NCBI GenBank assembly: GCA_904063045.1
Contig: CAJFCJ010000016.1
Span: forward strand, 186,001-250,000
Reading direction: 5' to 3'
DNA length: 64,000 nucleotides
Source of the DNA: Dimorphilus gyrociliatus
Taxonomy: Eukaryota; Animalia; Annelida
The position numbers and the translations under genes are program-made. How positions within the stretch are numbered: position 1 is the stretch's first letter; each line of letters begins with the position of its first letter. Below, piece after piece: positions 1 through 64,000 of the stretch. The notes under the pieces were generated by a model, which had not been told where the DNA came from, did no database searches, and worked only from the letters and a program-made list of their open reading frames with translations.

Positions 1-37
1 CATACACCAACAAAGAAAGTTGAATGAGCCAATTTAC

Positions 38-76
38 CTTGGGAAATTGATATTTCTTAATTATCATAAAAGTTGC
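38..76 (-). CDS. Candidate exon of a minus-strand gene that runs off the left edge of the window
   Basis: Pyrimidine-rich acceptor (ctcttcttacag|) at 77, open frame (ATF)MIIKKYQFPK, donor AAG|gtaaat at 37. Promoter-like motifs lie upstream (CCGGAAGT on the minus strand at 182-189, GTCACGTGA at 350-358). Confidence 0.4.
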
Positions 77-518
77 CTGTAAGAAGAGTATGAGAAGAAG
101 AGAATAGAAGAGTACAATTATTCTTAAATTATTATTATTATTTATTATTATTTTTAAGACTAGTTTTGTTATATAATATCCACTTCCGGCTCCTGTTTCT
201 GGTAGGAAGCTTTTCTCGTTTCACTAAAAAAACTCAGATTTTCTGAATTACGGTTCGTTTTCCTATCGCTCTCTACACGAAAAAATATATTCAGTTAATA
301 AAAAAAAACACTATATTAGCGTTTTTTAAAGCCTACCTCACCAAAGAGGGTCACGTGATTAATATATGAATTTTCAGAATTTTAATTTTCATTAATTATT
401 AATATATATATACTATTGTGTTACATATTAAGTTATATATATTTATATACTGGATACATGCCTATATCACTTATATATACTTTAGAAAGCTCTTAATAAA
501 CCGCCAAAAATTTCTGTT

Positions 519-1194
519 TCAAACATGAACTTTCTTAGATTCTAATTGGTTTGAAAGTGGTACGTTAGATTTTAAGACAAAACAGAGATCGTTGACTGAT
601 AGGACAAGTCACGTGACACACTTTGTAATTTAATATAAAAAAATTATTCGATTCTTACGGTTATTCGATAAGTTGGCTGATCCACGTTCCCTATAACAAA
701 GGCATAGAGTAACGGTTAACGCAATGCTAATTATCATAATGATAGCAAATGCGTATGATGTCATAAGCAGTGTTCTGTTGAGGGCAAAAAGTAAATAGTA
801 AGCAGGTAAGAAATAAATTAGGGTGATAAAAAAAAATAGACGATAGACGGAAATCAATTAACTCGGATGATTTCGAGTGTAAAGTCATGTCGGAGAAGAG
901 AAAGAGAGATAAAGAAATGAAGAAAGAAAGGAAGGAAAGGATATATATATATATAGAGGGAGAAAGAGAGGGAGAGAGAAATACTCACAATTTTGGATCA
1001 GTAAAGGTTGTATTTTGAGGCAACCTGAGATTCTTTTCATCACAGCAATGTTTAGCGTCTGGCTTGCCACAACAAAAGTTATCACAAAAGAAACCACCGC
1101 GACGATGAGATTTTGAATCTATATAATCATAGCAATATTCTTCCGTTGCGGTTAAAGAAGCTAAGGATGTAAAAACAACTTGACGGTAGAACAT
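519..1194 (-). CDS. Small Shisa-like single-pass membrane protein, about 132 aa, 3 exons (1194-989, 774-659, 595-519)
   Basis: Signal-like N-terminus, Shisa-type Cys pattern YCYDYID...GGFFCDNFCCG...HCC, TM helix YAFAIIMIISIALTVTLCLCY. Introns are GT-AG and phase-compatible; exons total 399 nt. Confidence 0.8.
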
Positions 1195-3689
1195 GGTTGC
1201 AAGAAGAAAACAATCTACTTTTTTAAATAACGCTCTCTAGTGGCAAAACGTTTTCTGGCCTATTAGGAAAAAAGTCTAATAAGCTTCTGATTGCGAATGA
1301 GATATCATATCGTGACTAATCGGCGGCAATTTTATACTATATGAATTCACGATAGATTGCCTTTTCAGGGAACATGAAGGGTTTGTTTAGTTCCTTAACG
1401 GCATGATAACGTAAGGATATAATTGCGATAGGGAAATACTAAAAAACTTAATGAAATATCTCGAATAACGTTCTTAACATTTTCTTAGCATTATGTTAGT
1501 CTTTAATTGAGATCATTTGATCCTTACAATACCTAAATAATCATGATTAGAAAAGATTTATTGGCTTTGCAATAGAAAGAGAAAAACTAAATGACACGCT
1601 TCACTCTATATTACGTGTAATATCAGTTTGCTCTTCGTGGAAAAAGTTATCTAGAACCCTTCTGATTGTTTCCCTTTAATATCTAGTATTATCTGTTGAC
1701 AATTCAGTCAGAAATACCTTTGAGGTTTGGAGAATATAGTCTTTTTACACTTGACTTTTATAGCTTCGTGCCAACTAGCATCAGATTCGTCTATTCTTAT
1801 TTTCTATCCTCTTTCTTTTCATTAAGAAAATTAAGGAAGAGAAAATTTATACTTGAAATTACAAGAAGAGAGAACTCAAGATATTATGTGTAGCTTTTAT
1901 ATGTTACAGTAATTTTGTTGCGGTTTTAACATTTTTATTGCATTTATAAGAATCTAATGTTTAAATAACATAACAGAATGTTAATACATAATATCCAAAG
2001 CATTGTTAAAAATCGACAATAAAATATAATCACCTAAACAAACACCTATTAGAAAACAAAGAAGAGAAAGGAAAGAAGAGTTGATCGTGTCCTCTGAAAC
2101 TCCTTTTCCTATAAATTATATTCTTTTCTTCAAGACAAAAAGAACACCAAACTATATCATACTTAATATCCAATATGTTTTTAAAAATAAAACACTAAAA
2201 CTCTTTTATATATTAATTCCACTCGTTAACATCATTAATACGAAGACTTTTTATTTTTATAACGATTATCTCACTTTATATATTTTTATTCCTTCTGTTT
2301 TTTTTGTTTTTTTTCTTTTTTGCTGATTGTAAATAGGCCTAATTGATTATTATTAATTATTATGATTATTCTTTTTTTTGTATAGTTGATTGATATTGAC
2401 AAATATATACTGTATATAGTTTAGTATATATGCTGTGTAATATTTACCAAAAGCTACTAAACTGTCCAAGTTAAAACTAATATCAAATAGTTTCGAGACC
2501 CCAAAAGAAATGTTAAAAATGGCTAAAAATGAATAAAAGAGTAAAACGTGTTAAAAAGAAACAAAAGTGATTATTATTATCTAAGGCTTTTAAAGGTAAG
2601 CGATTTAAGAAAATATGAGTTGTCTTCCCTATCCCAGCCTTATTCATTCAAGTTTAAACATGGACCACACGTAGCTAATAGTTGATATTTTATAATATTT
2701 TCTGAAAATTTGTTCAATAATCTAAAGATTACAATTACCTTTAAAGACAGATCTAACGAAAAAGAGAAAAAAACCTGATAATAATAGTTTCTTACAAGTT
2801 TCAACTGGATGGAAAAAATAAACTTTGCATCTTTTTAAGCTCCTTACGTGTTTTAACATTAATCAAACACGTGAATCAATAAAAATATAAATTATATACA
2901 ATTGGTTTGCATAACATTGCGATTCGGAGCAAATATAACATAAATATATATATATACTATATATTTATACACACTAAACATACAACGAAATACTTAGTGC
3001 AGAAAAAAGAAATTTACTATTTCTAGTAAAACATACATGTATAGATAACTCATTGATGTATCAGGACTGGAAACTGCTCAAAAATGATATGAAATAGCCT
3101 GTTTTATAGCTGTTTTAAGTTAATATATACTTAGATGATTATCTAAACTATAACATAATTTTCAAAACGTTAATATCAATTACTTTTAGGTTAAAAGCAG
3201 AAAAATCGCAAATTATTAAAAATGAAATTGTTTAGAGTACGTTTATTACTTTTATTATAAGGAAAGAAAATGTTAAATGTTTCCTATTAACAAAACGCAG
3301 ACGTGTTATCTTATCTTTAACATTTCTAAGCTAAATTTTCTAAGTAAAAACATTCGGTTTCGTTAAATTCCTATACTATATATATGATATAATAATCAAA
3401 CTATATCTTTAAATTCGCAATATTTAACGAGAAAATTAATTAATAGGTAAAAAGTATCTAATAATAATGTTAACAATTAATTATTAGTCGTTAAAATAAA
3501 CTAGACCCACCCCTGCCATATTGAAAAAAATGAGATATGTCAAATTTTTGTTATTGTTTTTGCTATCACCATTAGTTACCTATAATATTAACTTTAAACA
3601 GCATCTTTTCAGGTAAAATTGATCAAATAATGATATTTTTACGGAGACAGGTTTGTCGGCACAAAATAAACTCTTATTATTTTAATCTT

Positions 3690-6600
3690 TTAAGTGAAGA
3701 CTACATCACTCTCAGTTGTAGGTTTAGAACCATTCTTTAAGAAGGTTTCATCTTCCATTGGTGGTTTATCTATCTCATCAGCCGTGTCGTCAATCCATTC
3801 TTCGACCTTTTTAATTATTGCAAAAGGAAAAGAAAAGGTAGAGGTTATTTAATTGATTGAAGATGCATCGACATATGTAAAATACATTTACACAGACTAT
3901 TAATTGCCAATATAGATATTTAACTAATCTCAAGTTGAATAATTAAAAGAATATAGGGAAAACTGACCTCTAGCATATCCCCTGGAGCAAATTGGGCTGC
4001 AATTTCCTCAAAAGTTTTATTTTTAGTTTCCGGAACCCGGAAGTACACAAATATAGTGAAGAAAACCATGAGAACGAGAAATATAATGAATGTAAATTCT
4101 TCCAACGCCTCCTGAATACTTACAAAAGACATTGCTATTACAAACGTAAACAACCAATTTGTAAATCCAGCCAAACTAAGAGCCATGGGTCTAGGTCCTT
4201 GTCTAAATAACTCGGCTCCAATCATCATAGGTATGGGCCCGAGGCCGACCGAGAAGCAGATTACGTAACTTACAACGGACATAGCAGATATATATTTAAG
4301 CCAGGATGCTTGAGGTGTTAAGTTAAGCGATACGCAGAGAATCGTTAGTATTAATATCATTCCCAACATTGGATATAGTAGTAATTTTCTACGTCCAGCT
4401 TTATCCATAATCGGCACCTAATATATTTATTTACCTTCTTTTAATAAATTATATAAATATTTAGATAATCATGCTATAACAATCTAAACAGGAAGATGGA
4501 TAATTATAAAGCAGTAATATTGATTGTTTATATCTCTTTTAACAATTTTCTGTTAATAAGCTATTTTTCATATATAATAAGTAATAATAATAAATTGTTA
4601 CATTGCACTCTAACTGATACTATCAGGGAATTTTTAATACTTAAAATAGAATCCCTTTGTTTTAATTCTCTCTTTTTATGATTAATGACGCCATCTGTTG
4701 GTCTAATAAAAATACAATAATACTAATGTTACTTACAGCAATTATTGTCATGGCAACATTAACTGCATTGGTTGCTAAAACGGCATATTGGATTGCGGAA
4801 TCCGTTAATCCGCAATTTTTATAGATATTACTCGAATAGAATATTACCTATGAACAACAGAAGAAAAAAGATACATTTAGTATTATAAAGATATACTGTA
4901 TAAACTATTGGTATGGTCCTTACAGCATTTATTCCGCTTAGCTGTTGTATAACTTGCAATGCTAACGTAATAAAGAGTGGCATTCGTAGATTTTTTGAAG
5001 ATATTAGTTTAGACATAGTAAACTTTTCTTCAGATTTATCCTCGGGAGATTCCGTTTCCATTTCCTCCATATCATCATGAATATCTTCCGTTTGGCGAAG
5101 GAAGAAAAGAGCTTGAAAAAATAATGAATTGAGTTAATGGGATAAATTAATTAGATTATTGCTTTGAAGAAAAATTTTTCTTTTACCTTTTTCCGCCTCC
5201 TTCCTATCACCCTTTTTTAATAGGAGATATCTAGGACTATCGGGTAGAATAAAGAAAAAACCCAATAGACAAACCACGGCCGGTACGATGTTCATAAAGA
5301 CAGCATACTGCCAAAGTGAATCCGTTCCAAATACTTCTCTTAATGAGAATACAGCTCCAAAGAAAATTCCAATAGTTATGAATAATTGATGACCAGTTCC
5401 AAAAGCTCCTCTTAAATTGAACGGCGTAATTTCGGTGATGTACATTGGAGCTAATTGGGTAGCCATACCACAATTTATTCCAGTAATGAAACGACCTATC
5501 ATAAATATTTCCGGAGAATTCAACCAGCATGCAATCAATGCGAAAGCAGCACCAAAAAAGGCAGGAATCTCACACAGCATAATAGCTTTTCTCCTTAAAA
5601 AATTTCAAAACACTTATTATACTCTCTGTTCATACGTATACAGTATATAATATACGGTTATACCTTCCTAATCTGTCGGCAATGAAGCCAGAAGAAAACG
5701 CCCCAATCATTCCACCAGGAATAAAAATTGCAGTAGTTAATTGCCATAAGATTGTTAAAAAATTATCTGATACACAATTGTTATTTAAAGTGGGCGATTG
5801 CGTCTGATAGGCTACACTTGAATCGGAGACATTTTCCACAATGATTTTCTGATTTGAGCAATTAGCCCTTTCAGAATAAACTTTGGTATAAAAGTTTGAG
5901 ATAGGCTAAATGGAGAAAGAAAAGAAAACAAGAGAAATATTTATAAAATATAATAGAAACTATAATTGTAATTTACGTCTTTTAACAGATTCAAAACTCC
6001 GAGATTATATCCAAATATGAAAGAACAACCAAACATTACAATAAAGTTGCCAAATATGAGATTTCTAGTAGCCTTTCTCTTTAATGTTATCTTTAAATCT
6101 TCGTGATATTGAGCTCTATCAATGGTACGGACAGATTTTAAACTTTTCGACGACATTTGAGATGCCTGCGACCGGTGACGATTTCTACCCGACATATTGG
6201 ACAAAGGTATTCCATCTTCGGAGGAATGTCTAGAAAATCTCCTCTCTCTCGGCTAATAGGAAGAAACGTAAAGTTCAGTTAATAGGGAACTTCAAATAAG
6301 ATTTAATTATATAAAGTCAATTAATAAGAATAGAAAGTGGTCACAGATTGGATAAAAAAATGTAGTTTTAAGATACGTTTACATATAAAAGCTATGATAT
6401 TGTATTTGTGAATTACGATTAATAGTATTTAATATAGTAATATATCTATAAGATACCATTTTTCAGAATATACTCAATTCTATTAGCTTATTATTCTATC
6501 TCTTCCTCTTTAAATATATTTATAAATTCGGGTCTTAGTATTTTAATAATCTGGTTACCCTTTATTCACACAAACAAATCACAAATATTAGTATCAATTC

Positions 6601-8047
6601 CTTAAAAGGAACCAGATTATTTCACTTACATTATAGATTCTTGTCTATAAGAGAGAAAAATATGTATAGTAAATATGTTTATGTTATAATAATCTATTTT
6701 TAACATGATCCCATATCCTTGCCTATTCACACCCAAACTCCACACCCTAATATCTACCCTTTTCTATAGCAAAAATATTTAGGGCGAAGTGAATGGGATC
6801 ATGAGTAATATCACAACATCATTCTGAAATAGTACTATTAACTACAATGTACGTCTTATATTATGAATCTATTTAAAGTGTCAAGAGTATATCTTATAGA
6901 AACAAGTGTAGATTTTTCCAATGAAATCAGAAAGAGTTCATGTCAATATTTAAAAAACAATATTGAAAGAAAGAGTAAAGAAGTTTGATAGATAAACAGA
7001 TTGAAAGATAAAGAAAAGCATAGGAACACAGAGCATATATATCATTCATCTTTTTTAAATACTTTGCACAGTGTATTAGATAAATATAACTTGATTTCTT
7101 TCATCTTATTTTTTATATCCGGTTGCGCATTTTTTAAATGGGAGGAGCAAATAATGAATGAAAGGATAGAGAAGAGAAGAAAAAAGACAGTAATAGATAA
7201 TAGATCGACCAAGGAGAAATGAAAGAGAGGTAGACTATAATTGACTAAATAGTTTTACTATAACAAGGATTGTACAACTTTATACATGGATAAATAATTA
7301 TCCAGATGTCTTTTTAACAGCTGCATTTTTTTTTAAATAAAAAAGAAATATCTCTTATAGGAGCGGTCATACCATATTTATATATAAATAACTATATATA
7401 TATATATATATATATTTATCATCGTCGAAGTCTATTACGTGTTTATATTTCTTCTGTTGCCGTTCTAATTTATGACTTTGTACTTGTAAAAATGTATTCG
7501 TTATTTATTACGTCATTGGAAAAATCCAAAGTCAAACTATTTTAGCTATACAAACGTAGGATAGTTATATTTTTATCAATGAATTTTGAAGAGAATAGTG
7601 TAAAAACAGTTAGTTTTTGAGTAGATTCAAGAATTCTAAAGCTCGTATTTAATCAAAGAAAAAGTTAATTAAATAAAGGACATTGTTTCTTGTATATTTT
7701 CCACATGTTGCGGTACTAACAAAATTCAGCATGTTTTATCTAAAAATCAATACCCTTTTCAATAAAATTAAAGGCCTGTTGCCATAATTAATGTGAATTC
7801 TTCCTATTTTATCAAGGTCATGACCTTAGATCATTGATACGTTATAACATCGTTATCAATACCGGACGTAAAGATCTCTACAACTAAAGTACTGACAATT
7901 TCGATGAAAATCGATTTGTCTATCCCTGTAGTAGATAGGATATACGCAGAACGCTACTAAACAAGTATGGACGCCATAATGCTTTGGCAACGAATAAGAA
8001 TTAAATTGCTAATAATTCACCTTTGGTTCACTGTTTTCCTCCGACAT
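3690..8047 (-). CDS. Facilitative hexose transporter, SLC2A/GLUT class I-like (MFS sugar porter)
   Basis: Motifs DRLGR, PDSPRYL, QQLSGINAV, AGRR, GLGPIP, PETK and 12-TM hydrophobic segments across ORFs 3920-6204. Last exon is 3806-3690. The putative first exon MSEENSEPK (8047-8021) is phase-compatible with the acceptor at 6253 but is less certain. Confidence 0.95.
7814..7827. promoter_or_regulatory. Perfect AGGTCA/TGACCT inverted repeat (IR0 nuclear-receptor element) in the putative GLUT intron 1
   Basis: AAGGTCATGACCTT is a perfect 14-bp palindrome of two AGGTCA half-sites. Function is inferred only. Confidence 0.4.
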
Positions 8048-10490
8048 AATTTCTTTAAGATGATCAAGTTGATTTCAACTATTCGTGGTAACAATTGAGG
8101 TCAAATGTTGTTTAAAACGTGTAGAATCCCGGATTTTTGTGAGTGAAAGAGGCCTGTCTTCTTTCTAAATTCTGATTGGTCAGAAAAATTCTATAGTCGT
8201 AAGCTGATTCTTTTACGCACAGACGCTTTAAATGAGGATTTACTTCCCAAGCCTTAGTCATACGTCTAAAAACACTAATATTTTTATTTATTACTCTAAA
8301 AATATTTGTATAATATAACCTTTAACTTTAAATTCAGATGACCGTCAATATATATATACAGTATATATATATATATATATAATGTATGTACTGTATAACA
8401 GCAGCAAATTCTATTGCGATGTATAGAGATTATATAACCCTATAATTCTTCTATAAAGATATATAATTTAAAAGTTATTATGACCTGTATCTTTTTTGTA
8501 CAAGATATAATTCATATTCTAAATATAAAATAGCATATATTCAATCTATTTATATAGAAATAGCTATATTTATAGAGAGATTTTTTTATCATAATTTAAC
8601 TTCATATTGTTATTTATCATACAAATAAATAAACACTAAAAAACAAAACATTTACCTTAAAACGACAAAACGCGGAAGAGAATTGGTAGAGGGTGTAATA
8701 AAAAATATTAATGATGTTCTATAAAATATTCAACTATAGCTCTATTTTCGATAATAATATTTCACGCTTCTATGAGCAAATAGGTATATATACTATATAT
8801 ATACAAAAGCCTCTCTTTCGATATATGCGCGTACGTTATGGTGCACATACGTTTGTAAAATCATTTGTTAATATCTCGACCAACAAAAATGTGTCTTCAC
8901 TGCAAAAAAAGCTGTTTGTTTGTATATTTACGTCGTAATCTTTTCATTTAAAAACGTAAAATTATGCTGAATACAAGTTCTTAAGTTCAGATTTTATTTA
9001 TTATTACATTAAAGGGATTAAGAGTATATTATTTCATTTCTTTTTTGTGAGCATTTTGTTGTATTGAACGACTTAGAGGATTTGTTCTCGAAAGATTGAA
9101 AAATAACTCAAGTATTGAACTTGAAAAAAGATATATTTATGTACTTAAACTTATATCAATAAGATAAGATAAGAACAACAACGGGAATTTACTTTCATTA
9201 CTTTTGTTTCTTTTTTTAAATTTTCGCTTGCAAGCATCTCAATTTTATTAATTTCACCTTTTTTTAAAATAATATTTTGTTTGTCACCATATTTCCAACA
9301 ATTTTTTTCTACAAAGTTTGTAGATAACATAACAACTCAGTGTAGATTTTTCACTTTTTCCTTACTTCCTGTAAAATTTTATAATATCTTAATATCTTTA
9401 TCGACTAGTCTCTATAAGATCTTCTCTAGTGAGGTTCGCTAGAAAATTTTCGTGAAAGCACCATTAGCGTACAAATATATCTTGATGGAAGATAATCAAA
9501 AATTTGCAGTTCGTATCACATGTTTTGATAAGGCTCTATCAATTAGTTAGTCGTTTTGTTGATAAAATTTCTGCATGATTTTTCGATGGCTGAGTTCCTT
9601 TATCCGTGAGGGTTTTACTTTCAGTTTATAAATGCAGTTTTGGTTGTTTCGCCAGCTGTCTCCTTTCCAGCTTGCACAATTAAGGTAAAATAGACATAGA
9701 TACACTAAAACGAAGAAATTTTGGTAAAGCAATACCAGTCACCAAAAATTCTATACAACTACACCAATTATCATCTTACACGCATGAAATGATACAATTA
9801 CACGGATAATATATAAGCAAAAAGAAAAACAATGCTTTTTTTCCGTATGCCCCAAATATATGGAATGTTTAGAAAAAAAAAACAAGAGGAACAGAGAGAA
9901 AGAGAAAAAAGTGTATATATGTATGTATGTATTTATGTGTGTGTGTGGGGGGGGGGTCTATGTGTATGACAGAGAGAAATTGAGAGGGAAAGAATAGGAA
10001 AGAGTTTACTGAACAAATACAATACAGTCAGATATTTAAGGCAGGGTGAGTGAGTATACAACAATAAAAAAAAATAAAGAGGATTCTTTTTTGGTAACAA
10101 CTGCGTAATAAATTATCATAAACATTTCCATAGCTTTGCGATTTTTACTCTCGTTAGTAATTTTCTTTCTTAGGCATACTAAATTTTAACTTTTTCCTAC
10201 TTTTATGGCATTATACTAACTTTCAAAATGAATTTTTCTCCTTTTAGATAACGTTGCAAATGCCAATCGTAGTTCCAAAAAAAAAAACATAAAATAAAAT
10301 AATGAAAGAAAGAGAACCAAACAGAAAATCAAAATTTCCAGAGTTGAACCATTACAAGCCAATTATTAATGTGAGATAACGCTACTACACCTAGTCTACA
10401 GTTAAAATAGTTTTAAAAATATACCATTTCTCTATAACTATACGTATATCTTGATATTTCGATATGGATAGCATACTTCTTCTAATAACC

Positions 10491-12198
10491 TCATACACAC
10501 ATCTTCTGATCTGATAACAGCAAATGAAGGTATGCAGTTTCCGCATCGGCCATTGGATCGACGATGGACGGATGTAATTCGTAGTCCTGCAATGGGCTCC
10601 AGTCTGTTTTCAGAGTATAGCTAATCTCTGAATTAAAATTTTCATCATATGGTTTCATATCAAAAACATTATTATCCATTGCTTCCCCTGTAATACCGAT
10701 GCAACATTGTGGAACCAAAAGGGACTTCAACGTTTTCCTTCTTAATCTTGAAATTCCTATGATATATTCATCCAAGATTAAATAGCCTATAATTGTTAGA
10801 CGTCTGAAAATAGGAAAAGAACTTGAAAGATCTTATGAAAATAAAAAAGATGGTAAATGAATAACCTTAAATTCGTGCATAGATAAGCCAACATTATCAA
10901 TGGATCGGGCACGCCGTATTGAGGCTCACTGTAAATTCTTGGCGTTTCATCTATTCCATCAATTATATCCAAATACTTTAGAGTATTGGAATGGCTTCCA
11001 AGGTAGTTTAAAAGTGATGATGTCAAATAGCCATTGAAAAGTAGGCGTAGTGTAACGAGTGGTACAAACGATGGTATAATATCTTTCAATCTAGAAGCAG
11101 CATTTTCCGAATGCAAGACTGAACAATTTACTTGTAAATTTTTGCATTTGGAGATTAAAACTCTCCAAGATTCCTTCGAAATAATTCTTTTATCAAAATC
11201 GATATTATGAACATGAAGATTCAATTGTTTCAAAGTTACTGGATTTGAACTTAAGGATTTGAGAATTTCATTTGACAATTGGTCGTAATCTACGCTTAAA
11301 ATCTGCAGCATTTTGAAAGTGCATAGACCGTTTAACGGTTGACCAACGTTCGATATTTGTGGATTTTCTCGAACGCTGGCAACATGCAGTGAATGAAGGG
11401 TATTGGCATGATGCTGGCCTAAACTATAGACAATTTCGGCGCTCTTTTCACAAAATTCTGTTATACAACCGAGGGATAAATGTTGAAGTTTCCTTGTATT
11501 CAATGTAATTTCCATTAAACGCTCAATAAGCCTGGAGAAGAATATATTGAGTTGTAAAAATCAATAATTAAGCTTTCATTTGTTAATTTCTTGGAAAAGT
11601 TACATTTATATTTGCGATAAAATTGGTTTTTTTCTCCTAATATCTAATTATACGCAATTTCTTTATTAAACTTACTGATTTATAACTTGATATTGTGTAG
11701 GAGGCAGGGATATATGGCAGCTGGTTGGTTTGAACGTCAGACATCTTAAGTTAGTACTTCGACTTGTTATTTCTAAAATTTTTAAAGTGCACAAAACAGC
11801 TGCAAAATTCTGAGCTTCGAAATCAATTGTAATTCGACCAAGATAACGACCAATCAGCTGTGCAGTTTGTCTTGATTTTTTCATGCGACCAGTTTTTACA
11901 ATTAAAGTTCGATTGCTCCACAAGTCTTTGTGAAATAGGCAGCTTCTCCATTGCTTGCATACTGTCGACGCCTTCAATCGATCCTTACTGTTTATGAAAA
12001 AAATAGAGGATATTTTACTGCGTATTATCGCTCACATTTTTTGTTGCCATTGCATTGTATCGTTATTGTTGATTAGATATAATTGTAATATTTGTTTTGT
12101 TATTTAATCATAAATAAATCACCCTACCTGCCAAGGTTCTTCAATATTTCGAGAATTGTAACAGTTGGTAAATCTGCCCATTTCACCAACTCCGCCAT
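10491..12198 (-). CDS. FBXO33: F-box protein with LRR-like C-terminal region, FBXO33-like
   Basis: Exon 12198-12128 (MAELVKWADLPTVTILEILKNLG) splices to SKDRLKASTVCKQWR, giving an F-box. The C-terminal DPLIMLAYLCTNL...IIGISRLR resembles FBXO33. The F-box call is firm; the orthology is less so. Confidence 0.7.
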
Positions 12199-12616
12199 AT
12201 TCCATTCTGCTTACGTCACTTTCGTAATGAAAATAAACAGAACAAATTTTTATAGTTTCCGTCTAATTTACCAACAATGTCTTTTTATGCAATAATAAAT
12301 TTGAAAAAAAAATAATATTGCATCCTCTGCAACAATTTAAAAGCATAAAAATCGTATTTTTATTAACATACTCTTTATTAACAGGATAGAATGTTTTACA
12401 CATATCCTCTCTAATATTTCAAAACATTTCAAAATATTGAAATGTTTTAATATAGTAACAAAGTTTACAATTAAATCATCGGCATTGGTCTTAACGATTT
12501 CTTTGAACGCTTTTCATCAAATGTACCTTTACATTTATCAAAAAACAAATGAGACATTAAAGCATAATTCTCCTTAAAAAACGATGCAAATAAATGTATA
12601 GTTATAAATTCATGAT

Positions 12617-13187
12617 TTATAAAAGTTTCAAATGTCCAGTAACCAAATCAATAGTTTGACTATTTCCAGGACCAATACAGCATACAGTTTTTGACCCAGC
12701 AGCAATTTGTGTTCTCCCTGAGTCATGGACAACATTAGTTAAAAGTCTCTTCTCTAATGCCTTATTGACAATTTCATCAAGCCCATCCTCGTCGTCAACC
12801 TTTACAACAACCTTCATCTGTCCATACTTTTCGTACTTTTCCAATATTTTTGGAATATATTTACTTGCACGTCTCATCATCATTGCAACTGAATGTCCGC
12901 ATTGGGCGGCAATCTTTCCTTTACCCATTTTCAAGTCCATTCTAACAACGATAACACATTTTAGATCGGACGAAACGGTATCGCAATATTTAGATATCTC
13001 GTCTTCAGTTGACTTTTCCTGACACAATTTTTCAAATATATTTTGATTTTTTTCTATAACATAAATAACTTACTGGTTGTTTTCTTTTTGAACTGGTGAA
13101 GTAGGATATGCACAATCCTACACCAATACCAAAAGTTGTTCCCAAACAAAATACAGCCCTGGTATCCAAAGTAGACAAATCCAACAT
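12617..13187 (-). CDS. PTRH2: Peptidyl-tRNA hydrolase 2, mitochondrial type
   Basis: N-terminal TM exon (13187-13074), 55-nt intron, then PTH2 motifs KMGKGKIAAQCGH, KVVVKV, DSGRTQI, IGPG. Confidence 0.95.
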
Positions 13188-14181
13188 TTTTCTTTCAACC
13201 TATTGACCAATAAAGCTAAAAAAAAATTAACAATTTGTGGCGTTATCTATCAATAGATTGGTTGGGGTATCTAAACACGTGTTATAAAGCGAGGCTGAAT
13301 GAAAACTGGTAAAAATTTCACTCTTTTGCTTAAGGGAACGAGTTGACAATATCCATTAGGCTTAGGTGAAAGTTTTTAAAGGTGTTTGTTAACTTTTAAA
13401 TTGAGTAGCTGTAGTTAAGAGTTCAATTAGAGTATGAAAATTGGTCATAACGAATTTTTATAAAATTTTACAAGTAACTCAACAGAATCCTTCAAGAATT
13501 TACTTCCTTTTAGGTAAATAAGTTTTTTGTTATTGACGTTTTTTTTTGTAAATAGTCGCCTCAGTTAGCATACGGATACTATTGTATCATTCCTATTTTT
13601 TTTATATCACTCTCTAAATGAAATAAATGATGGCTTCTATATTTTAAAAAGCAATATAAAAACCTTTGCAAGCATCAATTTCTTTCGTCAAACAATATAT
13701 TTATCAAAAATTACTACTTTACCATACACATAATTTTGTTTTGTTAATTCTATCTGTTATTTAGAGGCACCAATGACTGCTTAGCAGACCCTTGAAGAAT
13801 GTTCGAAACAAACTATAGTTTTGAAATCACATCGAATTTCTAATACGGATAAATTATAAAATATTATCTTCTTGAACAAACACTTTAAAGTTACCTTTTT
13901 ATATTATTACAAGCTATTAAATTAAATTATGATATAAAGCATTTAGACAGAGAGTAACATAAATAATATATTTTGTATGGAAGTTATTTTTATTAACCGA
14001 TGAAGATATTAACCAATTTACTTGTACGTTTAAAATAAATAATTTAACTAATTGATAAATTAAATGAAATTGTTAGTCTACAAAACTAACTACTAGAAAA
14101 TATGAAAATACTAAATATTCTTCTAATATCGCCCTTATGTTTTCTTTTTCAGGTAGGCAGCCATCTGATATATAGTTTGAT

Positions 14182-17100
14182 ATGAAAGACGAAAAATTAG
14201 TTTTTGGCGATGAGCTTCGCTTTAAACAGAACATTTTAAATTATATTTCTAACTATGTTTTAAAACTTAAAATGGAAGAAGGGTCTTTTGATATCTATTT
14301 TACAGTATACATGGATTTTGGATATACTTATAGAATGTATAAATTGTATTACCCGGGTAGTTGCCTTGATAGTGCAGCTGGCGAAGAATTTAATAAAGTA
14401 AAGTTTAGAGCTACTTTGAAGAAGGCTCTTCTCTACACAAGAGATTATGTTTTAAATAAAAGGCATCCATTGGTATCTATTAACGGCTTTGTGGAGTTGT
14501 CACTTACCAGTGGTAACATTCGATGCGAAGCATATACTTTAGATATAACGGAGGAACATCGGAAATTAAATAGACCGATATTCAGTCCAAATTTAATTAC
14601 AATTGAACCTATTAGTGAAGGAAGTAGTTCTCAAGAGACTACAAGCAGAGGATTAGCAAGTAACGGAAAAAAAGTTATTCGACCAAATAGTTCGGGTGTA
14701 CTATTAGAAACATTTGAAGGAACTTCACCAAGTCCTGAAACTGTCAACGGAGGTGAGGAAGTAATAGTTATACCGAAGGAAATACCTAAGGCAGCGAGTT
14801 CGGAACAACGACCATTAAACCCACCAATTGCAACGGCAAACCGTAAAGGTTCTACTATAGTTATAGCTTTGCCTACTGATTACAATGCTTTTGATAATGG
14901 AAAGCAGAATAGAATAACAAACGTTCCACATGTTCGGACAAATAAGAAATCGAATGACAAGAACATAATTCCAATTCCAAAGAAAAAAAATGATACATCA
15001 CCTAAGCCATCAAGTCCTCAAGTAATTATTAACACGAATATATCAAAAGATAATTATTCATACTTCCGTAAAATACCGGGTACTTCAATTATTGCTAGGA
15101 AAATACCCAAGTCATCACTAAAAGCTCCTGTTACAGAATTTCGAATAACTGAAAAAACTAAAAATAAAACAACTGTAGATAAAGAAGCACAAATTCGAAC
15201 AAAAAAGTCAAGTACAGTTATCGATTTTATTCATGATCCTAGAATACTTTCCTCTGGCAGTAATAGTAATACTGAGGATGAAAACAATAGCAGCAATAAT
15301 GTAGCAGTTGACGAATCAGATAATGAAACAGTTGTTACAAGAATTTCTGTACAAGATAAGGACAAATCCAGTAAAGCTACAAACTCTGACAACGAATTAT
15401 CGAACAGTAATAGCAAAACACCTTTTATAAGAGTTGATCTTGGAAAACTGAAAAATTTCGGAACAACAGATAAATCTACTGTAAAAACCACCACTAAAAC
15501 TACAACAACAACAACAACTACTACTACAACCAAGAAAAAAGTTAGCTCAGCTTTAACTAAATCCTTAAATTCAAATGCTGATCATGCGCAAAACTCTGAG
15601 TTAGATACCACTGCTATTCTCTACATTGAGGATCTTGAAGATGGCGATGAAACGGAGAGTAATAATTTATCGCTAACTGTCAAAACTAAGAACTTTAAAG
15701 TAACACCCTTTACATGTCCATATCCTATTTGCAATAAGGTATTTTTTCTCAGAAGATCTCGAGCAGACCATGTAAAAAAAGTACACAAAAAGGATATCAT
15801 TAACTGCACATTTTGTAGCAGTGTGTTCTGCTGGCAAACGGATTATGGTATTCATTTCCTGGAGGAACATAAAAATGAAGTTGCTCTTGTCGAAAAAGGA
15901 TGCTGTTGTGGACGATATTTTAATGGAAAGATTCTTTTAAGAGATCATCTGTGGAAAACACATTATGCTAAAGGTTATAAATGCAGCATTTGCTCACAAA
16001 AATTTCAACAAACTGAAATAGAGCCCTTAAGGCATCACCTTATGAGACATACGAACTATATGTGTGCCCTTTGCGGGCAAGAGGAATCGAATCCGAAAGA
16101 ATATATTAAACATTTCAAAAATGGTCATCCAGGTAAAACAATTCTTTATTCCTGTTTCTTATGTAGTGCACTTCTTGAGGAAGCCGCTCTTGAACTACAT
16201 TATATGACAAAACACTGTACGAAGTCAATAGATATACCTAAAGCGTTAGATACGTCTGGATCTGCATCAGATATTATAAGTGACAAATTAAGAAAGTGGT
16301 ACAACTTAAAAGATTGCTCAATTGATGTTCGACCAGTGGACAAACCCAAAATTATTCAAGCGACATATTCATCGAATAGAGAGGTATGATCAAATGATAT
16401 TTAAATATTCAATTTTTTACATTTTAAATTTTTGTCATGTATTAATTCTTTTTTGTAGATAAATCTCGAATCGAACGAATTATTTTCTAGTAATATGCAA
16501 AGGAATAATCACTGCTCCTGCCAATGTACTGATGAATGCTCCAATTTAGAATCAATGTCTTTTTATCAACATATTCTTGATACAAAACTACGAGAGAAGA
16601 CTTGTCAGCTGTGTCAAAAGAGCGAAGAAGCTGTTAAACCACGAGCCCTAGTGCCATTAGAACCAAAGAAGTTTGCTTGTCTTATTTGCGGCGATAAAAT
16701 TGATAACGTTGGTCGTCATTTTTTTGAAAAACATTTCAAAGACGGAGTAACATGTCCAGTATGCAATGCTGAAGTTTTAGAAACTTTCTCATTGTTCGTG
16801 TCTCATTTAAGAACAGCACATCAGCCGACAAAAGTGAAAGATTATTGCCCTTTTTGCTGTTGTTCCATATCAAATAACGAACACTTTAAACTATTCCATA
16901 GTGATAGACGAAATATTGGATTCTACAAATGTGTCATGTGTAAGGAGTACATAGAGTCTTATTACATGGGTTATCACTATCTTCAGCACCACTGTAAAGT
17001 TAAAAAGACTACTCCACCGGAAAAACAGTCAATTTCTAAAGAAGTAAACGCTTTACCAACTTATAGAAATGACCAATCGGTTGCGGATGATAGTTGTTTT

Positions 17101-17510
17101 AACAATATAGAAATTGAAGAACTCGACGAAAGTTCTAGAAAACGTGTTGATGAGGAATCTTCTACGAATGGTTAGTTCAGATTAGAAAGTATCATAAATA
17201 TTACTAATAATTAATCTATTACTTTATAAACATTATAGGCACAGGTGAAAATTCGAAGAACTTGAGTGATCAGGTAGTTTATTATCTGTTTTATTTTGTT
17301 TAGTCAATTTAATTTTAAGTTTGCTTTTTTTCTAAATTATAGCACAGAGTGAATACTGGAATTAGTCCAGCTATAAAAAGTAAACACAATGAATCTATTT
17401 CAAAAAGGTTAAGGCCTAAAGCATCTGTAAAGAGAAGGCACGATGGAAAAATAATAGGACCAAAAAGTGCTAAACAACGGAAAATATTAATTGGAGAGCG
17501 TAAAGATTAA
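14182..17510 (+). CDS. Multi-C2H2 zinc-finger protein (about 10 degenerate fingers) with a long Ser/Thr/Lys-rich linker
   Basis: Repeated CxxC...HxxxH units in ORFs 14182-16389 and 16495-17175, joined by a phase-0 intron (16385-16458). Small terminal exons end at TAA 17508-17510. No TGEKP linkers. Confidence 0.85.
15487..15531 (+). repeat. Coding ACN trinucleotide microsatellite encoding a poly-Thr tract
   Basis: acc acc act aaa act aca aca aca ... act act aca acc encodes TTTKTTTTTTTTTTT. Confidence 0.9.
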
Positions 17511-17891
17511 TTATTTAAGATAGATGGATAGATAGAGAGAGAGAGAGAATTAAAAGAGATATATATATAGAAAGATAGAAAATGATACCAAAGAACTTGG
17601 ATTGAAATATTATCCATTTTAGTGAAATTTTGAAGTATTGTGTATTGTATTTTTCTATCATTTGTTTGTTAAAATTGGTGATATTAAGAGAATAATTTTT
17701 GTCTTGCATGTTTAAATATGCTTTTATTTATAGATTTCAATTAGCAAAACATTATTTCGATCATTCCTTTTCTTCTCAGAAAATTTCGACAATACAAAAT
17801 TTGTTCGTTCAAGATAACGATAAAAACAGGATAAAATATCACAGCGAAAAATCATAAAGATTCCTCATATTTTTTGTAGTGCATAAGTAAG

Positions 17892-20800
17892 TTACAGGGG
17901 AGGTTGACCCATTTCCATTAAAGCCATTTCCTGTCCAATAGAAATAATATGTAAGCTATTGCACTTAAAATATTTCCTTGACGACACTTACAGATAATGT
18001 TTTCCCAGAAGGAATACAAAAAATACTAAATCTTAGAGTTATTCTTTTGCTATTATAAAGGAGAAATGTGCAATTATAAAGAAGGAAATGTGATATTAAC
18101 AATTAAGGATATATTAAGTTTATGAAAATTAAATTCTGATTAGTTGTTAGGAATGCTATTAATTCATTTTTCCTGTACTTACGATGGTATCATAAAAAGT
18201 TTTCCCTATTGCTTCTTCGTAATATTTCGTCTCCTTTTGTAAAATACCACTATTACCCTTTTCAGATTCCTTTAAACTCTCTTTAACTAAGTCTAAGAAG
18301 GTAGATCCTTCTGCTGGTCTCTCCTCTACAGACCTACATTCATCAAGCGCACCTACAGATGACAATAGAAGATCGTTTCTCGCTAATTTCTCGGGTAAGT
18401 CTTGCTCTTCAAAATGGCCATCCCACAGTTTTACGACTACACTTGCGCCGCTCTAAAGTTCAGATCATTAATACAGAATATTATAACTATATAATAGGAT
18501 AATTTCTTACCATAAACATTTCAGGAGGCCATGACGTCCCTGCTAAATAATCTGCAACTTTGGTCGTCTTTAATGCTTCCTGCATTTCTTTTGCTGGATT
18601 TTCTTTAAATAATGGTAAATGGTATTCACCATGACTCACAACTCCATTCCTAATAAAAATTTACATTTAATGTAAAGAAAATCTATTTTTTCTCATTTAT
18701 TTTGTCTTACTCATCGAAAAGTGGCATTATCGTCCAACCTATCATCGTCAAGCCTATGTCTGCGTCAGGGTCACCTTCTGCGGACTTGACCACTCCAATC
18801 GTTTGATGATCTTCACTTGGTATATATACCACTTCTAATGCAAATATTTGAAAGAGAATCATACTATATAAATCAAAATGAGGATGTTTAATGTTGGGAT
18901 TGTCATTCCATTTCGGCGATCTTCGAAAACTGCTCAAATTATACTTCATAGACACAAGCTGATCGTTTCTTCCGTAACCTTCCTCAGTGGGTGGGAGTTC
19001 TTGAGCTCTCGTACCCCTATGAACTCTTCCATATACTTGACACATTTTATCAGGTAATCCATAGGCTGCAATAATTTTCACATTTAGTCCAGCAGATATT
19101 CTGTAACGCACACATTTCGATACATCAATATTATCAGCAGGATTTGTCATATTCATTTTTTCTCTATCTAGTCTATCTGTAAGCCAAAGTATCAAATCAG
19201 AATTTTTATTAGAAGTTAGATGTGTATTTTCCTTCTTTTGAAGTTCAATTATAGCTTCTCGAACAGTTTTATTTCTATCTTCATTATAACTCTTTATAAC
19301 ATTCATTTCTGATTTGTTAAAGCCAGTATAGCGTTTATAACGAGCTGTAGGTGGTGGAGTAGAGGGAGTTCCAGGTTGATGTTTTGTTAGTCTTAAAAGA
19401 ATGCGAGTGGCTGGAACCATAGCTTCTTTTAAAATATCTAAAGGATTCCCTTCTGGTCTACCGCCGTGTAACTCCAAAGAATGTGCGCCTACTTTTAGAT
19501 TATTGTTTTCATCGAATGGCTCAAATGCGGAATTACCTATCACTTTAAGACTGGAGTCGTCAGCATCCACAGTATAAATCCTAAGAAATAGAATGCATTT
19601 GGAATTGACAGTAGCCTTTTGACTATTACAATGTCGCTTATATTGAAAAACAGGAGATCTGCTTGAAGAATCCAGTATTGGAACTGCCTTTATCTTCCAA
19701 TCTCGAGTGTCTGTTCCATGATCAATCATATCTCCATTAATTCGGATAATTGTTGCTGTATCAGGGATATAATCAACTCTATCTATATATAAATCAAATG
19801 GTTCATTATTCTTGATATTTTCTTCCAAGGGAGAAGGTGTTCTATGAGGAGCTGGAGTTGGTGTTGACAATCTCCGTGGAACCGGCGAAGGCCTTTCAGT
19901 TCTAGGATCAAATACAATCGATTTCAGAATAGATCCTGATGAAAGAATGTCTAAAAAGAAAAGAATAAATAAATTTATATTTCTGCTTCTTAATAAGATG
20001 ACGCTCACTTACCGGATGGATTAGACCTTGGTGATGAAAGAATTTCTGTCTCAGGAACTGGTCCAGAATGTATATCTATGCTAACATCTCCTTCATTTAA
20101 TACCCACTCTCCCTCTTCTTGTTTGAAAGCATTGACCTGGCCCCATCCTAGAGGAACTTTAGCACTTAGATTGGTATCGCCAGCTTGATAAAAGTCTAAG
20201 CGAAGAATCAAAAAGGGTTTTAAATCTTCACCAGTATCTTTTAAATCATATTCTGAGAGATTGATGCTCTCAGATATCCACTTTTCTCTTTCAAAAGATA
20301 CGGTATATACAATTGAACCATCAGGTTCGTATTTAGGTTCATTAACAGTTGCTTCAATATTTGATGATCGCGAACGGAGCTTAGTCGAACCGAAAAATAC
20401 TGACGTAAGTCCTTTTATTTTACCAAAATGTAAATTCTTCAACCAACTATTACTTTTTATGGCATTTGAACCAACTCTTAGATAAGCTATTAGTTTTTTA
20501 ACGCCGCTGGCCGGGAGAGTTCCAACAATAGGTGTAGGTGATTTAACTGGTGAAGGAGGAGCTGTAGAAGGCACTGCTGTTGATAATGGTGAGACACTTT
20601 CTGCGATGCTGTGATGGAGAAATAAAATATATAACTTATCTATTAAGGCTTAAATAAATAGCAGCTTACAGAGAACCAAGTTGATTCATTTGAGGGACTT
20701 CTAGCAAATCTTCATCATTTTGTAAATGTTTCCAAGCGCGTATTATGTCATTCGTATATAGTTTGCAAGGCTCACCGAAAAAGACGGCTTTCATTTCAAG

Positions 20801-22717
20801 ATAGTGTTTTGCTTCCAGAAATTTATGCTTTAAAAGCATAAGTAAGGCCAAGCATAGATCTTCTATAGCCTTATTATCCCAACCCTGCATCATAAATTGA
20901 TCCCAACTCCACATTATGGCTGGGCAATCTAAAACGGTTACAAAGCCTTCCCCAATCCATTTACGAATAAAGATCAATGGATCTCCAAATATATCACGGG
21001 ACATTTGAAGCGATTTCTTAGAAGATGGATCAGATTTGAGGAAATCTTCTGCTTTCGTCCTCTCAGACATCATCAATTGAATCATAAAATCCCTTCTAAA
21101 GCTGTTGACTTCCGTTTCGTATTCACTGACAGTGCTGAAGAAAGATAAGAACATAGGAAAAAAATGAATAAGAAGCATAATATTAGAAAAATAAAAGACC
21201 TTCCTATATCTTTTAAATGAGTTACAAATTTTGGATCCTTTTTCTTTAATCTTCTTAAACAATTGTCTGCCATAGCAAATACATTAGGCCATTTAGGATA
21301 TAATGTTTGATTGAGCAAATCCAGGTACATCGCCAATTCATAGACATGTTCGCTTTCGGCTTGTTCCTCAAAAAAGGCTAGCTGTATCGGGAAAAGCCAA
21401 CAAACTAGATAAGGTTCATAGCTACCATCGTACACGTAGAGACAATTAAGGGTCCTAGCCGCTTCTCTCATATGTTCATTGCTATCAATTGCACACTGTA
21501 ATCCGGGAGTGGTATCATAAATTTGGATCACAACATTGTCAATAAGTGCACTAATAGGAGAATGAGTAGCTCTTTTTATCTTTAATTCGCTTACTCTTCT
21601 CGATATTGCTCTTCCAAATTTCTCCCTTACTAATAAAGAAAGAAACGTCAGTATTACGTAATTTCGTAAAAGATATAAAGTTTAAAACGAACCTAAATGC
21701 TCAACATTAACTCCTTCATATTTCCGACGATGATGTTTATATAAAACGTCTAGCCAAATATAACTTCGTAGGGATGGAGGTAATCTATATCCTTTTAAAG
21801 ATTTGACAATCTCGGCAAACCTTGAAGGATCTCGTTTCAAGATAAAAACTAAAGATCTTGAAATGGAATTACTTTCCATTCCCCAATAAGCCGATGGTTC
21901 TATTGGTTCGAGTGTCGAAATGGTGGATAAAGAATTGACAGATAAGGAACGTGTTGATCCTTTCAATATCCCCTTCGTTGCTGATTTATTTTTCCATTTT
22001 GACCTGGAATTACGTTGTTTGGCCTCTTCCCTTAAGCGGGCAATTTCCTTACTCTTCCTCGCCGACTATAATTAACTATGATATGAGAATGAACAACAAT
22101 GATTTAAACTAGATCTTACCCAAACTTCTCTTTCCTGCATGGCTAAATGACGCTCTAATGATATTTTTACAACTTGACGATTGGTGTGGGTAAGAAAAGT
22201 AGACATTTCATCCGAAATTCTTTTACTTTAATAAGGTAAGAAAACTTAATTCTAATAGTAACAACTTTAAAATTGTATATACTTTGGATGTTCCAAAGGT
22301 CTTTGGCACTTAGCTTCTTGACAAGACTCCTCAAGTGATTTTTTAAGAAATTCTTGAACTTTAACTTGAAGTTCGTGATGTTCTTTTATTGATATTTCAT
22401 CCTAGATTGTTGTTAAATAATAAATACAAGAGTATTTAATCTTATTTTCATCTACTTACCAAAACACTTAGCTTAAATTCATCATTAGGAAAATGCGATC
22501 TGACAAAATTAGAACCAAGTAAAGAAAAAGTCATTTGCTTTTGTTTTTCATTGACAAAAAATGGTGGAAGTTTTTTGACAAACGAAGCATTAATTTTATC
22601 TGAAACCTTCCACCAAGGTGAAGAAGGTAGTAGAGTTTGCTGATAGCAACTATCTAACCAAGGAAGCCCGAAAGGATGCTCTTCATCCTGTTTCTTTAGT
22701 TTCGGATACTTATTCAT
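17892..22717 (-). CDS. Uncharacterised large protein with a TBC (Rab-GAP)-like domain and three C2-like domains
   Basis: A chain of phase-compatible exons spans ORFs 22448-22717, 21682-21966, 21082-21531, 20666-21262, 20005-20574, 18707-20008 and 18159-18365. TBC-like segments are LPPSLRSYIW and WSWDQFMMQGW. Three G-W/N-x-x-x-x-F...G-x-x-x-L/I repeats follow. The terminal exon EMALMEMGQPPL* (17930-17892) is tentative. Confidence 0.75.
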
Positions 22718-23768
22718 AATTTATTAGATTTAGGATATTCCAAACCAAAGCAGTATTTTTCGGCAGTTTTATATTGGTTTTGATGAACTACACTCTGTTT
22801 GATAAGTGAACGACTTGGAATAAAAATGCTTTTAGTTAATATTATTTTGATAAATACTTGAGAGGATGTTCGACACTTTGTCAAGCACAATTCAAATCTA
22901 TCGGACACGGCGTCGAATGCGTGGGGAATTAATTTTGCTTTTAGCACTCTTTCTAAAATTCCTTTCTGCTTGGAAATTGAATAATTATCGTTTAAAACTC
23001 AATATAAGTGAGACGATTAATATACAAACATTCTTTGGTTTTAAACAGCAGGCAACGCAATTTTCGTATAAAGAACAGCAGTTATTTTCTAAGCAATGTT
23101 GACAGTCGTATCTACGAGTTTCCTTTGATTGTAGGCAACATCCAGTAGAAGTTATCGCTCTTCTGAGGCATATATAACCTCTTTCATCGACTATTTGCAG
23201 TCTTCCTTGAACGGAATTTCTACAATGTATTATTGTTATATTATCTTCGCTCAAAGACGTTTCTAAAGGTTTATTCCATTGGAAGTCTTCGACTTTCAAA
23301 TTAGGTGTTGTGTGATATTCAATTTTCCTGGTGAGCTGTTGAAAAATAGAGGATGGTGAGCTGCTAATTGGAGAAAGGTAAAAACAGAATCTAAGGTTCT
23401 AACTGCTCTACCAAAGAAAATCCAAGCCTAACAAATAAGAGTCAATATAGATTTATATTTATAAATATATCTTAATGATTTATATTGATTATCAACCAAT
23501 AAAAAGTAAATAGAATCGAAGAACAAATATTACTCAAAGGACAACTATTCAATAAAAAGCAAGAAATATATGGGAAGGTTTGAGATTTATTGTGAAAACA
23601 TCGTGTAATTTTTTAACTTGATAGTCTTTGCTCTTTTTAAGAATAAAAGGTATTTAGAGAGCGATAAAGGCGTACCTTAAAAAAAGCGTTTTCAAGAAAG
23701 TATAAAAGTGAACAACAAAAAATAAGCGCCAAAAACCAGCGTCTTCTTATTAATCGAGAAAAACGCAT
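22714..23768 (-). CDS. SPRING1: SREBP regulating gene protein (C12orf49 / UPF0454 family)
   Basis: N-terminal RLIRRRWFLALIFCCSLLYF anchor (exon 23768-23676) and Cys-rich CRNSVQG...DERGYIC...GCC...CCSLYENCVACCL...FELCLTKCRTSSQ|SVVHQN...KYCFG. Confidence 0.93.
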
Positions 23769-23921
23769 GAGAGCATGATACCCTAACAGATCTCAAAAAT
23801 TCCCTTGTTTTAAACAACAATTAGCAACAGGCGATAATCAAGGAAAATTTTCATCAAAACAGAAAGCATAACGGGCACATGATCGTATGTTTCACTCTTA
23901 GTGAATCACGTGACCGGAAAA
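23769..23921. promoter_or_regulatory. Compact bidirectional promoter between SPRING1 and ANKFY1
   Basis: The divergent ATGs are about 154 bp apart. The gap contains TCACGTGAC (23906-23914) overlapping CCGGAA. Confidence 0.6.
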
Positions 23922-26900
23922 ATGGATGATGGTGGGTAAATTGATTTCATTTTTTAAAAACATTTGTCACTCTAAATCATTGTTTAAAAGAAAATCTTTT
24001 ATCGGTTTATATGCTCAATTTATTTTTATAATGAATTAATAATTTTACGATTGTTGTCTATCAAAGACTGCGATTATTATGCGAATTTTTACATTAAAAG
24101 AAAACTACAATCTCCTAATTAAAGTTAATAAATTAAAATAGTGCAAAATATTACTAATATTGTAAATATTAATTTTATTAGAGTTGTATTTTTGTATTAT
24201 TCAGGAAAATCTGTGCTCTTTCATAATATATAAGGCATAAGATGATTGCTATCTTAATAAAATAAAAACCTCTAACTTATTAATATTTCCATAAAATGAT
24301 CATAATACATATTTGCTAAATGAATGTACATATAATAAACATAGGATTGCAATCATTGCTTCTATTGATGATATAATTTGGTGTGGCTGACATAGGTCTA
24401 AGTTAAAACTGCTCGTACAATTGAAGAATATGGCCATTACAGAAATTATAACAATGGAATATCTCTCTAATGCTATCTGACTTTAAATATGGATTAAAAT
24501 ATCTAAGGCCTATTATGCTTAAACTTTATCTGAATATTTTTGTTAATGTATATATATATATATAAATGATTTTATAGAATTTGTCTTTTGCCTTATCACA
24601 TATAGATGGAGAAGTGGAAAAAGTACGAAAACATTTGGAATTGTTAAGAACAGAATACGTTCAGCTACAACAAAAACTTGCTGATGCAGAAAGGAAATTA
24701 GATGCAGCAACCGCAAATGTTGAAAACGGAACTGCTTTTGCTAGCTGCCTTTTAAGAGCTGTCGCAAACTTGTTAAATGATAAAAAGTATAGCGATATTA
24801 CGATTCGTTTCGAGAATCATGAAATTCAAGCGCATAAATTTGTTCTGGCCGCTAGAAACTCTAAATGGGGAAATTTAAATGTTCTTGATACAGATACTTT
24901 AGATTTTACAGATATATCCAAAGAAGCAGGAGAAGCTTTAATAAAATGGGTCTATACAGACAAATTAGAATGTGATTGTTCAAATATGGATCTGGTGCTG
25001 GAATTATTAAAAACCTCAAAAAAATTCTGCCTAAGTCACTTGTCCGATAGATGCGAAGAATCTTTAATTGCTACAATTACAGTGGAAAACTGTATACAAT
25101 TTTATAAATCTTCCTCAGAGATTGGAGCAGAAAAAGTACAAAATCATTGTTCAAAATTAATATCTCATTATTGGAATGATTTCTCAGCAACTGATTTTCA
25201 AACTCTTTCAGCAAAACTAGCTTATAATTTATTTAAAGATAAAAGTAATCATGTTCTACATTCTACTGTCAGGTTATTATGAATGAACAAAGCCTTATTT
25301 ATCTTCTAAATATCCCAAAAGCAGTAAAATTAAAGAAATAGTAAAGAAAAAAATAATTCAATAAGAATAATTCTTTTATTACTGAGTTATTATTTATTCA
25401 AAATTATTCAATAAAACTTTGTTCATTCAATAAAAATTTCTTCTTCATTTAATAGACTAGGAAGAGAGGATGTGTTAATGCTTTATCTTTTGGAATACGA
25501 CTCCTTATTGCCTTCGAAACTGGATGAATTAGATAACAAAGGTGAAGTTGCCTTGGATTTAGCTTTAAAATTATCAAGAAATACAATTGCTAAAACTTTG
25601 GTAAAATACGGTGCTAATGTAAATAGGAAAACTGTAGATGGTTATTCATTGTTGCACAAAGCTATTAGCCGTTCGGATAAAGATTCGGCATCATTTCTTT
25701 TGGACAATAATGCTGAAACTAATGGAAAACTAAAAACAGGAGACACGCCATTACATCTGGTTTCAGCTTCTTCTGCCGAGATGGCCGATTTAACAGTGCA
25801 ATTATTAAAGCATGGTGCTGATCCCAACTCTCAAAACGAAGACGGTGATACACCTTTACACATTGCCGTTGGAACGAAGAATAATATCGTTCTTGATCTT
25901 TTATTAAACGTTGATGAAAAGTTAGATTTAGATATATCAAATAATAGTGAAATGACTCCTCTTCGAATAGCATTAACCATACAAGATAGTTACGAATCGT
26001 CAATGGCTGGGAAACTACTTAAAGCTGGAGCTTCCTCTGACACAATACACGGAGCAGGTTAATATATCATTTCTCCAAGTCATTAATCTTGTTAGTATTA
26101 ATTTGTTTTTCTTTTTTTTTGTCTTCTTAGATTCAGATTGTTTATTACAAGTTTTAAGTAGAGAAGGACGAGAAGACGCTTGCGTTTTCCTGGCGGCAAA
26201 TGGTGTTAAAGTAAGTCGTTATAATGCTTTAGGAGAAACACCCTTGCATACAGCCTCTGCCTTTGGTTTGACAAGGTTAGTCAGGGTGTTATTGGATGCT
26301 GGAGCAGATCCAAACAGTTGTACAACAGCTCCTGTCTACGGGCAAGAATCGACTAAATTAACGCCTTTACATTTGGCTGTCCTTGAAGGAAGGGAGGAAG
26401 TTGTTGATACATTATTAGAAAATTCAGGGACTTCTGCTAATGCAAGAGATACTCAAGGAGGTACACCTTTGGGTTATGCTTTATGGCACGGTATGCATAA
26501 GGTAGCCGAAAAACTAGTAAAATTGGGAGCAGGAGTTGCAGGAGATGAAGGAGCTCTCCTATTAAGAGAAGCAATCGAACGAAAGAAAACCGATGCTGCT
26601 CTATTTATTTTAAAAAATGGCGCTCGTACAGATAGTTTAGTTGTATCCAATTGCCTGGAATTGGCGGTCAAGAATGGCTTGAAAATGGTTGTTGCTGAAT
26701 TATGTAAAAGAGGTGTTGCCAAAGACGCTCCTGACTCTGAGGGTAATAGACCAATATGGACTGCTTTAAAGAAAGGATATGAAGATGTAGCCAATGTACT
26801 AGTAGAATCGGGATGTGACGTTGACGGTTGGGACGTCGGTCCATCTGGTTGTTTGCAAACACTGCTGCACAGAGCTATAGGTATGTAAAGATATTGTATT

Positions 26901-28245
26901 CCTTGAGTCATTCTACCTAATATTCAATTAAATAGATGAGAGTGATGAAAGGATAGCCTGCTATCTCATCAACAAAGGTTGCGATGTTGACTCCCCTAGG
27001 CGACCAGGTCCTAACGGGGAAGGAGATGAAGAGGCCAGAGATGGACAAAGACCGTTGCATTTGGCAGCTAGCTGGGGATTGCAATTAATAGTTGAAAGAC
27101 TTGTATCATCTGGTAGGGTTGATGTCAATGGAAGAGACTCTGATGGTCGAACGGCTCTACATGTCGCAATAGACAATCAACATGAATCAATCATACAAAT
27201 GCTAATGTCAAATGCTCAAGCTCAATTAAACCTCAGAATCAAAGATAGAAAAGGCATGACACCATTTGCTCTAGCCCTCCTACGGAAGAATGAAAAAGTT
27301 GCTAGAGCAATAGTCAGTCTGGAAAAGGGAGCCGCGGAAGAGAAAGATAATAAGGGAAAAACATTCCTTCACATAGCTGTTGAACAAAATAGCGTTGAAA
27401 CAGTATTATTCTTACTAGCCTTAGGAGTAAACGTCAATAGTAAAGATTCAAATGGCCTCACTCCACTGCATTATGCAGTTATTGCGAACAATGATATGAC
27501 TGTACGTAATTTGATTTTAGCAGGGACTGATATCAATGAAAAAACTCCTCAAAAGCGAACTGCTTTACACATTGCAGCCAAACATGATAGAGCATCAATT
27601 GCTTCAATACTACTGGACAATAAAATCGATTTTGATGCTGTTGATGACAGTCAAGCGAATGCCCTTCACTTGGCTGTCCAAGAGGGTCATGTTGACACTG
27701 TTAGAATATTATTAACTCAATCAACAATAAATGCGGAAGCGGTTAACATGAAAGGACAGAATCCCATGCATGTTCTCTGTTCCGCTTCTCCAGAAAGAGC
27801 CCCAGCTATTTTTGAAATATTTATCGAAAGCATGCCACATTATCCTATTGACAAACAGGATGCCAACGGTAGTACTCCGCTGTTACTTGCCTATATTAAT
27901 GCCCATGGTCAACTTGCTAGATCCCTAGTAAGAGCTCACGCTCTTCTAGGGACCGCGAATAAAGATGGACTCTCAATTTTTAATGCACCTGTTGCTTCGA
28001 AATCGTTACTAAACAAATTATTAGATATGATATCGAAAGAGCCTGCATGGACAGAGGGAGATAGTTGCTTGGAATGTGGAGTTAAATTCGGGATTGCCAC
28101 AAGAAAGCATCATTGCCGCCATTGTGGTCGTCTGGTCTGTTCGAAATGTTCACCAAATGATATGCCAATTATTAAGTTCAATTTACACAAACCAGTTCGA
28201 GTTTGTCAAATTTGTTTCGACGTTCTTAATGGTTCTGTTTTGTAA
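23922..28245 (+). CDS. ANKFY1: Rabankyrin-5 (coiled coil, BTB, ankyrin repeats, FYVE)
   Basis: EVEKVRKHLELLRTEYVQLQQKL, BTB AHKFVLAAR, many TPLH ankyrin repeats, and FYVE motif RKHHCRHCGRLVCSKC. The mini first exon ATGGATGATG|gtgggt (23922-23931) is tentative. Confidence 0.95.
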
Positions 28246-28424
28246 AATAATCCAAATCTTTTACACTATAAGAATAATAATTACCTAAGTATACTCTCAG
28301 TTAATTTTCGAGAATTATGCGGTAGATACATCTGATAGGTGTATATATGCTGCATGATATTGCTTATGTTATTTTATTTATTAAGTCTATTAAAGCTTTA
28401 ACATTTAATAAAGTATCTATAGAT

Positions 28425-29927
28425 TTATGAATTTTCAATTTTTAAATGAATCCAATCGACGAATAGCGGGACGCTAGTCATCCATGAACCATAGTAAGCT
28501 CGATAGCCGCAATCATTAAGTGTACCAGAAACAACTCCCAAAAGTACATAACTATCGCTCTTACGGTCGAATGAAACAAGCGGTCCTCCTGAATCCCCAC
28601 TACAAATCGATTTTCCTATCCCTCCCCCAACACAAATCGAATGTTCCATATTGTAATAGATACTGTTCAATCGAAATCGTCGAGAACTTCCCACTACGCA
28701 TTTTCTGGTTGGTTCGACTATTAAATGGACGTGACGAACTATATCAGAAGTTTCTTCCTCTCCTATTAGAATTTGCAACATAATTATATAGATATATGCT
28801 TTTAGCCTACTAACCTAAATTATGAATTCCCCAGCCGGCTGCCTGACATGATGTACCAATAGGCACTTCTTGTCCTGATATTGGCAAACAGATATAATTA
28901 ATGGTTGGGCCAATTTCAACAGACTTTTCCAACTTAATAAGCGCTAGATCTCGTGTGGGATGCATAATAATCTTTAAAGGATTCATATAAATAACCTTCT
29001 CCTTACTCGAAGAGAAGCTATGCTCGCCAATTATAACTTTCCAATATTTCGGTAATTCAGCATTTTTAAAACAATGAGCTGCTGTCAAAACCCACCTATC
29101 ACTAATAAGGCTTCCCCCGCATGAATGATAACTATTGTAATAGCCACAACGCTTAATGACTTCATTTGTAAAGTCTGAATGATTGGTCATTTCCGATTTC
29201 ACATTAAGCTTCTCCAAACAAGTTTCGTTTACACTAAACACTATTTCTGGATATTAATTAAAAATTAATTGATAAATAAAACCTAATTAGATGTCAATAA
29301 AGAATTCTTCGTATTAATTACTATGTAAGCTAACTAGCCAAGGCCATTCGTTAAGTCTCGATTCTTTACCCCCAGATGATATTCTTTTGGATATAGTTCT
29401 CTTATTCTGGTAACGATTTCGGCCGCAGTTTTTGTCATTAAAAGTCCATTTTCTTCCCTTTTCTTGAGAGTTTTTCTTAAAATATATATTTTTAAATATA
29501 TTTAACTTTCAAAGTACCTTTTCGTTCTATTTTATCTTCTACTTTAGCATCACTTTCTTGTCTTTCCTTGCCTTTAATTTAGCAAATTTAATAGAAAGAT
29601 TAAATTAGATTAAACAAAGAGTTTTACTCCCGTTGGAATTTAAATTTATGTCATTTTCATATCCTGAAATTTTATAAATGGATTTTGAATAACACTAGTT
29701 AAATATGCAAACAAGCCTTACCTGAACGATTAAGAGCTACTCTCACTGAAGGATCTACATAGTCAGTACTAAATTAACTTTTATTGTTCATTTCTCAATT
29801 GGAAAAAATGGAACGTTCGTTAGTTAGCTTTCGTACCTTCATTCTGAAGAGTTTTTTCGAACGCTCCTGCTTTAAGATAATTGGACAAAATGGAAAGAAT
29901 TAGGAAGATAGTATAATGACAATTCAT
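28425..29927 (-). CDS. Secreted S1 (chymotrypsin-fold) serine protease with prodomain
   Basis: Signal-peptide exon MNCHYTIFLILSILSNYLKAG from 29927. The triad is intact: WVLTAAHC, DLALIKL, GDSGGP. Confidence 0.9.
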
Positions 29928-30324
29928 TATTTAATTCTCTTATTCCGAGAAAAATCTCTCCGTGACTTAAATTATAAATAATAATACAAATTGTTGGACA
30001 ACATAATACTTATATATACTATTTTTGTATGCATCATATTGAAGGTTTTAAGAACACGTGTTCTTATTTATGATTATTGTTATAATTTACATAAATTCCT
30101 GTAAAGTTTTTTTGTTTTAGAAAAAAGTTCGAAAATTATCATAAATTTTAAAGATTAGCTTGATATTTAACGTTTTTCGAACATAAATTACAAAACTTTG
30201 AAAATTGGAAAACCGGAAATGCGACAGTGCGGCTTTCGCATAATGTTACTGTCTGGGAAAAAACTCTTAAATTATCTTTTTATTTAATTTAGATCTTTAA
30301 ATATTTTTTCTTTGATGAACAACA

Positions 30325-33300
30325 TCAATGTATATAGGAATCATACAAGTAATTAGAGCAGTCTAAGGGTAAATTGCCATCGATGAATGATGATAAAAGG
30401 CAATCGCTAGACTTAAAGTGTCTCAAATCACTTTTTGTACAGTTTTCTAAGAATCGTCTTAAGGGAAGAACGTGAGTGGTGGGAGAAGTCCACGTTGTAT
30501 GGAAATCTTCCAGAATGTAATGTGCCCTGTCAGGATTTGGCAGAATTTCCTCCTTCTTTTTGTTAAACATCCGTCCTTCTGTGTATTCCAGGAAAAACAG
30601 AAACATTATAACTAATAACAATTAATCATTCGCCAACTGTTGTCAACAGTAAAAGGAAAGCAGTTAACGTAATTACATTCTAACTTTATCTATGATTGAT
30701 ACAGCTGATAATGGTAAACATTTACAATGATTGTTCATTGTCTCCGTTATTTAAAACTATTATAATACTTACTTGTCGGCAATTTTTTATAATAATAGAA
30801 TTGAGGATGGAGAAAGTTGCTATGATGAGCTTCTTCCAAGACACCAGTTGCTCTATCTATCCTGAGAACGTCATTTCCCGGTTTCGAGAAAGTCTTTCCA
30901 TAGTTCAGCATAAGAACAAGTACATCTTTGACTTTGTGACCGGTAAGACTCTCGAAATTATGTAAATTAGCCAATTGAAAATCTTTATAATATTCGAAAG
31001 ATTCTTTCTCCCTATTGAAATATTAATATATTTTATTAATTTAAAAAATTTAATTAAGAAACAAACGAGAAATAAAAAAAAAATAAATTGACTATTCGCT
31101 TACAAAGACTTCTTTGAATTACCTTCTAAAAGCTATGACATCACCAAGAACACCGTGCATTTGATACAGTGAACTAACTTCATTAATCCTCTTCAGAATT
31201 ACATTAACTAATTCAGTAAGCTTATGAATTGTAGACGGCCATGGAATTCGATGCTTAGTCCATTCTAAGGTTTGATAGAACGTTTGTACTGAAAAGAAGA
31301 CGTACGTAAGGTAGAACAGGAAATAAAATAACGGGTCGTTAGCATAATGCCAAATAATCTTATAGGTTTCAATTCCCTTATTAATACTTACTCATATATC
31401 TAAAGCCGTGGATAAAGCCACCAGAGGACTTTCTGTAGTCGAGTGAGTGAGCCGAAGTACCAATAAAATATAAATCTTCAATGTTAGTTGATTGAAAATT
31501 ATAATCTATTTCTGGATATTTTTTTTGTTGATGACGTTTGGGTTTTGTATCGCTATGCGAAAAAATAATAAGATATACTGCTGATTAAATATGGTACAAA
31601 ATGAGTAAATATCTTAAAGGGAAGAGAGAGAAAATCTATAATTTTTCATCATTATATTAACTAATATAGCAATTTAGAGATAGATATGTGAATTTTATGA
31701 TAGATTTTATTATCTTATATAGTTTATTCCACCTCTATAGAAAAACCTTTTCTATTATGTATTATTATGTTTACATAGTACAATTTATTAAGTGTTTATC
31801 ATGTATAAAAGAGCCGAAGTTTAACTAAAATGCTGACTACAAAATTTAATTAGGTTTGTGTTACTTATACCTGTTTCCGATAAGTAATGAATTCTGCTAA
31901 CACTATTCGTCTTAAAAGAAAACAGTGTAATCTTGAAAGTGAGTTAACATCCGTGAAACGGAAATGCAATAGGAAGGATGATGTTTATTAATAGGATATT
32001 GAATAAGCTGTATATGCGGGTAGCTGTTTGCCTGCTTTCTTTTCTGTCTCATTTTTACTACAGAAAACAGAGATGGAAAATTGGACGGATGGAAAATAAA
32101 GAGATGGGTAAATACAATTATTTACCTAAATATTATTAGCACTTTTTTTCTAAAGTAAAATTATACCAAACTTACAATTTAAACTGGGATAACTCGTTTT
32201 TTATATAAGAGATAATAGCACTTATACTTACGATGCGAAAATGCTGTCATTAAATTCAAAACCCAAACATCTTATCACAATGTCATAACCCTCCCTTAAG
32301 GCAAAATTGTCCATACTGTCAGGCAAATTTCCAGCGTCGAAATATAACTTGTTGTTATATTTTTCTAGATTGAATTCGTTAATTCGACCTTCTAGTATTC
32401 CGTCGAGAGATTTTAATTGATACGTATCAATTAGTTCACTATAGACGCTTCTGGATAATTAAGATGATAATATTTTAATGATTTAATGAGATATATACAA
32501 TATATATATATGCTGTATACTATATGTATTGTATAAAGTGTAATTTTTTTGTCACAAACCTCAAATCTCCTACGTAATGGGTTTCCCATGCTAATCTAAC
32601 TCTGCTTCTACCAAGTATATGAACTTTATTTGTGTTTCTGTATATTGCGTTCGCTGTTTCAAAGGCGGAGTTTCCGTGACCTGAAAAGAATAGATAATAC
32701 CCTTTAAAAGTGCATAAATAAAAATACCAAACAACTTCCATAATGTAACCAAATCTAGAGGGATTTTTATATTAATAACAAACCTAAGATTAAGACGTCC
32801 TTTCCTTTATAAAAATCCTCTCCCAGTGGTATTTCTTCGTATCCCAACATGTGTTGAGAACCCTTAAAGTATCCACGAATAATAAACTGAGTGTGAAGAG
32901 GAACTTCCGGTCCCTCCTACTAAGCCGTCTATTTTTGGTAAATAATTACTTTTCCCTTTCTTTTTTCTTTCCTATCTTTTTTGTATTTTTATTTACAACT
33001 TCAGAATGTTCTCCCTTTCCCTCGTTTCTCTCTAGCCCTATCTTTCTTTCTTAGAAATTTTAGTTTTTAACGAAACAAATGACAATTTATTTCGAGGATA
33101 CTTTAAAATCAGGTAATATAGGTTTATTCATTCCTGTTGCTATAATGAGCTGGTTACATTTGTATACTTGATCGTTAATACTAAGATGAAAGTGGTCCTG
33201 TATCTTACTAATATTACTCACTTCTTTACCAAAGAGGATATTTAGTTTATAGTTTTTCGAGAATTCGTTTAGATAACTTCTCATTTGATCCTTATATGGG

Positions 33301-33638
33301 AAAAAATCATTTGAAAATTGATAAAAAGGCAGAAAATCGTCGGACAGTAATGAATTCCAATCATGTCTTAAATTAAATTCTTTGTTTGTCCTTCCAGTAT
33401 ATTTTTTATTGATCGAAATTAGTCGATCATGTCGAGGGAACGTACGAAAAAAACTTCCAGCTTCTAAATTTCTCTCAAAAATTACGTAATCCCTACTATT
33501 CTTTTCCAATAGATAGCCCATTTGTAAGCCAGCAGGTCCTGCTCCAATGATAATGTAATCCCAAAATAATTTGATTTCATTCGACTTACAACTATCAACC
33601 AAGTAGAGAAAGAGGAGAGCAAAGCGAAAAAATTGCAT
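30325..33638 (-). CDS. FOXRED2: FAD-dependent oxidoreductase domain-containing protein 2
   Basis: Signal peptide, IIGAGPAGLQMGY, EFNLRHDWNSLLS, GNSAFETA, THYVGDLR, DYRKSSGGFIHGFRY, SNFLHP, HVLPLRRFLENC. Confidence 0.95.
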
Positions 33639-34414
33639 ATTCGGCGGGGATACGGCGCTGAGTGACGGTCGAGCGTCGCTTTATAAATCAATAGGCCTAA
33701 TGCGTTTGCCTATTACTCATGCAAATAAATTATTCGCTATCGTTTAGACACAGTGAGCTAAATATTAAATTCTTTAGATTTTATATACTATTTACAGTAC
33801 CGTACACTTTCAATAATAATGACAATTTAAGTTTGAAATGACAGTAATAATAGTAATAACAGTAATAACTGTTTAGATAATAATTAATAAATTACTCCAT
33901 CTTTCTCTCCCTCCCTCTCTCTCTCTCGTTCTCTCTCTGTTAATAAATAATATTATTATTTTGTCTCCTTCCTGTTTTTGTTCTTTTTTTTAAGCGGAAG
34001 AATGAGTACTCTAGATGCATTTATAAGAACATTAGATTTTGCAGGATTGTAAGTTCTTTTTTCCGTTACGTTAGAGAAAATAGTAAATAACTTGACAGTC
34101 TAATTTTAGACGAAACAAGTGTTTAGTTCTCGGTGACTCTGTTTTCGAGTACCGCGAATGTGACGTCATACAAACTGATTTACAGCTGGTATTTGCATAT
34201 TGTAGCATGAATAAAGTGACATAATCTATTGTAACGGTTATATGACTGTATTAGTCTTTTTGTTACCCCTCTTAAGTAAATAATAAAGATATAATAAAGT
34301 TTGGTTTATATATTAATTCGCTTTTATACCAAACTCCCACGCACAAAAATAGTGCTGGCGTTTGTACGCAGTAAGGAGAATTCGTAAAAGCGCCGCGAAA
34401 ATATTCCTAAATTT

Positions 34415-34437
34415 GTCATGTGACATTAGTCACGTGA
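34415..34437. promoter_or_regulatory. Tandem CLEAR-like E-boxes upstream of RNASEK
   Basis: GTCATGTGAC at 34415-34424 and GTCACGTGA at 34429-34437, about 95 bp before the ATG. Confidence 0.55.
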
Positions 34438-34529
34438 AGTTATTTTCGTAACTCTAACATCTGATATTGTTGAACGTTTTCTTCCGTTTTTGGATAAAAT
34501 AAATTGTAATCGTAGGAGAATAGTTGAAC

Positions 34530-34898
34530 ATGGGCTGTTGTGGACCAAAGCTCTCCGTTTGTGGATTGATATTAGGCGTTTGGGGAACAATTATGCTGGT
34601 AATATTGTTTTAAACCTTCGATTCGCTTTAAACCTTTTTATTCGTAAATATATCACAGACTTTGATGGGTATATTCTTCCAAGTTCAGAGCCCCGCTCTA
34701 GTTGAAGATCTTCCAATAAATGAGGATTTATTCGACAATGCTAAATCTGATGGTGAACGAGCAAAACATTTAGACGGATTATATCAACAAGCATCGTACA
34801 ACTGCTTTATATCAGCTGGAATGTATCTTGGTGTCTTAGTCTTTTCATTTATAATGTTTAAATTAAACGAAAGAAAATCAGGATATTCTTCAGCATAA
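34530..34898 (+). CDS. RNASEK: Ribonuclease kappa / V-ATPase subunit f
   Basis: MGCCGPKLSVCGLILGVWGTIML|TLMGIFFQVQSPALVEDLP...YQQASYNCFISAGMY, two TM helices, one intron. Confidence 0.93.
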
Positions 34899-35485
34899 GT
34901 ACTAGCCCTTTTCTTGCAGTAACTTCACAGTTATTAATCAAGAAATTATAATATTTCTAAACCGATATAGAAAAAATAGTAAAAATGTTCAATGAGTTTT
35001 AAATTATAAACTATTGTGAATTCCAATTTCTATTTCTATTTTGTATTATTAATTGTTATCTTATAAAAGTCTTTCGGATGATATGATATACAATTAAAAT
35101 GAAGAATCGTGTTCGTGCCTTGTACATGAAAATAGTATGATATGTTTGAAAAGCAACTGTGAAATTCTGCAAACACTCTGATTATTATTATTATTATCGT
35201 AATTATACAGTTACAAAATATATTTTAAAAAGTATGGTTAATATACAAATAACAGATCAATTTTAATATTTAAATTCTATATTTGAAGTAACATTGTTCT
35301 AACTCTTTCAGCTTTGCTTCTATTGTCTAGAGAGTTCTTTGATTTAGTTTATTATTTATATATCTTGAATTGTCTAATTCAATGATAAAAAAGTTCAGAT
35401 CTATTTTATTTACCAGTTTTTACCAATGAGGACTTGTTGCTTCTATTCCAATTTCTTTTTATAGCATTTTTCGTCTTTCGACGAT

Positions 35486-36039
35486 ATGAGTTCGGCCAAC
35501 AGTTTATTATCAGAGAACGTCTTATGTAGGTTAGCATTTATGGATATTTTTTAGTTTAATATAAATTTTGAAGGCATTAAATTTATCATTTTAACACAAC
35601 TCCACTTTTTATCGCTCAGAGTCAGTTCAGTCCTAAATAACGATACAAAACAATTTGGTAAGAAGTATTTGTTCGATAAGAACAACGAAACTTGTTGGAA
35701 TTCCGATCAAGGTTCTCCCCAATGGATATTATTACAATTTCCTTCAAACTCTCTCATCAGCGCAATTAGTTTTCAATTCCAAGGAGGGTTTACTTCAAAG
35801 GACGTTGTAATTGTAGGAGACGATGAACAATTAGATGTCATCCATCCTGAAGATAGTAACTCTGTTCAGGTACAGATTTTTCAGAAAAAGAGTGTAATAT
35901 ATTAATGAAAACTTTTTGATTTTAGCATTTTCCTTTAACGAGTGAGAAGAGAATACAAAAGTTAAAATTAATCTTTCAAGAAAGTACTGATTTTTTTGGT
36001 AGAATAACAATTTATTCTCTTGATATTTTTGGGGAATAA
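35486..36039 (+). CDS. NR2C2AP: Nuclear receptor 2C2-associated protein (TRA16)
   Basis: RVSSVLN...QFGKKYLFD...ETCWNSDQG...QFQGGF...HPEDSNS...STDFFGRITIY, three exons. Confidence 0.93.
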
Positions 36040-36171
36040 ATCTTTATAATTGTTATTTAAAAACTGATATATTAACATTTCTTCAACTGAGACTTTGTGA
36101 ACAAAACTAATTTAAGCAAGTTTTGGTTTATTCTTCCAGAACAAATAACGTACAATTATGTCATACGATTC

Positions 36172-37600
36172 CTATTCAGCAAAAATATGCTTTGCAACAA
36201 TCAACTTCATAATTTCGTTTGTTCCTAAAAAGAAGAAAAGAATATTTCGTTAAAATTGTATATATTATTATACTAATATTAATGCATCAACATATAGGAA
36301 TTCATTTTACCTTCGATTATTTGATGGGCACGACAATCTCTGAAATATTGCTGAATTGGATAATCTTTTAGGTAACCATATCCGCCAAACATTTGTAAAC
36401 TTTCATTACATATTCTTGAACATTCATCAGTAACGAGTTGTTTGGTCATGGCACAAAGTGAAACAAGGTTAGCATCTTTCTCATCCATAGATTTTGCAGC
36501 GTTTCTTACCATTAATCTGCAAGCTACTAACGATCCAGCTAATTCAGCTAACTTAAATTGTAAATGCTGCATATCCTTCAAAAGAGTACCAAATTGAGAC
36601 CTAATTTTAAGGTAATCTCTGGTTGCGTATAAAGCTGAAGTAGCTGCTCCCAAAGAACAAGAGGCGATGTTCAACCGACCACCATTTATACCATTCATTG
36701 CAATATTGAATCCTTGCCCTTCTCTACCTAATAAATTTTTAGCAGGAACTTTACAATCTTCCAAAATCACTTGACGAGCTGGATGAGTGTTCCACCCCAG
36801 TTTTTTCTCTTTCTTTCCAAAGCTGATACCCGTCATATCTTTTTCTATAATAAAGCAGCTAATACCTTTAGGTCCCTTTTCTCCTGTTCTAGACATAACT
36901 AAATACACATTGGATTCTCCGGCACCACTAATAAATGATTTTGTTCCGTTTAACAAATAGTAGTCTCCCTTTTTTGTGGCACTTGTTTCCAAATTAGCAG
37001 CATCGCTACCGTGTCCTGGTTCAGTTAGGCAATAAGAACCGAAGTCTTCCATTGTTGCTAATTTGGGTAAATATTGGGATCGTTGTTCGTTGTTACCGAA
37101 GGTGTCGATCATCCAGGCTACCATATTGTGAATTGATATATAAGCTGTGGTACTGCAACATCCCATAGCAAGAGATTCGAAAATTATAGATGCATCTGTC
37201 CTATTGAGACCAGTTCCACCATACTCAGGATCGCAATAGATGGCTCCAAAACCTAATTTTGCACTGTTTCTCAGTGTTTCCACTGGAAATTCTTCATTTG
37301 CATCCCACCTCTCCATGTTTGGTGCCAACTCGGCGGTAGCAAAGTCATGAGCCAATTGTTGAAAATGTTTCTGTTCATCATTCAATCCAGTTGAAGCTGT
37401 TATATAATGTTCGTTATAATATCGCTCAATGGGATATCGTTTTAGACAGAGTATTAAACTACATAGCAATACTTTTCAACAATTTAATACTTACGGTCAA
37501 TATGAACAGCCGAAGTAATGTTTCGGAATCCTTTGACAAAGGATTGATTCCGAAGCAAACTACTAGATCTACCGAGGGCGACTAAAGCGCGAGTTGCCAT
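36172..37600 (-). CDS. ACAD8: Isobutyryl-CoA dehydrogenase, mitochondrial
   Basis: Presequence exon [13 protein letters not shown]..., [45 protein letters not shown], terminal exon [17 protein letters not shown]. Confidence 0.95.
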
Positions 37601-37827
37601 GACCTTAACAGATGTCACTAGTGAATAATTTTACTTCACATTTTTTAGGCTTATGAGATAATTGAGTAGACCAACAAAAAGCATTGACATTACTGGAAAA
37701 GTTCAGTTTTATTCAAATTAAGTTAAATGAAAGTTTCATCTAATCTTTAATAATACTATAAAACCTGAGAAATAGTAATTTACTTTAAAAAAGAACAAAA
37801 ACAATATAAAATAAACTTTCTGTTATT

Positions 37828-39308
37828 TCAAAGATTTTTATGTAAGTATTCCAATAGATCACCCATCATTCTAAGGCCTTCATCGGTTTTTAATGGTTCC
37901 GCAATATAGTTTAGAATAGCGTGGAAACCATGTTCGTAATTTTTCCAAATTGTATCAACTCCGGCATTGCGTAATCTTGCTGCGTAAATTAAGCCGTCAT
38001 CCCTTATACAGTCGTACTGGGCAGTAGGAATGTAGGCAGGTGGTAAACCAGTTAAATTCTTTTCCATAAGTGGCATAAAATAAGGATCAAGATAGAATTT
38101 TTTCATAGCATCAACAATTTTTGGAATAGGATCCTTGAACACTGACGGTTTATAATTAGGCCTTAAATATTGCGGTAATAGTTCATAGTCTATTAAGTGA
38201 TAATACAGATCATGTATTTCCTTCGTCACATGCCTATTTTTAGCAACGTCCGGGACAAAATCTATATTTTGGCCACTATATAGTATGATTGCTGCCGCTA
38301 GACCTTCTCGGTCGCCATAGGCTACTCCAGAAAACTTCCGATAAGAATATGTATCTAAATCAAGCGCTTGTAAAACAGGATAAATTAAAACCTGTAGCTT
38401 TGGCTTATATTTATTTCCCTCGTCTCTAAGCTTGAGAGTCGCAGCCGCAGCTAAATTTCCACCAGCCGAATCTCCAACTATGGCCATTCTTTCTTTGTCA
38501 ACACCGAATTCCTCGGCTCTTTCATAAAAGTATTTATATGCTTCCAGGCAATCTTCCAGAGGTATTGGATATGCGAATTCTGGTGCACGACGATATTCTA
38601 CTGATACAACCACTAAATTTTGAATATTTTTGGCGAAGGTTCTCGCGACTACGTCATGAGAGTCAACACTTCCGAGCATCCAAGCACCACCGTGAATAAA
38701 AAACAAACCGGGTCCCAAAACTGTCGTTTCTTTATTAACTTGAGTATACACACGAACGATTACATCTCCGAACTTTGTGTCATTGACCTGTTATAGATAT
38801 TTAAATATAGGCACTCAAAAAAAACTCGAACTATGTCAAAAATGAAGTCACACGTGTCTAAGAGTACAAAAATATGATATCGTTCGTTGTATAAGTAAAA
38901 AATTTGTCCCAATTAAAGATCACGTGGATTAGTGTAAATTCCCTAACTGAATTACTTACTCGTAAACCAGTATAGTCTATTCCTTGTAAAGTTACAAGAG
39001 CATCTGTTATAGTTCTTGCTGTTAAATGTGGTGGACATATTCCTAAATTGTACAAAAGCCGAGCCTGTTTAGAAGAATAAAATTTGCAAATATAACTGTA
39101 ATTTAATGCTATTGCATGTAAATTTATTTACCAAACTTTCAATGTTCTCTAATAGCCTAATAACAAATCTGGCGTGATGAGGGCTTGTAATATCAGATGG
39201 TAACGGTTTGTAGAATAACACAGCAGTTATTATAGCGATTAAAGAGGCAACTATAAGCCATTTTCTCACAAACTTCCTTGTTGATTTTCGATTATTTTCT
39301 CTTACCAT
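37828..39308 (-). CDS. Membrane-anchored HSL-family esterase, AADAC/NCEH1-like
   Basis: N-terminal signal anchor, HGGAW oxyanion motif, GDSAGG Ser, and catalytic Asp/His regions YDCIRDDG and HGFH. Confidence 0.92.
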
Positions 39309-40752
39309 AGTTGATATCTTTGTCAGACTACGAACACAATCAGAATAAGAACTCAGATATACAAATACAGAGGCTACAGGTCAAAAATTCGTGAACTTTG
39401 TTTAGCCATGATGTAATCATTCAAGTACAAGTCTGATTTATTAAAAACAAAAATTGATAATCTTATGCACGTTTCATAATTATATATATATATGTTCCCC
39501 TAAGATATCAGTAATACTGTATAGCATTATGATGACCTCCAGATAAATAAGTAAAGCATGTATATATTATAATATATATATATATATATATATTCAAGCA
39601 TATATTTAATATTTTACTAACCAATCGTTTGTGCCACTGACTTTTTTACTTTATCGTTTATTAGACTATACTTTTAAAGCTATCCTAGAATAGAATATAC
39701 AATATCAACAATTTATTATAGATATTTCTCAATAGTCAGCCTTTTATAACTATTAGAAAAAAGTTAATCAGTTTTAAAAATCTTCTATTGAAAAACTTCG
39801 TTTTTATTGTTTGTCAATGAATTTTATCTTTTTAAAAATCCGTTTATATAATAATGGTAGTGATAGATTCTATAAAGTGGCCATAAAATTGTCTAACAAA
39901 ATTAAACGATCATAGAAATAATGCATCGTTTCCAATAGAATTAAAGTATATTATTATCTACATTGCAAAAATTATAAGATAAGGTGTGGCTCCACCAAAA
40001 TAATTTGTTACTTACCTTCAATCATTTCACACTTTAGTTTTTTATTAATGTAGATTTAATTCATGAGTATTTCTTTATGCTATATCTGACATTCTCTCTG
40101 TTTAGATTCTCAAACTCAGACTGTTTTGATAGAAATGGCTCGGAACATGATACCCGCCCAAAATCGTACGATCCGGAAATCCTGATCATTTAAAAGCATT
40201 AAGCCTATAGGGGGCAGGATCCACATTACTTCGTCATGTTCAATAAGTTAGGAAAGAAAATGTTATATTCGTGAATAAAATCTTACGTCATATTTAATTA
40301 TACAGTTCTAAATATACGTATTATGTAATTATTGATCATCGGCTCTAGAGTTAAAAACTTATCTCTCTATTTGAAATAGTACAGCATATTTCTGGGAATT
40401 TTTTAAAAAATATAGAACACGTGATTCTTATTAACAGTGACATTCATATTTATCATTATAGGTAAACAAGTAATAAACAAAAATATTTTTTTAAGCGATA
40501 TCTTTTTGAATAAATCACCTTTTCTAATTATAAAATATATGAATATTTAAAAAATTTTTATCTTTTAAAAGAGTCACTTTAGTAATAAAGTTAACTTTTA
40601 ATTGGGATATTTATGATTACTAGTAGTTTGTATGTAAATTAAAGCGAACGTTATCGATGAAAAGTCGTTCCATTTTCACATACGATGTCCTGCTGAGAAA
40701 ACAACCTAATCGCTTGACTTCTGTAAAACAAGTTAATTGGCATTAAACTGCA

Positions 40753-42807
40753 ATGATTAGAAAAGGCGTCTACTCTCTGTTACAATTTCTTTTACTTTAT
40801 ATTCATTTTACTCAGTCAATTGAAAGATTAAAGGTCTTTATTAACACAACATCACCTTTAAATGAGCTAGACGATACCTACCTCAGCATAGGACTAGATA
40901 CTGGTGTTGCTTCTCGTCATTGGAACAAAGGAAAATTTGATTTTCGGTAAAACTGAATACGTATATAATGATTTGAACCTATAGTTAAGAATTGTTTTTG
41001 AAATATAGTTCAAAAAAACTACTTGACCTCTGTCAAGCATTATCTCCTGCCACTCTAAGATTTGGCGGGAATGCGGCAGATACGCTTTTATTCGAACCTA
41101 ATTCTTTTATGAAAAGCGTGAAAAATTTCAATTTTTCAGGTAAAATTATCTGAACTTTTTGTTAAATATGATTTATTTACTACGGAATTGAATTTATTAA
41201 TAAAATAATAGGTGAAGACTTAACTAAACTGCATACATTTACCACTAAAGTTGGCTGGAAATTGATGTTTGATTTGAATGTTTTAATTCGAAATCATTCA
41301 AAATGGGATGATACAAATACAAAGAAAATGTTAGATTTTATGATAAAAAATCACCAATTCCAACATTTTGACTTTCAATTAGGAAATGGTTGATAAAAAA
41401 AACCTTTACATAATTGAAATATTATCTTGATTAATCTGTTTTTCTTTCATTTTTTCTTATCAGAACCAAATGCCTTTAAACATACGTTTAACATAAGTTT
41501 ATCTCCAGAAGAGTTAGCGAATGATTACTTAAATTTAATTTCTGTACTTCGATCGCCAATTTATAGTAAATATTTTGATAAAAGTTTAATTGTTGGACCG
41601 GAAATTACTCAACCAAAGAACATTCGTGTTTTATCCTATTTGAAAAGGTAATGTTTACTATTTCACTTTCAAATTTTACAGCTCTACAAATTACTTTAGA
41701 TTTCTTGTGTCATTCAAGATGAATTATCCATTAAATGCAGTGACATTCCATCAGTATGTTACTATTTATACTAGAAATTCTATATAAGTATAATACAGTT
41801 GTTTTCTGAAGTTATTATCTTAATGGAAGAGAAGCAAAAATGGAAGATTTTCTAAATGAAACAGTTATGAACAAATTAGAGGAAGAGATAAATAATGTAA
41901 AAGTTCTATTAAGAGATTTAAATATTCATAAACCAATATGGATAACGGAAACGTCTTCTGCTTACGGTGGAGGAGCTCCTGGATTATCGGATTCATTTAT
42001 TGCCGGATTTTTGTAAGATTTCAATGAAAGATTAATTTTTCTATCATAAGAGATAATTCTATTTATAAATATTCTATAAATAGATGGATGGAAAAATTAG
42101 GTATGGCGGCAAAGCTGGGAGTAAAAAAACTTTTTCGACAAGCAATATACGGTGGTAACTATGCCTTATTGGATAAGAAACTCAATCCACTTCCCGTACG
42201 TTTTATAACATCGTTTTGTCAGTATAGTTTCCAAAAAATGACTTAATATATAACTCTTCCTTTCTAGGATTATTGGTTAACCTTGCTATTTAAGCGTCTG
42301 GTTGGGAGAAAAGTGTTTAATGTTAAATTAAACAATGAAGATGGCGTTAGAGCTTATTGCCACTGTTCCAACAAGTATTTATCTTTAACTCTATAAATTT
42401 TTTAAGATGTAAAACATAAAAAATTCTTTTCTAATAAATCTTGTAGATTTGCTCAAAGAAATTCCTTAACGCTCTTTGTGCAAAATATGAAGAATTGTTC
42501 TGTTCTATTAAGTGCGGAGTATAGTTATGGAACATTCCAGCCTGAAATATCAGTATATTCCTTAACGGGGCACGGTCCTGATGGACTGTTATCCAAGTTT
42601 GTTTTAAAGTAAACATTTTGGCAATTGATGTATGAAATATGCTAAATTATTTTTAACAGAAACGTCAATTTAAATGGAGTTAAGTTGGCTTTACTACAAA
42701 ATCGATTACCTAAACTGCAACCAACTATTTCTAGATCTCCTATTACACTACCTCCATATTCATTTACATTTTTACTACTTCAAATGGATACTAGACACAT
42801 ATGTTAA
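40753..42807 (+). CDS. HPSE: Heparanase-family (GH79) glycosidase, tandem copy 1
   Basis: Signal peptide, LSPATLRFGG, acid/base QLGNE|P, nucleophile WITETSSAYGGGAPGLSD, NPLP|DYW, AYCHCS, LPPYS. Stop is at 42805-42807. Confidence 0.92.
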
Positions 42808-42957
42808 TTATTGATCATTGACCAAGGGGCGTTAAAACATCTTATCTGTTAACTTTCTTAACAAGCAGGCTAAAGCATTAATTTTCAAGTTGTTTAGGCC
42901 TATAAATCTCATATGGCTTTTTTTATATAATACAGACTGTAAATAGAGATTGGTACA

Positions 42958-44802
42958 ATGCTACTAAAATTATTTTTTACCTGTTTTGTCGCTACTACAA
43001 CAGGAAATGTTTTAAACGTGTTAGTGGATACTAATAGCGTTGTTAATAGAATAGACGATACATTTCTAAGCGTTAATATAGACGGTGGAGCAGCAACAAC
43101 AGATTGGTATTCGGGAGTTATACAATTTAGGTAACAAGGCAATGAATAATCAGTTTAGAACCTCTTTTCACAATAATAAAAACTATTGTTATTTCTCAAA
43201 TAGCTCGAAGAAATTTCAACAATTATGCAAGAATTTGGCTCCTGCATCTTTTCGATTCGGCGGAACGACAGCTGATTATCTAAATTATGGCGATTATCCG
43301 GAAACGCCGTACTCTTCAAAGAATTTTACGATTCTTGATTATGATACATTGTATGATTTTACTAAACTGGTTGGGTGGAAATTGATATTTGGCGTCAACG
43401 CGTTAACAAGAACTTCAGACGGAAGGTGGGATTCTTTAAATACTAAGACATTATTAGATTACATAAAATCTAGTAATAAAAACGATTTGGATTTTGAATT
43501 AGGAAACGGTTTGATAATTTAAATTTGTCTTTAAAAAACGAATAATTAGATATTTGAAGATGTAAATGAATATTTTCAGAGCCGGACGTTTTTCCTCCTC
43601 ATCTAAACATTACCGGAGCCAGATTAGCGAAAGATTTAGCCGTGTTTTACAGACTTATACATTCGTCAAGATATGGTAATTATTTTAAAGGAAGTAAATT
43701 ATATTCACCCGACGTTACTGGACCCTGGATCAGTCCTAATAAATACTTAAAAGAGTATGACAATATGAACATACTGTGGGAAAACATTCTAACATTTATG
43801 CAATTTTTTGTTGTAGGTACCTTTCGAATATACCAGTTGGAACGAAACTGGATGCGATAACAATACATCAGTAAGTTAGTATTCTTATTAAATAAATAAA
43901 TTATAATAAATATTGGTATAGCTATTATTTGGACGGACGAATAGCGAAATTGGACGATTTCTTGAAGATAGACACGTACGATAGGTTAACGAGAGGATTA
44001 CTTGACACATTACGGGTATTGAAGGAAACAGGCTATGAAGATACTCCCTTGTGGCTGGGTGAAACTTCAAGTGCTTTTAGTGGTGGAGCACCTGGTTTAT
44101 CTGATGTTTATGTAGCCTCATTTTTCTGGCTAGACAAACTTGGCGTTGCTGCTAAATTGGGTTTAAAGAAGGTGGCGAGACAGCAAATGCTAGGTGGCCA
44201 TTACAGTTTGTTCGATCAGCAAATGAATCCGAATATTGTAAGTCAATTTTCCTCCATCCCCATTTAGAATAATTGTAAATTTGCTTAATTTCTTATATTG
44301 TTGTAACTTATAATTAATTCTACAGGATTATTGGACTTCTGTTTTATATAAAAGATTAGTTGGTAGTGCTGTTTTTAACACTTCAACTGTACCATCGAAA
44401 CCAGGAATTAGGGCTTATAGTCATTGCTCGTCGAAAAAGTAAATTTGCTATTCTCTTAATTATAGCATTCAGTTAAAGTAAAGATATTTCTTTGCTTATT
44501 TTTTCTTCAGATATTGGAACTTTCCTCAGGGCTCTTTAACATTCTACGCGGTTAATATAAATAATGAACCGAGCCATATACATTTTGGAACAGAATCGAA
44601 AGAAATGCTAGTTTTCCAACTGACCTCTGCTAGTGATCTTAAATCGAAGTACGCAAAATTAAATGGAAAAATATTGAAATATGATGGAAAGATGCCCGAT
44701 TTAAAACCAGAGTTAATATATGACTCGACTATTATTCTACCTCCGTATTCGTTGACTTTTTCAGTATTACCTGGTGCAAATATTGATGCTTGCAAGACTT
44801 AA
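42958..44802 (+). CDS. HPSE: Heparanase-family (GH79) glycosidase, tandem copy 2
   Basis: Signal peptide MLLKLFFTCFVATTTG, LAPASFRFGGT, ELGNE|P, WLGETSSAFSGGAPGLSD, WLDKLG, DYW, LPPYS. Confidence 0.92.
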
Positions 44803-45044
44803 TTTCGTGTTTTGAAAACGGAGAGAGAGGATATGCATATTAGTAGTTTTAGATTCATTCTTTTGATTGATATTTGAAATTGGTACTCAATATTCTTTGA
44901 AGCTGTAATGATTTTAATCCGAGAGAAATAATAAAATTTGTATAAGCAAATGCTATTAATCTGTTGAAACCTTAAAAATAAACATAATTAGAGTGAATTA
45001 GTTGGCCTTATTCGATTTCTAAATTAAATTTAAAAAGGGAAACA

Positions 45045-45082
45045 GATGGCGCTTGGGTCCACCGGATGTTGTCCTGACGTCA
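45045..45082. promoter_or_regulatory. CDK8 proximal promoter motifs (YY1-like AGATGGCG and CRE TGACGTCA)
   Basis: Motifs are seen directly about 100-130 bp upstream of the ATG; TGACGTCA is at 45075-45082. Function is inferred. Confidence 0.4.
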
Positions 45083-45177
45083 CAGTTTTGCGCTCTTCCT
45101 TTAATCTCTCTATTAAAAAATAGGACATTTATATTAGCCTTCTTATTAATTTCATTTGATGAGAGTATTTAGAGAGC

Positions 45178-48726
<3,549 letters not shown>

Positions 48727-49393
48727 AGAACTGATTGCTTATGTATTTTTATAAACAAAATCTCATAAAAGAAACTCTCTGTCTCAATACATTTATGTAT
48801 ATATAGACATTTCAGAGATTAATGAACAATTGCATTGTTAACTTTAAAAAAAGAGTAGAACTGTTAAATGAAGAAAAAAAAAAAGTAAAATTTCTTTTCT
48901 TTTATTCTTTAACCCTTGTAAAAGTCATTATATTGATTATATAATGTAATATTTTTTATCTTGTACGATGATAAAACAAGAAGAATGTGAGAAAAGAGAA
49001 TAGAACAAAATCACAGACAACATATGGCTCCAAATATTTCTCTTTTTATCTTAATACAAAAAAATAAAGAAAAATAAACTGGTATTAATAAAAATTAAAG
49101 TACAGTTTGTTATTTTTTTTTCTTTATCAAGGGTAAAGTTAAAAAATAAACAAAAAAAAAACAAACAGAAATGAAAAGTATCCTCGCTAAAGTGTTATCG
49201 TTTCTTTATCTCTTCTTTTTTTTCTTTTTTAATAAGCGTTCCCTAATAATGAGCACCGAATTTTAACTGAAAAAAAAATTCCAGACACCAAATGACTAGA
49301 AAGTTTGCAGTTTATATTATTTTTTGTTTTTTTTTTGTCTTTAATGTTTTCTCGTTTTTTAAGTCAATTTCGAAAAAAAACTTGATTCAATTT

Positions 49394-52300
49394 TCACTTC
49401 ATAAGCCATGCGATAATCACCTGAGAGAGAGAAAGAGAAAAAAAAGAAAGGTTTTAATGTTTTAATTAGTAAAAACAAAATAGACATAAAAACTCGTTCG
49501 GTTGACGTATATACTCGTTTAATACTTACTTGAGAGATGAGGAGAGCAGCTATAATGAAGAGTGTATTATCGTTATCTTGTCGTCTAGCTATAGCTTGTA
49601 CGCTGTTATTTATATTTGTCAGCCTTTCTGATATGTTTTGATGAGATTTTATAACGGGTTCTAACGCTTTGTTTATTGCCTTTGAGATTGGTTGTCTTTT
49701 TTTATCGTTATCGACTGTACTATCGGTTAACATGTCGCTAGAACCACTCTGAACGTTTCTCTTATCGTCATCCACTCGAGCAATCGATAATGTTCTCACC
49801 ATTCTGGTTCTATGCTTCGTTTTAGTCTGGATCTTGAAATTACTTTCAAATTGGACAACGTCGTTAAGGCGGTCCCAGGGTCTTAAATCGGCATATTTAT
49901 AAATCCACTCTTGGCTTATACAATCCTTTTCAAATAGTTTTGGCACCCAAGCAATGTTCTTTGCTTTTCTTTCTTTAGCATGTCTTCTTTGCTCCTCTTC
50001 CAAAACCGTCTTTTCCCTAGTTGCACCATTTTGATCACCGTTTTGTATAGCTTCTGAAACGAGACGCCAGAGACGTTCACTCTCCATGTCGCTTTGACTC
50101 TCAACCGGTACAGTAAAGCGCTTTAACCTCTTACTTTTAATTTCGGGAGTTGGACTCCAGAAAAGAGACTGCTCATTGCTCGACTTTTCTTTTATGAAAA
50201 TTTCATCATCCCAATGACCTTCGATGCATGCCAGTGCCTCGTGACCAAATTTTACCTTACCCACTATTCTATTAGACGCTTCACCACTTCCCAAGAAAGG
50301 TTTTAATTTGAACTCAATTTCAGCTTTGTAACCGGTTTTTTCGCAGGCTATTGAAACCTTGCCTCCCATTTCCATCGTCAAAGTACCAATTAAAATACCT
50401 TTGCAGTGAGCATAAGGCATCGTTATAACATATTCCTCGCCTCTCTTAAGCAGAGTAAGTCGTGCAGCTCCATCTAATATTGCTGATAGAGAATTGCCGT
50501 AAAATTTGCTCTTTGCCAAAATAGAGCCGGATATGGCAAAGCCTTCCCTCCTATTTGTTACGTAGAAAGCGGAAACAGGAGGATGATGGGATATCTGTTC
50601 AGCGACGTAGAAAGTTTTCGAATTGGTCTTTGTATGATGCCAATAGCAACGGAACGTCTCTCCAAGTATAGGATTGTAGGGTTTCTTCAAGCCCTTGGGT
50701 TTCTTATAGAAACCTGACAAGTACCACTTAACGACAGCTTTAATACGACCATAAGCGTCTTCTTCGTGCACCGCTTCGCTTAATAAATCAGAATGGTAAT
50801 AATAATCGGATAATTTATCTAGAAATGAACGCGTTTCGAGTATGAAAGTCGGCAAGACGACCTTTGATAAATCCATTCCAGGTCGGACTTGCTTAACAAG
50901 AGACCAAATCAAGCTTTTATTTTCCTCTTCAACTTCCTCTGTCTGACAAGCGTCACCTTGTTGCCCTAGTTCCTCAGTAGCATTTTCCGAATATTGTGTT
51001 TCTACAGCCTCCGGTATACTTTCTTCAAGATCTTCATCTGAATGATCAGACTCGGAGTAATCAAAAGGAACATCCTCCCTAAATAATAAAGGGAGCAGTT
51101 AATAAAGAAAACAGTCCAAAACAGTTCAAGCTATACATCTCTAATTTAGTAATTTAGATACAATGCATATTTAAGTATAGCAACGCCATCTACGATTAAA
51201 ATATTTATCATTAAACAAGCTGCAAATATACATGGTAAATATATATATAGTATATATATTGTATATATGTATATAGACATTCTTACTTGACACAGCTTTA
51301 GTATAATGTTTAAGTTATTAAAGACTTAAATATAACAGATTTTAGAAGATGATTATAAATCGTTAGTAGAGTTCTCTGGCAGGTACAATAACCGGAAATA
51401 AAAAGAAAATATTCTTTATGATTTCAGTATGATTCTTTAAAAATTCTACTAATTATTCAATCTTAAAGTTCAGTACACACCCCTATTAGTTATATAACAT
51501 TATATTATATACAGTATAAGATATATATATAGGTAGTATATAGGTGAATAGGCTAAAGGAATAAATGAACCGATAGATGCAGTGCCTTTTTTGTATGTAA
51601 CAAATATTTCATCTTTAATACTAGTTTTTCTATTCTCTTATTTAATAGATTGTTTCATATTATCTCACTGTCATTGAATTGTTAAGGGCTTAATACAAGA
51701 GGCTCTTCCATCCGTTTACAATAATCTTTTCTTTTTTGTATCATTACCTATTTTTTAGCTGATGATTTCCCCTTCCCTATCCTAACAGTTAAGTGCTATC
51801 CTTCCTTCTATATATCGTTTATTTATATACTGTACATACTGTATATTATATATCAATGACGCATTGTTACCCTAAATTGTATTATGAATAATGAGAAAAA
51901 AAGGGAGAAAAGTACAACTACAATAAGAGAGAGAGAGAGAGAGAGAAGGAACTTGTTAATGATAAAAATTAGCATTTAGTTATTGTTCATACTTAAAAAA
52001 AATTAATTCTACAAAGGCTAAAATAAAGGAGAAGTAAGATAAAATAAAGCATTCTGCTATTCTTATCGATAACGAGAACGCCCTTTATTAAATGAACATA
52101 CTGTACTGTTTTATAAATACGTGAATATTTTAGATGATAGGCTTAGCGTTAGAAATTATTTAACGAACTCTGCAAAACGTTTGGGATTAAGAAATAGATC
52201 GAATGTTTCACGAAGGGGAAGGTAATAAATTTACTCAGGAATGGGATAAGAGAAAGGTATAATAGAATGGCTGAGAGAGAGGGAGGGATGTACACCCATG

Positions 52301-52552
52301 TATATATATATATAAATATATATCTGTAGTTACATTGAGTAAACATCATAAGTAATTTGAGTAATTCAAGCCTGTGTTAAAATGAAGAATGCTTATACAA
52401 AATGTTATTTGCTCTCCTATTCATTGTTTTAATAGTTTTCTATGTTTCATAAGAAATTTACATATAATATATATATATCTATATATATATATACATAGCA
52501 ATCTAGATATTATATCTTATTTATGTGAAAATACAATATTTAATAGATAGAT

Positions 52553-52587
<35 letters not shown>

Positions 52588-55500
52588 AAGGGAGGGCGGG
52601 GGGTGGGGGTGGGGTAATAGAAGAAAGAAGAGAGGGTGGGAGAACTTGATGAAAAACATATAAAGACATTTTTGTTGTTAAAAGTGAAAAGTTAAATTAT
52701 ATTTGTTTCTTTTAAATATATAACCATTATTTAGTATAGCTCGGTTATTTTTTACTTAACGATGCGTCGAAAAGAATTATTTTATCGAGAAAAATCGATA
52801 AAAGAGCACAACCAGTCGTATAAAAAAAGTGGGAGAGGGGAGGGGGGAGAGGGAGCAGGGGGGGGAAAAAAAAAGAAAAGCCTCTTTTTTCTCTTTTTTT
52901 TTTTTTGCTACAGGCCTATTTTGCGGTACTATTACATCTTTGTTTTTAATAATGCGGAGAAAGGATGCTAGATGAATATGACAAACCGCTTACCTATCTG
53001 TCTTTGATTCATCTTCTTCCAGACCGTCAAAGTGCTTTTCGCAATCGCTTTCGTTCAATTCGTATTTGGGTCCATTTTCCTCTGGCGTAGGAGGGGGTGT
53101 ACTGGGTGGAGCAGCATCCTTTGTCATACTTCTAACTAATAGAGAAGAGCATCTGAGCGCTAATTCTAGAGCATCCATCCAACATTTTCCGGCTGGCTCG
53201 GAAGGCGCTCTAAAGATCAGGTAGGAATACGGTAAGGGTTGTGTTAGGGCTCCTAGCGTTTCACCCTTTGGTCCTTTTTGTGCCCAAATCGATTGATCCA
53301 AAGGGTGAAAAAGCTTAAAACAAAAACCATCCTTTTTCGAAGGTCTTTCGATTAATTCGCATGTACTTAAGAGTATAGTTCCTACCCAATGACCGCTCTT
53401 TTGCTTGTAACTCTTAGATAAGACAAGTAATCCAGGTTTCAAAGTACAATAGAGTTTTGTCCATGATTTCAGAGTTCCACGAACCTTTAACCAATCATGC
53501 ATAACTATAACTGAGGGGTCTTTCAAAGTTGAAATCAATTCTTTTGCAACTCTTTTCTTCTCTATCCGATAGTTTCGTTTTTGATCTTTGTATGTATCTC
53601 GTTTCGATGGTTTTGTCCATGTTCCTGATACATTTCCAGACAGTTTTGTTTCAGAGTGACTTCGTTGTTGTGTATTAAAAGTTCCTACTTCTTCGGTCTG
53701 AACCCCTGTTGTTGAAATATTCGTTTTAAACGATTTAAAAGGAAATGATTCAATATAGATATGTATATCTAGTTTATACAATATACAAATAATCTGTGTA
53801 CATATTCAATGGTTTTTATGCATTTATCATAAATTAACCCTATCAAAGTATTTATTTGCTGCAAATTAGATCCGAATTTTAATACGTAATAGTTGATTTA
53901 ACAATAATAGTATTCTATTCCGTTCATTTATCTTAATTTTTAGACAAAAACACAACTTATAAAATACTAATAAACCAAAGTTCAATCATGTGATTTAAAA
54001 GGACCTATGTGGTGCTAAATTACAACTTATAAGCCCACTTGTAAGCTAAATACAAACTTTAAGCAACTTATATATATTAGTATATAGATATATACATTAT
54101 ATAGAGAGAGACAGATAGAGAAAAAGGGTAGACACATACTAACAGACAGACAGATTGCGAGCCAGACAGACAGTCTTAATAGAACGAGGAATATTTTTAT
54201 CATGGGTGACATTGTCCAGTTTATCTTGATCATTATTTTGATATATCTATCTGTTTAGGATGAAAATAAACTTACTACAACCAGAATGGAGGAAAGTTAA
54301 TGGTGTTGTTCTACTTCTTCGTAAGACTGCCTCCGAATTCAATTTTAATAATGAATCTCTTAATTTGTTGCATTCTTTCTCACTGGATAGACTTTTACCT
54401 CTATGAGACTGCATAATTTTTGACAAACACACAGTAACAGATGCATATTATTATTGTTCAAATTGCAAACGAATCTGTTACATCCTAGGCCTAGGCTATC
54501 CATCAGTGGTACAGGTGGCGTTTTGATAAGAACAATAAGATATAAATTGCCGTCTTATCAACCGTGTAGAAGAACAATAGACGAAAAATGAATGAGGTAG
54601 GTGGAAAAGATTGTTTTACCTGACATAACGTATTGAGACAAGACTATAATTTCTTCTTAGGCGTTATATATCCGTTTAGTCATTAGAAAGATGTATTTTG
54701 TAAACATTAATCAAAAAATGAATGTTCTTCTTAGCGAAGGCTATAATCTCGTTTATTTTGTGATCCTAGCCATTCCAGAACGGCGATCGCACGTCTACTA
54801 ACTATATCCGGATCGTTACAAACAACTACGGTAGCGCCATCTTACGCTTTGATCAAGACTTAAAAGTCTGATTTATAAAAGGCTATTAATTGTGGCAAGG
54901 TCGAAAATGAGAAAACAATGGAAAGGTAAAAGTCCTTAGAGTAAAGACGTAAAACCAAATTCAAATTATCCAATATTAATCACATGATGGCGCTCAAAAG
55001 AAGAAAATCCTTCTTATATTTGACATTGAACTAACCCACATGCCATTATATCACGTGATCGCCCCACAAGTCACGTGGTTTCTTTCGGTTTGTCTTGATC
55101 AATAATTATAGAGTCAACCAATGTTGCAAGTGAAAAATGCAAAACCCTCTCCATCCCTGGATAACACTACAAAGACGAAACAAATACAATACATAATATA
55201 GATTTGTTAAAAACGCTTAAATTATACATATAGATAGACCATATTGATAAATTATGATAAAGTTAAGAAAAAGAAGAGAAAGGCACGTTATATTTGCCTA
55301 ATAACCATAGCATCAATCTCTAAAACTTGGGACAATTTAATACTTTTTCTCCGTGCAATTTTATCAATATAATATAACAGTTATAAGCGTAAATCTAACA
55401 AACCTTCGTAGCTTTCATTTTGACTTATTTGTGAATGAATTGGTGAATTAGTTGACATGTCAATACTCATAGTTGATGTTCGATCTTGCTGAGAGGCTAT

Positions 55501-58500
55501 TAAAAGAAATAAATTAATAATTATATAATAAGATCAATGTGTATAATATGTTCAAGTATATTGAAAACTATATATTCTGTTCATCAATAATTATAAAGCC
55601 TTTTTTAGCATATAAAAAAAAAAGCTTAATAAAATGAAATATAATCACTTTTTACTTGGCTTTAAGTAAAAACAAACAAAATTTCAAACGATTAGAGAAA
55701 GAAAAGGAGGAGAGGAAAGTGAGGTAGAAAACACACAAACAAACAAACTAACAGACAGATATACACACTTATATTTTGATATTTAATAATTATGTTAAAT
55801 GAAAAATTAAATCATTCGTTATCGATAAATAATTGGAAAAAATATATGATCTCTCTTTATCGATCAATTATCTCAACAGAAAAAAAATTATTATTAATAA
55901 CTAATTATAAGAATAAATCTTTTAGAGCCAACTCAAACGAAATTGAGCAAGAAGATAAGGATGAGGATGAGAGGAAGGAGGGGTAGGGGAAAAAAAATCA
56001 GTACACTCAATTTCTCCTTTCAGTTTTAAATTAAAACCATTTTAGTAATAATTAAAAGAAAAAAAAATCAGAATAATAAAAAAAGAAAGAAACCATTAAT
56101 GGCAAAAAGAGAGAAAATCGGCAAAAAAAAAAAAAAAAAGAGGTCTACTTGTCTACTTTGTAAAAGAAAGAGAAAACTATTTTCTTTTTTTTTATAAAAA
56201 GAAAACAAACAAAAAATTATTTCCTCCTTTTTTTTTAATTCTTCTTTAAAATAAATAAATAAATTAAAAAAACTAATTAATTAATAAATAAATTAATTAA
56301 TGTTCTGTTGTTTTTTTTTTTACTCTTTGTTTCTTTTCTTTTAAAGAGGCGAAAAATTTAGAAAAAAGAAACATAATTTTCTCTTTTCTTTCTTCTTGAC
56401 TCACTACTATCCGTATCACTGGCTAGTGCAGACAAGCACGACAAATTTTGAATAAACTCTCTATTCAAAGAAGGACATTTCTCTTTCGAGAATTGTGAAT
56501 CTTCTTTCATTAAATCTTCTTTCATTAAATCTTCTTTCATTAAATCTTCTTTTTCAGCTATGGAACACTTTGACTTAGTATGCTCATGTATGCTTTAAAA
56601 CACTATATCAGCATTCTATACAAAGATTTTTTGATATATACATATTCAAGTGAATAGCTAACCCTATTGTTCTTGTTAAAGATACTAGTTTTACAGGGAA
56701 AAAAACAACCACATCGTTCGATAAGGAAGATGATAAATAAGAGATAAATCTCACCAATTACGGGGTGCGTCCGTCTAGATATTCTTCTCATTGATATTTT
56801 ATTGTTAGTTCATAACAGGCAATAATACAACTGATGGCCAAAGTAGTATTAAAAAGGGCGCTTTTTTAAAAATATAAGCCTGATATCCCTTTTAATAAAA
56901 AAAAAATGCGTGCTCTTATATATACTAATATATATATATACAGTATAAAGATTTATATAGGCTATATGTAAGTTTGATGATTCACTATTAAAAAAAAAAT
57001 CCCTCGAGGGAACATGCACGAATAGAAAAGAAATAAAAAATCGTTATTACAACATATGTGTTTTAAACATCATATCTGAGAAAAACATTTCTTCTATATA
57101 TATATATTAAAATATACTTCCCAAACACGCAAAATTAACAAACGAACAAACAACATCTAAAATATAGGACAAACGAAATAAAATAAAACAATAATTGAAA
57201 ATAGAGAGAAAAAAAAAACTAGTAAAAATTGAGATAATTCAATTTGCAGTTGCATTAAATAGATTCTTAAATATTTTATAAAGAAATACCATAATTTCTC
57301 TCATTTCATTCTTATTCTATCATTCTAAATATGGAGATGTTAAAGGGGTATTGGGAGGATTTTTAATTGGGATTATAAAATTCTTAATAGTTATTTAAGC
57401 AAGTAATAAATAGAATTATTTAATCAAATTGGGTTTTTTCTTTTATTGTTTTGTTTAAGTGAATATGTATCTATATATATATATTACTAATACATACTCT
57501 TATCTTGTATAAAACTATTTATTACGTATCTAGATCAAATATCAATTTAATATATAAAAGTTCGAAAGATATTAACGGGTTAACAACGCCCCTATCTCTA
57601 ATATACTTAAAAAACAAAAATTTTTTGATATAAGCCTAGTTTTAGTCCTATTTCGTCAGATCAATCTATAGGAAATGAAATCCTCGACTCCAGTTTAAAT
57701 CAATTAATAGTGAATTATTTGAAATATAATGTTAAGGTTTTACGAATAAGTATACACTAGTTACTATACATGTACTTTTATAGATTTATGCAATATGCAT
57801 ACTATTTATTATTCGGTAATTTTCGTACATACAAACCTTTTATTTACATACCAATTAAGTCGTATATTATAAATTGTATATATGATTTTAAACCCGTAAG
57901 TACTTAATGAGGATAATTGAGGGAAAGTGACAATGATAAACCTATTAGATGACTTAGAGTACTTTGATAAACTGTAATTTTTAATATTTGTATGATTTCT
58001 ATCTCTTTCTCGTGTATTGTATATATATATATATATAATTCTTATTGTTTGATTAGTTTTTACGAGAAAATTATACTGAATTATCCATCGGGTATTGAGC
58101 GATCACAAGGCTAAAGGCTGTTTTAATATAGTCTAGACATCTTAATTTATTATTCAATGTTGATCTGTGAAAAAGAATTTGGATCGTGTTTGGACGGATT
58201 ATTACAACAAAAACACCAGACGGAGCCATAGAGAGAGAAGATTCTTTTCTCCCAATTGTAAACGATATTGTATAAATTATTGCCCAAAACTACTAACTTC
58301 CGTATATGCTTATTTAAAATACCAACCTTGTAGTAATTCTGTCATATCCTTATCGAATGTAGAATTATCGTCTTTAATTATCTGCATATAAGGACATGTA
58401 ACATTTATAAGAAAGTGATAAATGAAAGAGTACTATTCTGAAAGAGTTAGCTATTTCTTAGGAAAGCTATGTTAATTATATTGACTAATTGGAAAGCAAG

Positions 58501-58758
58501 TAGGAAAGAATTATCAAATTAAACGGCAGTTTAAACTTACCAGGGTAAAAAAATTAAAGGAAAATTATAATCGAAGATTCAGTGAAATGCTGAATAGAAA
58601 GAGTGAAATCAATAATTGGGTTTACTTAATAATTAAAATTAGATATAAACATAATGATAGACCTAGTGAACAATCAGTATACACTACACAACAATATTAC
58701 ATCTTTAGTTTTATACCTCTATCACCTTAGTATCAGTGGAAACAGTTTCAGAATCCAT
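49394..58758 (-). CDS. OSBPL8: Oxysterol-binding protein-related protein 5/8 (PH domain, ORD, C-terminal tail anchor)
   Basis: PH exon 53705-52990 (DWLKVRGTLKSWTKL), ORD with EQISHHPP and KKPYNPILGE, tail TM LFIIAALLISQ|VIIAWLMK* ending at 49394. The core (49394-53705) is firm; the 5' exons up to 58758 are inferred from splice phase. Confidence 0.85.
52563..52614 (+). repeat. (GA)n microsatellite followed by a G-tract cluster
   Basis: About 12 GA units, then GGGAGGGCGGGGGGTGGGGGTGGGG. Confidence 0.85.
56498..56552 (-). repeat. 15-bp tandem repeat, about 3.7 copies, encoding (EDLMK)n
   Basis: Plus strand reads AATCTTCTTTCATTA x3 followed by AATCTTCTTT. Confidence 0.92.
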
Positions 58759-59219
58759 TACTGTAAATGGACAAAACAATACGATAAAATTTATGAAAAT
58801 CAATAATAACAAAAATGTTCAATGTGATTGAATATTTTCAAGGCGACTCAACGTTATCGATTTCCAACAGCGGACAAAAATACGAAAATTAAATATAATG
58901 AAACTCTTTACTTGTAAAAACTCTATGTGCGCCAAGACTTTCGAGCAGAATAGTATTCTCCGCAGGTTTTACACCTGTAATATGAACTTGGCAACGCCGG
59001 CAATATTTACGCCGGAAGTGGAAAATTTCTTGTGATTATTACCTTCGTATCTTAGAGTTGTCATTAATTCAAAAATAGCCTCGCTTATTTGTTCTATATA
59101 AGTCTTTTGTCAATAAACTCTCCTTTAACAAGAATTTCATATGATCGTTGTCAATTTTCGTTTGGATCATTATATTGGAATCACATGTACGATATTTTGT
59201 AAACTTTTTAAAAGAAATA

Positions 59220-59441
59220 ATGGATAGCATTAGCACAGAGTGTCAAGAATTAAAAGACAAATACGACAATTGTTTTAATAAATGGTTTAAAGAGAAATTT
59301 TTGAAAGGGAGCACACACGATGCCTGCTCTGAACTGTTCAAGAAATATCAAACGTGCATTCTGAAGGGCATAAAGGAAAAAGGAATAGATGAAAATGAAT
59401 TAAAAAGGCATACATTAAATGGAAATGATCCTAAGACGTAA
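59220..59441 (+). CDS. TRIAP1: TP53-regulated inhibitor of apoptosis 1 / Mdm35
   Basis: [30 protein letters not shown]...[11 protein letters not shown], twin CX9C, single exon. Confidence 0.95.
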
Positions 59442-59576
59442 CTTTAAAAAATTCCATAGCGAGTAATTCCATATAATGTTTTTAATAAAAATCTAAGCAA
59501 TATTAATTTTTCCTATAGTTGTATTGAAGTTTTTAAGATTTTATGTATCTAAGAAATGAATTCACACTATACAGTA

Positions 59577-62500
59577 CTATTGAGCTTTTAATGCTGTTTG
59601 ATTTTGTTGATTGGAAAGTAGCGGGATTCTGGGCATTTCTCCTTCGCTTAATCCAAATAACATTCTTAAATCACGCATAGTTAATTTTTGAGATACAGTT
59701 TTCGTTCTGGAGGGTAAAAAAAAAGACAACAGTTAATTTTTATCATTTCATGTGCGCAAATAAATATTTAATTATCAAACTAAATTACTTACCCCGATAG
59801 AACATTTTCTGCTAATTTCTTCTTTTGTTCTTGTAATCTGGATATCCTTTCTTCAACAGTATTCTCACAAAAGAACCTATGTATGAATACATTTCTTTTC
59901 TGTCCTACTCTATAAATTCTATCGGCTGCTTGAGCTTCTAAAGCTGGATTCCAATGAATATCCATCAAAAAGAGATGATTAGCGCCTATTAAATTAAGAC
60001 CAACACCCCCAGCTTGCAAGGACAGCAACAGAACTTCAGCTCCTCTCTCAGCATTAAATAAATCAACAATGACAGATCTCTCTTTAGGTGGAACACTACC
60101 GTTTATTGTTGCATATTTTATTTGATCCTTCTTCAGGTGTTGTTCCACTATTAATAGCATTGAAGTCCACTGAGAAACAACAACACATCTTTCATTTTTT
60201 CTACGTATATCTTCAATATGATTCATAAGAGCATCAATTTTAGAACTACGTTCCGACATCGTAGGAATTCCGTTAGATGAGACGAAATTGTCATCAGTTT
60301 TCTTTTGATCTTTAACAGATAAATGTTGCATTTGTGCAACAATATCTAATTCAACATCCTCCGATGGATTTTCTTCTAGCTTGTTCGATAATAGATTACC
60401 GTGACAACAACTTTGTCGCAATCGTAAAAGTAATGTTAAAATTTGTGTTCCAGCTTGTCGTGAAGAGAATTGCGTTGTGTTAATGACTTCTTTCTTCGTA
60501 TCAGGTAGCTCCGAAGGTAGCTTCATATCAGCTGCCAAATTTTCTTTTTCGGCAGATTTCTCTAATTTCGTTTTGCTCTTCATGTTGGCATCCAACTCCC
60601 TTTGTTCTCTTATACCCAAATAGTCCATAAGCGAGGATCTTTATTTCAAGAAATAATAAAAAAGATGGAAAAATATATAAATTATCAATAAAATGGCTGA
60701 ATGTTATATTGCTTACTTAGATTTTTGAAAAATATGATCATAAATTTTTCTTTCCCTTTCTGATAATGTTAATTTATGAATTTTAATTGTTTTCTCTGGA
60801 AGATTGACCTGAAGTAATCAGTAATAATGCGATAAGAATATTATTTTCAATTTTAAGAGAACAAACCAAAGGTTGGCCGTTGTTATCCGTTTGTTGCTTT
60901 GTTCTCCTAAGTAAGATTGCTTTTACTATGACGTTTAATCTTTTTGTTCCGTAATCTGAAACAATGTAAATGTACTGTATTTATCAATAACAAAGCATTA
61001 ATTTTACTTTGAACTTGTCTTTTCCATAATTCATATTCGTCGAAAGGCGAGAAACGTAAAAATCTAAGTGAAAAAAGGAAATTTCATTAGCTGTTTTGTA
61101 ATTTCTTATTACTGACACCTACTTTAGCAAGGAGTACATATCGACCAAATTGTTCTGTATTGGTGTTCCCGTTAAAATCCACCTATACTTTGCAGTCAAA
61201 TTACAAACTCCTTTTGCACTTTCAGTTTTATAATTTCTAATAACATGTCCTTCATCTAGAACGATTCTTCTCCACTCAATATCCGATAAATTTCCTTGAG
61301 ATTTCGTATCGGATGAACAACGTCCCACCAATGAATAAGTTGTTAAAACAATATCTGCTTGTGAAAGAATATCAATTTGTCTTTCTCTCGATGCCCCATG
61401 GTATATTATTACGGATGGACGATTTTTTGGTACCACGTGATTATTAATTTCCGTATTCCATTGATGAACCACCGACGCGGGACAGACAACCAGTGTTGGA
61501 GAATATGCTAATACAGAAAAATATTGTTAATTGTTTGAATTTTATGTATTAATTTTATCAACAAACTTTTTGTTTCTTTTTTCTGCCTTTTTTGTAGATC
61601 TTTTAACACCAATGCAATAACTGTTAAAGTCTTGCCGAGACCCATATCATCAGCTATTTTAATTGAATATATTATTTATAAGTCAGCATTTAGAAAAACC
61701 TTAAATAAACTAACCTAGAATTCCACCGGAAGGCATTTGTTTTTCTCTCCATCTCATCCAAGCAATAGCTTGCTTTTGATGAGACATTAAAGAATGTTTT
61801 AAACCTTCGGGCTCCGAACAAAAATCTTCGGCCTTTGGACACAATTCCAATTGGTTATGTAAACTCATTAAGGCATCATTTGTGACTTTTCTGATAGTTG
61901 TTAATTTTTCAGCATTCATTCGACCATTGTAATATTGACCATGACTTTGAACTATTCAAAAAATACTTTCTCAATTGAATCTTATATATATATATATAAT
62001 AAAACAACCAATTACATACTTGTCTTCATAAAAGTATCAGCCTTTGGTGCTTCGTTTGAATTTAATAATATTATTCCCGCACCATTGTTCTTCCTCTCAC
62101 TAAGATCACTCTCAATTACTTTTACTTCTGACATTTTATCTTGGACTGATCCTGGATTGGAACCTTTCTCTTTATAATAATTGAATTTTACCTGTAATAA
62201 TTTATAATAAAGTATGTCAAAAGAAATGTATATTCTGTTACTCTATCTCCTGGGAATAATCCACACCAGATTTCATTCGCTCGCCCCAAAGAACATTGAA
62301 ACCTTAATCTGATGAATTTTAACAAACAAAATATTTAAAAAGTAGCCATAACAAGTAGTATTTAAAGCTTACATTTGTTTATCATCCACTGTTACATACT
62401 TCTTTAATAGAACTCGTCTGCCAGGATGTTTGGGGCAATCATGGAAAGGTTCGCTAATAAAGTAATATTTATAATATAATCTCTTTAGACTTTATTGATA

Positions 62501-62712
62501 TATTTATATAATCAACAGTACTTTGAAGGCATCGAAAAATCACATTTCTTGTCACTGCAGACATAGTGCAATGAAGGTTTTGACTTCTCTTTATTTGAAG
62601 TAACAATTTGAAGGCACAATAAAGAAGCTGTAAAAATTAATAATTATGATAATTGAATTAGCCGCTATTATCACAGTGACTTACTATGCTTGGCGCAATA
62701 CTTTTTTTCCAT
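59577..62712 (-). CDS. TTF2: Transcription termination factor 2 (SNF2 helicase, lodestar-like)
   Basis: N-terminal Cys/His zinc region (MEKKYCAKH|...[10 protein letters not shown]...WCG), [58 protein letters not shown]-terminal [12 protein letters not shown]. Confidence 0.92.
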
Positions 62713-63101
62713 TTGGATGATTTACTTAAAAGATAAATCTAAAAGACCAGTAATAAAATTCTATCTATAAAGTTTTAAAAGTCTTCAGCCGTCAATAACA
62801 GTTTCCGGGTGACTGTTTCCGCCGTTACCGATCATCTTTGAACAAACCGGTGAAAGTGTGGTTAACGTCCGAATTGAAACCGGTATCCCAAAACGATATC
62901 GCGATGAATATATATTGACAGAAAAAAAGCAATTAAGTAAGTTATTCTGAAGGTTAGAATCTTTCATTTTAAAATAAATTTTAACAAAATAGACTAATTG
63001 TGATTTTAAATGGAAATTAAATGATTTTGTTAAGTTATATATAAAGTTGTTTGATTATCCTTATTCTATGTGATATATTTATTTCGATAGAAGAAAAAAA
63101 A

Positions 63102-64000
63102 ATGTGGCACGAAGCTCGCCGGCAAGAGAGGCGCTTGAAGGGCATGATGGTTGATTATAGTCAAAGAGCCGAAAGACGGAAAGCTTATTACGATAAAATT
63201 GTATTTAAAATTGACATATAGCTCTTAGTATCAAAACTAAACGTCTTTAATTTCTAGAAATTGGAACCTAAACAATTTCTTCGGATTTTCGGAACAAACA
63301 TGAAAATTCATATAGATCAAACTGTTTATGAAAATGCAGAAAGCACTTTGTATGCAACTTACAACAATTATAGAATTATTCTATCTCTTTCATTCCTAGA
63401 GACATTTTAATATTAATCACTTTCATTACCTTTAAAGAGTTCCATGGCAAAACGATCCAAACCTCATAATAGATCGTTTTGATGTTCGCGCTCATTTAGA
63501 TTTCATTCCTGATGATCAAAATTCTGCAGATGATGGGTTTGTTTACCACCCTTTGTACTTCTCAAAGTCTCATAATTAAACAAATTTGTTAATTATTGTT
63601 AGAATTCTACCTTCCAAAGAAGCTGATGAAGAGAATAAATGTAATTATGAGAGATATAGAATTTTAGTTCAAAACGAGTTTGCTGGCGTAAACGAAGAAC
63701 AATGTCTTAAACAAATTCATATAGACGAGCAATATGGAAATACAAAAATTAAGGAAGAGAAGAAAAAGTAATTCAATATGATTTAACTAAAATTTTTTGT
63801 CAACACTGCTTCCATACCTTTAGACCAGTAGAAAAAAAAGCAGCAATTGCCTTTACCTATGAAGATTCCGAAACTGTTCCTGCACCAGTGAAAGGCGAAA
63901 AAGAAGAAGAATTTGAAGATGATGATATGGATTTAGGTATATCATACTTATATTCTACGCTTTTACAAAAATTTCATGTATCTTAATCTCACAGATATGG
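63102..64000 (+). CDS. CLASRP: CLK4-associating serine/arginine-rich protein, 5' part (truncated by the window end)
   Basis: MWHEARRQERRLKGMMVDYSQRAERRKAYYDKI, IDRFDVRAHLD, KCNYERYRILVQNEFAG...EEQCL, AAIAFTYEDS. Confidence 0.93.

What the first reader, a model, noticed from the sequence alone, without database searches (positions are those of the whole stretch)
41040..43510. Both tandem heparanases lack the proenzyme linker, suggesting constitutively active single-chain GH79 enzymes
Vertebrate proheparanase has a linker of roughly 50 aa between the RFGG..FDP motif and the N-S-T-Y-S...LYTF segment, which must be excised for activity. Here the gap is only 8-9 aa: copy 1 FEP-NSFMKSVK-NFNFS|GEDLTKLHTF and copy 2 YGD-YPETPYSSK-NFTILDYDTLYDF. 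The copy 1 intron there is only 72 nt and copy 2 has none, so no exon is hidden. Both catalytic Glu motifs are intact. Short loops of this kind occur in leech hyaluronidase (a GH79 enzyme) and bacterial GH79s, and this loop influences endo versus exo activity. The two diverged paralogues may have different glycosaminoglycan specificities.
Basis: partly seen in the sequence, partly recalled or inferred. Interest (0 to 1): 0.7.

Follow-up and report, generated by a model that had tools for sequence, protein, structure and literature searches.

The report
Two linker-less heparanase-family genes in tandem
This small marine worm has two neighbouring, expressed genes for heparanase-like sugar-cutting enzymes that lack the built-in blocking segment of the vertebrate enzyme, but many other invertebrates lack it too, so the find is real and fairly ordinary.

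Summary
Two tandem GH79 genes lie on the + strand: copy 1 (40753-42807, 10 exons, 485 aa) and copy 2 (42958-44802, 7 exons, 475 aa). They are 40% identical. A spliced contig from a public run confirms all 15 exon junctions. Introns are 51-88 nt, so no linker exon is hidden.

- **Missing linker:** between the RFGG motif and the N-x-S/T site, both proteins have 8-9 residues after F-E-P / Y-G-D. Human heparanase has 55 there, including its 48-aa linker.
- **Catalytic site:** both catalytic Glu and the glucuronic-acid pocket residues are kept.
- **Copy number:** these are the only GH79 genes found in the genome, probably the annelid Dimorphilus gyrociliatus.

Single-chain enzymes that need no linker excision are therefore the most likely reading, but this is inferred, not tested. 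It is not unusual. Measured from the RxGG motif to the conserved LN motif, the loop is 44-45 aa here. It is 41-45 in a chiton and abalones and 49-78 in other named invertebrates, some reaching 83-90. In 111 of 113 mostly vertebrate heparanases it is 86-95.

Leech hyaluronidase has an intermediate loop, about 22 aa longer than here. Engineered linker-less human heparanase (GS3) is already known to be active. Substrate and endo/exo mode remain open. This is a new member of a known kind.

The parts
40753..42807 (+). Copy 1 gene, 485 aa. Exons: 40753-40946, 41009-41139, 41212-41388, 41464-41647, 41700-41753, 41812-42012, 42084-42195, 42268-42374, 42447-42596, 42660-42807 (stop included).
   Evidence: Model built. 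All 9 junctions are confirmed by the spliced contig of run X2. blastp to heparanase-family proteins reaches 5e-109.
42958..44802 (+). Copy 2 gene, 475 aa. Exons: 42958-43130, 43204-43508, 43580-43754, 43817-43870, 43922-44237, 44326-44438, 44511-44802 (stop included).
   Evidence: Model built. All 6 junctions are confirmed by X2, and one (43870>43922) also by metatranscriptome run X1. Exon 5 alone passes the Pfam PF03662 gathering score (23.9 against 23.1 bits). It matches human heparanase at 1e-24.
41100..41123 (+). Copy 1 short loop NSFMKSVK, at the place of the vertebrate linker. It lies between F-E-P and the N-F-N-F-S glycosylation-type motif.
   Evidence: Direct reading. Alignment to primate and mouse heparanase.
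41140..41211 (+). 72-nt intron of copy 1, just after the loop. It has GT..AG ends and an in-frame TGA, and is removed in RNA.
43295..43321 (+). Copy 2 short loop YPETPYSSK, inside exon 2, between Y-G-D and the N-F-T sequon.
41058..41069 (+). RFGG motif of copy 1. This is the strand preceding the loop and belongs to the part that matches the human 8-kDa subunit.
43253..43264 (+). RFGG motif of copy 2.
41385..41468 (+). Acid/base motif N-E-P of copy 1 (E168). The Glu codon is split by the 75-nt intron 41389-41463.
41948..41950 (+). Nucleophile Glu E293 of copy 1, in the motif T-E-T-S-S-A-Y-G-G-G-A-P.
43505..43584 (+). Acid/base motif N-E-P of copy 2 (E160). The Glu codon is split by the 71-nt intron 43509-43579.
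44061..44063 (+). Nucleophile Glu E283 of copy 2, in the motif G-E-T-S-S-A-F-S-G-G-A-P.

Best explanation
Shown: the region holds two tandem, transcribed genes of the animal heparanase branch of glycoside hydrolase family 79. Each has a hydrophobic N-terminal signal-like segment and both catalytic glutamates. Each also keeps the residues that hold glucuronic acid in subsite -1 and the conserved Cys pair. The part that matches the human 8-kDa subunit is joined to the part that matches the 50-kDa subunit by a loop about as long as the two mature human chain ends placed together.

Inferred: with no segment lying over the cleft, the proteins fold as single chains with an open active site. They should work as retaining beta-glucuronidases without the cathepsin-L-type excision that vertebrate proheparanase needs. 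The short loop makes endo action on a glucuronic-acid-containing glycosaminoglycan more likely than exo action.

Also inferred: copy 1 keeps more of the basic and heparan-sulfate-type contacts (K158, K161, Q270). Copy 2 has lost most of them (R272 to W, K231/K232 to P/H). The two may therefore prefer different, possibly less sulfated, substrates. As the only GH79 genes in this genome, they probably carry out glycosaminoglycan turnover in this worm.
For: - Splicing and expression.
- Two-stretch alignment that skips the linker of 5la4_A.
- Strong similarity to the human heparanase 50-kDa subunit (1e-24) and to leech hyaluronoglucuronidase (3.5e-18).
- Catalytic and -1 subsite residues D62, N224, E225, Y298, E343, G350 and Y391 (human numbering) are kept in both copies. 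PMC9500389 lists all of these except Y298 as conserved GH79 features; taking Y298 as a -1 subsite residue rests on my recollection of the human structure papers.
- The loop after P106 is 18-19 residues. Human K107-E109 plus K158-V172 is 18.
- Human 8-kDa and 50-kDa parts joined by GSGSGS give a catalytically active single chain (Nardella 2004, as cited in PMC4847616).
- Recombinant 489-aa leech GH79 hyaluronidase was functionally active when overexpressed; no activation step is mentioned in the passages read.
- A short loop gives an open cleft and endo action in bacterial GH79, and a long loop gives a pocket and exo action.
- No other GH79 gene was found in the genome.
- A proxy protein with the same loop length (abalone P0026) folds with pLDDT 93.6. 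It superposes on proheparanase (TM 0.89) and on leech hyaluronidase (TM 0.86).
Against: - No enzyme assay or protein-level data exist.
- The window's own spliced proteins could not be folded or scanned whole; only exon pieces and a proxy were used.
- Copy 2 has Y348 to F and G349 to S beside the nucleophile.
- Several sulfate-binding residues of human heparanase are absent, so 'heparanase' in the strict sense (EC 3.2.1.166) is not shown for either copy.
- Lack of a linker does not exclude other controls, such as pH, an N-terminal propeptide or inhibitors.
- The run that supplied the spliced contig has no recorded library type.
Confidence: 0.72

Rival explanations
1. The enzymes are exo-acting beta-glucuronidases that trim terminal glucuronic acid, not endo-acting glycosaminoglycan-cleaving enzymes.
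For: GH79 contains both modes. The sulfate-binding residues of the -2 and +1 subsites are poorly kept, especially in copy 2.
Against: In solved GH79 enzymes the exo pocket is made by a long loop at this position: 40 aa in the Acidobacterium enzyme against 24 in the endo-acting Burkholderia enzyme. The loops here are at the short end of all animal relatives. The nearest characterised relatives, human heparanase and leech hyaluronidase, are both endo-acting.
Confidence: 0.12
2. One or both copies are hyaluronoglucuronidase-type or chondroitin-degrading enzymes rather than heparan sulfate enzymes. Copy 2 is the likelier candidate.
For: Copy 2 lacks the basic residues R272, R273, K231 and K232, and has substitutions next to the nucleophile (FSGG), as do the leech-type sequences (YNSG). 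NCBI names some equally short-looped abalone paralogues 'hyaluronoglucuronidase-like'.
Against: Exon-level similarity is higher to human heparanase than to leech hyaluronidase (1e-24 against 3.5e-18; 9e-15 against 4e-3). The leech-like sequence does not group with either copy in the trees. From my own knowledge, not tested here, protostomes generally lack hyaluronan.
Confidence: 0.25
3. The proteins still need an activating step of another kind, such as removal of an N-terminal propeptide or a cut within the short loop, so they are not constitutively active.
For: Nothing here measures activity. Lysosomal hydrolases are often trimmed.
Against: The short loops hold no dibasic or linker-like segment. 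A 6-residue artificial joint suffices for activity of the human enzyme.
Confidence: 0.08
4. One copy is a non-catalytic heparanase-2-like binding protein.
For: Heparanase 2 is an unprocessed, inactive relative. Copy 2 carries changes near the nucleophile.
Against: Both Glu and the whole -1 subsite are kept in both copies.
Confidence: 0.03

Closest known systems
Vertebrate heparanase HPSE (GH79, EC 3.2.1.166; structures 5E8M mature, 5LA4 proenzyme)
   Same: Same family and the best sequence match. Same catalytic Glu pair, the same glucuronic-acid pocket residues, the WHHYY and GETSSA motifs, and the C-terminal Cys pair. There is an N-glycosylation-type motif at the start of the part that matches the 50-kDa subunit.
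   Different: No 48-aa linker, so there is no 8-kDa / 50-kDa two-chain maturation. Most basic sulfate-binding residues are not kept. The proteins are 475-485 aa against 543 aa.
GS3 single-chain human heparanase (engineered; Nardella et al. 2004, as cited in PMC4847616)
   Same: The 8-kDa and 50-kDa parts are joined by a few residues. The window's loops are about as long as the mature human chain ends joined together.
   Different: GS3 is artificial and its activity was tested. The genes here are natural and untested.
Leech hyaluronidase LHyal (GH79, EC 3.2.1.36; structure 7EYO)
   Same: It is an annelid single-chain GH79 of 489 aa, functionally active as a recombinant protein and shorter than proheparanase at this loop.
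   Different: Its loop is about 67 aa from RxGG to LN, against 44-45 here, and it has a further insertion of about 9 aa before NEP. Sequence similarity is lower than to human heparanase. It shows no phylogenetic grouping with the window's copies.
Unstudied 'heparanase-like' proteins of other invertebrates (for example Haliotis XP_046344609, Liolophura XP_064600893, Owenia CAH1783335, Photinus XP_031341445)
   Same: Same length class (459-494 aa), the same short loop (41-53 aa) and often in tandem copies.
   Different: Only 35-40% identical to the window's proteins. None was found characterised in the papers searched.
Bacterial GH79: Burkholderia pseudomallei heparanase (5BWI) and Acidobacterium capsulatum beta-glucuronidase (3VNY)
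   Same: Single-chain GH79 fold. The loop at this position decides between an open cleft and a pocket.
   Different: Only about 18-20% identity (proxy model). Exon-level E-values are near 0.5.

Membership tests
Glycoside hydrolase family 79 (Pfam PF03662 Glyco_hydro_79n) | Significant match to the family profile | tested here: met
   Scanned exon by exon only. Copy 2 exon 5 scores 23.9 bits (cut-off 23.1), copy 2 exon 2 scores 22.9, and copy 1 exon 6 scores 17.9. The locally spliced models hit PF03662-bearing proteins at 1e-101 to 5e-109. The joined proteins were not sent to Pfam.
Glycoside hydrolase family 79 | Two catalytic glutamates: acid/base in N-E-P and nucleophile in E-T-S | tested here: met
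   Copy 1 E168 and E293; copy 2 E160 and E283.
Glycoside hydrolase family 79 | Conserved glucuronic-acid (-1 subsite) residues: N224, E225, E343, G350, Y391, plus positions 62, 97 and 349 | tested here: met
   All are kept. Position 97 is N in copy 1, as in the bacterial enzymes, and T in copy 2. Position 349 is G in copy 1 and S in copy 2 (residue list from PMC9500389).
Glycoside hydrolase family 79 | (beta/alpha)8 barrel plus beta-sandwich fold | tested here: inconclusive
   The window's proteins are spliced, so they have no single reference and were not folded. A proxy with the same loop length (abalone P0026, 35% identical to copy 2) gave pLDDT 93.6. Its TM-score is 0.89 to 5LA4 and 0.86 to 7EYO.
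Vertebrate-type proheparanase (zymogen HPSE) | Linker of about 48 aa between the 8-kDa and 50-kDa parts, excised for activity | tested here: not met
   There are 8-9 residues in place of 55. No exon is hidden, and RNA junctions confirm this.
Heparanase in the strict sense (EC 3.2.1.166, heparan sulfate endo-beta-glucuronidase) | Basic heparin-binding clusters HBD-1 (K158-D171) and HBD-2 (Q270-K280) | tested here: inconclusive
   Copy 1 keeps K158, K161 and Q270, with a Lys next to P271. Copy 2 has T, S, G and W at positions 158, 161, 270 and 272. Gap placement in HBD-2 is uncertain.
Heparanase in the strict sense (EC 3.2.1.166) | Cleavage of heparan sulfate | not testable with these tools
   This needs an enzyme assay.
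Leech-type hyaluronoglucuronidase (EC 3.2.1.36) | Closer kinship to LHyal than to heparanases | tested here: not met
   E-values favour human heparanase. The leech-like representative P0092 does not group with either copy.

The most novel reading that the evidence does not exclude
The inhibitory linker, and with it zymogen control of heparanase, may be a chordate addition to a hypervariable loop that was short in the bilaterian ancestor. Most invertebrate heparanases, including the only two in this compact annelid genome, would then be natural equivalents of the engineered single-chain enzyme and active as made. Long loops in scallop, priapulid and horsehair worm would be independent, unrelated insertions.
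Probability: 0.4. Interest if true: 0.45.

Novelty: new member of a known kind. Interest (0 to 1): 0.27.

Why it matters
Heparanase is a drug target, and its activation by linker excision is treated as a hallmark of the enzyme. These genes add a clean, transcript-supported example showing that the hallmark is missing outside chordates. A small genome carrying only two such genes could serve as a simple system to ask what an unregulated heparanase-family enzyme does in an animal.

The survey made here shows the loop varying from 41 to 99 residues across animals, which I did not find described in the papers searched. Linker-less GH79 enzymes are already known, however: leech hyaluronidase, the bacterial enzymes and the engineered GS3. 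Many invertebrate database entries share the same architecture. A specialist would therefore be only mildly surprised.

Tried and rejected
- **Hidden exon:** rejected. Introns are 51-88 nt and a spliced contig covers every junction.
- **A canonical linker-bearing heparanase or heparanase 2 elsewhere in the genome:** none found. All 8 matches of a 59-sequence profile fall inside these two genes.
- **Close orthology to leech hyaluronidase:** not supported.
- **Are the two copies a lineage-specific duplication?** Unresolved. They are sisters in a 69-row quick tree (SH-aLRT 90). They separate without strong support in a 31-row careful tree. An AU test does not reject sisterhood (p = 0.32).
- **Tunicate isoforms as natural linker-skipping forms:** rejected. 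The 45-aa difference between the Styela isoforms is at the N-terminus.
- **The window's own proteins in the protein collections:** not found. The best hit was a 105-aa fragment at 78% identity.
- **Literature:** no paper in the library holds heparanase, leech, GH79 and loop together. The paper on the 7EYO structure was not found.
- **Earlier scan notes on heparanase, GH79 or hyaluronidase:** none.
- the joined spliced proteins have no single reference. They were not sent to Pfam, to the protein searches or to structure prediction. Only exon pieces went by reference, and the joined models were used solely in local scripts for alignment and trees.
Full report
**Where and what.** The window is AT-rich (31% G+C) and carries short introns. 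Earlier notes of this scan name the genome as the miniature annelid Dimorphilus gyrociliatus. I did not verify the name. The assembly size of 77.9 Mb and introns of 51-88 nt fit the published 73.8-Mb genome with a median intron of 66 bp (bioRxiv 10.1101/2020.05.07.078311).

**Gene models.** From the three-frame translation I built two models on the + strand.
- Copy 1 spans 40753-42807, with 10 exons and 485 aa.
- Copy 2 spans 42958-44802, with 7 exons and 475 aa.
- All introns have GT..AG ends.

Laying public runs on 40700-44850 gave a 2787-nt contig of run X2 in which all 15 introns are removed exactly at the modelled junctions. The library type of X2 is not on record, but contigs without introns are cDNA-like. 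A coral metatranscriptome (X1) holds a 326-nt contig spliced at 43870>43922, with two differences. So both genes are transcribed and no extra exon exists. No intron exceeds 88 nt, while a 48-aa linker would need 144 nt.

**The missing linker.**
- Copy 2 exon 2 holds the whole region in one exon. It aligns to human proheparanase 5la4_A in two stretches, query 2-41 to chain 44-83 and query 34-101 to chain 124-190, so the linker is skipped.
- After F-E-P (copy 1) and Y-G-D (copy 2) come 8 and 9 residues, then the N-x-S/T motif. Human heparanase has 55 residues there.
- After the Pro that matches human P106, the window's proteins have 18-19 residues before the L-H/Y-T/D-F helix. Human K107-E109 plus K158-V172 make 18 (human numbering from a primate representative with a checked offset).
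- The natural loop is therefore about what remains when the human linker is deleted.

**Catalytic competence.**
- Acid/base residue: E168 in copy 1 and E160 in copy 2.
- Nucleophile: E293 in copy 1 and E283 in copy 2.
- D62, N224, Y298, G350, R382, Q383 and Y391 (human numbering) are also kept, as is the C437-C542 cysteine pair. Reading those two cysteines as a disulfide is from my recollection of the human structure.
- PMC9500389 lists N224, E225, E343, G350 and Y391 as absolutely conserved for glucuronic acid binding in GH79, with positions 62, 97 and 349 as conservatively variable.
- Both N-termini are hydrophobic, like signal peptides.
- Residues that bind sulfates in the human enzyme are only partly kept in copy 1 (K158, K161, Q270). 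They are mostly lost in copy 2 (R272 to W, K231/K232 to P/H, Y348 to F, G349 to S).
- The two copies are 40% identical.

**Family and copy number.** Exon pieces hit Pfam PF03662, human heparanase (1e-24) and leech hyaluronoglucuronidase 7eyo (3.5e-18). A profile of 59 relatives searched against the whole genome found matches only inside these two genes.

**How common is the short loop?** I searched 1.84 billion representative proteins with the nucleophile exon, so the ranking does not depend on the loop. In full-length hits I measured the residues between the RxGG motif and the conserved LN motif.

| Source | Loop (aa) |
|---|---|
| This window, copy 2 / copy 1 | 44 / 45 |
| Liolophura (chiton) | 41-44 (alignment / motif count) and 49 |
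| Haliotis (two species) | 45 |
| Antedon (crinoid) | 49 |
| Owenia (annelid, two paralogues) | 51 and 78 |
| Photinus (firefly) | 53 |
| Centruroides (scorpion) | 54 |
| Bacillus rossius (stick insect) | 60 |
| Patella (limpet) | 62 |
| Capitella (annelid) | 65 |
| Cydia (moth) | 71 |
| Pecten (scallop) | 83 |
| Priapulus and Gordionus | 90 |
| Branchiostoma (amphioxus) | 80 |
| Styela (tunicate) | 85 |
| Lamprey | 99 |
| 111 of 113 other (mostly vertebrate) heparanases | 86-95 (mode 92) |

Leech hyaluronidase, read from the printed alignment, has about 67. So the loop is hypervariable across animals. The window's proteins sit at the short end together with molluscs, and the uniform long form is chordate-typical.

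**Mechanism.** In proheparanase the linker lies over the cleft and blocks heparan sulfate. Joining the two human parts by GSGSGS gives an active single chain. Recombinant leech hyaluronidase was functionally active when overexpressed, and no activation step is mentioned in the passages read. In bacterial GH79 a short loop gives an open cleft and endo action, while a long loop gives a pocket and exo action. By inference the two worm proteins are single-chain, unblocked, probably endo-acting beta-glucuronidases. Their substrate is not known.

**Structure.** The spliced proteins have no single reference, so I did not fold them, scan them whole or send them joined to any search tool. As a proxy, the abalone protein P0026 (same loop length, 35% identical to copy 2) folds with pLDDT 93.6. 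It shows a coil of about 11 residues between the two strands flanking the loop. It matches 5LA4 (TM 0.89) and 7EYO (TM 0.86).

**Phylogeny.** Deep branches are long and poorly resolved. The copies are sisters in one tree and apart in another, and the AU test is neutral (p = 0.32). The vertebrate clade, with amphioxus and Styela beside it, is supported.

**Literature.** A 2025 review states that invertebrate 'heparanases' are highly divergent and leaves them undescribed (PMC12406646). I found no paper on loop length in invertebrate heparanases. From memory, and not found in the library, Nardella et al. 2004 also replaced the human linker with a loop from a leech hyaluronidase.

**Verdict.** The functional reading is reasonable but untested. 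The feature is a common state of invertebrate relatives, so this is a new member of a known kind.

Noticed in passing
window 42660-43127: One spliced contig of run X2 (2787 nt) runs without a break from the last exon of copy 1, across the 150-nt intergenic gap, into the first exon of copy 2 and onward. This could be read-through, overlapping UTRs or an assembly merge. The genome paper reports no operons or trans-splicing in this species.
   Followed up: partly
window 43853-44229: A coral metatranscriptome (run X1) holds a 326-nt correctly spliced fragment of copy 2 with only 2 differences. This worm or a very close relative was probably living in that coral sample.
   Followed up: no
window 40753-44802: All six introns of copy 2 sit at positions shared with copy 1. 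Copy 1 has three more: in the loop region, at F-L|W and at S-K|N. So either copy 2 lost introns or copy 1 gained them after the duplication.
   Followed up: no
related proteins P0046 and P0080 (Owenia fusiformis, same chromosome-scale contig): Two sister paralogues of another annelid differ by 27 residues in this loop (51 against 78 aa). Loop length therefore changes quickly after duplication.
   Followed up: partly
related protein P0002 (Batillaria attramentaria, 1021 aa): This gastropod gene model holds two heparanase-family units in one protein. It is probably two tandem genes fused by annotation. Abalone also has many tandem copies, so tandem duplication of this family recurs in spiralians.
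   Followed up: no
window 37828-38751 (- strand) and 45178 onward (+ strand): The neighbours are an alpha/beta-hydrolase fold-3 esterase exon (Pfam PF07859, 1.4e-53) upstream and a multi-exon protein kinase gene downstream. The kinase N-terminus reads like CDK8/19 by eye.
   Followed up: partly
related proteins P0047 (Pecten), P0011 (Priapulus), P0132 (Gordionus): A few non-chordate relatives carry long loops (83-90 aa) whose sequences are unlike the vertebrate linker; one is Gly-rich low complexity. Whether these block the cleft or are excised is unknown.
   Followed up: no
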